From positions 1-31,566 of the forward strand of contig JBLIRS010000001.1 in assembly GCA_049472415.1 (NCBI GenBank): a stretch of 31,566 nt of DNA, given 5' to 3'. The translations under genes and the position numbers were made by a program. Shown here piece by piece: positions 1 through 31,566 of the stretch. Source of the stretch: a bacterium (lineage in GTDB: Bacteria; SZUA-182; DTGQ01; JAFGSM01). Under the pieces are notes generated by a model. It had not been told where the DNA came from, searched no databases, and saw only the letters and a list, made by a program, of their open reading frames with translations. How positions within the stretch are numbered: the first letter of the stretch is position 1; each line of letters opens with the position of its first letter.

Positions 1-1104
1 CGGCCAATCCTCAACGTCCCTGGTGTTATAAAAATGGACTACCTCTTTTAGAGACTTGAAAACACCATTGTGAAGATAAGCCTTTGGAAAATAAAGGCCC
101 GGGCGTTTATCGACATTTCTCAGGGTCGGGACCTTGTGTTTTCCCATATTCTCGTCAGCAAGGGCCTGCCACTCAGGCAGCATATCTAAAGTCTTTAAGA
201 AACCTCCTAATCCCTCGTCTATCCAGTCCGCTCCATCGGGATTGATGGGTGTCCCGTCATCGAGGTATACCTTATCCATCTTATAAAATGGATTATCGGG
301 ATTTTTAGGGGTGCCAAGATTGTCAAAGGTAAAGTCTGTGAAAAGGGGAGGCTCGCCATCCGATCCTGGTTCACTGGGATGGCATGCTGAACACATGCCT
401 TTCCCTTCAAAAAGCTCCAGTCCCCATGCTTCCTGCTCAGTCAACTCTGCATCTCCGCCAAGGTAAAGGTCATACTTGGATGAAAACTGATTGACTTCGC
501 TCGAAGCCTCATATGCAGCAATAGACAATCCAATGCGATCGTAATTTTCATCAATTTTATCAGGAGTTTCCACGCTAACCGGCTCTCCCCAGGCTGCTTC
601 CCATAAATATGCGTATCGTGAAGCAGCCACCTGTTTCAATACTGCCTCCTTGCTGGGATTGTTCTGTTCCACGGGGTTCAAAAACGGGCCGAGGGCCTGA
701 TCAGCCGCGGGATTTCCTAACACCTCTCCTGTAGCCCTGCCATCCCAGAAGTTTCCACCTACAAAAAGGCCTTCTGCTTCATCATAATGAAAGATTGGGC
801 TAAGAGTCGCGTAGGCTGCGCTCGGTGGTTTACGATTGCCGAAGCGCTGGGGAACGGCTCCTCTATAAACACTGCCTGACATATTTATTCCGGCGATGGG
901 TCCCGTAAAGCCGGTGCTGGGTGCATGACAGTCGGCACAGGACATAGAGTCAGGACTCGAAATCTTGTCAAAGAACAGGGCTTTGCCTAATTCTGCCATG
1001 GGTGTAAGATTTCCTCCGTTAGCCATGGTAATATTTAAAGAACACATCAATGAGGTTATGATCAAAAAAGTCGACAGATAATTAAAGGCTCTTTTCCAAT
1101 TCAT
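1..1104 (-). CDS. Secreted di-heme cytochrome c peroxidase / MauG-family protein (3'-truncated by window edge, 368 codons visible)
   Basis: Translated by hand; absent from the ORF track because the stop lies outside the window. ATG at 1104 with AGGAGG SD (1111-1116 on minus strand), signal-peptide-like N-terminus MNWKRAFNYLSTFLIITSLMCSLNITMA, two CxxCH motifs (CADCH 925-939, CSACH 379-393), GNFWDGRA, KVPTLRNV, AYLHNGVFKSLKEVVHFYN. Confidence 0.92.
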   Translation of the reverse strand, partial: MNWKRAFNYLSTFLIITSLMCSLNITMANGGNLTPMAELGKALFFDKISSPDSMSCADCHAPSTGFTGPIAGINMSGSVYRGAVPQRFGNRKPPSAAYATLSPIFHYDEAEGLFVGGNFWDGRATGEVLGNPAADQALGPFLNPVEQNNPSKEAVLKQVAASRYAYLWEAAWGEPVSVETPDKIDENYDRIGLSIAAYEASSEVNQFSSKYDLYLGGDAELTEQEAWGLELFEGKGMCSACHPSEPGSDGEPPLFTDFTFDNLGTPKNPDNPFYKMDKVYLDDGTPINPDGADWIDEGLGGFLKTLDMLPEWQALADENMGKHKVPTLRNVDKRPGLYFPKAYLHNGVFKSLKEVVHFYNTRDVEDWP

Positions 1105-1956
1105 CTTTGGCCTCCTTTAATAATGCTAAAGAATTAATCCTGATTGTAGCCTTATTCAATTTTTATTATTTATAGCCCTCCTTCCTTCAAAAATTGATGT
1201 CCCATTTAATCTCCAGAAAACAAATGATATATGATAAATATATTATTTTGTTGGCTTAATGATACATAATAATTAAGCATTATAAAGAGATTAGCTTTGT
1301 AAAATATAATAATATGTTTAATTACTAAATAATTAAACCCAAATATTTTTAAATTAAGATTTAATCAATAGGGTGAAATTTAATAATACTAAGGGTTTAA
1401 AAAATTAATACAAATAGCTAATACTGAATCTGTCTAAATGTATTAATTCCTCCTAAAAAATAAAATTATGAAAAGTGTTTAAATATTTTTATAGTTTTAA
1501 AGGAAAAACTTATAATTGGGAAAAACAATGATGTAAAAGATCTCAGTACTAATTTAATTATATAATATTATAATAGGAATAAACCATTTTGTCAAAATTA
1601 CATCTAATCATTTTGGGGGCTTAAACATTTCAGTTTGTTAATCAGATTTTCCACAAGAAGTGTGGATATGCTGTTAATAAACCCTTCTTTTTTTCTGTAA
1701 TTTTTTGAAAAATTGAGAAAATTAGCAATGTGATATCAATATGGGCAAAATAGAAACAGATGGTATTTCAAAAAGATAGATATTGCATTTATACCTTTGT
1801 TTGTCATTTGTGAATTTGGGGAGGAATTATTCACAACCTTTTAAGTGAAGTTTTAGAAGATTCTTATGCCCTAATTTTACAAATAATTCAAAATGAAACA
1901 GGGGAAGGGTAAATTCATGTAGCAAAAATCACATAATATAAAAATAAAACTATTCC

Positions 1957-2289
1957 CTAAAACGGGGGTCCGTTGAAATATCCATAAAAGATGCAACCAT
2001 CGGGCGCGGTAAAAGGACCATGTTCATCCCCTGCAGGGGCATAGAAAAACATTCCCTTTTTGGTTTCATTACCATCAGTGTCAATAAGGCTTCCCTCCAG
2101 AATAAATATATCATGATCAGAAGGATGTGAATGCCTGGGTTCTTCAAATCCTTTGTCAAATTTGAATAAAGCTGAAAATGCACCGGTCTCTTCATCGTGA
2201 CTCAACATCTTTATCCATGCGCCAGAAGGAAGTTGTTCTATTGGTTGCCAATCAATTTTTCCCGGATCTATTAGAATTTTTTCTCTCAT
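1957..2289 (-). CDS. Small cupin-domain protein (ChrR/cupin_7-like)
   Basis: 110 aa; HSHPSDHDIFILEG and PAGDEHGPF cupin metal-binding motifs; strong SD (AAGGAGGTGA) before ATG. Confidence 0.85.
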   Translation of the reverse strand: MREKILIDPGKIDWQPIEQLPSGAWIKMLSHDEETGAFSALFKFDKGFEEPRHSHPSDHDIFILEGSLIDTDGNETKKGMFFYAPAGDEHGPFTAPDGCIFYGYFNGPPF

Positions 2290-2723
2290 GAATTCACCTC
2301 CTTATTAAAAAACATATCCTTTCATATTTTGTGATAGATAAATGAAATACCTTCCCCCTTTTGAAATCCGAAGCTTTAAGAGCTGCATTGAGCTAAAATT
2401 TCTTAGTTTGCCTGTTTAGTCTTGTTCTTTAAAAATCATCAATCAGTATTTTAATGCAGAATGAATTGTGAGTTCAACTATTGATAATATTGTAATAGGT
2501 TATTGAAGGGGTTATTGGTATTTTTTGTCAAAGTAACGAAGCAAGCTTCAAGGCCTTCAAAAAAGGTCCGTAGACAACGAAATGACTTTTTTTAAGAATC
2601 CATAATCCAATAATAAAGATTTATGCATATATAAAATCGGTCTTATATATTTATATAATTTTTTTTTAATGCTATAATTTTGTTGATTTTGAAAATACAT
2701 AATGTTACCCTAAATCTTCTATC

Positions 2724-2751
2724 TTGCAATTTTTCTTTTGTCTGTTAGACT
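2724..2751 (+). promoter_or_regulatory. Putative sigma70 promoter of the four-gene ATPase/helicase operon
   Basis: TTGCAA (2724-2729), N16, TAGACT (2746-2751), with an extended -10 TGn; 27 nt upstream of ATG 2779. Motif match only. Confidence 0.4.
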
Positions 2752-2778
2752 GGTTGCGGTAGATTATAGAGAGGGATT

Positions 2779-3648
2779 ATGAATATGAAATACACTTATC
2801 AGGAATTACGGAAGAAGATCGATCAAAGCAGAAAAGATTTGGCGGAGATAGAAAAATGTCTCAGGGAAGGGGAGGGTTTAGAAAAGGATCTTGATAAAAA
2901 TGTCTTTCAGATAGAGGACAGGCTTAAGAGGGTTGAACAGAAGGTGGAAAAATTAAAAGAACTGGAAGACCTGCGCGAGGATTTGAAAAAGGTAAAAGAG
3001 TTTGTTGTGGAGAAGAAAAAAATCCTTGAGCAACCTAAACATAAGCTGAAAATGTATTTAGGCGCTGAACTCGATCGAAGGTTTGGGGACAAGGGCTGGC
3101 ATATCGAAGGTAATTTCCCGGAGTTGAGGTTAGGGCTGCTGACCCTGGAGTTTTTACTATCGCAAGACCAGGTGAGGATCTGGTATGGACCGAAGATAGA
3201 GTTATTGAGCCGCTCCAAGCTTGTGGCGGATGATATTTCGAATATCGCGGGAAAAATATATGAAGATCTGGAAAACGAAAGCTTTAAGGATGGGGAAGCA
3301 TTTCTTAAACTCATTTTTGATGTCTATGGATGGATTTTAAAAAAAGAGGGGCTGGATTTCGGTGCCAATGTTTCTATAATTTATTTGTTAAGCGAGATAG
3401 CCTGGCGCAAGCAGGACGAGAAATTTTTTTCAGACCCCCGGAAAGAGCATTTCAGAAGTTACAGCCGTACACAATTGAGCTATGATCTTTTTCGACTTAA
3501 ACAACGTGAATGCGAGGGGTATGAATTGAGGCTGGGTGTGGCCAGCAGGGAGCAGACAAAAAATAAGGATGATAACCTCTGGATTCCAAGGAGTCTCAAA
3601 GGAGACGGTACCCATTTTGCCTTTGTCTGCTTTCATAAACATATATGA
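2779..3648 (+). CDS. Hypothetical protein, N-terminal coiled coil plus unknown C-terminal domain; first gene of ATPase/helicase operon
   Basis: 289 aa ORF with SD (GAGAGGGA); E/K/L heptad-rich first ~85 aa; stop lies 15 nt before the next likely ATG. Confidence 0.8.
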   Translation: MNMKYTYQELRKKIDQSRKDLAEIEKCLREGEGLEKDLDKNVFQIEDRLKRVEQKVEKLKELEDLREDLKKVKEFVVEKKKILEQPKHKLKMYLGAELDRRFGDKGWHIEGNFPELRLGLLTLEFLLSQDQVRIWYGPKIELLSRSKLVADDISNIAGKIYEDLENESFKDGEAFLKLIFDVYGWILKKEGLDFGANVSIIYLLSEIAWRKQDEKFFSDPRKEHFRSYSRTQLSYDLFRLKQRECEGYELRLGVASREQTKNKDDNLWIPRSLKGDGTHFAFVCFHKHI

Positions 3649-3663
3649 AGGATTTTGGATCTA

Positions 3664-4911
3664 ATGAATCAATTAAATAAGCATACGGCAAGAAGAATTA
3701 TTGAGACTGTTGGATCTTTCGGCACACCCCCTGAATGGGGTTTTCAGTATTTCACCGTGGGTCTCGATGATTATCTTCGTCTCATTGAGGATGAGTATCT
3801 GAAGACCTTTGTCAAAGAGGATGGGGGTTCCACCTTCAAGCTGGTTATCGGCGCTTATGGCGGAGGTAAAACCCATTTCTTGTATAATATTCGTGAGATG
3901 GCCTGGAACGAAAATTTTGTGGTCAGCTATGTAAACCTTAGCTCTGAAGAGGCTCCTTTTTACCGGCTTGAATTGGTATATCGTGCTATAGTGAACAATC
4001 TCATGTATCCGATGACCCCTGAAGAGCTTCTGAAAGGCCAGGAAAAGGGTATAGAGCCCTTTATCATAAACTGGTATGAGAAGCAGACCGAAATCTTCAT
4101 GGAAGCGGGTCTTCAGGGAGAGACCCTGGACCAGGAGCTTAACAACTATTCCGGGGCCATTCAGAGAAATATCGAAAATGTCAATTTTGCCAAGGCCGTT
4201 GCGCAGGAATTTCTTTTCCTGCATCAGGAGCGTGAAAAGGATTTTCGAAACATCCTTCAATGGTTAAAGCTGGAAGGTTATGACAGGAATATACACAAAG
4301 AGTATGGCCTGTTGCACCCAATAGGCCGCAGTAATTCCTTTTCCATGGTTCGTTCTCTTATTCAATGGGTAAAGAATATCGGTTATTCCGGAATAGTGAT
4401 CCTGTTTGATGAGGCGGAACAGGTGCCCAGCCTGAGCAGTAAGCAGAGGGAGTTGATGCTTAGCAATCTTAGAGAATTGATTGATGAATGCGGTCACGCG
4501 TCCTTTAAGAATGTTATGATCTTTTATGCCCTGCCCGACGAGCATATCTTTGAAGGCGCCTCCAATGTATATGAGGCGTTGAAACAGCGTATATCAAGTG
4601 TCTTCGACTTTTACAATCCTTCGGGGGTAAAGATCCGCCTTGAAGAAATGGATCGAGAGCCTATAATATTGCTGGAAAAGATCGGCAATAAGCTCAAAGC
4701 CGTATATGAAGACGCCTATGAATACTCCTTTAATGCCGACATATCCCCCTTTATAAAAAGGCTGGCCCAGGAGGCCTATGAACGCAGATTCGGTGATATT
4801 GGCTACATAAGGCTTTTTGTGCAGGGGGTTATTAAGGCCTTTCATATGGTAAGGAAAGAGCCAAAGGGTGCCTTTAATCAGGATACAACCTTAAAACTTC
4901 TGGAAGGATAG
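3664..4911 (+). CDS. P-loop ATPase, BrxD/DUF2791-like (BREX ATP-binding domain family)
   Basis: Walker A GAYGGGKTH, Walker B ILFDEAE, family-like segments GTPPEWG, VSYVNLS and PFYRLELVYRAIV. ATG 3664 preferred over TTG 3655 on SD spacing. Confidence 0.8.
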   Translation: MNQLNKHTARRIIETVGSFGTPPEWGFQYFTVGLDDYLRLIEDEYLKTFVKEDGGSTFKLVIGAYGGGKTHFLYNIREMAWNENFVVSYVNLSSEEAPFYRLELVYRAIVNNLMYPMTPEELLKGQEKGIEPFIINWYEKQTEIFMEAGLQGETLDQELNNYSGAIQRNIENVNFAKAVAQEFLFLHQEREKDFRNILQWLKLEGYDRNIHKEYGLLHPIGRSNSFSMVRSLIQWVKNIGYSGIVILFDEAEQVPSLSSKQRELMLSNLRELIDECGHASFKNVMIFYALPDEHIFEGASNVYEALKQRISSVFDFYNPSGVKIRLEEMDREPIILLEKIGNKLKAVYEDAYEYSFNADISPFIKRLAQEAYERRFGDIGYIRLFVQGVIKAFHMVRKEPKGAFNQDTTLKLLEG

Positions 4912-4925
4912 TAGAAGCAGAATTA

Positions 4926-6293
4926 ATGGAATGCCTAAAGGTAAGACATGCCATATTTGGCGAGGGCATAGCGATTGACAAAAGGCATCGTGGTCATGAA
5001 TACCTGGTTTGCTTCCCTCATTCCTTGCAACTCTGGTTAAAAAAAAGCAATTTGGCTTTTCTGGAAACAGAAATCCTTCCTGAAGAACAAAAACATATTC
5101 TTTCCCTGAATGAGCCTGAGCCGGAAGAAGCGGAGACCAGAATAACAGGAGAGGAACGGTCCGTCATCGAGGCCTTTCGTCTTGGGATTGTTCCGGCCCG
5201 GTCGATAAGGGAATGGACTGTGGGCAGGACCCGTGAGATAGAAACGGTACAAAAATGGCTTCAGGATGAATCATCCGGAACCATGATCATACGGGGAGAA
5301 TACGGAAGCGGTAAGACTCATCTGATTGAGTATCTCTATGCGAGCGGATTCGATCTTGATTATGCCGTCAGCCTTGTGGGTATCGATCCCTGTGACGCGC
5401 AACCCGGTTTCCCCAAGAGGATCTATCGCCACCTGATCAAAAACCTCAGGTTTCCCTACCAGGGTCACTACTATACCTTTTGTGAGCTATTGACCCTGAT
5501 CGGCAAAGGCTCTGAAAGGAATCCATTCCAGGGTCACTCCTTTTTGAAAGGGATAATGGAAAAGATAAAGAAAGAGAAGGATACTCCACAGATGTGGGAG
5601 TGGATAGAAGGCCAGGAGACAGCATTTTCTGAAATGGGCACCCTTTATGATCACACAACTGCCGCAAATATATACTGCAATATTTTGAGCGCTCTGGGAA
5701 TGCTTGCTGCAAAGGAATTGGGCCTGAAAGGTATACTACTCATGTTCGATGAGGCGGAAACCTCCCGCACCTATCGCTACTCTTATGAATGGACAAGGGC
5801 CGTAAATTTTTTCAATGCCCTTTCTATGGTGGCAAATGATGAGCCTGAGCTGAAGGAAGAGAGGGTGATAAAGGGTGATAATTATTATTATGGTGAAAGG
5901 ACAGGGCTGATATATTCCGGTTATGTCCGCATTCCATATGTATTTCAGCTTCCCAGCTTTCTTAAGGTGGCCTTTGCCTTCACTCCTGACTATAGACTCA
6001 GCCTCTCCAAAGAATACAATATTTATGAGATAGAATTGGAGTCGCTTCCTGTTCAACAGACAGAATACCTTTATTACAGGTTGATGGATATTTATGAGAA
6101 GATATATCAACACCAGATACCGAAAGGATATCGCAGGAGGCTCTTTGAAATGGTAAAGAATAATAGCTTTCAGTCCACTCGCAGGTTTATTAAGGCCATG
6201 GTGGAGAGCCTCGACTTCTCCAGGTTTTATTCCTTAAAAAACCTGGAAGATCTATTATCAAATGTATCCCACGGAAGAGTTTCTCAATATTAA
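4926..6293 (+). CDS. Second BrxD/DUF2791-like P-loop ATPase with small N-terminal beta domain
   Basis: 455 aa; IEAFRLGIVP, TVGRTREI, Walker A GEYGSGKTH, Walker B LMFDEAE; N-terminal VRHAIFGEG segment. Confidence 0.8.
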   Translation: MECLKVRHAIFGEGIAIDKRHRGHEYLVCFPHSLQLWLKKSNLAFLETEILPEEQKHILSLNEPEPEEAETRITGEERSVIEAFRLGIVPARSIREWTVGRTREIETVQKWLQDESSGTMIIRGEYGSGKTHLIEYLYASGFDLDYAVSLVGIDPCDAQPGFPKRIYRHLIKNLRFPYQGHYYTFCELLTLIGKGSERNPFQGHSFLKGIMEKIKKEKDTPQMWEWIEGQETAFSEMGTLYDHTTAANIYCNILSALGMLAAKELGLKGILLMFDEAETSRTYRYSYEWTRAVNFFNALSMVANDEPELKEERVIKGDNYYYGERTGLIYSGYVRIPYVFQLPSFLKVAFAFTPDYRLSLSKEYNIYEIELESLPVQQTEYLYYRLMDIYEKIYQHQIPKGYRRRLFEMVKNNSFQSTRRFIKAMVESLDFSRFYSLKNLEDLLSNVSHGRVSQY

Positions 6294-7848
6294 AAAACGG
6301 CTTAAGAGGACATGGGGACCTTTTTTCGGCAGATTCGGCAGCTTGAATTCCATCCAATTAGCTGTAATTCCTCATATTCTTAAAGGTGAAAATGTTATTA
6401 TCGCCTCCCCGACCGCCAGCGGGAAAACAGAAGCGGTTTTTGCCCCGTTGGTTGAAAGGGTTCATGAAACAGGAGCCGAGAGAGGTCTTGCAATCCTTTA
6501 TATTTCACCCACACGCGCCCTGGTAAACAATATCCACATCCGGCTAAACGGGATTCTGAAAGAGTGCGAACTGAGTGCAGCAGTAAAAACAGGTGACAGA
6601 CCCGAATTTTCTTTAAAGGATCCGGAGCATGTCCTCTTTACCACCCCTGAGTCCTTGGATTCCATGCTTTGTCGTCACCCTGATATATGGAAGGGTCTCA
6701 AGGCTATAATACTGGATGAGATCCACCTGATTGATGCAGGCTATAGGGGTGATCAATTACGAATACTGCTCGAGAGAATTAGATTTGAGCATATGAGGTC
6801 CTCCCTCCAGTATGCCGCCCTGTCAGCGACCCTGTATGAACCTGAGGACACGGCAAAACGCTATTTTCAGCCGGTTACCTCAATAAGGATAGGGGAGCCG
6901 AGACCGCTTTCACTGACACTTTTTTCTGATATTAAAAGGATGATAGAATTTATCAGACAGAAGAAGATACATAAGGTCCTGATATTTGCAAACAGCAGAA
7001 AGGATGTGGAGCGGCTTGGGACAGAGCTTAAAAACTTCTGGCCCAAAGACCGGATCATCATTCACCATGGAAGCCTTTCAAGGCAGATGAGAAGCGCCGC
7101 TGAAAAAGCGCTGCAGGAATGGCGATGGGGTATTTGCATCGCGACAATGACCCTTGAGATTGGGATTGATATAGGTGATTTCGATGCAGTAGTATGCTAT
7201 CGACCACCCCATACCCCCTCTTCCTTCCAGCAGCGAATAGGCAGGGGGTGCCGCCGGAGGGAGGTCATGCAGGCCCTTGGTTACTGTGACACAGAGGAAG
7301 AAAGGGCCTGCTTTAAACTCTATGAGCATATGGCCCGTCAGGGTGAGCTTGAGCCTATGGATTATGAACCGGACCCCTCGGTTGCTGTGCAGCAGATATT
7401 TTCATACCTTTTTTCCCATACGAGAGGAGAAGAGAAGGCACACCTGGAGTCTTTACTCAGTCCGCTTGTTGATGCATATCAAGTTGAGTCCATAATGAGC
7501 TACCTGACAGACCTGGGATATATTAATCAGAAAAGGGACCGGTTTTATGCAACTGAAAAACTCATGGATCTGGGAGAAAAGGGCTTAATACATTCCAATA
7601 TCCCAACCCTAAGAGAATATAAGGTTATAGACAAGAACACCGGCTGTCAGATCGGGGAGATTGGCCTCCAGGCCGTTCCCGGGACCATATTTGTCCTGGG
7701 CGGACGCGTCTGGGAGACTTTGTCAATAAAAGGATTAAACCTTTACGCCCGAACAATCGCCCAAAAGCCCCAATTCAAACATTTTCGCAGAAAAAGTCCT
7801 GCCGGCGCCTTTAGCAGGTTCCTGCCAGAGTCCTTTAAGATCCAATAA
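6262..7848 (+). CDS. DEAD/DEAH-box SF2 helicase, Lhr/BrxHI-like (short, 528 aa)
   Basis: Q-motif (LNSIQ), I SPTASGKTEA, Ia SPTRALVNN, Ib TTPESLD, II DEIH, III SAT, IV FANSRKDVE, HHGSLS, V ATMTLEIGIDIG, VI QRIGRGCRR. Overlaps the upstream ATPase by 32 nt. Confidence 0.9.
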   Translation: MYPTEEFLNIKKRLKRTWGPFFGRFGSLNSIQLAVIPHILKGENVIIASPTASGKTEAVFAPLVERVHETGAERGLAILYISPTRALVNNIHIRLNGILKECELSAAVKTGDRPEFSLKDPEHVLFTTPESLDSMLCRHPDIWKGLKAIILDEIHLIDAGYRGDQLRILLERIRFEHMRSSLQYAALSATLYEPEDTAKRYFQPVTSIRIGEPRPLSLTLFSDIKRMIEFIRQKKIHKVLIFANSRKDVERLGTELKNFWPKDRIIIHHGSLSRQMRSAAEKALQEWRWGICIATMTLEIGIDIGDFDAVVCYRPPHTPSSFQQRIGRGCRRREVMQALGYCDTEEERACFKLYEHMARQGELEPMDYEPDPSVAVQQIFSYLFSHTRGEEKAHLESLLSPLVDAYQVESIMSYLTDLGYINQKRDRFYATEKLMDLGEKGLIHSNIPTLREYKVIDKNTGCQIGEIGLQAVPGTIFVLGGRVWETLSIKGLNLYARTIAQKPQFKHFRRKSPAGAFSRFLPESFKIQ

Positions 7849-7914
7849 AAGAAAGCAATATCTTTTTTACAATCTTATCAGGTCTTGCATTTTATTTTAA
7901 TTTAAAAATCTTTA

Positions 7915-7944
7915 TTGACAAATATAGGAAGTATGAAGTATGTT
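7915..7944 (+). promoter_or_regulatory. Putative sigma70 promoter for the 8102 gene
   Basis: TTGACA (7915-7920), N18, TATGTT (7939-7944) in an AT-rich intergenic region. Confidence 0.4.
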
Positions 7945-8101
7945 ATTTATATAAAAGGGATTTTATTCAGATATATAAACTTATTTATTTTCTGTATAAA
8001 TATAACAGTTTCTTTTTTATTTTTCATCATGATTTATATCCCTAACTCCAACAAACAATAAATATATCTAATAAACCTTATCCGGAAGGGAGGCCCTCTT
8101 T

Positions 8102-9487
8102 ATGCAGAAGAAATTTGTCTTAACCGTTTTATCTTTTCTCTTGATATTATTATTCCTGTTCAACGGAGAGCTTTTTTCTCAATATGATCAAAATAACTTT
8201 ATTTTTGCGGGCAATTATCCTTTTTCCATATATAACCTATATAATATATATCCCTATTCATGGATATATCAGTCAATGAATCTTCAAGATGATTCTTTGC
8301 AAAGCAGAAATAGGGCGATTTATCTGCCATATTCATCATTAAATAATACCTCAAACAACTATAACTCGTTACAAATGACATATTTTGACTATATTACCGG
8401 CAATCCTGTTTTATCTTACAATTTTTCACCCTATATAAATCCCTTCACCGCCCGGTTTCAACCAAGTGGTTTATCCTTAATTAATTCATCTGTCCCGATA
8501 TTTGATAATCTTTTCACTGATCCGCTCCAAAGCAATAATCTGCTTTTGAAAAGAGCTTCTGTAACTGATTCGATTGTGCCTCTTTTATCTATGTTTTCAC
8601 AAACAGAGGTCTCAAATTCCAAAAGTCGATTAGCCCTGGTTGAAGATGCGGAGAGCGTAAACACCGAAGAAATTGACCTTACGCCAGAGGTTATGGCTCT
8701 GGCCACTGAGCTGACATATTATGTTTTGACTCTTGCAGATAGTATGGCATCACAAATGAATAATTTTCAAGTTCTTGCCATGGAAACACAACCCAATTTT
8801 GCTGAATCTCTGGAAGCATTTATGGGAAATGCCATGGGTTGCTCAACCGAGGGACAGAGCTTTGTAGAAAGTGTACTTCCCATGGCAATGGGTTTTGCCG
8901 AGCAGGGAATGGAAATGGCGGCTGCATTCGCTGAAAAAGGCATGGAACTTGGTTATGAGTTTGCCTCCAGAGGTGAAGAAGTTGGTCCCATGGCAAACCG
9001 CATACTTTTCATGGCCACTCAAATCGGTGTTATGGCTGACCGGATTGGTGAGATGTCGGACCGTATCCTTTTTATGGCGGATGATATAGTTAAATTCGGC
9101 GATAAGATCCTCTATGTATCCCAGCTTATTGTCTACACGGAACAATTGATGGTAAATATGACCGTGCTGATAAATGAAACTATTGATACCATTTCGGATA
9201 TGATTCTAACAATGATGGCAATCACGACCAATAATGAAGTTTACTTAGAGTTGCGTGCTGACTTATTAAAGAATGAAAATCAGTCACTTAATCTTATTTA
9301 TGAAAATATGAACAAGATGCTCGACCATATGTTGGAATATTCACTCAAGCTATTGGAAAACGAGGCATTGACAGAAGAACATCAATTGGCTGTCAGAGAA
9401 TTGGAAATAGAACTGAGAGAAACTACGATGAGCGCAAATGATTGTTATTGTCCCGGGTTTTGCGTGGACCCAAATCAGTGTATCTGA
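8102..9487 (+). CDS. Secreted hypothetical protein: signal peptide, Tyr/Asn/Ser-rich N-region, Met-rich helical repeats, C-terminal Cys cluster
   Basis: 461 aa; MQKK plus hydrophobic core ending FSQ; xxMAxRI-type heptads at aa 295-343; ends CYCPGFCVDPNQCI; SD GGGAGG. Confidence 0.8.
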   Translation: MQKKFVLTVLSFLLILLFLFNGELFSQYDQNNFIFAGNYPFSIYNLYNIYPYSWIYQSMNLQDDSLQSRNRAIYLPYSSLNNTSNNYNSLQMTYFDYITGNPVLSYNFSPYINPFTARFQPSGLSLINSSVPIFDNLFTDPLQSNNLLLKRASVTDSIVPLLSMFSQTEVSNSKSRLALVEDAESVNTEEIDLTPEVMALATELTYYVLTLADSMASQMNNFQVLAMETQPNFAESLEAFMGNAMGCSTEGQSFVESVLPMAMGFAEQGMEMAAAFAEKGMELGYEFASRGEEVGPMANRILFMATQIGVMADRIGEMSDRILFMADDIVKFGDKILYVSQLIVYTEQLMVNMTVLINETIDTISDMILTMMAITTNNEVYLELRADLLKNENQSLNLIYENMNKMLDHMLEYSLKLLENEALTEEHQLAVRELEIELRETTMSANDCYCPGFCVDPNQCI

Positions 9488-9574
9488 TAGATTTTAAGGA
9501 AATTATATATGATGTTTTAAACGAAGAAAAAGGTTGGAGGGATTGATCGGCCATTGGCACTCTTAAGAAGATCT

Positions 9575-10084
9575 TTACTCCCGGTTACGGCTGGCCATGT
9601 TAAGATATAATTCGATCTCCTGCTCAAAATTGGGAGTAAAAATTCCGCTTCCTAATTGTTTCGTGATTTCCTCTATTTCCCAAAAACGGATCTCATCAAT
9701 CTCATCCTTATTAAAATCAATATGTCCATCGAATCTGCATAAATAACTTCGTATGTTCTCCGATTCTATTTCGTTTCTCATCTTGTAGTCATACAGATAG
9801 TCCAGGTCCACATTTTTAATTCCCAATTCCTCCTCAAGCTCTCTATAGGCCGCCTTTTCATATGATTCTCCGGATTCAACATGTCCTCCTACCGATGTGT
9901 CCCATTTCCCGGGTTGAATATCCTTGTTCATTGACCTTTTTTGAAGTAATAACAGGCCGGCAGAATTGAAGATTAATATATGTGCGGCCCGGTGGATAAG
10001 CCTTGGATTTCCATGACATTCGCTTCTTAATGCTTTATCTATAATCTTGTTGTCCTCTGTGACTATATCGATATATTCCTGCAT
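9575..10084 (-). CDS. Nudix hydrolase (Idi/YfcD-like)
   Basis: Nudix box GGHVESGESYEKAAYRELEEELGI; LLLQKRS...PGKWDTSVGGH. ATG 10084 (MQEYIDIV) is more plausible than the track's longer start at 10135. Confidence 0.88.
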   Translation of the reverse strand: MQEYIDIVTEDNKIIDKALRSECHGNPRLIHRAAHILIFNSAGLLLLQKRSMNKDIQPGKWDTSVGGHVESGESYEKAAYRELEEELGIKNVDLDYLYDYKMRNEIESENIRSYLCRFDGHIDFNKDEIDEIRFWEIEEITKQLGSGIFTPNFEQEIELYLNMASRNRE

Positions 10085-10328
10085 CTTATCACAATCATTA
10101 AATACAAAATGCAAATTTAAAATTGCAAAATGCAAAATAATGAAATTTGGTGTGTATTCCTTTTTTGATTAATTGTTTACGATGGTATTTTAACATTTTT
10201 TAATTTGTATTTTCCACCAATAAAATGTCTGCCTGTTTTATCAGGCCCTTTTAGGGTCAGTTATTTTATATAAATCCGGTCCGCGTGATGTATGATATCA
10301 TTAATTTATAATATAAATCAGAGATATC

Positions 10329-10357
10329 TTGACATTAAGAAAATTGTCATGTATTCT
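10329..10357 (+). promoter_or_regulatory. Putative sigma70 promoter for cooS with overlapping TGACA-N10-TGTCA palindrome
   Basis: TTGACA (10329-10334), N17, TATTCT (10352-10357); TGTCA at 10345-10349 is the inverted copy of TGACA at 10330-10334. Confidence 0.5.
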
Positions 10358-10593
10358 TTTTAAGCTGATATATTTGTTTCATAGAATATATATATAAATA
10401 TATTTATGTATGCTTTGTAACCGGATGTAGATAATCGTTTATAAAACTTCAAGATTTCAGGATTTTTCGAAAAAAGGGCATCTTCAATCCATCCGCCAGC
10501 ACCTGAAAATCTTTTCTGATCTGGTAAAGCAAATTAATTTCATATTGTAAATGACTCAGATCATTCTGATAATCAACCGAAAGGAGTTAAGAA

Positions 10594-12576
10594 ATGTCTG
10601 ATTCCAAAAATTCTGAATCTCAAAAGAAGAATTTGAATATAAGCGAGGTAACCACATGTGAAGCAACAGCTCAGATGCTGGAAAAAGCCCAGAGGGACGG
10701 TATCGAGATCGCCTTTCATCGCGCACAATCCATGAAGCCATGTCCCATCGGTGTGGACTCAGCCTGCTGTAAACATTGTTCCATGGGGCCCTGCCGGTTG
10801 GTTGCCAAGGATCCTTATAGCAAGGTTGGGGTTTGCGGCGCTACCATAGACACCATAATGGCCCGGAATTTTGCGCGAATGGTAGCAAGCGGTGCAGCGG
10901 CCCACACGGATCATGGCATGAGTATGCTGGATCTCTTTCGTGAAGTTGTTAATGGCCATATCAGTGATTACAAAATTAAGGACACGGCTAAATTGAGGAA
11001 TGTTGCGGAAGAAATGGGCATCGACACCAAGGATCTTTCTGTAAAGGAAATGGCAAACCGCCTTTATGAAGAGCTGGAACGTACATATACCCAGGTGGAG
11101 GGTGAAATACCTTTTACAAAGAGGGTTCCTCAAAAAACACTCGAGACATGGAGGAAACATGGCGTTGTTCCCCGCGGGGCCATGCGGGAGATAATGGAGC
11201 TGATGCACAGGACCCACATGGGGGTGGATCAGGATTATAAAAATATAACAAAGCAGTGTACACGCACGGCTTTAGCAGATGGCTGGGGCGGTTCCATGGT
11301 GGCCACGGAGATCTCGGATATCTTGTTCGGCACTCCACAGCCTGTTGCGGCAGAAGTTAACATGGGGTGTCTTGAGGAAGAGCAGGTTAATATAATTATC
11401 CATGGCCATGAACCCAATCTTTTCGAATCCATGCTTGCATCAGTGGAGGATAGCTCTTTAGTCGAAGCTGCAAAAAATGCAGGGGCAAAAGGGATCAATC
11501 TGGTTGGGATGTGTTGTTCAGGGGCGGAAATGCTTTCACGACACGGTATCCCCCATGCGGGTAATTTTATGTCCACAGAGGCCATTCTCATTACTGGCGC
11601 AGTGGATGCAATGGGCGTGGACGTCCAATGCATCAAGCAAGGACTATCGAAGGTGGCCGATTGTTACGGTACCAGGCTTTTTACAACAAATCCTAGATGC
11701 CGGATCGAAGGGGCTGAGCATATCGAATTCAATGAGCATGAGCCCAGAAAGTGTACTGACCAGATTGTGAAAATAGCCATTGAGAGATTCAAGGGGCGTA
11801 AACTGCCCATCGAGATACCAAAACAGCATAATACGGGTATACATGGTTTCTCTCATGAATACGTAAATTATATGCTTGGAGGGAGATTCAGGAGTTCTTA
11901 TACCCCTCTCAATTCAAACATCATTAACGGAAGGATTCGTGGAGTGGCAGGTGTAGTCGGCTGTACAAATCCCAGAGTCAAGCAGGACTGGGTGCATGTT
12001 GAGCTCGTAAAGGAATTGATCAAGCACAATGTGCTGGTTGTCCAGACGGGCTGTTCACAGATCGCCCTGGCAAAGGCAGGCCTTTTGCTTCCCGAAGCTG
12101 CTGAATTGGCTGGCCCCGGTCTTAAAGAGGTTTGCGAGGCCGTTGGCATGCCTCCAGTGCTTGGACTGGGTTCATGTGTAGATAACAGCCGGATTCTGAC
12201 TGCCTGTGCCGAGATGGTTAAGGTAGGCGGCCTGGGTAACAGCATCGCAGACCTTCCGGTTGCGGGGGCCGCTCCTGAATGGATGAGTGAGAAGGCAATC
12301 TCTATCGGGCATTATTTTGTTGGTTCAGGCGTATATACCGTTTTCGGAGTGACCTTCCCGATCGTTGAAAAGACAAAATTTCACGAGTTGCTCTTTGATG
12401 GGCTCGAGAAGCTTGAGTTCGGCAAATGGGGATACGAAGCAGATCCTTATAAGATGGCACAGATGATGATTGAGCACATAGACATGAAGAGGAAGGCCCT
12501 GGGTATTGATAAGGCAAAAGAGAGGGTACTTATGGATATGAAGGCTCGCCGGGAACTTGATGCCGCTGCGGTATAA
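10594..12576 (+). CDS. cooS: Anaerobic [NiFe] carbon monoxide dehydrogenase catalytic subunit
   Basis: 660 aa. D/B-cluster motif CPIGVDSACCKHCSMGPC...GVCGA; catalytic His in AAAHTDH; C-cluster ligands GHEP, GMCCSG, VDVQC, GCTNP, TGCS, GSCVDNSR; MSEKA Lys; SD AAGGAG. Confidence 0.96.
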   Translation: MSDSKNSESQKKNLNISEVTTCEATAQMLEKAQRDGIEIAFHRAQSMKPCPIGVDSACCKHCSMGPCRLVAKDPYSKVGVCGATIDTIMARNFARMVASGAAAHTDHGMSMLDLFREVVNGHISDYKIKDTAKLRNVAEEMGIDTKDLSVKEMANRLYEELERTYTQVEGEIPFTKRVPQKTLETWRKHGVVPRGAMREIMELMHRTHMGVDQDYKNITKQCTRTALADGWGGSMVATEISDILFGTPQPVAAEVNMGCLEEEQVNIIIHGHEPNLFESMLASVEDSSLVEAAKNAGAKGINLVGMCCSGAEMLSRHGIPHAGNFMSTEAILITGAVDAMGVDVQCIKQGLSKVADCYGTRLFTTNPRCRIEGAEHIEFNEHEPRKCTDQIVKIAIERFKGRKLPIEIPKQHNTGIHGFSHEYVNYMLGGRFRSSYTPLNSNIINGRIRGVAGVVGCTNPRVKQDWVHVELVKELIKHNVLVVQTGCSQIALAKAGLLLPEAAELAGPGLKEVCEAVGMPPVLGLGSCVDNSRILTACAEMVKVGGLGNSIADLPVAGAAPEWMSEKAISIGHYFVGSGVYTVFGVTFPIVEKTKFHELLFDGLEKLEFGKWGYEADPYKMAQMMIEHIDMKRKALGIDKAKERVLMDMKARRELDAAAV

Positions 12577-12602
12577 TTATTGAATATTTTATGGATATTG
12601 TC

Positions 12603-12640
12603 GGGACCGGGTCTGCTCAACACGCAGACCCGACCCTTTA
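12603..12640. terminator. GC-rich hairpin between convergent cooS and nucleotidyltransferase
   Basis: CGGGTCTGC (12608-12616), 7-nt loop, GCAGACCCG (12624-12632), extended by GGG/CCC and followed by TTT. Confidence 0.55.
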
Positions 12641-12661
12641 ACTCAAGATATGAGTTTAAGT

Positions 12662-13978
12662 CTAAGGTCTTGGCCCTTCGGGGACCAGGTCGATGCATCT
12701 TATATTTAAATCCCCGCCCGGTTTTACGTCCACGGTTTTTTCCTTAATATCTTTATCTATTACACCACCTACTATAATTGAGGTTTCGATTTCGACTTTT
12801 TCTCTTACCTCTCTTATCCTGCTGATTTTGGGTGTCAAAATGTTATGGGTTTGCATGAAATTATAATGAGGCCATAATACGGCATCTTTTATTTTTGCCT
12901 CTCTGTGAACCACCCAGCCGTCCCCTAAAACAACATTGGGGCCGATAACCGCACCCGGAAATATGGTACAGTCATGACCTATTACTACAGGTGAATTTAT
13001 AGTTATTTGATCCAGATCAGTCTCGACATTAGCTCCCATCCATCCCCAGGGGTATTTATAATAAGGTAAGTCAATCTGGATTTTCCCCTGAAGTATGGCT
13101 TCGTTGACGGATAAATAATCCCTCTTGTTTCCGATATCATACCAGAATGTTCCGGGCTCATATCCATATAAATCATCTTTTCTTTTTGTCAAAAATTCCA
13201 AATGCCGGACCTTGCCCTTCATACCCATAAACACGTGTTTTCCAAAATCATAACAGGGCTCATCCAAGCCGACCCTGGCCTCGGTAAGATACTGCTTCAG
13301 CTCTAACAAAAAATCCGTTTCCATTATGTAATTTGAGGCATTATTAAGATTGCTGGGAGAGTTTGGATCTTTTTCTATAAAATCCGTGATTCTGGCATAT
13401 GTCCTTGGCGGAATACTTTTCGTGTCCTTATAACCATCCATAGTAACGGTCCCGAAATCCCTTCTTCGCTCCCAGGGTATCGGGGCAAGCATCATTGTCG
13501 CTACAGCACCATGTTTTTTATGAAAGTCCAGCATCTCTTCCAATTGCTCTTTTTTTATTCCTGATACGATGTCCCCGCTGGGGATAAACACCCTTTCAGG
13601 ACTAAAGCCTCGTTTGCGGAACTCTTCAACCATTTTAATTGCGCCGCCAAGGGTTCCGCTTGGGGTGGATTCATTGACATAAACTATATCCGCCAAAAAT
13701 TTCTTGCCTTCTTTAAAATGTTCTTTAATGGATTCAGGTACACGGTGGAGATTCATTGCAATTTTATTCATTCCTGCATCTACAAACTTACGGACCCAAA
13801 GCTCAACAATCGGTAATTTGCCGCCCAGCGGGAAGGCCGGTTTTGCGATAATATTTGAGATCGGTTCAAGGCGTCTGGCTACACCGGCAGCCAGAATGCA
13901 AACCCCGATATTCTCCCCGGTTTTGTTTTTTGTTTGATTTTCTGTTTCATTGCTTCTTATATTTATGGGCATGATCAA
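12662..13978 (-). CDS. NDP-sugar pyrophosphorylase / nucleotidyltransferase (mannose-1-P guanylyltransferase- or GlgC-like) with C-terminal hexapeptide beta-helix
   Basis: 438 aa; CILAAGVARRLEP...AKPAFPLGG, SGDIVS, DFIEKDP, YDFGKHVF, WYDIGN, and a hexapeptide region VVIGHDCTIFPGAVIGPNVVLG. Start may be ATG 13972. Confidence 0.85.
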   Translation of the reverse strand: MIMPINIRSNETENQTKNKTGENIGVCILAAGVARRLEPISNIIAKPAFPLGGKLPIVELWVRKFVDAGMNKIAMNLHRVPESIKEHFKEGKKFLADIVYVNESTPSGTLGGAIKMVEEFRKRGFSPERVFIPSGDIVSGIKKEQLEEMLDFHKKHGAVATMMLAPIPWERRRDFGTVTMDGYKDTKSIPPRTYARITDFIEKDPNSPSNLNNASNYIMETDFLLELKQYLTEARVGLDEPCYDFGKHVFMGMKGKVRHLEFLTKRKDDLYGYEPGTFWYDIGNKRDYLSVNEAILQGKIQIDLPYYKYPWGWMGANVETDLDQITINSPVVIGHDCTIFPGAVIGPNVVLGDGWVVHREAKIKDAVLWPHYNFMQTHNILTPKISRIREVREKVEIETSIIVGGVIDKDIKEKTVDVKPGGDLNIRCIDLVPEGPRP

Positions 13979-14372
13979 ATAGCTTTTCCTTTCCTTTTAA
14001 ATCAAAAAATCAGATAAATTCTAGCAGATTAGGAGCAAAAGCAGATTTTTTAAAAATTTATTAGTTATACCTGGTTGATGTAATTACAAGGAATATTTTT
14101 CTTAAACGTTATATTAGTATAATTCATTATCCAAATTAATGTCAATTTATTTTTTGGTTATATATCGAAGTCAGAGAATATGAAAAAAAATTCGGAAATG
14201 TATTTTGAATTTACTGATGATTTGTTATAAAATGTAAGCCTTTTGAAATTTCGTAACACTTTAATTGCTTCTAAGAGACAAGGTTGGGTCAGTAACAAAT
14301 TAAATTTTAAGCAGTGCTCATTTAATACTCGAATGGGTCATTGAATTACATAAAATTATTTTTTAAAGATTA

Positions 14373-14864
14373 ATGAAATATAATCTGGAAAAATTATCTG
14401 ATGAATACAGAAAGCCTGTTATTGATATCTTCAATTATTTCATAGAGAACAGCTTCGCAGCTTTTCCTGAAATCAGGGTAGATTATGATTTTTATGACAA
14501 GATTTTAAATATGTCAAGAGGTTATCCCTCAGTTGTTGTAAAGGATAATATTGAAAATGTCATAGGCTTTGCTTTTTTGCATGCGTATCATCCTATAGAG
14601 ACGTTTAAAAGGGTTGCTGAAATCAGTTATTTCATAATGCCCGAATATACCAGAAAGGGGATAGGGAAAAACATCCTTGATCGCTTTTATGATAATGCAA
14701 AGATATTAAAGATAGATTCCATTTTGGCCTGTATATCATCCTTAAATGAAAAAAGTATAAGGTTTCACCTGAAAAACGGTTTTAAGGAATGCGGAAGGTT
14801 TAAAAATATCGGCAGAAAGTTCGGGATGGATTTTGATGTGATTTGGATGCAGAAAATAATCTGA
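14373..14864 (+). CDS. GNAT N-acetyltransferase (phosphinothricin/methionine-sulfoximine acetyltransferase-like)
   Basis: 163 aa; IFNYFIENSFAAF, EISYFIMPEYTRKGIGK acetyl-CoA motif, NEKSIRFHLKNGF...G+KFG...DVIWMQK. Confidence 0.88.
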   Translation: MKYNLEKLSDEYRKPVIDIFNYFIENSFAAFPEIRVDYDFYDKILNMSRGYPSVVVKDNIENVIGFAFLHAYHPIETFKRVAEISYFIMPEYTRKGIGKNILDRFYDNAKILKIDSILACISSLNEKSIRFHLKNGFKECGRFKNIGRKFGMDFDVIWMQKII

Positions 14865-14928
14865 TCCTGATTCAATGACTTTTTTACAAACTTATCAATT
14901 TCTTTTATGAAATGTAAGGAGAATCTTT

Positions 14929-15936
14929 ATGGGGAAATTCAACCAAAAGAGTTTGGTTTGGCTGGCTTTTTTTTGTTTTTGCTTGCTGACTTTTGGATGT
15001 GCCAAAAAAGAAGAGTATAAATTAAGCGTCAATGTTTCTGAAGAAACTCCCTGGGGAAAAGGTGCAGCCATGTTTGCCGAACTTGTATTCGAGAGATCCA
15101 TGGGGAAGATCCGTATAAAACCATATTATAATATGGTGCTTGCTGCAGGAGACCAGATGAGGGAGATAAGTCTGATCAAATCAGGGGGGATAGACTTTTC
15201 ACTCAATTCAACCATAAATTATACTCCTACTATCCCTGAGCTGAATGTGTTTTCGCTGCCGTTTCTTTTTCCGGATTATTCAGCCGTAGATAGAGCCCTT
15301 TCTTCGGAACCCGGTAAAATGATAGAAGAGATTCTCTCAAAACATAATATGATCGTTCTGGGGTGGGGTGAAAATGGTTTCAGGGAGTTGACAAACAGAT
15401 TAAAAAATGTCGTAAATCCTGAAGATCTTAAGGGTATGAAGGTAAGGGTTTGTTCCCCTTTGTATATCGATATTTTTAAGGCATTAAATGCCGATCCGGT
15501 GGCTATGGTTTGGGCGGAAGCTTTGACGGCCTTTAGAAAGGGAGTTGTCGATGCAGAAGAAAATCCTGTTGTGGGCGTGATCATGCCCTACGAGATTGCT
15601 GATTATCATAAGTATCTCACATTATGGCATTATTCCTACGACGCGCTGGTTTTAAGCTGCAATAAAGACGTTTGGAATACATTTACAACCCAGCAACAGA
15701 ATCTATTAAAGGTATGTGCCCAGAAGGCTATGGAATATCAAAAAGAATTGGCCAGATCCGGATTAGAAGAGGCATTGAAGATTTTAGAGGAAGAAAAAGG
15801 GGTGACGATCAGTCAGCTTTCTCTAATGCAGAGATACACATTTCGTCGAGAAACAAGTTCTGTATATAATAAATATGCGGATAAGATCGGTTGGGACCTT
15901 GTAAAGGCATTTGAAAAATCAATACAATCAAAATGA
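14929..15936 (+). CDS. dctP: TRAP transporter substrate-binding protein (lipoprotein)
   Basis: 335 aa; lipobox-like LTFG|C; FSLPFLF, GWGENGFRELTN, DLKGMKVRV (conserved carboxylate-binding Arg), GVVDAEENP. Confidence 0.92.
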   Translation: MGKFNQKSLVWLAFFCFCLLTFGCAKKEEYKLSVNVSEETPWGKGAAMFAELVFERSMGKIRIKPYYNMVLAAGDQMREISLIKSGGIDFSLNSTINYTPTIPELNVFSLPFLFPDYSAVDRALSSEPGKMIEEILSKHNMIVLGWGENGFRELTNRLKNVVNPEDLKGMKVRVCSPLYIDIFKALNADPVAMVWAEALTAFRKGVVDAEENPVVGVIMPYEIADYHKYLTLWHYSYDALVLSCNKDVWNTFTTQQQNLLKVCAQKAMEYQKELARSGLEEALKILEEEKGVTISQLSLMQRYTFRRETSSVYNKYADKIGWDLVKAFEKSIQSK

Positions 15937-16058
15937 ATTCAGATATATAATAACTAAGGGGTAACATTTGTTGACATTCTATTAAATCTCTGATTTAATT
16001 TTTATCGACCTTTTTTCATGTTTAAGAAACAAGTCCATTAGGATTGAATCTAAGACCT

Positions 16059-16532
16059 ATGAAGAAATTAGTTTTAATTTTCCGGTATCTAGAAGAAGCT
16101 GCCTGTGCAATATTACTAATTTTAATGGTTATAATAAGCACTATTAATATAATAACACGATTTTTGCCGGGAATTTCTTTCGCTGCTTCTGAAGAGCTTG
16201 TTGTCAACCTTTTTGTCTGGTTGACATTGCTTGGAGGGGTTGTCGCGGTAAAACATAAGGCACATCTGGCAATTACATTCATCACACGAAAAATTCCGGA
16301 AAGATTTCAAGGTGCCTTTATTTTGCTTCAATGGCTTGCCATATCCATAGTATTCGTGCTTTTACTATTTTACGGTACTATAGATACATGGTCGGAATAC
16401 AGGTCAGGGATGATGACTTACTCGCTCGGATGGCCTTTTTGGTTTTTTACCCTTTCTTTGCCTGTAGGAAGTTTGCTTTTTCTCATCAGGTTTTCTCAGG
16501 CAGCCTTGAATGATTTGAAGAGCCTAAGATGA
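16059..16532 (+). CDS. dctQ: TRAP transporter small permease
   Basis: Four TM segments; SEELVVNLFVWLTLLGG...KAHLAI pattern. ATG 16059 preferred over TTG 16044. Confidence 0.9.
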   Translation: MKKLVLIFRYLEEAACAILLILMVIISTINIITRFLPGISFAASEELVVNLFVWLTLLGGVVAVKHKAHLAITFITRKIPERFQGAFILLQWLAISIVFVLLLFYGTIDTWSEYRSGMMTYSLGWPFWFFTLSLPVGSLLFLIRFSQAALNDLKSLR

Positions 16533-17806
16533 TGTCTCCCGGCATATGGCTCTATATTATTTTTTTTCTGCTCCTTATTTGTGGAGTGCCTATTGCGGTC
16601 TGTCTGGGATTGGCGGGAATTTCTATAATTATAACCTCATCACTTGGGATTCAGGTATTACCGACCATAGTTTTTGCAAGTATCGCAAAACCGTCTCTAG
16701 TGGCCATACCTTTTTTTATACTGGCAGGTGTTATCTTTTATCGTATAGGCATTGCAGAAAGGCTTATTCGTCTGGTAAAGCTTTTAGTTGGTCCCATACC
16801 CGGTGGATTGGCCATTGTAACAGTTCTGTCCGCGTTAATATTGGGCGCGAACACTGGCTCCGGGCCCGCAGAGACGGCAGCTCTGGGATCAGTTTTGATT
16901 CCCGGTTTAACGGAGGCCGGTTACCCAAAGCCTTTTGTAACAGCCCTGGTGGCGACATCGAGCGGACTCGCCATAGTCATACCTCCAAGCATCGGATTTA
17001 TTATTTACGGTGCCATTACAGGCACCTCCATATCAAAACTCTTTATTGCTGGCATTATCCCTGGCCTGATTCTGGGGCTTGCTTTGATAGGGATGATCTT
17101 CTTTGTTTCTTACAGACGGGGATATAAAGGGGAAAGCTTCGGCACAATTAAGGAAATCTGCCATGCATTGAAGGAGGCAATATGGGCATTATTGGCCCCG
17201 ATAATCATTTTAGGCGGGATTTATCTGGGGATCTTTACACCAACAGAGGCAGGGGCTGTTGCCGTGTTATACGGACTTTTCGTGGGATATGTGCTCTATC
17301 GCAATATAAATTTATCAATGCTTTACAAAATCCTTGTCGAGTCTGCCGAAATTACTGCAGTAGTTATGATTATTGTGGCTTTAGCAGGAATATTCGGATG
17401 GACCAACGTTACACTTGGCGTTATTGAAAAGGTGTCGCAATTTCTTGTGCATTCGACTGCTCATGTGCCCGTATTACTATTTTTTATTACCTCTGGTCTG
17501 TTGGTGGCAGGCACGGTAATGGACCCTGTAACACTGTATTTTATAACACTGCCCATTTTAATCCCCGTGGTTCATAAATTTCAATGGAATCCTATCTGGT
17601 TCGGTGTAGTGGTGACCATCGCATTGGCAATCGGCCAGGTCACTCCTCCTGTAGCGGTGAATCTGTATGTTGCATGCAAGATCGCTGATCTGTCAATAGA
17701 GGATGTGGCATGGGAAGCCTTTCGTTTTGCCTTTGCGGCCTTTATTGGATTGTTGATTGTATTATATGTTCCTATCCTGGCGACCTGGCTGCCATCATTG
17801 ATGTGA
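16529..17806 (+). CDS. dctM: TRAP transporter large permease
   Basis: 425 aa polytopic membrane protein; LVAIPFFILAG, SGPAETAA, IPPSIGFIIYG, GIFTPTEA, TPPVAVNLYV. ATGA overlap with dctQ. Confidence 0.93.
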   Translation: MMSPGIWLYIIFFLLLICGVPIAVCLGLAGISIIITSSLGIQVLPTIVFASIAKPSLVAIPFFILAGVIFYRIGIAERLIRLVKLLVGPIPGGLAIVTVLSALILGANTGSGPAETAALGSVLIPGLTEAGYPKPFVTALVATSSGLAIVIPPSIGFIIYGAITGTSISKLFIAGIIPGLILGLALIGMIFFVSYRRGYKGESFGTIKEICHALKEAIWALLAPIIILGGIYLGIFTPTEAGAVAVLYGLFVGYVLYRNINLSMLYKILVESAEITAVVMIIVALAGIFGWTNVTLGVIEKVSQFLVHSTAHVPVLLFFITSGLLVAGTVMDPVTLYFITLPILIPVVHKFQWNPIWFGVVVTIALAIGQVTPPVAVNLYVACKIADLSIEDVAWEAFRFAFAAFIGLLIVLYVPILATWLPSLM

Positions 17807-19721
17807 CTGTGGATTCTATAACCTCTTCGTAGCTTTTAAGGCTCTTGAATTTAGGCAAGAAAGGTTCCTTATCCTGATTGTCTTTATTGTATATTTTCGG
17901 GATAATGTTCGCCTTGGAATAATTGATCAGAATCTTGATTAATTTATTGAAGTTTTGCACACGATCAGCCAGAGCGTCCTTAAACAGCAGTTTGTATTCA
18001 ATCTCATTTTCCTGAATACGGATCGATTTGATGCTGCCGGAATCTATATTATATATTAAATCGATAATCCTGCGGTGATCTCCCATATCCTCCATTTCGT
18101 TTTGATGAAGAATATCACCCACTCCTATAAATTTGATTTGTTCCCACTTAAAAAGGCCTTTATTGTTGCCTTCCAGCATAATACCATTATTATATAATTT
18201 GGTTAGCCTCATCTCGAATGGTATTATGTTTATATTTGCGACATTATCTTTGTGCAGAATATCGGATGTCTTTTTCAGGCCTTCTTCCACCTTTTCAGTC
18301 CATTCTGGATAGATTTTACATCCTTCTTTTGCCTTTTGAAATAACATCAAAGCCTTTTCCGGTTGATTAAGCGGCCCAAGGCATAAATCTCCGTATGTAA
18401 CAGCGGCCTTCATAGATTCATTGGCTGAAGGATAATTTTGAATCAACCTGTCATACGCTTCGGTTGCTTCCAATATATTGCCTTCAGATTCGAATATATG
18501 TGCTATGTTCATCTGGTCCCTGGGAGGTAAAACAGCGTCATTCGATAGATTTTTCATATCCATATAGGTGCTTAAGGCCAGATTGGTATTTTTTTCGGCA
18601 AGGTACATAGACACCAATTTTTTATATATCCGTGCAGCATCGATTTTTTTGTCTTGTTTAAGATAGATTTGACCCAATATAATATTTGCTTCCAGATGAT
18701 TAGGTTCCAGTTTGAGATATTCTGTTATATCGGTAATTGCCTCGTCATAATTTTCCTGATCAGATTTCTCCATGGCTGACAAGAGCTTTGGGTGCTGACT
18801 TATGGAAATCTTTTTCTCTATATTAGGCTGAATATATTTTTCTTCAAAATTATACTTTTTGATGACTATTGCCATAATGGCCCCAAAGACAAATCCCCCG
18901 ATATGTGCCCAAAAGGCAACACCACTGGTTTCACCTGTGCCTGTTGAGGTCAGGGCATAGTAAATTTGCTGTGAAAACCAGAATGGCAAGGCCACATATG
19001 CGGGAATATAAAAATCGCCGGTATGGGCTGAGAAAAGAAAGAGCCAGATAATATATATTATTCTGATTCTGGTTTTATACATTCTGACCAAAAACGCGCC
19101 CATTGCGCCGGCGATCGCCCCCGAGGCTCCGATTAAAGGGATGGAGCTTTTGGGGAACATAAGTACATGTGCATAGGCGGCTACAACTCCACTTAGGAGA
19201 TAAAAGAATAAATATAAGGGGCGGCCCCATTTATCTTCAATTGTACAACCGGCTATCCATAAAAAAAGCATATTAAAAAGCAGGTGAAAAAAACCTCCAT
19301 GCATGAATATGGATGAAAAGAAATTAAACAACTTGGGATTGCTGGGAACAAGACCATATTTATAGGATGGTACTGAGTATTTAATATCCTGCAATTCATC
19401 CAGCATCTCAATTAATTCATTTTTATCACTACTTGTTGATGCCCCTCTCCTGATAAAAGAGTATTCCTTCTTTACCTCATGAAGCACCAGCTTGAGTTCC
19501 TTATTTTCATCTTTAAAGATTTCCTCTATATCCAAGTCAGTATGTCTTGAATAAAATTCAACAATATTATCGAATTTTTCAAAATATTCCCTTTGACATA
19601 ATAATGTGGAACGTCTTGTTCCTGCAAAGATCAAGACATTAAAAACTATTATAGCTATAGTTACGTAAGGTAATCTTTGAACAACCTGATTTTCATGACC
19701 AATCGGAAGAAGAAAAAACAA
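17772..19721 (-). CDS. Rhomboid intramembrane serine protease fused to a TPR-containing C-terminal region
   Basis: 649 aa; FMHGGFFHLLFNMLFLW, IEDKWG, catalytic GASGA and AFWAHIGGF; TPR-like helices at about aa 310-480. TTG start; 3' end overlaps dctM by 35 nt. Confidence 0.88.
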   Translation of the reverse strand: MFFLLPIGHENQVVQRLPYVTIAIIVFNVLIFAGTRRSTLLCQREYFEKFDNIVEFYSRHTDLDIEEIFKDENKELKLVLHEVKKEYSFIRRGASTSSDKNELIEMLDELQDIKYSVPSYKYGLVPSNPKLFNFFSSIFMHGGFFHLLFNMLFLWIAGCTIEDKWGRPLYLFFYLLSGVVAAYAHVLMFPKSSIPLIGASGAIAGAMGAFLVRMYKTRIRIIYIIWLFLFSAHTGDFYIPAYVALPFWFSQQIYYALTSTGTGETSGVAFWAHIGGFVFGAIMAIVIKKYNFEEKYIQPNIEKKISISQHPKLLSAMEKSDQENYDEAITDITEYLKLEPNHLEANIILGQIYLKQDKKIDAARIYKKLVSMYLAEKNTNLALSTYMDMKNLSNDAVLPPRDQMNIAHIFESEGNILEATEAYDRLIQNYPSANESMKAAVTYGDLCLGPLNQPEKALMLFQKAKEGCKIYPEWTEKVEEGLKKTSDILHKDNVANINIIPFEMRLTKLYNNGIMLEGNNKGLFKWEQIKFIGVGDILHQNEMEDMGDHRRIIDLIYNIDSGSIKSIRIQENEIEYKLLFKDALADRVQNFNKLIKILINYSKANIIPKIYNKDNQDKEPFLPKFKSLKSYEEVIESTVTSMMAARSPG

Positions 19722-19826
19722 TTTTAATTTCCTATAAGATTATGATATTTATTTATTATAATAATATACATCGGAAATTTTAAAAAATTAGATAGTATTT
19801 GATTTAAAATTAAAAATTTTGAAAAT

Positions 19827-20759
19827 ATGAAGTGGCTGGAGATAAAAGCAGGTTTTGAATCCAATGACAACATCTTTGTAATCGATCTTGTTTCATCCAT
19901 TTTTTATGATTTGGGAGCGCAAGGGGTCTTGATTGAAGATTCCGACACGGAAATTGAAGAACATTCAGAGGAAGAAATCCGGAAACCTCCAAAATATAAT
20001 GCGGTTGTCGGTTATTTACCTATAGACAAGAGTCTTGATAAAAAATTCAAAATATTCAAAAAAAAATTAGAGCATTTAAAAAAAGAAGTGAAAATCAAAG
20101 TTCTTGTCTCTTGCAGAGAGATTGATGAAGAAGACTGGGCTGAATCCTGGAAATCCTACTTCTGGCCTGAAAAGATTACCGGACAAATAGCTGTTAAACC
20201 TACCTGGCGAAAATATGAGGCTGATCCAGAGGAAACTGTTATAGAAATAGATCCGGGAATGGCATTCGGAACGGGAACACACCCGACGACCCGTTTATGT
20301 ATTATTTTGATTGAAAAATATCTGAAACCCGGCCAATCTCTTTTGGACATCGGGACAGGAACCGGTATTCTATTGATTGCCGCAGCAAAACTGGGTGCAG
20401 AAAAAGGACTTGGTATTGATCATGATGAGATAGCCGTTGATATTGGGAGGGAAAATTTGCGCCTTAACAGACTGGAGCCTGAAAAATTTAAGATCAAGGC
20501 AGGTAATCTGAGTGAAAATGCAGAGGGCTTTTATGATGTGGTTGTTGCCAATATTTTATCTGATGTCATTATTTGTTTGTTGTCGTCAGTAGATAAAGTT
20601 CTTAAAAGCAATGGATTATTTATTTGCTCCGGAATCAGTGTGATCAATAAAAATAAAGTATTAGAAAGAATGAAAGAGAAAGGATTCGAGATTGTGGAGG
20701 TTTGTGTAAAAGACGAATGGGCAGCAATAGTAGGAAGATTTATGGATAAGATTAAATGA
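19827..20759 (+). CDS. prmA: Ribosomal protein L11 methyltransferase
   Basis: 310 aa; EEDWAESWKSYFWP, IEIDPGMAFGTGTHPTT, LLDIGTGTGIL, DVVVANIL. Confidence 0.96.
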   Translation: MKWLEIKAGFESNDNIFVIDLVSSIFYDLGAQGVLIEDSDTEIEEHSEEEIRKPPKYNAVVGYLPIDKSLDKKFKIFKKKLEHLKKEVKIKVLVSCREIDEEDWAESWKSYFWPEKITGQIAVKPTWRKYEADPEETVIEIDPGMAFGTGTHPTTRLCIILIEKYLKPGQSLLDIGTGTGILLIAAAKLGAEKGLGIDHDEIAVDIGRENLRLNRLEPEKFKIKAGNLSENAEGFYDVVVANILSDVIICLLSSVDKVLKSNGLFICSGISVINKNKVLERMKEKGFEIVEVCVKDEWAAIVGRFMDKIK

Positions 20760-20845
20760 ATTGTTTTAAGAATCCGATGAATATAATAATAAGATAAATT
20801 TAGATATTTATACAATATTATAATATTATAAGTTACATTAGAAAC

Positions 20846-21208
20846 ATGAAAAATAACAGAAAATATATTCGAATTCCTGAATCTGCCGAAATTTCATACA
20901 GACTTGTTAAGAATATAAAAACAACCGGAGCGCTTTCAAAGGATATCAGCAAAGGAGGTCTTAGATTCTTTGTCAATGAATTTATCCCAAAAGAAAGTGT
21001 CCTTAAGATAAAAATAATTATAAAAAAAATACCGTATTCTTTTGAAGTTATGGCAAAGATTAAGTGGGTCAGAAAAAGATTTGCCAATGAGAGTTTCGAG
21101 ATAGGAGCTGAATTCATAGAGGTTCCCCAAAAGGATCTGAAACACCTAGAGAGATATATAGAAAATATTAATTGTAAAAGCAGTCAACAGGAAGTCAATA
21201 TCCCCTGA
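20846..21208 (+). CDS. Stand-alone PilZ-domain (c-di-GMP receptor) protein
   Basis: 120 aa; RKYIR (RxxxR) and DISKGG (DxSxxG) motifs; ends IGAEF. Confidence 0.88.
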   Translation: MKNNRKYIRIPESAEISYRLVKNIKTTGALSKDISKGGLRFFVNEFIPKESVLKIKIIIKKIPYSFEVMAKIKWVRKRFANESFEIGAEFIEVPQKDLKHLERYIENINCKSSQQEVNIP

Positions 21209-23021
21209 TAAATTGAGATGCCCAACTCCTTACATGTTTTCCGTTCAGGACATGAAAATAACGAAGCTTTTGAAGCGTTTTATAACTGAATGAGGAAAGT
21301 GGCAAAAATATCAGTTTTTTTTGTTGTGTTTTAGCATAATCCTTTATAAATAAAGAAGGTTTTCTATTCGCCACTACCGCGACATAACGATCTTGTGAAT
21401 AAAACAATCCGGCCATAATAAGCCTTTCAGCATTACAGGTTGCATCATCAAACCTGGAATCGGTCCAAACGTCGGGAATAAATTGAGGGGGATAGATAAA
21501 AAGAGCGCCTCCATAAAAGCAGCGGCCTATCTCCGGTCCAATAAGATCATCCTTGAAATCTGTAGCATAAAACACAAGTGTCGATTCATTTTCGTGTTCA
21601 GCGTGCCAAGTCAATTTATATGGATATTTCCGTTCATCGGGATCATCATCGAAAACAAAGATAACGGCCCCGACTTCACCATGAATTTGAGGTTCTTCCT
21701 TTACATAGATTTTATTTAAGTGCCAATTCCTCAAGGTTTCCCTGAGGTGTATACCATCTTTTAATGTGCTTTGAAATTCTTCCGTCCTGACAAGTGAGAT
21801 TCCAACCAATTTGAGGGCCCGTTTTCGAATGTAGCCGCAAAAATTCTCTATGATCTCATCTTCCGGGGGCCATGAGCATACTGAATTGGGATTCCAGTAA
21901 GTCTTCCATCTTTTTTTTTGTCCTTTGTCTGGCTTTTTTTCCAGGCTTATCCTTTTAAACTCTTTAGCCAAGGCCGGAACCTTTCTGTATACGGGGAATG
22001 GAGATTTATCTTTGTATATAAACCGATCAGTCATTTTTATGGCAGGGTATTTGGATTCTATATCCATAAAAGGATAAAATTTGGCTATTTCAATCAGTTT
22101 AAGGCAAAAATTATTTCCTATTATTCCTTTTGCTGCAAGGACAAGTTCGTACAACTCTGGTGTGAAGCGGTTTTTAAGGACACAAAGATTTCGTATATAT
22201 TTAAGTGTGGTTTGAATATCCGATAAACTGACTTTATAGATATCCTCCTTAAATTCCTTTTGATATTCATCTCTGGCTTCGAGCAATATCCTTTTTATCG
22301 CCTCTGTCTTTTCAAATTCCTCAAAAGAGATGGTGCCTTTGAGTTTCTCGTAAAGATATGTAAAATGTGGGATCTCGCCCAATACAAAATACAAAGAGTC
22401 AGGATGAATCGAAAAAAGCCTTATTCCCCTTAGTCGTTTACCATTCGGAACATGTCCGTAATTGTTTTGGTAAAAATAGAGAATCGAAGGAAGATGATGC
22501 ACGGAAAATACAAACAAAATTTTTTTATGTTCAAAGCTTAATTCCTGAAGCATGGAAGCCATAAATCTGGCCTGCATATCATCTTGTTTTATTGATAATG
22601 CCGGAAATATTGACTGGATATAAGATGAAAGCCCTATCCTGTGAACGGCATATTCATCAGGGAGGACCAGTTGGGTTTTTGGTGGTTTATTAATCTCCCT
22701 GTCGATAAATCGAACCGGAATACCTTCCTCCATACCCAATCTTATGGCTTCAATCATTCCATCACAGGGATCAATTGGAAAGTAGCCGTGAATTTCATCC
22801 TCTTCTGTAAGAATCACGTTAATATATGGCAAAGCCTTTATCCCCTGGGTGGCCAGGGTGTAAAATGATGAGGGCAGTCCCACGGAAATACAATCAAATG
22901 TATTATTCAGGAAGGTTTCTTTAACTTCAGAGGCGAATGATACCCTTCCTGAGATTATAGGCACCAGACATATATTGTCAAGCCATAATCGACCCTCTTT
23001 TACAAGGACCCTTTTTCGCAT
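21195..23021 (-). CDS. Conserved-looking hypothetical protein, probable partner of the adjacent MoxR AAA+ ATPase
   Basis: 608 aa long ORF starting 1 nt after the ATPase stop (translational coupling). No DxSxS MIDAS motif seen. Confidence 0.75.
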   Translation of the reverse strand: MRKRVLVKEGRLWLDNICLVPIISGRVSFASEVKETFLNNTFDCISVGLPSSFYTLATQGIKALPYINVILTEEDEIHGYFPIDPCDGMIEAIRLGMEEGIPVRFIDREINKPPKTQLVLPDEYAVHRIGLSSYIQSIFPALSIKQDDMQARFMASMLQELSFEHKKILFVFSVHHLPSILYFYQNNYGHVPNGKRLRGIRLFSIHPDSLYFVLGEIPHFTYLYEKLKGTISFEEFEKTEAIKRILLEARDEYQKEFKEDIYKVSLSDIQTTLKYIRNLCVLKNRFTPELYELVLAAKGIIGNNFCLKLIEIAKFYPFMDIESKYPAIKMTDRFIYKDKSPFPVYRKVPALAKEFKRISLEKKPDKGQKKRWKTYWNPNSVCSWPPEDEIIENFCGYIRKRALKLVGISLVRTEEFQSTLKDGIHLRETLRNWHLNKIYVKEEPQIHGEVGAVIFVFDDDPDERKYPYKLTWHAEHENESTLVFYATDFKDDLIGPEIGRCFYGGALFIYPPQFIPDVWTDSRFDDATCNAERLIMAGLFYSQDRYVAVVANRKPSLFIKDYAKTQQKKLIFLPLSSFSYKTLQKLRYFHVLNGKHVRSWASQFIRGY

Positions 23022-23022
23022 C

Positions 23023-23979
23023 TTAAATCCCTTGCTCTTCTTCCTTGTTATCTTCCATCCAATCCTTGTCGTTCATAAAAAAATCTTCCAGAAAAACAAG
23101 GTTGCTCAGGTTTCTTGAATTAATATTTAAGGCCTTCTTTTTTGGATTCAGGGCGTCTTTTCCCAGAACCTGTTCTACTGACTTTTGAAAAGCATCTTCC
23201 CATGTCATTTTTTCTTCTTTTTTTTGATATCCTTTGATTTTCATTGCATATCGGGCTATGTTGATACCGTCCCTAATGCTGACATCCAATCGGACCTTAT
23301 GGGTTTTTTGCAAAAAATCCACGGCAAGAATAAGGATATCAACCGGAGCGAAATCCAGGTTGTATTTCAATATGGCCAACTCCTCGTCCTTTTGAGGATA
23401 TTCCAATTGGATCATAGGCTGTAGCCGGGAAATGATATAATCAGGGACCTCATAAGTGGAGGCATCGTCGTTCATAGTTACGCAGCAGCGGAATTCAGGG
23501 TGGGCGTGGATTTTAATACCTGCGACAATACTTTCCGCATAGCGTCTGTTGTCAAGAAGCGGGGCCAGGGAAGCCCAGGATTTTTCACTCATTCTATTGG
23601 CCTCATCGAGGATTGCGACACCCCCCTTAATCATAGCGGTTATTAGTGAGCTAGCGTGATATTGTATTTTACCGTTTTGGGATATTACAGGCGTTATGAT
23701 CAAATCTTCCGGACGCGTATCCATTGTACACTGATATATATATGTTGGCTTTCCCATCCTCTGTGCGGCGGCTAAAGCGAGGGTAGTTTTACCCATTCCG
23801 GGTTTTCCCAGCAAACGTGGGCAAAGAGGCAGATCATCGGGTGTTATTGCCAGCCAGCAGGCAAGGATCTGCTCCATCAATTCCTCCTGTCCGATCCATT
23901 CCCTGTCATTCTGGTCAGGATAAGAGAGAACCAGTTCGGTATCATCTATTTTTATCTTTTCCATTGATTTATCCCCCAT
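23023..23979 (-). CDS. MoxR-family (AAA_5-like) AAA+ ATPase
   Basis: 318 aa; Walker A GKPGMGKTT, CTMDTRPEDL, Walker B AILDEANR, LAPLLD.RRY, HPEFR, ISRL. Confidence 0.88.
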   Translation of the reverse strand: MGDKSMEKIKIDDTELVLSYPDQNDREWIGQEELMEQILACWLAITPDDLPLCPRLLGKPGMGKTTLALAAAQRMGKPTYIYQCTMDTRPEDLIITPVISQNGKIQYHASSLITAMIKGGVAILDEANRMSEKSWASLAPLLDNRRYAESIVAGIKIHAHPEFRCCVTMNDDASTYEVPDYIISRLQPMIQLEYPQKDEELAILKYNLDFAPVDILILAVDFLQKTHKVRLDVSIRDGINIARYAMKIKGYQKKEEKMTWEDAFQKSVEQVLGKDALNPKKKALNINSRNLSNLVFLEDFFMNDKDWMEDNKEEEQGI

Positions 23980-24048
23980 AATAAGGATTGCTATATTTAT
24001 TTTAAAATTCTATCACGTTAATCAGGATTAATCCAAAAAACAGAAAGC

Positions 24049-26061
24049 TTATTCATAATTATTATCAACGCCTCCGATCAGGTGTGGCAGCCCTTCTTCT
24101 AAAACCATTTTTTCGATGAAACGCTCACCGATCTCAGTCAGAAAACGGCTCGGTTTCATCATTACTAATCCACCTGAACGGCTTCGATAAACCTTGGGGA
24201 CAACCAGATACAGCTCATCCCTGGCCCTGGTAACAGCGACATGAAAAACACGTCTTTCCTCCTCTTCATCCTCCTGAGTATTTATGGCAAGATCTGTGGG
24301 AAAACGTCCATCAGCGAGCCAGGGAATAAATACTACCGGCCATTCCAGACCTTTTGCCTGATGAACGGTGCTTAGAATTACAAATTCCTGTTCATCCGGT
24401 CCCGTGAGTACGGTTTCACCCGAGAAATCAGAAGCCAGGGCCAGATCGGCCAAAAGTGCCTCCAGGGTAACATATTGAGAAGAAAAATTTACAAACCCCT
24501 TTATGTCTTCTATTCTTTGATATGATCGGTCATAATGGGAGACCAGATAATCTTCGTAGAAACCGGACATCAAATGCTCTATCATCTCGGCAGGAGAGGT
24601 CAGATCTGAAAGTCTGTTGAGAAGCGTTGTAAAATCAGAATAGAAAGGCCGTACGCGGGATGGGAATATATTAGCCGTCGCGGGATTCAATGCCGCTTTT
24701 AATGGATTGTCCCCTTGATTTATATGATTCCATAATTTTTTCGAAAGTCCTCCTCCGATCATGGGCAAGAGCTTCAACGCCCTCAGCCAGGCTATCTCAT
24801 CTTGCGGGTTGTGAATTATCCTCAAATGACAAATTATATCTTTAATATGGGCCTGTTCAAAGAACCTTAGTCCGCCTCTTACCCGGAATGGTATATTACG
24901 GCGTTGCAACTCTAATTGTATTTCTAAAGAATGCCAGTGACTTCTATATAGGATGGCAATAGAGTTAAGATTCCTTCCTTCGTCCAGGAGATGGAGAATA
25001 TATTCGGATAAAAAACGGGATTGTGTAAAATGGTCATAACAGGAGACTATCGCAGGCTTAAGACCTTGAGGACGGATAGCATGAAGATTTTTGGGCAATC
25101 TTTCTGTGTTCATGGAAATACTTGCATTGGCTAATGCAAGTATTTCCGGTGTTGAACGGTAATTCGTTTCAAGACGGTATTCACCGGCATCAGGATATCG
25201 CTCCTTAAATGAAATGATATTTTTAAAGCTTGCGCCGCGAAAACTATATATGGATTGTGCATCATCCCCAACAACGGTTAGGTTGCGATGCTTTGATGCA
25301 AGAAGGTCGACAATAGCCCCTTGTATGGCATTTGTGTCCTGATATTCATCTACCAGGATATATAAAAATTGATCGGATAATAGGTCGCGAATCTCTTTAT
25401 GTTCCATAAGAAGCCTGAGCCAAGAGGAAAGCAGATCGTCATAATCCAGAAATTGCCTTGAATGCTTTTTGGCGGCATAGAGGGTTAGCACGCTTTGAAT
25501 CCCATCCATATCCTGAATAAACATTGGATAGCTCTTATATAATATCGTTTCAAGCGGCAAAAGGGTATTATGCACAAAACCGGATATTTTTGACAAAACG
25601 GCCTTTTGAGGAAAACGCCTTTCCTTGATCAATATACCCGCTTCTGTAATACAGGCCCCAATCAGATCCCGTGCATCTTCCCTGTCAAGGATAGAAAAAT
25701 CAGGAGAAATATCAAGTGCTGTTCCATAAAGTCTTAGTATCCGGTTGGCGATATGATGAAATGTTCCGCCCCATAGGTTTTTCGTTTTATGGCCGGCCAA
25801 AATCTCCACCCTGTGGAGCATCTCACGTGCCGCTCTGTTTGTAAAGGTTACGAGCAATATGCGGCCTGGATCCACACCTTGTTGTACAAGCCATGCCAGG
25901 CGATACGTCAAGGCACGGGTCTTCCCGCTGCCTGCTCCGGCTATGACGAGCATTGGTCCGCCAGGTGCGGTAACGACCTTGAACTGCTCATCATTCAGGT
26001 CGGCCTCGAAATCAACATCGCTATTTAAATGCCCGGCCTTAAAGACAAATCTTCTCGTCAT
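24049..26061 (-). CDS. SF1 DNA helicase UvrD/PcrA/Rep family
   Basis: 670 aa; AGAGSGKT, VTFTNRAAREM, GTFH, LVDEYQDTN, VGDDAQSIYSFRGA, LETNYRST, STVHQAKGLEW, EERRVFHVAVTRA. Confidence 0.95.
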   Translation of the reverse strand: MTRRFVFKAGHLNSDVDFEADLNDEQFKVVTAPGGPMLVIAGAGSGKTRALTYRLAWLVQQGVDPGRILLVTFTNRAAREMLHRVEILAGHKTKNLWGGTFHHIANRILRLYGTALDISPDFSILDREDARDLIGACITEAGILIKERRFPQKAVLSKISGFVHNTLLPLETILYKSYPMFIQDMDGIQSVLTLYAAKKHSRQFLDYDDLLSSWLRLLMEHKEIRDLLSDQFLYILVDEYQDTNAIQGAIVDLLASKHRNLTVVGDDAQSIYSFRGASFKNIISFKERYPDAGEYRLETNYRSTPEILALANASISMNTERLPKNLHAIRPQGLKPAIVSCYDHFTQSRFLSEYILHLLDEGRNLNSIAILYRSHWHSLEIQLELQRRNIPFRVRGGLRFFEQAHIKDIICHLRIIHNPQDEIAWLRALKLLPMIGGGLSKKLWNHINQGDNPLKAALNPATANIFPSRVRPFYSDFTTLLNRLSDLTSPAEMIEHLMSGFYEDYLVSHYDRSYQRIEDIKGFVNFSSQYVTLEALLADLALASDFSGETVLTGPDEQEFVILSTVHQAKGLEWPVVFIPWLADGRFPTDLAINTQEDEEEERRVFHVAVTRARDELYLVVPKVYRSRSGGLVMMKPSRFLTEIGERFIEKMVLEEGLPHLIGGVDNNYE

Positions 26062-26197
26062 TCTCTTTTACTGCTGCAATTGATACGTTACTAAACTTAA
26101 CTATTTATAATTATTAGTTGTTATTATTTTGATTATAAAATTTAACAAAGGAAAATGCAAAGCATATTATTTTTATCAAATTACGATCTTATCAAAA

Positions 26198-26227
26198 TTG
26201 ACAAAACAAATTGTAAATAGGTATAAT
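26198..26227 (+). promoter_or_regulatory. Consensus sigma70 promoter upstream of the 26384 gene
   Basis: TTGACA (26198-26203), N18, TATAAT (26222-26227). Confidence 0.65.
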
Positions 26228-26383
26228 TTTAGTATAAAAAAAAGAATTTAATGAACTAAATTAATTGATTTTGTATAAATAATAAAAGGGAAGGAGGAAG
26301 GAGCTTTTTTCTTATTGATTATTTTTTTTATTATCCTGTGTATCTTTATCCAAAAAATTTTACTAATAATCTGGAGTAAAAAA

Positions 26384-26932
26384 ATGAAAATTAAAAAAAG
26401 CAGAATATATTTATTTGTTTTATTTATTTGTATTTTTTGTTTTGCATATTTATATGTTAATTCTTCCTCAATTGCTCAATATTCGCCATATAATTATTAT
26501 AATTATAATAATAATAATTACTATTACGAATATTCAACCCAGGCTCTGTCACCGTCATATTTTTACGGCACCCCCTATTCAAATAGTTATTCATGGGTAA
26601 ATGATCAATATTACGGAAGAGAGATAAATATACCAACACTAAAGATAAATGATTGGTCAATTCAACCTAATTTTGGAAATACTGTCTATTCAGTCAGTTC
26701 AAATGGAAGCTCATTAACAATATATGGTACTTATTTTAGTGCTCACACCCATGCCGGAGTAAACTTTAATCGTACATTGTTTATGGACAGCTCATTATCT
26801 TCATCGGCAAATCACGCAATGTATAATAACATCGGCGGACAATCATCACTTACCTCTCCTGTGAGTTATTATGCACGACAGGTTTTACAGTTTAGCCCGG
26901 TTTTGCATGGTCCTCTGCTAAACAATTATTAA
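26384..26932 (+). CDS. Secreted Tyr/Asn/Ser-rich low-complexity protein (182 aa)
   Basis: ATG 26384 with GGAG SD (track start 26315 is likely too long); MKIKKSR plus hydrophobic core ending SIA|Q; YNYYNYNNNNYYY tract. Confidence 0.7.
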   Translation: MKIKKSRIYLFVLFICIFCFAYLYVNSSSIAQYSPYNYYNYNNNNYYYEYSTQALSPSYFYGTPYSNSYSWVNDQYYGREINIPTLKINDWSIQPNFGNTVYSVSSNGSSLTIYGTYFSAHTHAGVNFNRTLFMDSSLSSSANHAMYNNIGGQSSLTSPVSYYARQVLQFSPVLHGPLLNNY

Positions 26933-26977
26933 AGATAAGAGTAAGAAAATAAGGATCAAAATAAGAGGGGTTATGAG

Positions 26978-27060
26978 TGGGGTCAGGCCTTTTATTATAC
27001 TGTTCTTAAATATTTTTACGTATTATAAAAAAAGATATTATGATAAAAGGCCTGACCCCA
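26978..27060. repeat. 18-bp perfect inverted repeat around a 47-nt AT-rich spacer (REP/MITE-like or terminator)
   Basis: TGGGGTCAGGCCTTTTAT (26978-26995) and ATAAAAGGCCTGACCCCA (27043-27060). Confidence 0.85.
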
Positions 27061-27453
27061 TTTGTGATATTTGTGTATTTGCTTTTCAGACACTAAAATG
27101 TTATTATTAATATAAGAAAAGTGTAATGTAAATAAGTCTTCATCCGTCTATCTTTTACAAAAAATTTTAGAATGAATAAAAAAACTAGTTTAACAATTTA
27201 ATTTAATTTTTAAAATATTTAATGTGTAATGTAAATGCATTTTGAATCGTCTATTATATATAAATTAAATAAATTAAAAATCGCCTATATATTTATAAAC
27301 AAATTATAAATAAACAAAATATAAATAAAAAAAATATTTTTAAAAATTGATCAATTTCCAGAGATTTGTATATTGTTTTTTTTGTAGTTTTTATTAATTA
27401 ATTTATTAACATCCTAAAGGGGGTGCATTTGCTAGAATTGTAACCTTGAAGTT

Positions 27454-27498
27454 GGTCTGTATTTTAATTTGACAGACCGGAAAAATTTATTTTAGATT
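27454..27498 (+). promoter_or_regulatory. Putative promoter with operator-like palindrome upstream of cassette copy 1
   Basis: TTGACA (27469-27474), N18, TAGATT (27493-27498); GGTCTGT-N11-ACAGACC (27454-27478) overlaps the -35. Confidence 0.4.
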
Positions 27499-27606
27499 GG
27501 AGGTGATCAGAAACAGGGCATTATGCTCTGGAACCGTTAAAGTTTTAGGTTTTTAACTTTTTGTTTTTGTAAGATTTTCAGAAGATTATAATGAAGGAGA
27601 ATTGTT

Positions 27607-27999
27607 ATGGATATTTCTAGACTTCTAAAGGTGGGGATTATCGCTGCTGTCCTGGCAATCGGTGTTGTATTAATATTCGGACCGATGGCTCAGGCTCAGA
27701 TCTTTCCCACATCATATTATTATACAAATCCGTTGTATTATTCCGGATATGGTTATTTTAATTCGATCAATGGGTACCTGCTCGGTTATGCCCCCTTTAC
27801 GCCGTTTTTAACCCCCAGTGCGGCTACAGCATACAATACCCTGGGTATTCCTACGTGGCCGTATTTCGGGTCTCCGTATCAGACTACGTTTCCTTATACC
27901 ACCTTGCCGGGCACTCCGATTCCTTATGCAAGGTTTGATTATCCGACCTACTCATACGGTTCACCTGATTTCTATTTGAGCTGGGTACTTTTACAATAA
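27607..27999 (+). CDS. Small secreted Tyr/Pro/Thr-rich protein, copy 1
   Basis: 130 aa; SD GAAGGAG; signal peptide ending MAQA|Q; near-identical paralog at 30928 with mostly synonymous differences, which supports real coding. Confidence 0.9.
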   Translation: MDISRLLKVGIIAAVLAIGVVLIFGPMAQAQIFPTSYYYTNPLYYSGYGYFNSINGYLLGYAPFTPFLTPSAATAYNTLGIPTWPYFGSPYQTTFPYTTLPGTPIPYARFDYPTYSYGSPDFYLSWVLLQ

Positions 28000-28035
28000 A
28001 GATTTTAAATAATTTTAAAAGCGAGGTGTTTAGAT

Positions 28036-30357
28036 ATGAAAAATACAATTAAAACCTTAATGGTTTGTTTGACTGTGACCTTGGCCTTTGTGATGGTCAG
28101 TTCATTGGCCATGGCACAGGTGGGTTATGGTTTCACACCACTTTGGCAGTTGCCATCCTTTCAGAGTCAACCGCTTTCGGTTCCGACCTGGCAGGACCCC
28201 TATAATGGTGAAGGGGATCTCCTTGTCGACAACTTTGAGTATTGGGACAGCCCATACAATCATGGGTGGATGCAGCAAGAGCCTTCCTATCCGGTTTATG
28301 GATATGGAATAGGCTATGCCACAATATTCAATACGGTCCTGGATCTTCAGGAAGGAAGCAGGGTGCTTGATGTGTATCGTCCGCCATCTGTATTCTTGCT
28401 CAGCACACCCTATGAGAGGCATCAAGTGTTCCACAGCCTTTATAGCCCTGCAAGCGCTGCTAATCCGGATGCTGAGGCATGTATAAGCATGGAGACAAAC
28501 CCGACAATCAGTTTTGATTTCAGGGCGCCTCTCGGCATCGAGTCCTGGGACATATTTAATCTGTCTGTCATCGGAGAAGATGAGAGTGGCGACAAGTCCA
28601 TTACCGTCAGTATCGTTCCTGTTCAGCCTAATGCCGGTACATACCTTGGAGCCGTTAACAGTACCAGTGGTATGTATGGTTTAGCCGCTGGCGTTACAGG
28701 TTACAATTCAGCCGGACAATTACAGGTCACAATAGCCATTGGCCGCGGAATGCTCGATGGTTCATGGCATGCTGTGTACGTTAATGTTGATGAAGCTGTA
28801 AAGGCCGCTCTGGATGGTTTTGACACCATCGATGATGCTGACAAACCGGACTGGTATATGGCCAAGGCCTGCGCTGTGGCAGTCAGCGGTCAGATGTTCC
28901 GTCTGGACAACCTTATGTTCAGGGCAACCCCACACGATTATCTTGGCGTTCCGAATCTTTTTGAAATGGGTCCGCTGTACGCTCAGATATTCGAACCATA
29001 CAGGTATCTTTTTGTTGCCGATTACTCAGGCGTTGATATGACAATCGTTGTTGACGAAAACGAGCAGGACATTACACGAATTAGCGATTTAATGCTCAAT
29101 CCTGCCAACTTCCTGCTTGTTCAGGACCCGAATGATCCTAATGATCCGGTAGTGAAATACTGGACAGATTTAGGGGCAGATCCCAACAAATTCGGTGAAG
29201 AGGCGGATCCTAACCTTGAAGACCTGTTTGGCAGGGATTTCGTTGTTGATCTCAGCCTGCCCATCTTCGCAGATCCGAATTTGAGGGTAGGTGGTTCCTT
29301 GGCGGAAACGATAATCAATTCCGGTACATTGGGCTGGAATTCCACGATAGGTGGATACGGCGCCAACGGGGTACAGGCCTTCCTGCTTCAACCCCTTCCG
29401 GTTTATCCTTATGATGGTATGCCGACTTATTTACCTGCATACTATAATGCTGTAAACGCTGTTGTAGCACTTGGCAAACCGTATTTTCAGCCGGGACTTG
29501 TTTACCTGCTCGAAGGTGCCCTGTGGAATGCAGGTCTAACCGTTTGGCCGAATATAGCTACATTTGATTATACACCACAGGTTTTTGAAGACCTTATCGT
29601 TACAATCGAGGTAACCAACGGAGCACATTCCGATGTAAGAACATTCCCAATCAGCGTGGTTAACTACCCGATGGAAAACTATCCGCCAGTACTGCAGTTG
29701 AATATAGAAGATCAGATCTTCTATACGGGACAGACGAACGCATATCTCGTCAACTTTATCGATCCTGACTGCTTCATCTTCTCGATGTCATCTGCTCCCG
29801 CGACCACACATGTGCCGGGATACCCGCTTTCTGCGAGCTTCAGGACCGATATGGACGACCTTACCTGGAAAATGACGATCAACGGCATGACTGCATATCA
29901 GTACGGTCCGTGGATCGAGACGATTATCGATCCTTGCACAGGCTTGATCAGTTGGGTGCCGAAGTTCGAAGGTGCCTATGACGCTGTTATTACCGGTAGC
30001 GATGCCCGCGGCGGCACTGCATTTGGTGAAATCACCATCTTTGCCGTAACCCAGGGCACATGGTTGAATCATCCTCCGATCATCTTGAGCAGGCCGACTC
30101 AACCGGTAGTTATAAAGGCCGGAGAAGAGTACGTACTTCAGCATCCGGATCTGGCAGTAGAAGATCCTGACGGTGATCAGATATATGCATCATGTAACAT
30201 AGGCTCCTGTGGACGTTCAGCGGATGGTGCTTTCATTTGGAGATTCCAGAGCAACTTCCCAGGCTCCTACATGGTGGAAATCGTATTTTATGATATCAGA
30301 GGCGGATATTCGATCATGGAATTCTTCCTCGACGTGAAACCGTGGTGGAGTTATTAA
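28036..30357 (+). CDS. Large secreted acidic protein with DPN repeats and C-terminal cadherin/Ig-like domains, copy 1
   Basis: 773 aa; SD GCGAGGTG; signal peptide ending LAMA|Q; DPNDPNDP...ADPN...ADPN...ADPN; NYPPVL...DPD, GLISWVP...SDARGG, NHPPII...EDPDGD are cadherin-like/putative-Ig linker and Ca-binding patterns. Confidence 0.85.
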   Translation: MKNTIKTLMVCLTVTLAFVMVSSLAMAQVGYGFTPLWQLPSFQSQPLSVPTWQDPYNGEGDLLVDNFEYWDSPYNHGWMQQEPSYPVYGYGIGYATIFNTVLDLQEGSRVLDVYRPPSVFLLSTPYERHQVFHSLYSPASAANPDAEACISMETNPTISFDFRAPLGIESWDIFNLSVIGEDESGDKSITVSIVPVQPNAGTYLGAVNSTSGMYGLAAGVTGYNSAGQLQVTIAIGRGMLDGSWHAVYVNVDEAVKAALDGFDTIDDADKPDWYMAKACAVAVSGQMFRLDNLMFRATPHDYLGVPNLFEMGPLYAQIFEPYRYLFVADYSGVDMTIVVDENEQDITRISDLMLNPANFLLVQDPNDPNDPVVKYWTDLGADPNKFGEEADPNLEDLFGRDFVVDLSLPIFADPNLRVGGSLAETIINSGTLGWNSTIGGYGANGVQAFLLQPLPVYPYDGMPTYLPAYYNAVNAVVALGKPYFQPGLVYLLEGALWNAGLTVWPNIATFDYTPQVFEDLIVTIEVTNGAHSDVRTFPISVVNYPMENYPPVLQLNIEDQIFYTGQTNAYLVNFIDPDCFIFSMSSAPATTHVPGYPLSASFRTDMDDLTWKMTINGMTAYQYGPWIETIIDPCTGLISWVPKFEGAYDAVITGSDARGGTAFGEITIFAVTQGTWLNHPPIILSRPTQPVVIKAGEEYVLQHPDLAVEDPDGDQIYASCNIGSCGRSADGAFIWRFQSNFPGSYMVEIVFYDIRGGYSIMEFFLDVKPWWSY

Positions 30358-30380
30358 TTATTATTCACCATTGATAACCC

Positions 30381-30418
30381 AAAAAAGGGCAGCGGTAAAT
30401 CCGCTGCCCTTTTTTTTT
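30381..30418 (+). terminator. Intrinsic (probably bidirectional) terminator after cassette copy 1
   Basis: AAAAAAGGGCAGCGG-TAAAT-CCGCTGCCCTTTTTTTTT. Confidence 0.92.
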
Positions 30419-30543
30419 ACAAAGTTTCCTAACAAATGCCAATGACTTCTCAAATGATTTTTTTTACGATCTTATAAATATTGGCACCTGGCAGTAATTT
30501 CGAAAAACATAAGATTATAAAAAATGATTTTTAATTTTTATGC

Positions 30544-30572
30544 TTGACAATATACAATATTTTGTTTAAAAT
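30544..30572 (+). promoter_or_regulatory. Putative sigma70 promoter for cassette copy 2
   Basis: TTGACA (30544-30549), N17, TAAAAT (30567-30572), downstream of the terminator. Confidence 0.55.
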
Positions 30573-30927
30573 ATTTAATTGTAAAGCATTAATTATATTT
30601 TCTAGTTTTTTTATTCTAAAATATCGTCAAAAAAAAGATAGAATCATTAAATATATAATTGTTATATTATAAATATCTAAGATTTTTTCTACATCAAAAA
30701 AAATAAAATTTAAATTTTACTTAAGCTTCAAGCAAGTTGGTATATATAAATATACAATATCTTTCAATTTCAGGAGGTGATAAATCACAAATAAGATATA
30801 AAAAACAATTTGTTGGTTCATAGGATACATAAGTATCTAAAAATCTAAAGTTTGGAGGTGATCTTTTAGAAATTAAAGAATCAAATGGTAAATCTTATTG
30901 GTAATCTATGAGATATGGAGAAAAATT

Positions 30928-31320
30928 ATGGGAAATTTAAGGTTTTTGAAAGTGTGGGTGATCGCTTGTGTTTTTGCAATCGGTCTTGTTTTAGTATTCG
31001 GACCGATGGCACAGGCCCAGATTTTCCCCACATCATATTATTATACGAATCCGCTGTACTATTCCGGATATGGTTATTTTAACTCGATCAATGGGTACCT
31101 GCTCGGTTATGCGCCTTTTACCCCGTTCCTGACCCCCAGTGTTGCAGCAACATACAATACCCTGGGTATTCCCACATGGCCGTATTTCGGGTCCCCATAT
31201 CAGACTACATTCCCCTATACGACCTTGCCGGGCACTCCGATTCCATATGCACGGTTTGACTATCCTACCTACGCATATGGTTCACCTGATTTCTATCTGA
31301 GCTGGGTACTTTTACAATAA
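30928..31320 (+). CDS. Small secreted Tyr/Pro/Thr-rich protein, copy 2
   Basis: ATG 30928 with GGAG SD gives 130 aa, the same length as copy 1 (track start 30898 is likely too long). Mature part differs from copy 1 at 4 of 100 aa. Confidence 0.9.
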   Translation: MGNLRFLKVWVIACVFAIGLVLVFGPMAQAQIFPTSYYYTNPLYYSGYGYFNSINGYLLGYAPFTPFLTPSVAATYNTLGIPTWPYFGSPYQTTFPYTTLPGTPIPYARFDYPTYAYGSPDFYLSWVLLQ

Positions 31321-31358
31321 CGATTAATGAATATTTTAAAAAAGCGAGGTGTATAGAT

Positions 31359-31566
31359 ATGAATAATACAATGAAAACCTTGATGGTTTGTTTGATTGTG
31401 ACCCTGACATTTGTGATGGTCAGATCAGCGGCCATTGCACAGGTGGGTTACGGTTTCCCACCGCTTTGGGATTTACCTTCCTTTCAAAGTCAACCGCTTC
31501 AGGTGCCGACATGGGAAGACCCCTATAACGGAGAAGGGGACCTTCTTATCGACAACTTTGAGTATT
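31359..31566 (+). CDS. Large secreted protein, copy 2 (paralog of 28036; truncated by window edge)
   Basis: Hand translation MNNTMKTLMVCLIVTLTFVMVRSAAIAQVGYGFPPLWDLPSFQSQPLQVPTWEDPYNGEGDLLIDNFEY; same GCGAGGTG SD as copy 1; absent from the ORF track. Confidence 0.9.
   Translation, partial: MNNTMKTLMVCLIVTLTFVMVRSAAIAQVGYGFPPLWDLPSFQSQPLQVPTWEDPYNGEGDLLIDNFEY

What the first reader, a model, noticed from the sequence alone, without database searches (positions are those of the whole stretch)
2779..7848. Stand-alone four-gene module: coiled-coil protein, TWO BrxD/DUF2791-like ATPases and a short Lhr-like helicase (candidate undescribed defence/stress system)
Seen: four co-oriented, tightly coupled genes (gaps of 15 and 14 nt, then a 32-nt overlap), bounded by AT-rich intergenic regions of about 490 and 250 bp. 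Both ATPases have intact Walker A/B motifs and the helicase has all SF2 motifs. Established: a BrxD ATPase plus BrxHI Lhr-like helicase pair is an accessory part of BREX types 2 and 6, and a DUF2791-Lhr pair also occurs in TerB-linked operons. Here there is no PglX methylase, PglZ, BrxC, TerB or recognisable nuclease, the ATPase is duplicated into two divergent paralogs, and an unknown coiled-coil gene leads the operon. Inference: an autonomous anti-phage or nucleic-acid surveillance machine built on a heteromeric ATPase, with the 289-aa protein as sensor or effector.
Basis: partly seen in the sequence, partly recalled or inferred. Interest (0 to 1): 0.85.

Follow-up and report, generated by a model that had tools for sequence, protein, structure and literature searches.

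The report
Unnamed twin-ATPase plus helicase cassette
Four genes (an unknown coiled-coil protein, two related ATPases and a helicase) form a real, widespread and so far undescribed relative of two known anti-phage modules, but whether it defends against phages or maintains the cell's own DNA is still open.

Summary
Gene 1 (289 aa) matches no Pfam, PADLOC or NCBIfam family. Genes 2 and 3 are full-length paralogous PF10923 (BrxD/SngB-type) ATPases. Gene 4 is a short Lhr-like SF2 helicase. The gene 1 family has 778 clusters at 50% identity. The four-gene order recurs across at least eight phyla. Trees place the ATPases and the helicase in clades of their own, beside Shango (SngB/SngC) and BREX-2 (BrxD/BrxHI). 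The assembly has no TerB, PglZ or nuclease. ATPase 2 carries an N-terminal PcrA/UvrD-type Tudor domain. A co-fold supports an ATPase1-ATPase2 heterodimer (0.74 against best control 0.23). In this genus the cassette is accessory and horizontally moved. In one whole order, however, all seven genomes keep the genes scattered among housekeeping genes, and neighbours elsewhere are mostly housekeeping. Most likely it is an RNA-polymerase-tethered helicase-loading or surveillance complex, with defence somewhat more likely than genome maintenance. I found no description in the searchable literature. This scan has already met the same cassette at least six times on other DNA.

The parts
2650..2678 (+). 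Promoter-like site (TTTATA, 17 nt, TGcTATAAT) about 100 nt before gene 1
   Evidence: Consensus scan, 10 of 12 matches with an extended -10. The block is conserved in the close relative G004. This is a consensus match only, and the count of such sites in the region is not above the shuffles.
2779..3648 (+). Gene 1: 289-aa lead protein. Residues 7-104 form an antiparallel helical hairpin (coiled coil). Residues 105-289 form an alpha/beta domain with no recognisable relative.
   Evidence: No Pfam, PADLOC or NCBIfam family apart from chance coiled-coil hits. The family has 778 clusters at 50% identity. AF2 gives pLDDT 87 for the whole protein and 96.5 for the domain alone. Foldseek finds no PDB match below E 0.6. 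AFDB returns only uncharacterised family members. The C-terminal half gives many weak winged-helix matches, Z 5-6.2.
3664..4911 (+). Gene 2: ATPase 1, a full-length PF10923 (BrxC_BrxD) ORC/Cdc6-type AAA+ ATPase of 415 aa
   Evidence: PF10923 E 1.6e-48 over profile positions 3-409 of 414. PADLOC BrxD 2.8e-40 and SngB 1e-27. NCBIfam BrxD scores 138 bits against a cut-off of 350. Walker A and B are invariant. It forms its own clade in the tree.
4926..5060 (+). N-terminal PcrA/UvrD-type Tudor domain of ATPase 2 (residues 1-45), followed by a variable linker to about residue 75
   Evidence: Conserved in 14 of 15 orthologues; H8, G12, G14, V28 and F30 are invariant. The profile's four best PDB hits are UvrD/PcrA C-terminal Tudor domains, E 1.5e-4 to 3e-3. 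PF21196 is hit by 5 of 13 members but not by the window's own copy.
4926..6293 (+). Gene 3: ATPase 2 (455 aa), a divergent full-length paralog of ATPase 1 behind the Tudor domain
   Evidence: Pfam sees only residues 76-175. hhalign of the two orthologue alignments gives 99.8% probability and E 5.7e-30 over 339 columns, residues 76-441 against 8-405. Walker A and B are invariant.
6262..7848 (+). Gene 4: short (528 aa) Lhr-like / Ski2-like SF2 helicase, overlapping gene 3 by 32 nt
   Evidence: DEAD 1e-31 and Helicase_C 3.5e-17. PADLOC BrxHI 2.2e-69 and SngC 3.5e-68. All NCBIfam Lhr models score far below their cut-offs. It forms its own clade, and the short forms form one subclade.

Best explanation
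The four genes encode one self-contained ATP-driven nucleic-acid surveillance machine. It is a third lineage of the 'PF10923 ATPase plus Lhr-like helicase' module, whose two known lineages serve Shango and BREX type 2. The two paralogous ORC/Cdc6-type ATPases form a hetero-oligomer (model-supported). ATPase 2 tethers it through its PcrA/UvrD-type Tudor domain to RNA polymerase or a similar partner (inferred from the domain family). The coiled-coil protein, with its possibly winged-helix-like domain, takes the place that the TerB protein has in Shango and acts as adaptor or sensor (inferred). The ATPase pair loads or activates the Lhr-like 3'-5' helicase on DNA or RNA:DNA hybrids (inferred by analogy to what has been proposed for BrxD-BrxHI). 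In this genome the cassette is an accessory, horizontally acquired unit. Its most likely role here is defence against invading DNA. No part of the function has been tested.
For: Unit and conservation. The same four genes in the same order occur in Acidobacteriota, Nitrospinae, Desulfobacterota-type, Myxococcales, Tectomicrobia, WOR-3 and other MAGs. The gene 1 family has 778 clusters at 50% identity, and the cassette is still intact at rank 150 of that list. The ATPase 1 and ATPase 2 trees mirror each other.

Kinship to defence modules. PADLOC gives BrxD/SngB and BrxHI/SngC as best hits. Shango is experimentally anti-phage (PMC10250203). BrxD-BrxHI is a linked pair in BREX-2 and has been proposed to act as helicase loader and helicase (PMC12839542).

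Separate lineage. The trees show four ATPase clades and a distinct helicase clade, all with starred support.

Heteromer. Co-fold score 0.74 against best control 0.23; this mark was reached by 58 of 80 solved complexes and 2 of 110 mismatched pairs. Conserved residues of ATPase 2 are enriched at the predicted interface, 9 observed against 2.5 expected, p 2.5e-4.

Tudor domain.

Accessory and mobile here. The cassette is found in 3 of 5 genomes of the genus and 2 of 6 of a neighbouring family. A same-genus genome (GyrB 83% identical) has gene 1 at 59% identity, while a distant genome (GyrB 56%) has it at 68% and ATPase 1 at 82%. Flanking genes differ in every lineage. One genome carries two copies.

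Defence-type neighbours occur now and then: HEPN, a DpdE/ZorD-like SNF2 helicase, PDC-S01 and a HerA-like DUF87 protein.
Against: There is no nuclease, methylase, TerB or other effector in the cassette. Most of the 60 immediate neighbours in 21 loci are housekeeping genes. There are no copies in 72,556 plasmids, 50,697 phage records or IMG/VR, although the host phyla are poorly represented in those collections. In one order all 7 genomes keep gene 1 and ATPase 1, and 5 of 7 show the helicase. There the genes are dispersed over three loci inside housekeeping operons, in a closed genome more than 100 kb apart. That is unlike a defence island. The Tudor domain and the RNA:DNA-unwinding Lhr kinship also fit transcription-coupled genome maintenance. 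The co-fold used my own alignments, and paralogous AAA+ proteins may be laid side by side from memory of solved oligomers. No biochemical or genetic test exists.
Confidence: 0.5

Rival explanations
1. The cassette is a cellular genome-maintenance complex, not an immune system. In this reading it is an RNA-polymerase-tethered loader (ATPase pair plus adaptor) that puts an Lhr-type helicase on R-loops, stalled transcription complexes or damaged DNA. It would be optional in most lineages, like Ku-LigD or the Lhr-MPE-ligase set, and fixed as core in some.
For: In the order of G401, gene 1 and ATPase 1 are present in 7 of 7 genomes and the helicase in 5 of 7. The genes are dispersed among housekeeping genes: gene 1 follows HPS-SIS, the ATPase pair lies between rsmB-rpe and selA, and in closed genome G403 the helicase directly follows a family-B DNA polymerase. 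Neighbours elsewhere are mostly housekeeping. The cassette is absent from plasmids, phages and viral contigs. The PcrA/UvrD-type Tudor domain binds RNA polymerase in those repair helicases (my own knowledge of that literature). Lhr helicases unwind RNA:DNA hybrids 3'-5' (PMC8301817). Some gene 1 relatives carry an N-terminal Rho_N/SAP-like nucleic-acid-binding motif.
Against: Only about 3-4% of 401 sampled genomes carry it. It is patchy within this genus, and its tree conflicts with GyrB. The only characterised relatives of its ATPase and helicase work in anti-phage systems. Tudor domains also occur on BREX-3 and BR-system helicases (PMC12839542). The polymerase adjacency is not conserved in G401 or G402.
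Confidence: 0.35
2. The cassette is a decayed remnant of a BREX type 2/6 or Shango locus that lost its methylase/PglZ or TerB partner, with no function of its own.
For: Best PADLOC hits are BrxD/SngB and BrxHI/SngC. No partners are present in the locus.
Against: All four genes are intact, with invariant catalytic motifs. The same four-gene set recurs in hundreds of lineages. Its ATPases and helicase form clades separate from both BrxD/BrxHI and SngB/SngC. One genome (G007) has a true BrxD-BrxHI elsewhere in addition to the cassette.
Confidence: 0.03
3. The cassette is a function of a mobile element itself, for example replication initiation or helicase loading for an integrated element, given the ORC/Cdc6-type ATPases and weak Cdt1/ORC-like winged-helix matches of gene 1.
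For: BrxD is classed as an ORC/Cdc6-type AAA+ ATPase (PMC12839542). The C-terminal half of gene 1 gives weak winged-helix matches that include ORC, Cdc6 and Cdt1 domains, Z 5-6.2. The cassette shows horizontal spread.
Against: No integrase, transposase, relaxase or phage genes flank it in the window or in most loci. It is absent from plasmid, phage and viral collections. The winged-helix Z-scores are below the level at which a fold match can be trusted.
Confidence: 0.05

Closest known systems
Shango (SngA TerB-domain protein, SngB ATPase, SngC helicase; Millman et al. 2022; Johnson et al. 2023, PMC10250203)
   Same: Both have a PF10923 ATPase immediately followed by an Lhr-like DEAD/DEAH helicase, led by a non-enzymatic protein, with no nuclease or methylase. 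PADLOC SngB 1e-27 and SngC 3.5e-68. Both stand alone.
   Different: The lead protein has no TerB, TerB_N or TerB_C domain and has an unrelated fold. There are two ATPases instead of one, the second with a Tudor domain. The ATPases and helicase lie in clades outside SngB and SngC. The helicase is about 200 aa shorter here. Shango sits on 684 plasmid records, the cassette on none.
BrxD-BrxHI pair of BREX types 2 and 6 (Goldfarb et al. 2015; PMC12839542)
   Same: An ORC/Cdc6-type AAA+ ATPase is tightly linked to a Ski2/Lhr-like helicase. These are the best PADLOC and NCBIfam hits (BrxD 2.8e-40, BrxHI 2.2e-69). The proposed loader-helicase logic is the same.
   Different: No PglX, PglZ, BrxC or PglW is present in the locus or the assembly. 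BrxD scores 138 bits against the equivalog cut-off of 350. The clades are separate. The ATPase is duplicated and there is a new lead gene.
Lhr / Lhr-core DNA-RNA helicases (bLhr, bLhr-HTH; PMC8301817)
   Same: SF2 core with a DExH motif and best general NCBIfam hits to Lhr-type helicases. It belongs with the 'Lhr-like' group, which lacks a recognisable Domain 4.
   Different: Domain 4 / DEAD_assoc is not detected. Scores are far below every Lhr equivalog cut-off, for example 172 bits against 850. It is always paired with the twin ATPases.
PcrA/UvrD C-terminal Tudor domain (PF21196; PDB 6YI2, 7EGS, 7EGT, 5DMA)
   Same: The VxHxxFGxGxV...V.F pattern is shared. The profile of the ATPase 2 N-termini hits these four structures first.
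   Different: Here the domain is at the N-terminus of an AAA+ ATPase, not at the C-terminus of an SF1 helicase. Its binding partner is untested.

Membership tests
Shango | Lead protein with TerB / TerB_N / TerB_C domains (SngA) | tested here: not met
   Gene 1 has no TerB-type Pfam hit. No TerB_N or TerB was found in the 64%-complete assembly. True Shango loci fetched for comparison all show TerB_N/TerB_C upstream of the ATPase.
Shango | One SngB-clade ATPase and one SngC-clade helicase in a three-gene operon | tested here: not met
   There are two ATPases. ATPase 1, ATPase 2 and the helicase each fall outside the SngB and SngC clades with starred support.
Shango | Anti-phage activity on expression | not testable with these tools
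   An experiment is needed.
BREX type 2/6 | Core genes PglX methyltransferase, PglZ and BrxC in the locus | tested here: not met
   None are among the window's ORFs near the cassette. No PglZ is in the assembly. The only PF10923 genes in the assembly are the two cassette ATPases.
BREX type 2/6 | BrxD equivalog (NF033438, cut-off 350 bits) | tested here: not met
   138 bits for ATPase 1 and 54 bits for ATPase 2. True BrxD proteins in G007 and G240 score 540-642 bits.
Pfam PF10923 (BrxC_BrxD ATPase family) | Score above the gathering threshold of 22.2 bits | tested here: met
   166.1 bits (ATPase 1) and 70.2 bits (ATPase 2). Full-length homology of the two is shown by hhalign, E 5.7e-30.
Lhr / Lhr-core helicase | SF2 DExH core plus winged helix plus Domain 4, scoring above the NCBIfam equivalog cut-offs | tested here: not met
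   The SF2 core is present. No DEAD_assoc / Domain 4 hit was found. The best Lhr-type models score 172 and 161 bits against cut-offs near 850.
PcrA/UvrD Tudor domain (PF21196) | Sequence match of the N-terminal 45 residues of ATPase 2 | tested here: inconclusive
   The family profile hits UvrD/PcrA Tudor structures at E 1.5e-4 to 3e-3 as its top four matches. Five of 13 orthologues hit PF21196, best 6e-5, but the window's own copy does not hit on its own. It does share all invariant residues.
Catalogued defence systems (PADLOC-DB 2.0.0) | Gene 1 or the four-gene set matches a named or PDC candidate system | tested here: not met
   Gene 1 gives only chance coiled-coil hits to LmuB (E 0.007). 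The ATPases hit only BrxD and SngB. Newer DefenseFinder or PADLOC releases could not be run.

The most novel reading that the evidence does not exclude
The cassette is a previously unrecognised bacterial machine. A heteromeric ORC/Cdc6-like ATPase pair and a coiled-coil/winged-helix adaptor would dock on RNA polymerase and load an Lhr-type helicase. The same machine would be used as mobile immunity in some lineages and fixed as a core genome-maintenance factor in others. The lead protein would represent a new fold family.
Probability: 0.35. Interest if true: 0.8.

Novelty: new variant of a known kind. Interest (0 to 1): 0.65.

Why it matters
How Shango and the BrxD-BrxHI pair work is unknown. 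A third, simpler lineage of the same motor gives a comparative handle on what the common ATPase-helicase core does. This lineage is widespread: 778 clusters at 50% identity, and about as frequent as Shango in a 401-genome sample. It has a duplicated ATPase, a Tudor tether and a new lead protein. The same four proteins are mobile and patchy in one lineage but universally kept and unlinked in another. That contrast makes it a good case for asking how immune modules and genome-maintenance modules exchange roles.

Tried and rejected
- Fold assignment for gene 1 failed. Foldseek against the PDB gave nothing below E 0.6, for both the whole protein and the domain alone. AFDB clusters returned only uncharacterised family members. 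VIA-wide on the whole model returned only coiled-coil look-alikes. On the domain it returned weak winged-helix matches (Z 5-6.2), which I treat as a lead, not a finding.
- I looked for a catalytic site in gene 1. The acidic and His residues conserved among close relatives (E115, E258, H279) are not kept across the wide family, so I rejected the 'effector enzyme' reading.
- Defence-island enrichment: the scan of 60 immediate neighbours gave a few defence-type hits among mostly housekeeping genes. I had no proper background rate, so the result is equivocal.
- An empty-site comparison within the genus failed because the flanking cupin gene is itself absent from the genomes that lack the cassette.
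- The PolB-helicase adjacency seen in G403 is not conserved in G401 or G402.
- No intrinsic terminator was found after gene 4, and promoter-like sites are not above the shuffles.
- The metatranscriptome evidence is only three short contigs, and DNA carry-over is not excluded.
- Literature searches for BrxD, DUF2791, PF10923, Shango-like and Lhr-like helicase found no description of the cassette. The library lacks most subscription journals.


Full report
**Observation.** The window holds four co-oriented ORFs at 2779-3648, 3655/3664-4911, 4926-6293 and 6262-7848. Orthologue gene calls of 415 aa favour the ATG at 3664. The flanks are AT-rich spacers of 489 and 253 nt, with GC 0.31-0.36 against 0.42-0.51 inside the genes. 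A promoter-like site with an extended -10 lies at 2650-2678. That block and the leader are conserved in the closest relative.

**What the genes are.**
- Gene 1 (289 aa) has no family in Pfam, PADLOC or NCBIfam, only chance coiled-coil hits.
- Gene 2 matches PF10923 (BrxC_BrxD) end to end, E 1.6e-48. Its best PADLOC hits are BrxD (2.8e-40) and SngB (1e-27). It reaches only 138 bits against the 350-bit cut-off of the NCBIfam BrxD equivalog.
- Gene 3 is seen by Pfam only over residues 76-175. Profile-profile comparison of 15 orthologues of each ATPase shows full-length paralogy: 99.8% probability, E 5.7e-30, 339 columns.
- Both ATPases keep invariant Walker A and B motifs.
- Gene 4 has the DEAD and Helicase_C domains, and all SF2 motifs can be read. 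It scores equally for BrxHI (2.2e-69) and SngC (3.5e-68). It lies far below every Lhr equivalog cut-off.
- The 64%-complete, 2.8-Mb assembly holds no other PF10923 gene and no PglZ, TerB_N or TerB.
- DNA runs that hold the stretch come from marine, estuarine and other sediment metagenomes.

**Is it a unit?**
- Gene 1 has 32 close relatives in the 5.8-billion-protein collection. A profile search finds 778 clusters at 50% identity, 293 of them at E 1e-30 or better, nearly all about 280 aa long.
- Wherever the contig allows, gene 1 is followed by ATPase 1, ATPase 2 and the helicase. This holds in MAGs labelled Acidobacteria, Nitrospinae, Deltaproteobacteria, Myxococcales, Tectomicrobia, WOR-3 and others. 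It still holds for the 150th-ranked representative.
- In a 401-genome sample, 28 genomes carry a BrxD-like ATPase. After neighbours were fetched, 15-16 of these are the four-gene cassette, 11 of them outside the window's class. About ten are Shango, with TerB_N/TerB_C confirmed upstream. Two are true BrxD, one of them beside PglZ. In this sample the cassette is therefore about as common as Shango.

**Relation to the known modules.** A maximum-likelihood tree of 40 ATPases resolves four groups. SngB (100/100), BrxD (100/99) and cassette ATPase 2 (99/98) are each well supported. ATPase 1 is supported at 100/99 for 12 of its 13 rows. BrxD and SngB lie nearer to each other than to either cassette ATPase. 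The helicase tree gives the same picture: the cassette clade has 100/100 support against SngC plus BrxHI. The internal branching of ATPase 1, ATPase 2 and the helicase is congruent, so the genes travel together. The short (about 525 aa) helicases, including this one, form one subclade. Most other cassettes have 640-700-aa helicases with an extra C-terminal region that Pfam does not recognise, and one has a fused SF1 helicase. The cassette is therefore neither a Shango subtype nor a BREX fragment. It is a third lineage of the same motor.

**New anatomical points tested here.**
1. The first 45 residues of ATPase 2 (VxHxxFGxGxV...V.F) are conserved in 14 of 15 orthologues. A profile built from them finds, as its four best PDB matches, the C-terminal Tudor domains of UvrD and PcrA, E 1.5e-4 to 3e-3. 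Five of 13 members hit PF21196, though the window's own copy does not hit on its own. In PcrA/UvrD this domain docks on RNA polymerase (my knowledge of that literature, not tested here). Tudor domains are also reported on BREX-3 and BR-system helicases (PMC12839542).
2. Gene 1 folds with high confidence (pLDDT 87 whole, 96.5 for the domain alone) into a long helical hairpin (residues 7-104) plus an alpha/beta domain. Foldseek finds no relative in the PDB, and AFDB gives only uncharacterised family members. An exhaustive structural scan gives only weak matches (Z 5-6.2) of the C-terminal half to winged-helix domains, among them those of ORC, Cdc6 and Cdt1. This is a lead only.
3. Across the wide family, the conserved residues are mostly Gly, Pro and aromatics plus Q212, R230, D236 and T260. 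This argues against an enzyme.
4. Some relatives carry an N-terminal Rho_N/SAP-like motif, and their cassettes are otherwise the same.
5. A controlled co-fold of ATPase 1 with ATPase 2 scored 0.74 against a best control of 0.23. This mark was reached by 58 of 80 solved complexes and 2 of 110 mismatched pairs, and the counts hold only roughly because my own alignments were used. The predicted interface uses the invariant N-terminal IEAFRLGIVP motif and the C-terminal RxFIKxxVExLD helix of ATPase 2. Conserved residues are enriched there: 9 against 2.5 expected, p 2.5e-4. There is no significant enrichment on the ATPase 1 side (8 against 5.3).

**Defence or maintenance? Points for mobility and an accessory status in this lineage.**
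- The cassette is found in 3 of 5 genomes of the genus. One of the two without it is 97% complete. It is also found in 2 of 6 genomes of a neighbouring family.
- The neighbours differ even within the genus.
- Identities conflict with GyrB. For G004 the values are GyrB 93% and cassette 88-96%. For same-genus G001 they are GyrB 83% but gene 1 59% and ATPase 2 65%. For the distant G115 they are GyrB 56% but gene 1 68%, ATPase 1 82% and helicase 71%.
- One genome carries two copies.
- Part of the 5' leader is shared with the distant G115 copy.

**Points against a classical defence island.**
- The 60 nearest neighbours in 21 loci are mostly housekeeping genes. Defence-type genes occur only now and then: HEPN, a DpdE/ZorD-like SNF2 helicase, PDC-S01 and DUF87.
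- No copy exists in 72,556 plasmids, where the best hits at 25% identity or less are Shango. None exists in 50,697 phage records or in IMG/VR.
- Most telling, two apparent 'solo' gene 1 homologues (L019, L021) led to an order in which all 7 genomes have gene 1 and ATPase 1, and 5 of 7 show the helicase. There the genes are dispersed. Gene 1 sits after hexulose-phosphate synthase and SIS. The ATPase pair lies between rsmB-rpe and selA. The helicase is elsewhere.
- In the closed 2.54-Mb genome G403 the three loci lie at 1.19, 1.41 and 1.51 Mb, and the helicase directly follows a family-B DNA polymerase gene.
- That polymerase adjacency is not conserved in G401 or G402.
- Co-retention without linkage shows that the four proteins are selected together. 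It also shows that in that order they behave as core genes.

**Verdict.** The best-supported mechanism is a self-contained complex. A heteromeric ORC/Cdc6-type ATPase pair is tethered through a Tudor domain, probably to RNA polymerase. The gene 1 protein acts as adaptor or sensor in the position that TerB holds in Shango. The pair loads or activates an Lhr-like 3'-5' helicase on DNA or RNA:DNA hybrids; Lhr activities are taken from PMC8301817 and the loader idea from PMC12839542.
- Shown: gene structure, conservation as a unit, paralogy, separate clades, mobility in this lineage and core status in another.
- Model-supported: the heterodimer.
- Inferred: the tether, the adaptor role, helicase loading and the biological role.
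- I put defence at about 0.5 and cellular genome maintenance at about 0.35. The two may both be true in different lineages.

**Expression, literature and earlier notes.** Weak evidence of expression exists: a metatranscriptomic library holds exact short contigs inside ATPase 2 and the helicase. I found no description of this cassette in the searchable literature. Earlier notes of this scan describe the same cassette on at least six other genomes, with the same closest-known system. I re-tested their main claims independently here.

Noticed in passing
L019:6911-7747, L088:5602-8183, L093-L095 (genomes G401-G407): In one whole order (7 genomes of 1.6-2.5 Mb) the cassette's genes are all kept but split over three loci among housekeeping genes. 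In closed genome G403 the helicase gene starts 4 nt after a family-B DNA polymerase gene and is followed by a DUF123 gene.
   Followed up: partly
L068:5966-10696: One cassette has a 1576-aa helicase. The Lhr-like SF2 core is fused to a C-terminal SF1 helicase (AAA_11/AAA_12, Upf1/Dna2-like).
   Followed up: no
L069 and L073 (genome G328): One genome carries two complete, divergent copies of the four-gene cassette on different contigs.
   Followed up: no
L017:6174-9602 and L053 (genome G007): A same-order genome has a cassette whose ATPase 2 lacks the Tudor domain and whose helicase gene is missing; a reverse-strand gene follows instead. On another contig the same genome has a true BrxD-BrxHI pair (642 bits to the BrxD equivalog).
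   Followed up: partly
P0108, P0109, P0161, P0167; L031, L032: Some gene 1 relatives are 350-470 aa long and carry an extra N-terminal Rho_N/SAP-like nucleic-acid-binding motif (E 1e-5 to 6e-4, around the Pfam threshold). Their cassettes are otherwise standard.
   Followed up: partly
window:2715-2750: The leader motif CTTGCAATTTTTC...TGTCTGTTAGACTGG (with the small inverted repeat GTCT-3-AGAC) is conserved in G004 and partly in the distant G115 cassette. It may be a regulatory site that travels with the cassette.
   Followed up: no
window:8102-9487: The downstream gene encodes a 461-aa protein with a signal-peptide-like N-terminus, a Tyr/Asn/Ser-rich low-complexity region and Met-rich repeats. 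It has no Pfam, PADLOC or NCBIfam family and is not part of the cassette, since it is absent downstream in the close relative G004.
   Followed up: no
window:2300-8200 in runs X1 and X3: The sediment metagenomes hold several co-existing variants of the cassette at 90-95% identity beside exact copies. This indicates strain-level diversity in the source community.
   Followed up: no
L005:1-2154: In the close relative G004, a contractile-injection-system cluster (phage-sheath-like and Pvc16_N genes) lies about 7 kb upstream of the cassette, beyond the shared MauG and cupin genes.
   Followed up: no

Follow-up and report, generated by a model that had tools for sequence, protein, structure and literature searches.

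The window, a stretch of 31,566 nucleotides that makes up the entire contig C1 of a 64%-complete MAG, contains an operon on the + strand composed of a small gene encoding 130 aa, a 36-nt gap, a large gene encoding 773 aa and one terminator (Table 1). Both predicted proteins carry signal peptides with a typical n/h/c layout that end in AQA↓Q or AMA↓Q, which confirms the two open reading frames and the export signals of the secreted two-gene unit described in the initial annotation. The unit is duplicated, as was also described, in a direct repeat with a spacing of 3321–3323 nt (~3.3 kb) and 83–86% nucleotide identity that is restricted to coding sequence. The two small proteins are 89% identical, with differences at four residues of the mature part (dN 0.018, dS 0.55). 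The second large gene is interrupted by the end of the contig, and its visible mature part differs from that of the first copy at 5 of 42 residues, in line with the first reading; a paralog on contig C19 has an almost identical signal peptide. No contig overlapping the end of C1 was found in the MAG, and in a sister species the ortholog of C1 breaks within the same large gene.

Table 1. Positions of the cassette genes and associated features within the window.
Feature	Position	Strand	Description
Promoter-like site of the 182-aa protein gene	26198–26227		TTGACA-18-TATAAT, 12/12
Third secreted Tyr/Asn/Ser-rich protein	26384–26932	+	182 aa from ATG, SIA↓Q cleavage site
Inverted repeat (hairpin) 3′ of the 182-aa protein gene	26978–27060		22 nt
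Sigma-70-like promoter candidate, cassette 1	27469–27498	+	TTGACA-18-TAGATT, 10/12
GGAGGTGAT, full anti-16S Shine-Dalgarno-like motif, cassette 1 leader	27499–27507	+	
Small gene, copy 1	27607–27999	+	130 aa; 30-aa signal peptide and 100-aa mature protein
Large gene, copy 1	28036–30357	+	773 aa; signal peptide residues 1–27
Intrinsic terminator closing cassette 1	30381–30418	+	9-bp GC-rich stem and U9/T9 run
Sigma-70-like promoter candidate, cassette 2	30544–30572	+	TTGACA-17-TAAAAT, 11/12
Two GGAGGTGAT leader motifs, cassette 2	30773–30781 and 30854–30862	+	
Small gene, copy 2	30928–31320	+	130 aa from ATG behind GGAGAA
Large gene, copy 2	31359–31566	+	First 69 codons, then contig end; 83% identity to copy 1

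A recent duplication introduced by assembly is ruled out by the dS of at least 0.5 between copies, and an origin from a mobile element or phage by the lack of such genes and by the spread of the family over a whole order. Among cassette copies dS ranges from 0.5 to above 1, and the large proteins are 74–80% identical. The copies are thus old and divergent, so that, of the two reasons suggested earlier for their retention, surface variation is favored over dosage.

The stem of the terminator after the first unit lengthens to about 15 pairs when the A and U tracts on either side of it are counted as paired. Its predicted free energy of −26 kcal/mol (z = −7.0 relative to shuffled sequences) supports the strong terminator reported previously. 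A putative promoter had also been placed before each copy. The hexamers are there, and the sequence of the first site is conserved in the ortholog of the sister species (G004), where the second site is likewise present; however, the AT-rich window holds 26 sigma-70-like sites against 20.4 ± 4.7 in shuffles, and this lack of enrichment leaves the promoter claim weak. Sigma-54 promoters were not detected ahead of the cassettes in the genus to which the window belongs (g1; best 6/11 matches), and a scan of positions 26000–31566 against Rfam gave no family above threshold.

The leaders share a further element, GGAGGTGAT. All three copies in the window, where 0.24 are expected, lie within cassette leaders, and, across the order, 14 of 17 leaders of small genes contain the exact motif; the whole MAG has 45 exact copies, four of them in small-gene leaders. 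In cassette 1 the motif lies 108 nt ahead of the start codon, and no start codon directly follows it. STAB-SD leaders, in which a Shine-Dalgarno-like motif is found in a stabilized mRNA, provide an analogy, and by that analogy the conserved motif is compatible with a very highly expressed, stabilized transcript.

Upstream of the first cassette lies the gene of a third secreted protein, flanked by a promoter-like site and a hairpin. In the sister species the protein is found at the same place with 77% conservation. No further copy of its gene was found in the genome, and it may be part of the cassette locus. The genome also encodes several further families of uncharged, aromatic- or Pro-rich secreted proteins.

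The mature small protein has an unusual composition, with 18 Tyr, 14 Pro and 13 Thr among its 100 residues, 28% aromatic residues and only three charged ones. Its identity is at least 50% across the whole order, and its dN/dS of 0.03–0.05 indicates very strong purifying selection. A sequence that looks low in complexity yet varies so little (omega about 0.03) is rare, and the near-invariance implies a precise structural role. The 124 homologues are all unnamed, searches of the Atlas returned unnamed clusters only, and no family in Pfam or NCBIfam was matched. Internal repeats were not detected, as half-against-half alignments scored no better than shuffles. The AlphaFold2 monomer model, built from 65 sequences, has a pLDDT of 54.6 and is too poor for fold searches, so the structural role assigned to the protein is based on composition, conservation and expression.

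In being small, secreted, highly expressed and without a confidently predicted monomer fold, the protein resembles curli CsgA, Fap and the chaplins. It differs from these and from TasA in having no Pfam match, no internal repeats and no Gln/Asn-rich amyloid repeats, and its Tyr/Pro/Thr composition, with 14% Pro, also sets it apart from the known bacterial amyloids. Moreover, no dedicated secretion or nucleator genes of the kind that accompany functional amyloids lie near the cassette, where only the large gene is adjacent.

The large protein is organized into a low-confidence aromatic/Pro tail (residues 28–58), a β-sandwich (~57–300), an α/β domain (~301–505) and an Ig/cadherin-like region (~506–770). 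Its AlphaFold2 model has an overall pLDDT of 79.6, with values of 80–90 over residues 503–770. The C-terminus reads PWWSY, and all 12 intact paralogs end in the form PWW[ST][YFI]. Selection is purifying here as well (dN/dS 0.06–0.19), with the highest dN in residues 28–310, and the ratios mark both cassette genes as real. With regard to possible calcium-binding acidic motifs at the domain junctions, E518, D533, N543, N548, D576, D578, D605 and D656 are nearly invariant. An enzymatic role for the middle domain was rejected, as the almost invariant positions in this domain are occupied by Pro, Leu and Gly only. Searches of the Atlas with residues 300–505 returned nothing, and with the whole protein generic Ig leads only.

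Fold matches of the C-terminal part of the model include the SraP cadherin-like modules (Z 10.6 and 9.7), cadherins and protocadherins, and in phmmer searches residues 630–770 match repeats of giant proteins carrying He_PIG (E 2e-127), Big_9 and Cadherin_5. The earlier description of the protein as cadherin-like is therefore borne out for this part. Pfam Big_9 is matched by 10 of 30 members of the large family (best E 3.9e-6), although the protein of the window itself has no Pfam hit at E ≤ 1 and a profile search of the PDB yielded weak Ig-type hits only. Like the giant He_PIG/Big_9 adhesins, whose repeat unit aligns with residues ~630–770, it has conserved acidic residues at its domain junctions. 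Those adhesins contain many Ig modules, whereas only two or three, themselves below Pfam thresholds, are present here, and the first 500 residues are confined to the order. In Pfam and NCBIfam neither cassette protein matched a characterized family or, as first noted, a recognizable enzymatic motif.

The best overall fold matches in Swiss-Prot and the PDB are SraP and its ligand-binding region (PDB 4m00), in which a β-sandwich lectin-type head precedes cadherin-like modules. Judged from the model, this is the closest characterized architecture, and the large protein looks like an adhesin with a CBM- or lectin-like head on a cadherin-like Ig stalk of the Big_9/He_PIG type. The likeness has clear limits: there is no sequence similarity (9–16% identity), and whole-protein TM-scores are low (0.14–0.20). 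SraP has serine-rich repeats, an LPXTG anchor and Gram-positive accessory Sec export, none of which is present in the window protein, whose host is diderm. The latter adds an α/β domain of ~200 residues that has no match, and its head resembles CBMs and jelly rolls generally rather than L-lectins specifically.

The modeled head matches CBM and other jelly-roll domains with Z-scores of 9–14.7 and shares its predicted fold with CBMs of the β-jelly-roll class (CBM4, 11, 16, 29 and 30; Z about 9–10, rmsd 3–4 Å). The top matches, with Z of 13–15, are a C5-epimerase domain and microtubule inner proteins rather than CBMs, and what the head has in common with the latter is therefore the general fold alone. 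A head of this kind, with many CBM and glucanase fold matches, carried on an Ig stalk, could also serve nutrition: the large proteins would bind polysaccharide at the surface or in the periplasm, in the manner of SusE/F-type surface glycan-binding proteins, and their expansion would widen the substrate range. The head is the most variable region, and the sediment and rhizosphere habitat would suit such a function. However, none of the cassettes and paralogs that were inspected has a gene for a glycoside hydrolase, a TonB-dependent transporter or a sugar transporter next to it, the head falls outside the CBM sequence families of Pfam and NCBIfam, and the strongly conserved small protein would be left without a role. 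We consider glycan capture for nutrition improbable.

The phylum is represented in GTDB by 20 species genomes, from anoxic marine, mangrove and rhizosphere sediments, and has no cultured member. Both families are present in 13 of 13 species of one order and in none of the seven species of the other orders, the small protein having been searched at two scales and the large one in a sample of relatives that included all 20 phylum genomes. The three findings that the initial annotation named as refuting it, namely a match to a characterized family, lack of expression and lack of co-occurrence in related genomes, were not obtained. The annotation also proposed that the pair is kept in multiple copies. 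At least 21 small-then-large adjacencies were found, in the genus of the window and in a second family, always co-oriented and with gaps of about 25–110 nt; in one genome of the second family (G006) three cassettes are in tandem and one is inverted. The tandem pair is nevertheless only a small part of a dispersed family. At least 12 large paralogs occur in this incomplete MAG, only four of them with a small gene upstream, and related genomes contain 11–28 matched stretches each, which are stretches and not gene counts. The neighbors of the other cassette copies are unrelated housekeeping genes. Many contigs end inside large paralogs, which explains the fragmented assemblies of the lineage.

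Over 11 complete cassettes, the identities of the small and large proteins are closely correlated (Pearson 0.97, Spearman 0.82), and by this measure the cassette diverges as a unit. A complex prediction with the mature large and small proteins gave a score of 0.00 and a partner pLDDT of 22, which weighs neither way on their pairing. Each of six sister-family genomes has a single copy of the small gene, with no large-family gene beside it, so the small and large genes are not obligate partners. There, it adjoins a different large β-sandwich surface-type protein with CarboxypepD_reg/SdrD_B repeats; this 1255-aa neighbor was rejected as a relative of the large family (hhalign probability 0.8%).

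These exceptions raise the alternative that the two proteins have separate functions, the small one being a general envelope component controlled by sigma-54, with a role of its own in stress or development, for instance, and the large genes of some lineages merely sharing its strong expression signals. In all six sister-family genomes a near-consensus sigma-54 promoter (TGGCAT-N5-TTGCA) lies 265–300 nt upstream of the single small gene, which is adjoined by genes for a sigma-54 activator and ClpB and by no large-family gene. Furthermore, a divergent small paralog on contig C227 of the MAG precedes a different secreted protein of 200 aa, and more distant small homologues also lack a large gene. 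The position of this small gene next to a sigma-54 activator recalls sigma-54-regulated pilins, as pilA adjoins such an activator in several bacteria, although the small protein has no prepilin signal. Against separate functions, in two families the pair has come through at least 21 duplications with its order unchanged and its gaps short, and its two genes diverge in step. We regard this alternative as unlikely.

The cassette is transcribed in situ. It is present in 12 metatranscriptome runs from eight studies (word shares 0.09–0.56), whereas the neighboring UvrD/AAA region of housekeeping genes was detected in DNA runs only, some from the same studies, and in none of the 12. These data rest on assembled contigs being found in RNA runs and not on read depth; on this basis, the cassette genes seem to rank with the most strongly transcribed of the candidate phylum, in keeping with the high expression inferred at the outset.

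High expression in situ, together with export signals on both proteins, β-rich multi-domain large proteins with Ig-like modules and many divergent paralogs, would also fit an S-layer or sheath, in which both proteins are lattice or sheath subunits coating the cell and the paralogs provide surface variation. The other uncharged aromatic/Pro-rich secreted families could contribute to such a proteinaceous layer. However, searches of Pfam and NCBIfam matched no S-layer family and no SLH or other anchoring domain, and in structure the best counterparts are CBMs and the binding regions of adhesins, not lattice proteins. To match at so many unrelated loci in each genome (a dozen or more) would also be unusual for a lattice subunit. 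A coat of this type therefore seems to us a minor possibility, and the large protein, which belongs to a pair first proposed to include a subunit of this kind, resembles a lectin-headed adhesin instead of a known S-layer protein.

An Omp85 homologue is encoded in the genome, from which we conclude that the organism is diderm with an outer membrane. We identified no route across this membrane and no known anchor for the cassette proteins; a periplasmic location is therefore possible. The MAG contains no 16S rRNA gene, and the lineage is placed only loosely by PrmA, which is 50–54% identical to proteins from Desulfonema and Desulfobacterales. Each of the cassette proteins has Gln at position +1, which recalls the Q-rule of Bacteroidetes, where most signal-peptidase-I substrates have Gln at this position and a glutaminyl cyclase is present (PMC5837995, PMC10653852). 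In a crude heuristic scan of the genome, Gln was the commonest +1 residue (41 of 240, 17%, against a 3% background), which is far below the Bacteroidetes majority, and the lineage is a different one, with Desulfobacterales-like nearest named relatives. No Glu_cyclase_2 gene was found in this 64%-complete MAG.

The reading that we prefer, with a probability of roughly 45%, is that the cassette specifies an abundant module of the envelope or surface, where variable adhesins of a lectin-like type cooperate with a structural partner that is conserved and rich in aromatic residues. The operon encodes two proteins with Sec export signals, which would be located in the envelope or at the surface. The small protein may form an abundant matrix, fiber or anchoring material at the envelope or cell surface, and the large lectin-like proteins would act together with this material, possibly through direct contact, in adhesion or ligand binding. 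Copying of the whole cassette as a unit, together with divergence that falls mainly in the head region, would then provide variation in binding specificity rather than dosage.

A broader version of this module is doubtful, though conceivable: the order may build an undescribed envelope material from several uncharged aromatic/Pro-rich secreted families, in which the small protein would act as a novel subunit that assembles by itself and belongs to neither the amyloid-repeat nor the pilin type, with the lectin/cadherin-like proteins docking onto it. Candidate families for such a material are the small protein, a 'PPYNxLWPLW' family and Gly/Tyr-rich proteins.

The cassette comprises apparently strongly transcribed genes without annotation in a candidate phylum that lacks cultured members. 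Its proteins would be abundant markers for metaproteomics, antibodies or cryo-ET, and the large family may offer a concrete entry point to the question of how bacteria of these sediments and rhizospheres adhere to particles, polymers or partner cells.

Two secreted genes, one small and one large, with signal peptides ending A/Q, form a cassette at the end of the window that is closed by a strong terminator and then repeated, as the initial annotation had described. The two genes of the first copy are separated by 36 nt, and the repeat has a spacing of 3321-3323 nt and 83-86% nucleotide identity, in coding sequence only. The second large copy does differ at 5 of its 42 visible mature residues, also as stated there. 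A promoter had also been proposed before each copy; sigma-70-like hexamers do occur upstream of both, but such sites are no commoner in the window than in shuffled sequence. Coding parts of the window have 48% G+C and spacers about 30%. A further gene, which encodes a Tyr/Asn/Ser-rich secreted protein and is followed by an inverted repeat, is kept at the same place in the sister species G004.

Features of the cassette, its proteins and other secreted families of the source genome (G000)
Feature	Coordinates	Strand	Description
Tyr/Asn/Ser-rich secreted protein	26384-26932	+	third secreted protein; perfect TTGACA-18-TATAAT site upstream
Inverted repeat	26978-27060		3' of Tyr/Asn/Ser-rich gene; 22-nt arms, 39-nt loop
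GGAGGTGAT leader motif	27499-27507, 30773-30781, 30854-30862		3 copies in window, 0.24 expected
Small gene, copy 1	27607-27999	+	ORF, 130 aa, classical signal peptide ending AQA/Q
Large gene, copy 1	28036-30357	+	ORF, 773 aa, classical signal peptide ending AMA/Q
Terminator hairpin	30381-30418	+	9-bp GC-rich core, U9 run, dG -26 kcal/mol, z = -7.0
Small gene, copy 2	30928-31320	+	second unit of direct repeat
Large gene, copy 2	from 31359	+	cut by window end (contig end)
Large protein, part 1	residues 28-58		aromatic/Pro tail, low confidence in model
Large protein, part 2	residues about 57-300		beta-sandwich in model
Large protein, part 3	residues about 301-505		mixed alpha/beta domain in model
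Large protein, part 4	residues about 506-770		Ig-like domains in model
In-frame TGA, large-family paralog	L006:3505-3507 = G000:C271:7321-7323	-	candidate selenocysteine codon
Second expanded family	C46:14766-15963, C81:2246-2821, C188:1382-2014, C211:14639-14968, C250:2928-3446, C265:3437-4000, C227:4499-5101		loci in G000
Gly/Tyr/Ser-repeat open frame	G000:C22:9018-9398	-	GYGGYGYPSYGGYGY...; runs off contig end

In at least 21 cases, locus coordinates show a small gene immediately preceding a large one, all co-oriented and with gaps of about 25-110 nt. These pairs are found in the five species of the window's genus and in G006, a genome of a second family, which carries three tandem cassettes and one inverted cassette within 20 kb. 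Across 11 complete cassettes, the identities between small proteins track those between large proteins in pairwise comparison (Pearson 0.97, Spearman 0.82), so the cassette duplicates and diverges as one unit; the correlation is expected from shared history and is no proof of contact.

Not every copy is paired. In G000, a small gene accompanies only 4 of the at least 12 large paralogs, and on its contig C227 the gene after a divergent small paralog encodes another secreted protein, of 200 aa and of the PPYNxLWPLW type. In G005, from the other genus of the window's family, we found only divergent small paralogs, none adjoining a large-family gene. In the six genomes of a third, sister family (f3), the small gene is single-copy and lies downstream of a 1230-1270-aa secreted protein that is unrelated to the large family and contains CarboxypepD_reg, SdrD_B and SpaA repeats. 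With these exceptions set beside the recurrent pairs, we consider it improbable that the small and large genes are functionally separate and have only expression signals in common.

Both cassette genes are real, and their copies are old duplicates. In comparisons among the four small genes of G000, dN/dS of the mature part lies at 0.03-0.05 and dS ranges from 0.55 up to saturation; divergence is much quicker in the signal peptides. For the large genes, dN/dS is 0.06-0.19, and dN peaks at residues 28-310. The dN/dS and dS values between copies rule out an assembly artefact as their source and also disfavor simple dosage amplification, which the initial annotation had offered as a reason for multiple copies.

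G000 is a 2.8-Mb MAG of 279 contigs, 64% complete, whose PrmA shares 50-54% identity with proteins of Desulfonema and Desulfobacterales. The presence of an Omp85 gene indicates a diderm envelope; no outer-membrane route or anchor for the cassette proteins was found. The GTDB phylum comprises 20 species in total, all included in our sample of relatives. The small family occurs in 13/13 species of the window's order and 0/7 of the remaining species, and the large family shows the identical split in that sample. The small protein has 124 homologues, none named, at 42-86% identity. The large family has only 245 matches among 1.84 billion representative proteins, the remoter of which share the C-terminal Ig unit only. 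G000 has at least 12 large-family loci, of which 8 sit at a contig end, and related genomes contain 11-28 matched stretches each (stretches, not gene counts). Eight contigs (C1, C22, C58, C178, C195, C262, C263 and C278) terminate within a large-family gene, so these paralogs rank among the chief causes of fragmented assemblies in the lineage.

The AlphaFold2 model of the large protein (30 family members in the alignment; pLDDT 79.6, pTM 0.67) has four parts. Its sandwich is similar in fold to CBM families 4, 11, 16, 29 and 30, GH11/12/16 jelly rolls and the like (Z 9-14.7). Cadherins match the Ig part, as do SraP's cadherin-like modules (Z 10.6 and 9.7); SraP is also the top overall fold match in both PDB and Swiss-Prot. 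The window's protein has no match in Pfam or NCBIfam; 10/30 relatives reach Big_9 in Pfam, and residues 630-770 align with the repeat of giant He_PIG/Big_9/Cadherin_5 proteins. No match was obtained for the middle domain, whose near-invariant residues are Pro, Leu and Gly only, making an enzymatic role unlikely. The Ig part is the best conserved, and the tail and head are the least. Given a CBM-like head on a cadherin-like stalk, capture of glycans for nutrition is conceivable, and we hold it to be doubtful. The 12 large paralogs whose C-terminus is intact all finish in PWW[ST][YFI], which may be a tag for sorting or docking.

One large-family paralog contains an in-frame TGA, which four of the genus's species share at the identical codon (L006 and the orthologous loci L044, L045 and L046). 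The fifth species (L047) has Cys at this codon (YGW-C-PYTGFGR vs FGF-TGA-PYTGFGR). A conserved hairpin (dG -19 to -27) is predicted about 18 nt downstream of the TGA, and G000 encodes tRNA-Sec and SelA. The paralog is a candidate secreted selenoprotein within this adhesin-like family.

The mature small protein contains 18 Tyr, 14 Pro, 13 Thr, 8 Phe and 2 Trp, only 3 charged residues and no Cys, and no internal repeat was found in it. In the order-wide alignment, numerous Pro, Tyr, Trp and Asn positions are invariant, and a C-terminal W-x-x-L-Q/N is conserved. Its AlphaFold2 model (65 sequences) reaches a pLDDT of 54.6 with nearly no secondary structure. The combination of tight constraint and no monomer fold is consistent with a chain that would be ordered only within an assembly or on a partner. 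That the cassette proteins form a lattice or sheath seems unlikely to us.

Twelve metatranscriptome runs from 8 studies, covering marine sediment, soil, rhizosphere, mangrove and other sediment, each contain 9-56% of the cassette's sampled 31-mers, a measure of presence, not depth; the highest share was reached in a run as small as 246 Mb. The adjacent UvrD/AAA region appears in DNA runs only, some from the same studies, so DNA carry-over does not account for the cassette's RNA signal.

The cassette leaders contain the full anti-16S Shine-Dalgarno-like motif GGAGGTGAT, which is not followed by a start codon. Only 45 copies occur in the whole MAG, 4 of them in small-gene leaders, and the exact motif is present in 14/17 small-gene leaders across the order (loci including L034-L040). 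STAB-SD leaders belong to very highly expressed genes; by analogy, the motif may stabilise the mRNA, or it may act as a ribosome-standby element. In all six sister-family genomes (L034-L039), the small gene is preceded at a distance of 265-300 nt by a near-consensus (10/11) sigma-54 promoter, TGGCAT-N5-TTGCA, and the gene adjoins a sigma-54 activator without an N-terminal receiver domain, followed by ClpB. No sigma-54 promoter was found upstream of the cassettes in the window's genus.

Our preferred reading, to which we give a probability of about 0.45, is that the cassette is an abundant envelope or surface module of lectin-headed, cadherin-stalked proteins and a conserved aromatic-rich structural partner. 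Duplication would diversify the large proteins, which would act together with the conserved small protein.

In a crude MAG-wide scan, predicted signal-peptidase sites are followed by Gln more often than by any other residue (41/240, 17%, vs 3% background). This amounts to a 'Q-rule' of partial extent in a lineage other than Bacteroidetes; a search of the MAG, itself 64% complete, turned up no Glu_cyclase_2 gene. G000 also carries a second expanded secreted family of at least 8 copies (110-210 aa), nearly uncharged and rich in aromatic residues, Pro and Leu, in which every member begins after the signal peptide with Q-[YL]-W-x-A-[LM]-P-P-Y-N-x-L-W-P-L-W-S. The repeat frame on contig C22, composed nearly throughout of Gly/Tyr/Ser repeats, is predicted to encode another Tyr-rich product.

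Neither the Ig stalk nor the lectin-plus-cadherin layout is new in kind. The N-terminal 500 residues of the large protein, the small protein and their recurring pair are undescribed and confined to one lineage. The several further uncharged, aromatic/Pro-rich secreted families of G000 hint that the order may make a new aromatic-rich envelope material.

Follow-up and report, generated by a model that had tools for sequence, protein, structure and literature searches.

A strongly conserved, almost uncharged Tyr/Pro/Thr-rich small protein founds an orphan family in one order of uncultured bacteria and is probably part of a cell-surface structure

The sulfur globule proteins SgpA/B/C of Allochromatium are Sec-exported, non-enzymatic proteins of about 10 kDa, both Tyr-rich and Gly-rich, which occur as several paralogues and have a presumed role in the envelope. 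Curli CsgA, Fap, chaplins and hydrophobins are small, secreted, multi-copy coats, and in the archaeal SlaA/SlaB pair a large variable outer protein is combined with a smaller, more conserved base. A further set of envelope proteins, the YTV-domain cell-wall proteins of Planctomycetales, is described as cysteine-rich in the passage of PMC8567305 that cites Hieu et al. 2008 and Mahajan et al. 2020.

The window considered here, that is, the whole analysed stretch of 31,566 nucleotides from an uncultured bacterium, carries two cassettes in which a small gene is followed by the gene for a large partner. The features of this region are as follows.

24049-26061, minus strand: UvrD/PcrA helicase.
26384-26932, plus strand: secreted protein encoded upstream of cassette 1, whose Tyr/Asn-rich N-terminus is of truly low complexity and precedes a beta-rich domain.
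27469-27498, plus strand: promoter-like site of cassette 1 (TTGACA, 18 nt, TAGATT), from a consensus scan with 10/12 matches, which is no proof of function.
27607-27999, plus strand: small gene copy 1, an ORF of 130 aa comprising a 30-aa signal peptide and a 100-aa mature chain.
27607-27696, plus strand: signal peptide of copy 1 (30 aa, ending in AQA and followed by Gln+1), from the ORF and its translation.
27697-27999, plus strand: mature Tyr/Pro/Thr-rich, almost uncharged chain of 100 aa, copy 1, with its stop codon; the central feature.
28036-30357, plus strand: 773-aa secreted partner, 36 nt 3' of the small gene and with its own SD.
30392-30417, plus strand: terminator-like hairpin and T-run closing cassette 1, from a sequence scan.
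30544-30572, plus strand: promoter-like site of cassette 2 (TTGACA, 17 nt, TAAAAT), called by consensus match alone (11/12).
30928-31320, plus strand: small gene copy 2, with a mature part at 31018-31317 that is 96% identical to copy 1.
31359-31566, plus strand: first part of the gene for the second large partner, truncated where the contig ends; over 69 aa its product shares 83% identity with the first partner.

The start codon of copy 2 is probably the ATG at 30928. The small protein carries a Sec-type export signal, and by the -3/-1 rule cleavage would be expected between AQA and Gln+1, a motif that is at least 90% conserved within the family. Glutaminyl cyclase (PF05096), which bears on the question raised by the conserved Gln+1, was present in genomes G006 and G011 and was not found in genus g1. 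The mature chain of copy 1 contains 18 Tyr, 14 Pro and 13 Thr, together with 1 Arg, 2 Asp and zero Lys, Glu, Cys, Met or His; it draws on 15 residue types (3.51 bits), is 28% aromatic, and has a pI of 4.2 and a mass of 11.5 kDa. This bias is family-wide. Among 120 members Tyr, Pro and Thr account for 18.5, 13.4 and 11.3% of residues, and Lys, Glu, His, Cys and Met for 0.1, 0.3, 0.1, 0.2 and 0.3%, respectively. The original prediction had described the peptide as low-complexity-looking, which is accurate for its biased composition yet does not extend to the sequence itself: 0 12-residue windows of the mature chain fell under the threshold in an SEG-type test, and the best internal self-alignment scored 36, where shuffled sequences averaged 34.6 (sd 6.4) and 77 of 200 of them did as well or better. 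Of elements that could anchor it in a membrane or cell wall, the mature protein has neither a hydrophobic helix nor a lipobox Cys, nor any known sorting motif. Its sole Arg lies at position 79, and trypsin would yield fragments of ~79 and ~21 residues; with one Arg and no Lys, the family would probably be missed by standard shotgun proteomics.

Comparison of the two mature copies showed 32 differences in 303 nucleotides, distributed as 26 codons with synonymous differences and four amino-acid changes (A42V, T44A, A45T and S86A). The hand count in the original prediction was thereby reproduced exactly, as was its tally of Tyr, Pro and Thr. The signal peptides of the two copies differ at 10 of 30 residues. 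Using the Nei-Gojobori method (NG86), the mature pair gave dS 0.548, dN 0.018 and omega 0.032, and the signal-peptide pair dS 0.76, dN 0.21 and omega 0.28, so that the faster divergence of the signal peptide, also proposed at the outset, was borne out. A larger sample was obtained by drawing 86 unsaturated pairs from 16 genus-level homologues of the small protein, for which the median omega was 0.051 and the maximum 0.15; a GY94-type maximum-likelihood codon model gave 0.071. With dN/dS formally far below 1 in this sample and orthologues well conserved, the strong purifying selection that had been claimed from two copies stands.

For comparison with neighbouring genes, one syntenic block was aligned between the window genome and a congeneric species, over which dS was uniform (0.40-0.55). 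Omega values within this block were 0.042 for the mature small protein, 0.077 for the UvrD/PcrA helicase, 0.109 for the 773-aa partner and 0.293 for the Tyr/Asn-rich neighbour. The lower omega than that of UvrD at equal dS indicates that the small protein is as constrained as a core enzyme, and since the orthologue dS equals that of the neighbours, the small gene is under no special synonymous constraint. The constraint is also site-specific: across 122 sequences, 52 of the 100 mature positions are at least 90% conserved, and P4, Y20, L29, P36, F37, P66, P76, Y77, P83, G88 and W96 remain invariant when members sharing only 40-66% identity are compared. Purifying selection this strong and position-specific excludes a disordered filler; it implies that the chain has a defined fold or makes a defined contact on assembly, in agreement with the precise fold or polymer contact envisaged in the original prediction. 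In distant members other residues take the place of the N-terminal Tyr cluster, which speaks against Tyr chemistry as the universal point of the protein.

Between cassettes C1 and C19, dS was 0.65 for the small genes vs 1.14 for the big partners, and the lower divergence of the small genes in some paralogous cassettes indicates that occasional gene conversion probably adds to their similarity. A nucleotide tree recovered three old orthologue pairs across species, showing that several paralogue lineages are older than speciation.

The mature chain was modelled as a monomer with AlphaFold2 from 122 aligned sequences, giving a pLDDT of 50, a pTM of 0.26 and two short helices only. A low-confidence monomer model of this kind fits a protein that would fold on assembly; the low pLDDT may equally just reflect a shallow, low-diversity alignment (Neff about 2.6).

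Searches of Pfam and NCBIfam with the window protein and with 20 diverse members gave no match at E values up to 1, and profile searches of the PDB with two alignments of the small protein (A2 and A4) returned matches at chance level alone (E 0.31 and 1). A profile search of 1.84 billion representatives recovered 23 clusters at 50% identity and no more; a word-based search yielded 124 family proteins, every one labelled hypothetical. In a feature search of the ESM Atlas, scores did not exceed 0.85, the clusters retrieved were unnamed, and no Atlas model of the small protein was found. The family was present in 13 of 13 species-representative genomes of one order, in none (0/7) of the sister-order genomes of the same class and in none of 21 more distant genomes. 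The small protein thus founds an unannotated orphan family, confined to one order of uncultured bacteria. Within genus g1 there are 4-10 small-gene matches per genome, and the window's own MAG, which is 64% complete, holds at least 5 copies. One family member, P0253, is a natural fusion of 458 aa in which a domain of ~250 aa follows the conserved C-terminal W-V-L-L-Q, showing that this end is not an obligate terminus; an Atlas search with the extra domain gave unnamed clusters alone.

Based on their spacing and on the promoter-like and terminator-like sites, one of each flanking every cassette, the small gene and the 773-aa partner form one predicted operon. The order small-then-big was seen in every complete cassette of genus g1, and likewise in four cassettes of G006, which are clustered within 20 kb. 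AlphaFold2 modelled the 773-aa partner with a pLDDT of 83.8 and a pTM of 0.76. When this model was searched by Foldseek and VIA-align, residues ~56-301 matched CBM-type jelly rolls (Z 10-15) and residues ~546-770 matched two tandem cadherin-like domains; the middle domain (residues ~304-545) gave no match. No Pfam or NCBIfam family was matched by the 773-aa protein. Its family is greatly expanded, with 19-28 matches per genome and the same phyletic range as the small family, and only a minority of its genes have a small gene upstream. A small protein acting as a shared, constant component would fit this pattern, in which the majority of big paralogues have no small gene to themselves. Where the two occur together, the dN of the small protein is 2-15 times below that of its own partner.

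Some members of the 773-aa family carry extra thrombospondin type 3 or Big_9 modules. One paralogue in the window's genome, located outside the window (G000:C271:5317-7410, minus strand), contains a single in-frame TGA in the context ...PNFGF[TGA]PYTGFG..., within a low-confidence loop of the model. The same TGA-bearing paralogue was found in G004:C106, G002:C2 and G003:C48, and the G001 orthologue is without the TGA; the codon could represent selenocysteine, read-through or a shared defect. The idea that the partner's aromatic/Pro-rich N-terminal tail has a docking segment in common with the small protein was considered and rejected: hhalign aligned the signal peptides alone, and the local alignment reached a z of 1.6, with 35 of 500 shuffles as good.

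The small protein is also found in other settings. Downstream of a divergent paralogue, 150-180 aa long, there is in every case an uncharged, secreted, Pro/Leu/Ser-rich protein of 200 aa, which gave no Pfam match and whose mature part in the window's own genome is without Lys or Arg. This module lies outside the window in the same genome (G000:C227:3799-5101), recurs at loci L046-L052, and occurs in genus g1 and in G006, with some genomes carrying it twice. Genomes of family f3 (L040-L044) have a single small gene with no adjoining gene of the 773-aa family. About 600 nt upstream of this small gene, and in the same orientation, is a gene for a secreted CarboxypepD_reg/SdrD-B/SpaA beta-sandwich protein of 1230-1370 aa, and in three of the five f3 loci ClpB-like and sigma-54-activator-like genes stand on the other side of the small gene. 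A relationship between the f3 1230-aa neighbour and the 773-aa family was rejected (hhalign probability 0.2%); as the neighbour is unrelated and ~600 nt away, the linkage in f3 may be mere neighbourhood.

In the window's genome and its relatives, the contexts contained, as neighbours of the small gene, only the large secreted partner and unrelated housekeeping genes. No accompanying enzyme, transporter, nucleator, chaperone, outer-membrane channel or secretion genes were found in the four contexts of this genome and those of the relatives examined. The Tyr/Asn-rich protein upstream of cassette 1 is in the same position in congeneric G004 (80% identity, omega 0.29), and a relationship to the small protein was rejected (z 0.5). 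The best named relatives of the UvrD/PcrA helicase, ~70% identical, come from Planctomycetota/Sedimentisphaerales MAGs, which hints at either a lineage akin to Planctomycetota or gene transfer.

The host lineage encodes BamA, LpxC and 3-8 secretins per genome, which identifies it as a classical LPS-bearing diderm with routes across the outer membrane. The isolate names of related MAGs use the sample-code scheme of the Futian mangrove and mudflat catalogue (PMC13280167), and the habitat, judged from run labels and MAG names, is sulfidic, anoxic coastal sediment. By sequence-word matches, part of the cassette is putatively present in 12 metatranscriptome runs of studies on marine sediment, mangrove and rhizosphere; 58% of the sampled cassette words occurred in a single run, of only 246 Mb. 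Codon usage of the small genes (13th-44th percentile) gave no sign of high expression, in a genome where ribosomal and background usage barely differ.

Taken together, the small family is probably part of a cell-surface structure. Our best reading, which we put forward tentatively, is that the small protein could be the invariant structural or anchoring subunit of a cell-surface assembly and folds on assembly. The non-enzymatic, almost uncharged protein of 100 aa would be exported by Sec, presumably to the outside of the cell, and on its own would have no stable fold. A fold would then be gained by packing the fixed Pro and aromatic positions against other copies of itself, against the adjoining secreted protein, or both. 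Once packed, the protein would serve fast-diverging surface proteins with glycan-binding or adhesive roles as their shared base or anchor, and these partners would comprise the 773-aa CBM/cadherin-like family, the 200-aa Pro/Leu-rich protein and the 1230-aa beta-sandwich protein of f3. A bolder form of the proposal, which we regard as unlikely, treats the small protein as a charge-free Pro/aromatic 'zipper' that would polymerise into a hydrophobic scaffold and, with the Pro/Leu-rich protein, anchor the diversified CBM/cadherin-like adhesins; it would then be a previously unseen building block of the fold-on-assembly kind.

The main rival is a free-standing, homopolymeric coat or fibre. Here, the small protein would self-assemble in a hydrophobin-, chaplin- or amyloid-like manner, possibly with Tyr cross-links, and the large protein would be an operon neighbour or a minor accessory; we consider this doubtful. 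Homopolymer subunits typically show what is seen here, namely near-identity of the small proteins between paralogues with diverged partners, and the number of copies per genome in genus g1 would suit a high dosage. The nearly uncharged, aromatic chain and the unconfident monomer fold are consistent with such a role, as is the retention in f3 of one small gene with no 773-aa-family gene beside it. The chain is, however, 14% Pro, spread along its length and free of repeats, unlike known functional amyloids, and the examined contexts hold no nucleator, chaperone or secretion genes. A mechanism based on Tyr cross-links is further weakened by the loss of the N-terminal Tyr cluster in distant members and by an operon without an oxidase or peroxidase. 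The self-assembling, amyloid-like or Tyr-cross-linked subunit of the original prediction stays conjectural for these reasons, with a monomer pLDDT of 50 and without amyloid-type accessory genes.

Two further explanations are more narrowly drawn. In one, the small protein would coat an insoluble or hydrophobic substrate or inclusion (elemental sulfur, a mineral or a polysaccharide particle) and so resemble SgpA/B/C in function. Conservation at individual sites is stricter than a surface-active coat would need, and no Pfam or NCBIfam match was obtained at E up to 1, so that we hold this improbable even though a Sec-exported, Tyr-rich protein of about 11 kDa with several paralogues, a partner with a CBM-like domain, and a sulfidic coastal sediment habitat (taken from run labels and MAG names) all fit it. 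In the other, the small protein would act as an escort in the periplasm and assist secretion, either by keeping the secreted product of the downstream gene competent for export or by guiding it through the outer membrane. The strictly conserved small-first order with predicted co-transcription, and the separate downstream secreted partner of each subfamily, are what an escort would predict; most big paralogues nevertheless have no small gene, the small protein does not co-diverge with its partner, and a chain that is free of charges, rich in aromatics and without a confidently predicted fold is hardly what one would expect of a soluble chaperone, which leaves this role with little to recommend it. 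The precursor of a ribosomally made, post-translationally modified peptide, also raised in the original prediction and suggested by the small size, the unusual composition and the Gln conserved at both ends of the mature chain, is very improbable, given a Sec signal peptide with an AxA site (ending in AQA before Gln) in place of a leader, conservation across all 100 mature residues and not in a short core, the P0253 fusion with its 250-aa domain after W-V-L-L-Q, and, in the contexts and operons examined, no radical-SAM, YcaO, lanthipeptide, peptidase or ABC-exporter genes adjoining the copies.

If the subunit reading is true, the small protein would be the constant core of a lineage-specific surface system in an uncultured order, and the 19-28 diversifying glycan-binding or adhesive proteins per genome would be its variable part. 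The metatranscriptome word matches suggest that this order is transcriptionally active in mangrove and marine sediments, where trypsin-based metaproteomics would systematically miss the small protein. It also offers a clean example of an apparent low-complexity filler that can be as constrained as a core enzyme. The family is real and well conserved, an orphan of unusual, charge-free composition; it does not yet amount to a mechanistic discovery, and its function is one that we infer. Defining the family and solving a structure would be reasonable aims, since it has neither a Pfam model nor a structure so far.

The known systems named at the outset serve as analogies, no defining sequence feature of any of them having been found in the small protein. 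In composition alone it may be likened to amelogenin, a secreted vertebrate protein that is Pro-rich, hydrophobic and poor in charges, has a Tyr-rich N-terminus and assembles by itself into a matrix; amelogenin has no homology to the small family, its core is His/Gln-rich and intrinsically disordered, and it belongs to a mineralisation context. With the functional amyloids and coats the small protein would share its size, secretion, multi-copy state, scarcity of charges and presumed assembly-dependent folding, and it differs from them in having no imperfect repeats, Cys pattern, accessory genes nearby or Pfam match, and in its 14% Pro. The YTV-domain proteins, as the cited passage of PMC8567305 presents them, offer a parallel as lineage-restricted, compositionally biased envelope proteins with Tyr/Thr motifs, and the host lineage may be related to their phylum, its UvrD being about 70% identical to Planctomycetota homologues. 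The small family differs from them in Cys content (0.2%, and zero in the window protein), and no Pfam match was found at E up to 1.

The likeness to SgpA/B/C drawn in the original prediction remains useful as an analogy and adds nothing beyond that. A Sec signal, a size of about 10 kDa, a Tyr-rich chain and several paralogues recur in the small protein (11.5 kDa, 18% Tyr), which is, however, Pro/Thr-rich and not Gly-rich, has no repeats and is linked to large CBM/cadherin-like proteins; Pfam and NCBIfam returned no match at E up to 1, the inclusion of an Sgp model in those libraries being unconfirmed. The archaeal SlaA/SlaB pair differs in other respects, since the small protein here has only 100 aa, has neither a transmembrane anchor nor a coiled coil, shows no homology to either protein, and is missing from beside most of the large paralogues. 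What the two arrangements have in common is their architecture, in which a small, conserved gene is predicted to be co-transcribed with that of a large, faster-evolving surface protein rich in beta-sandwiches.
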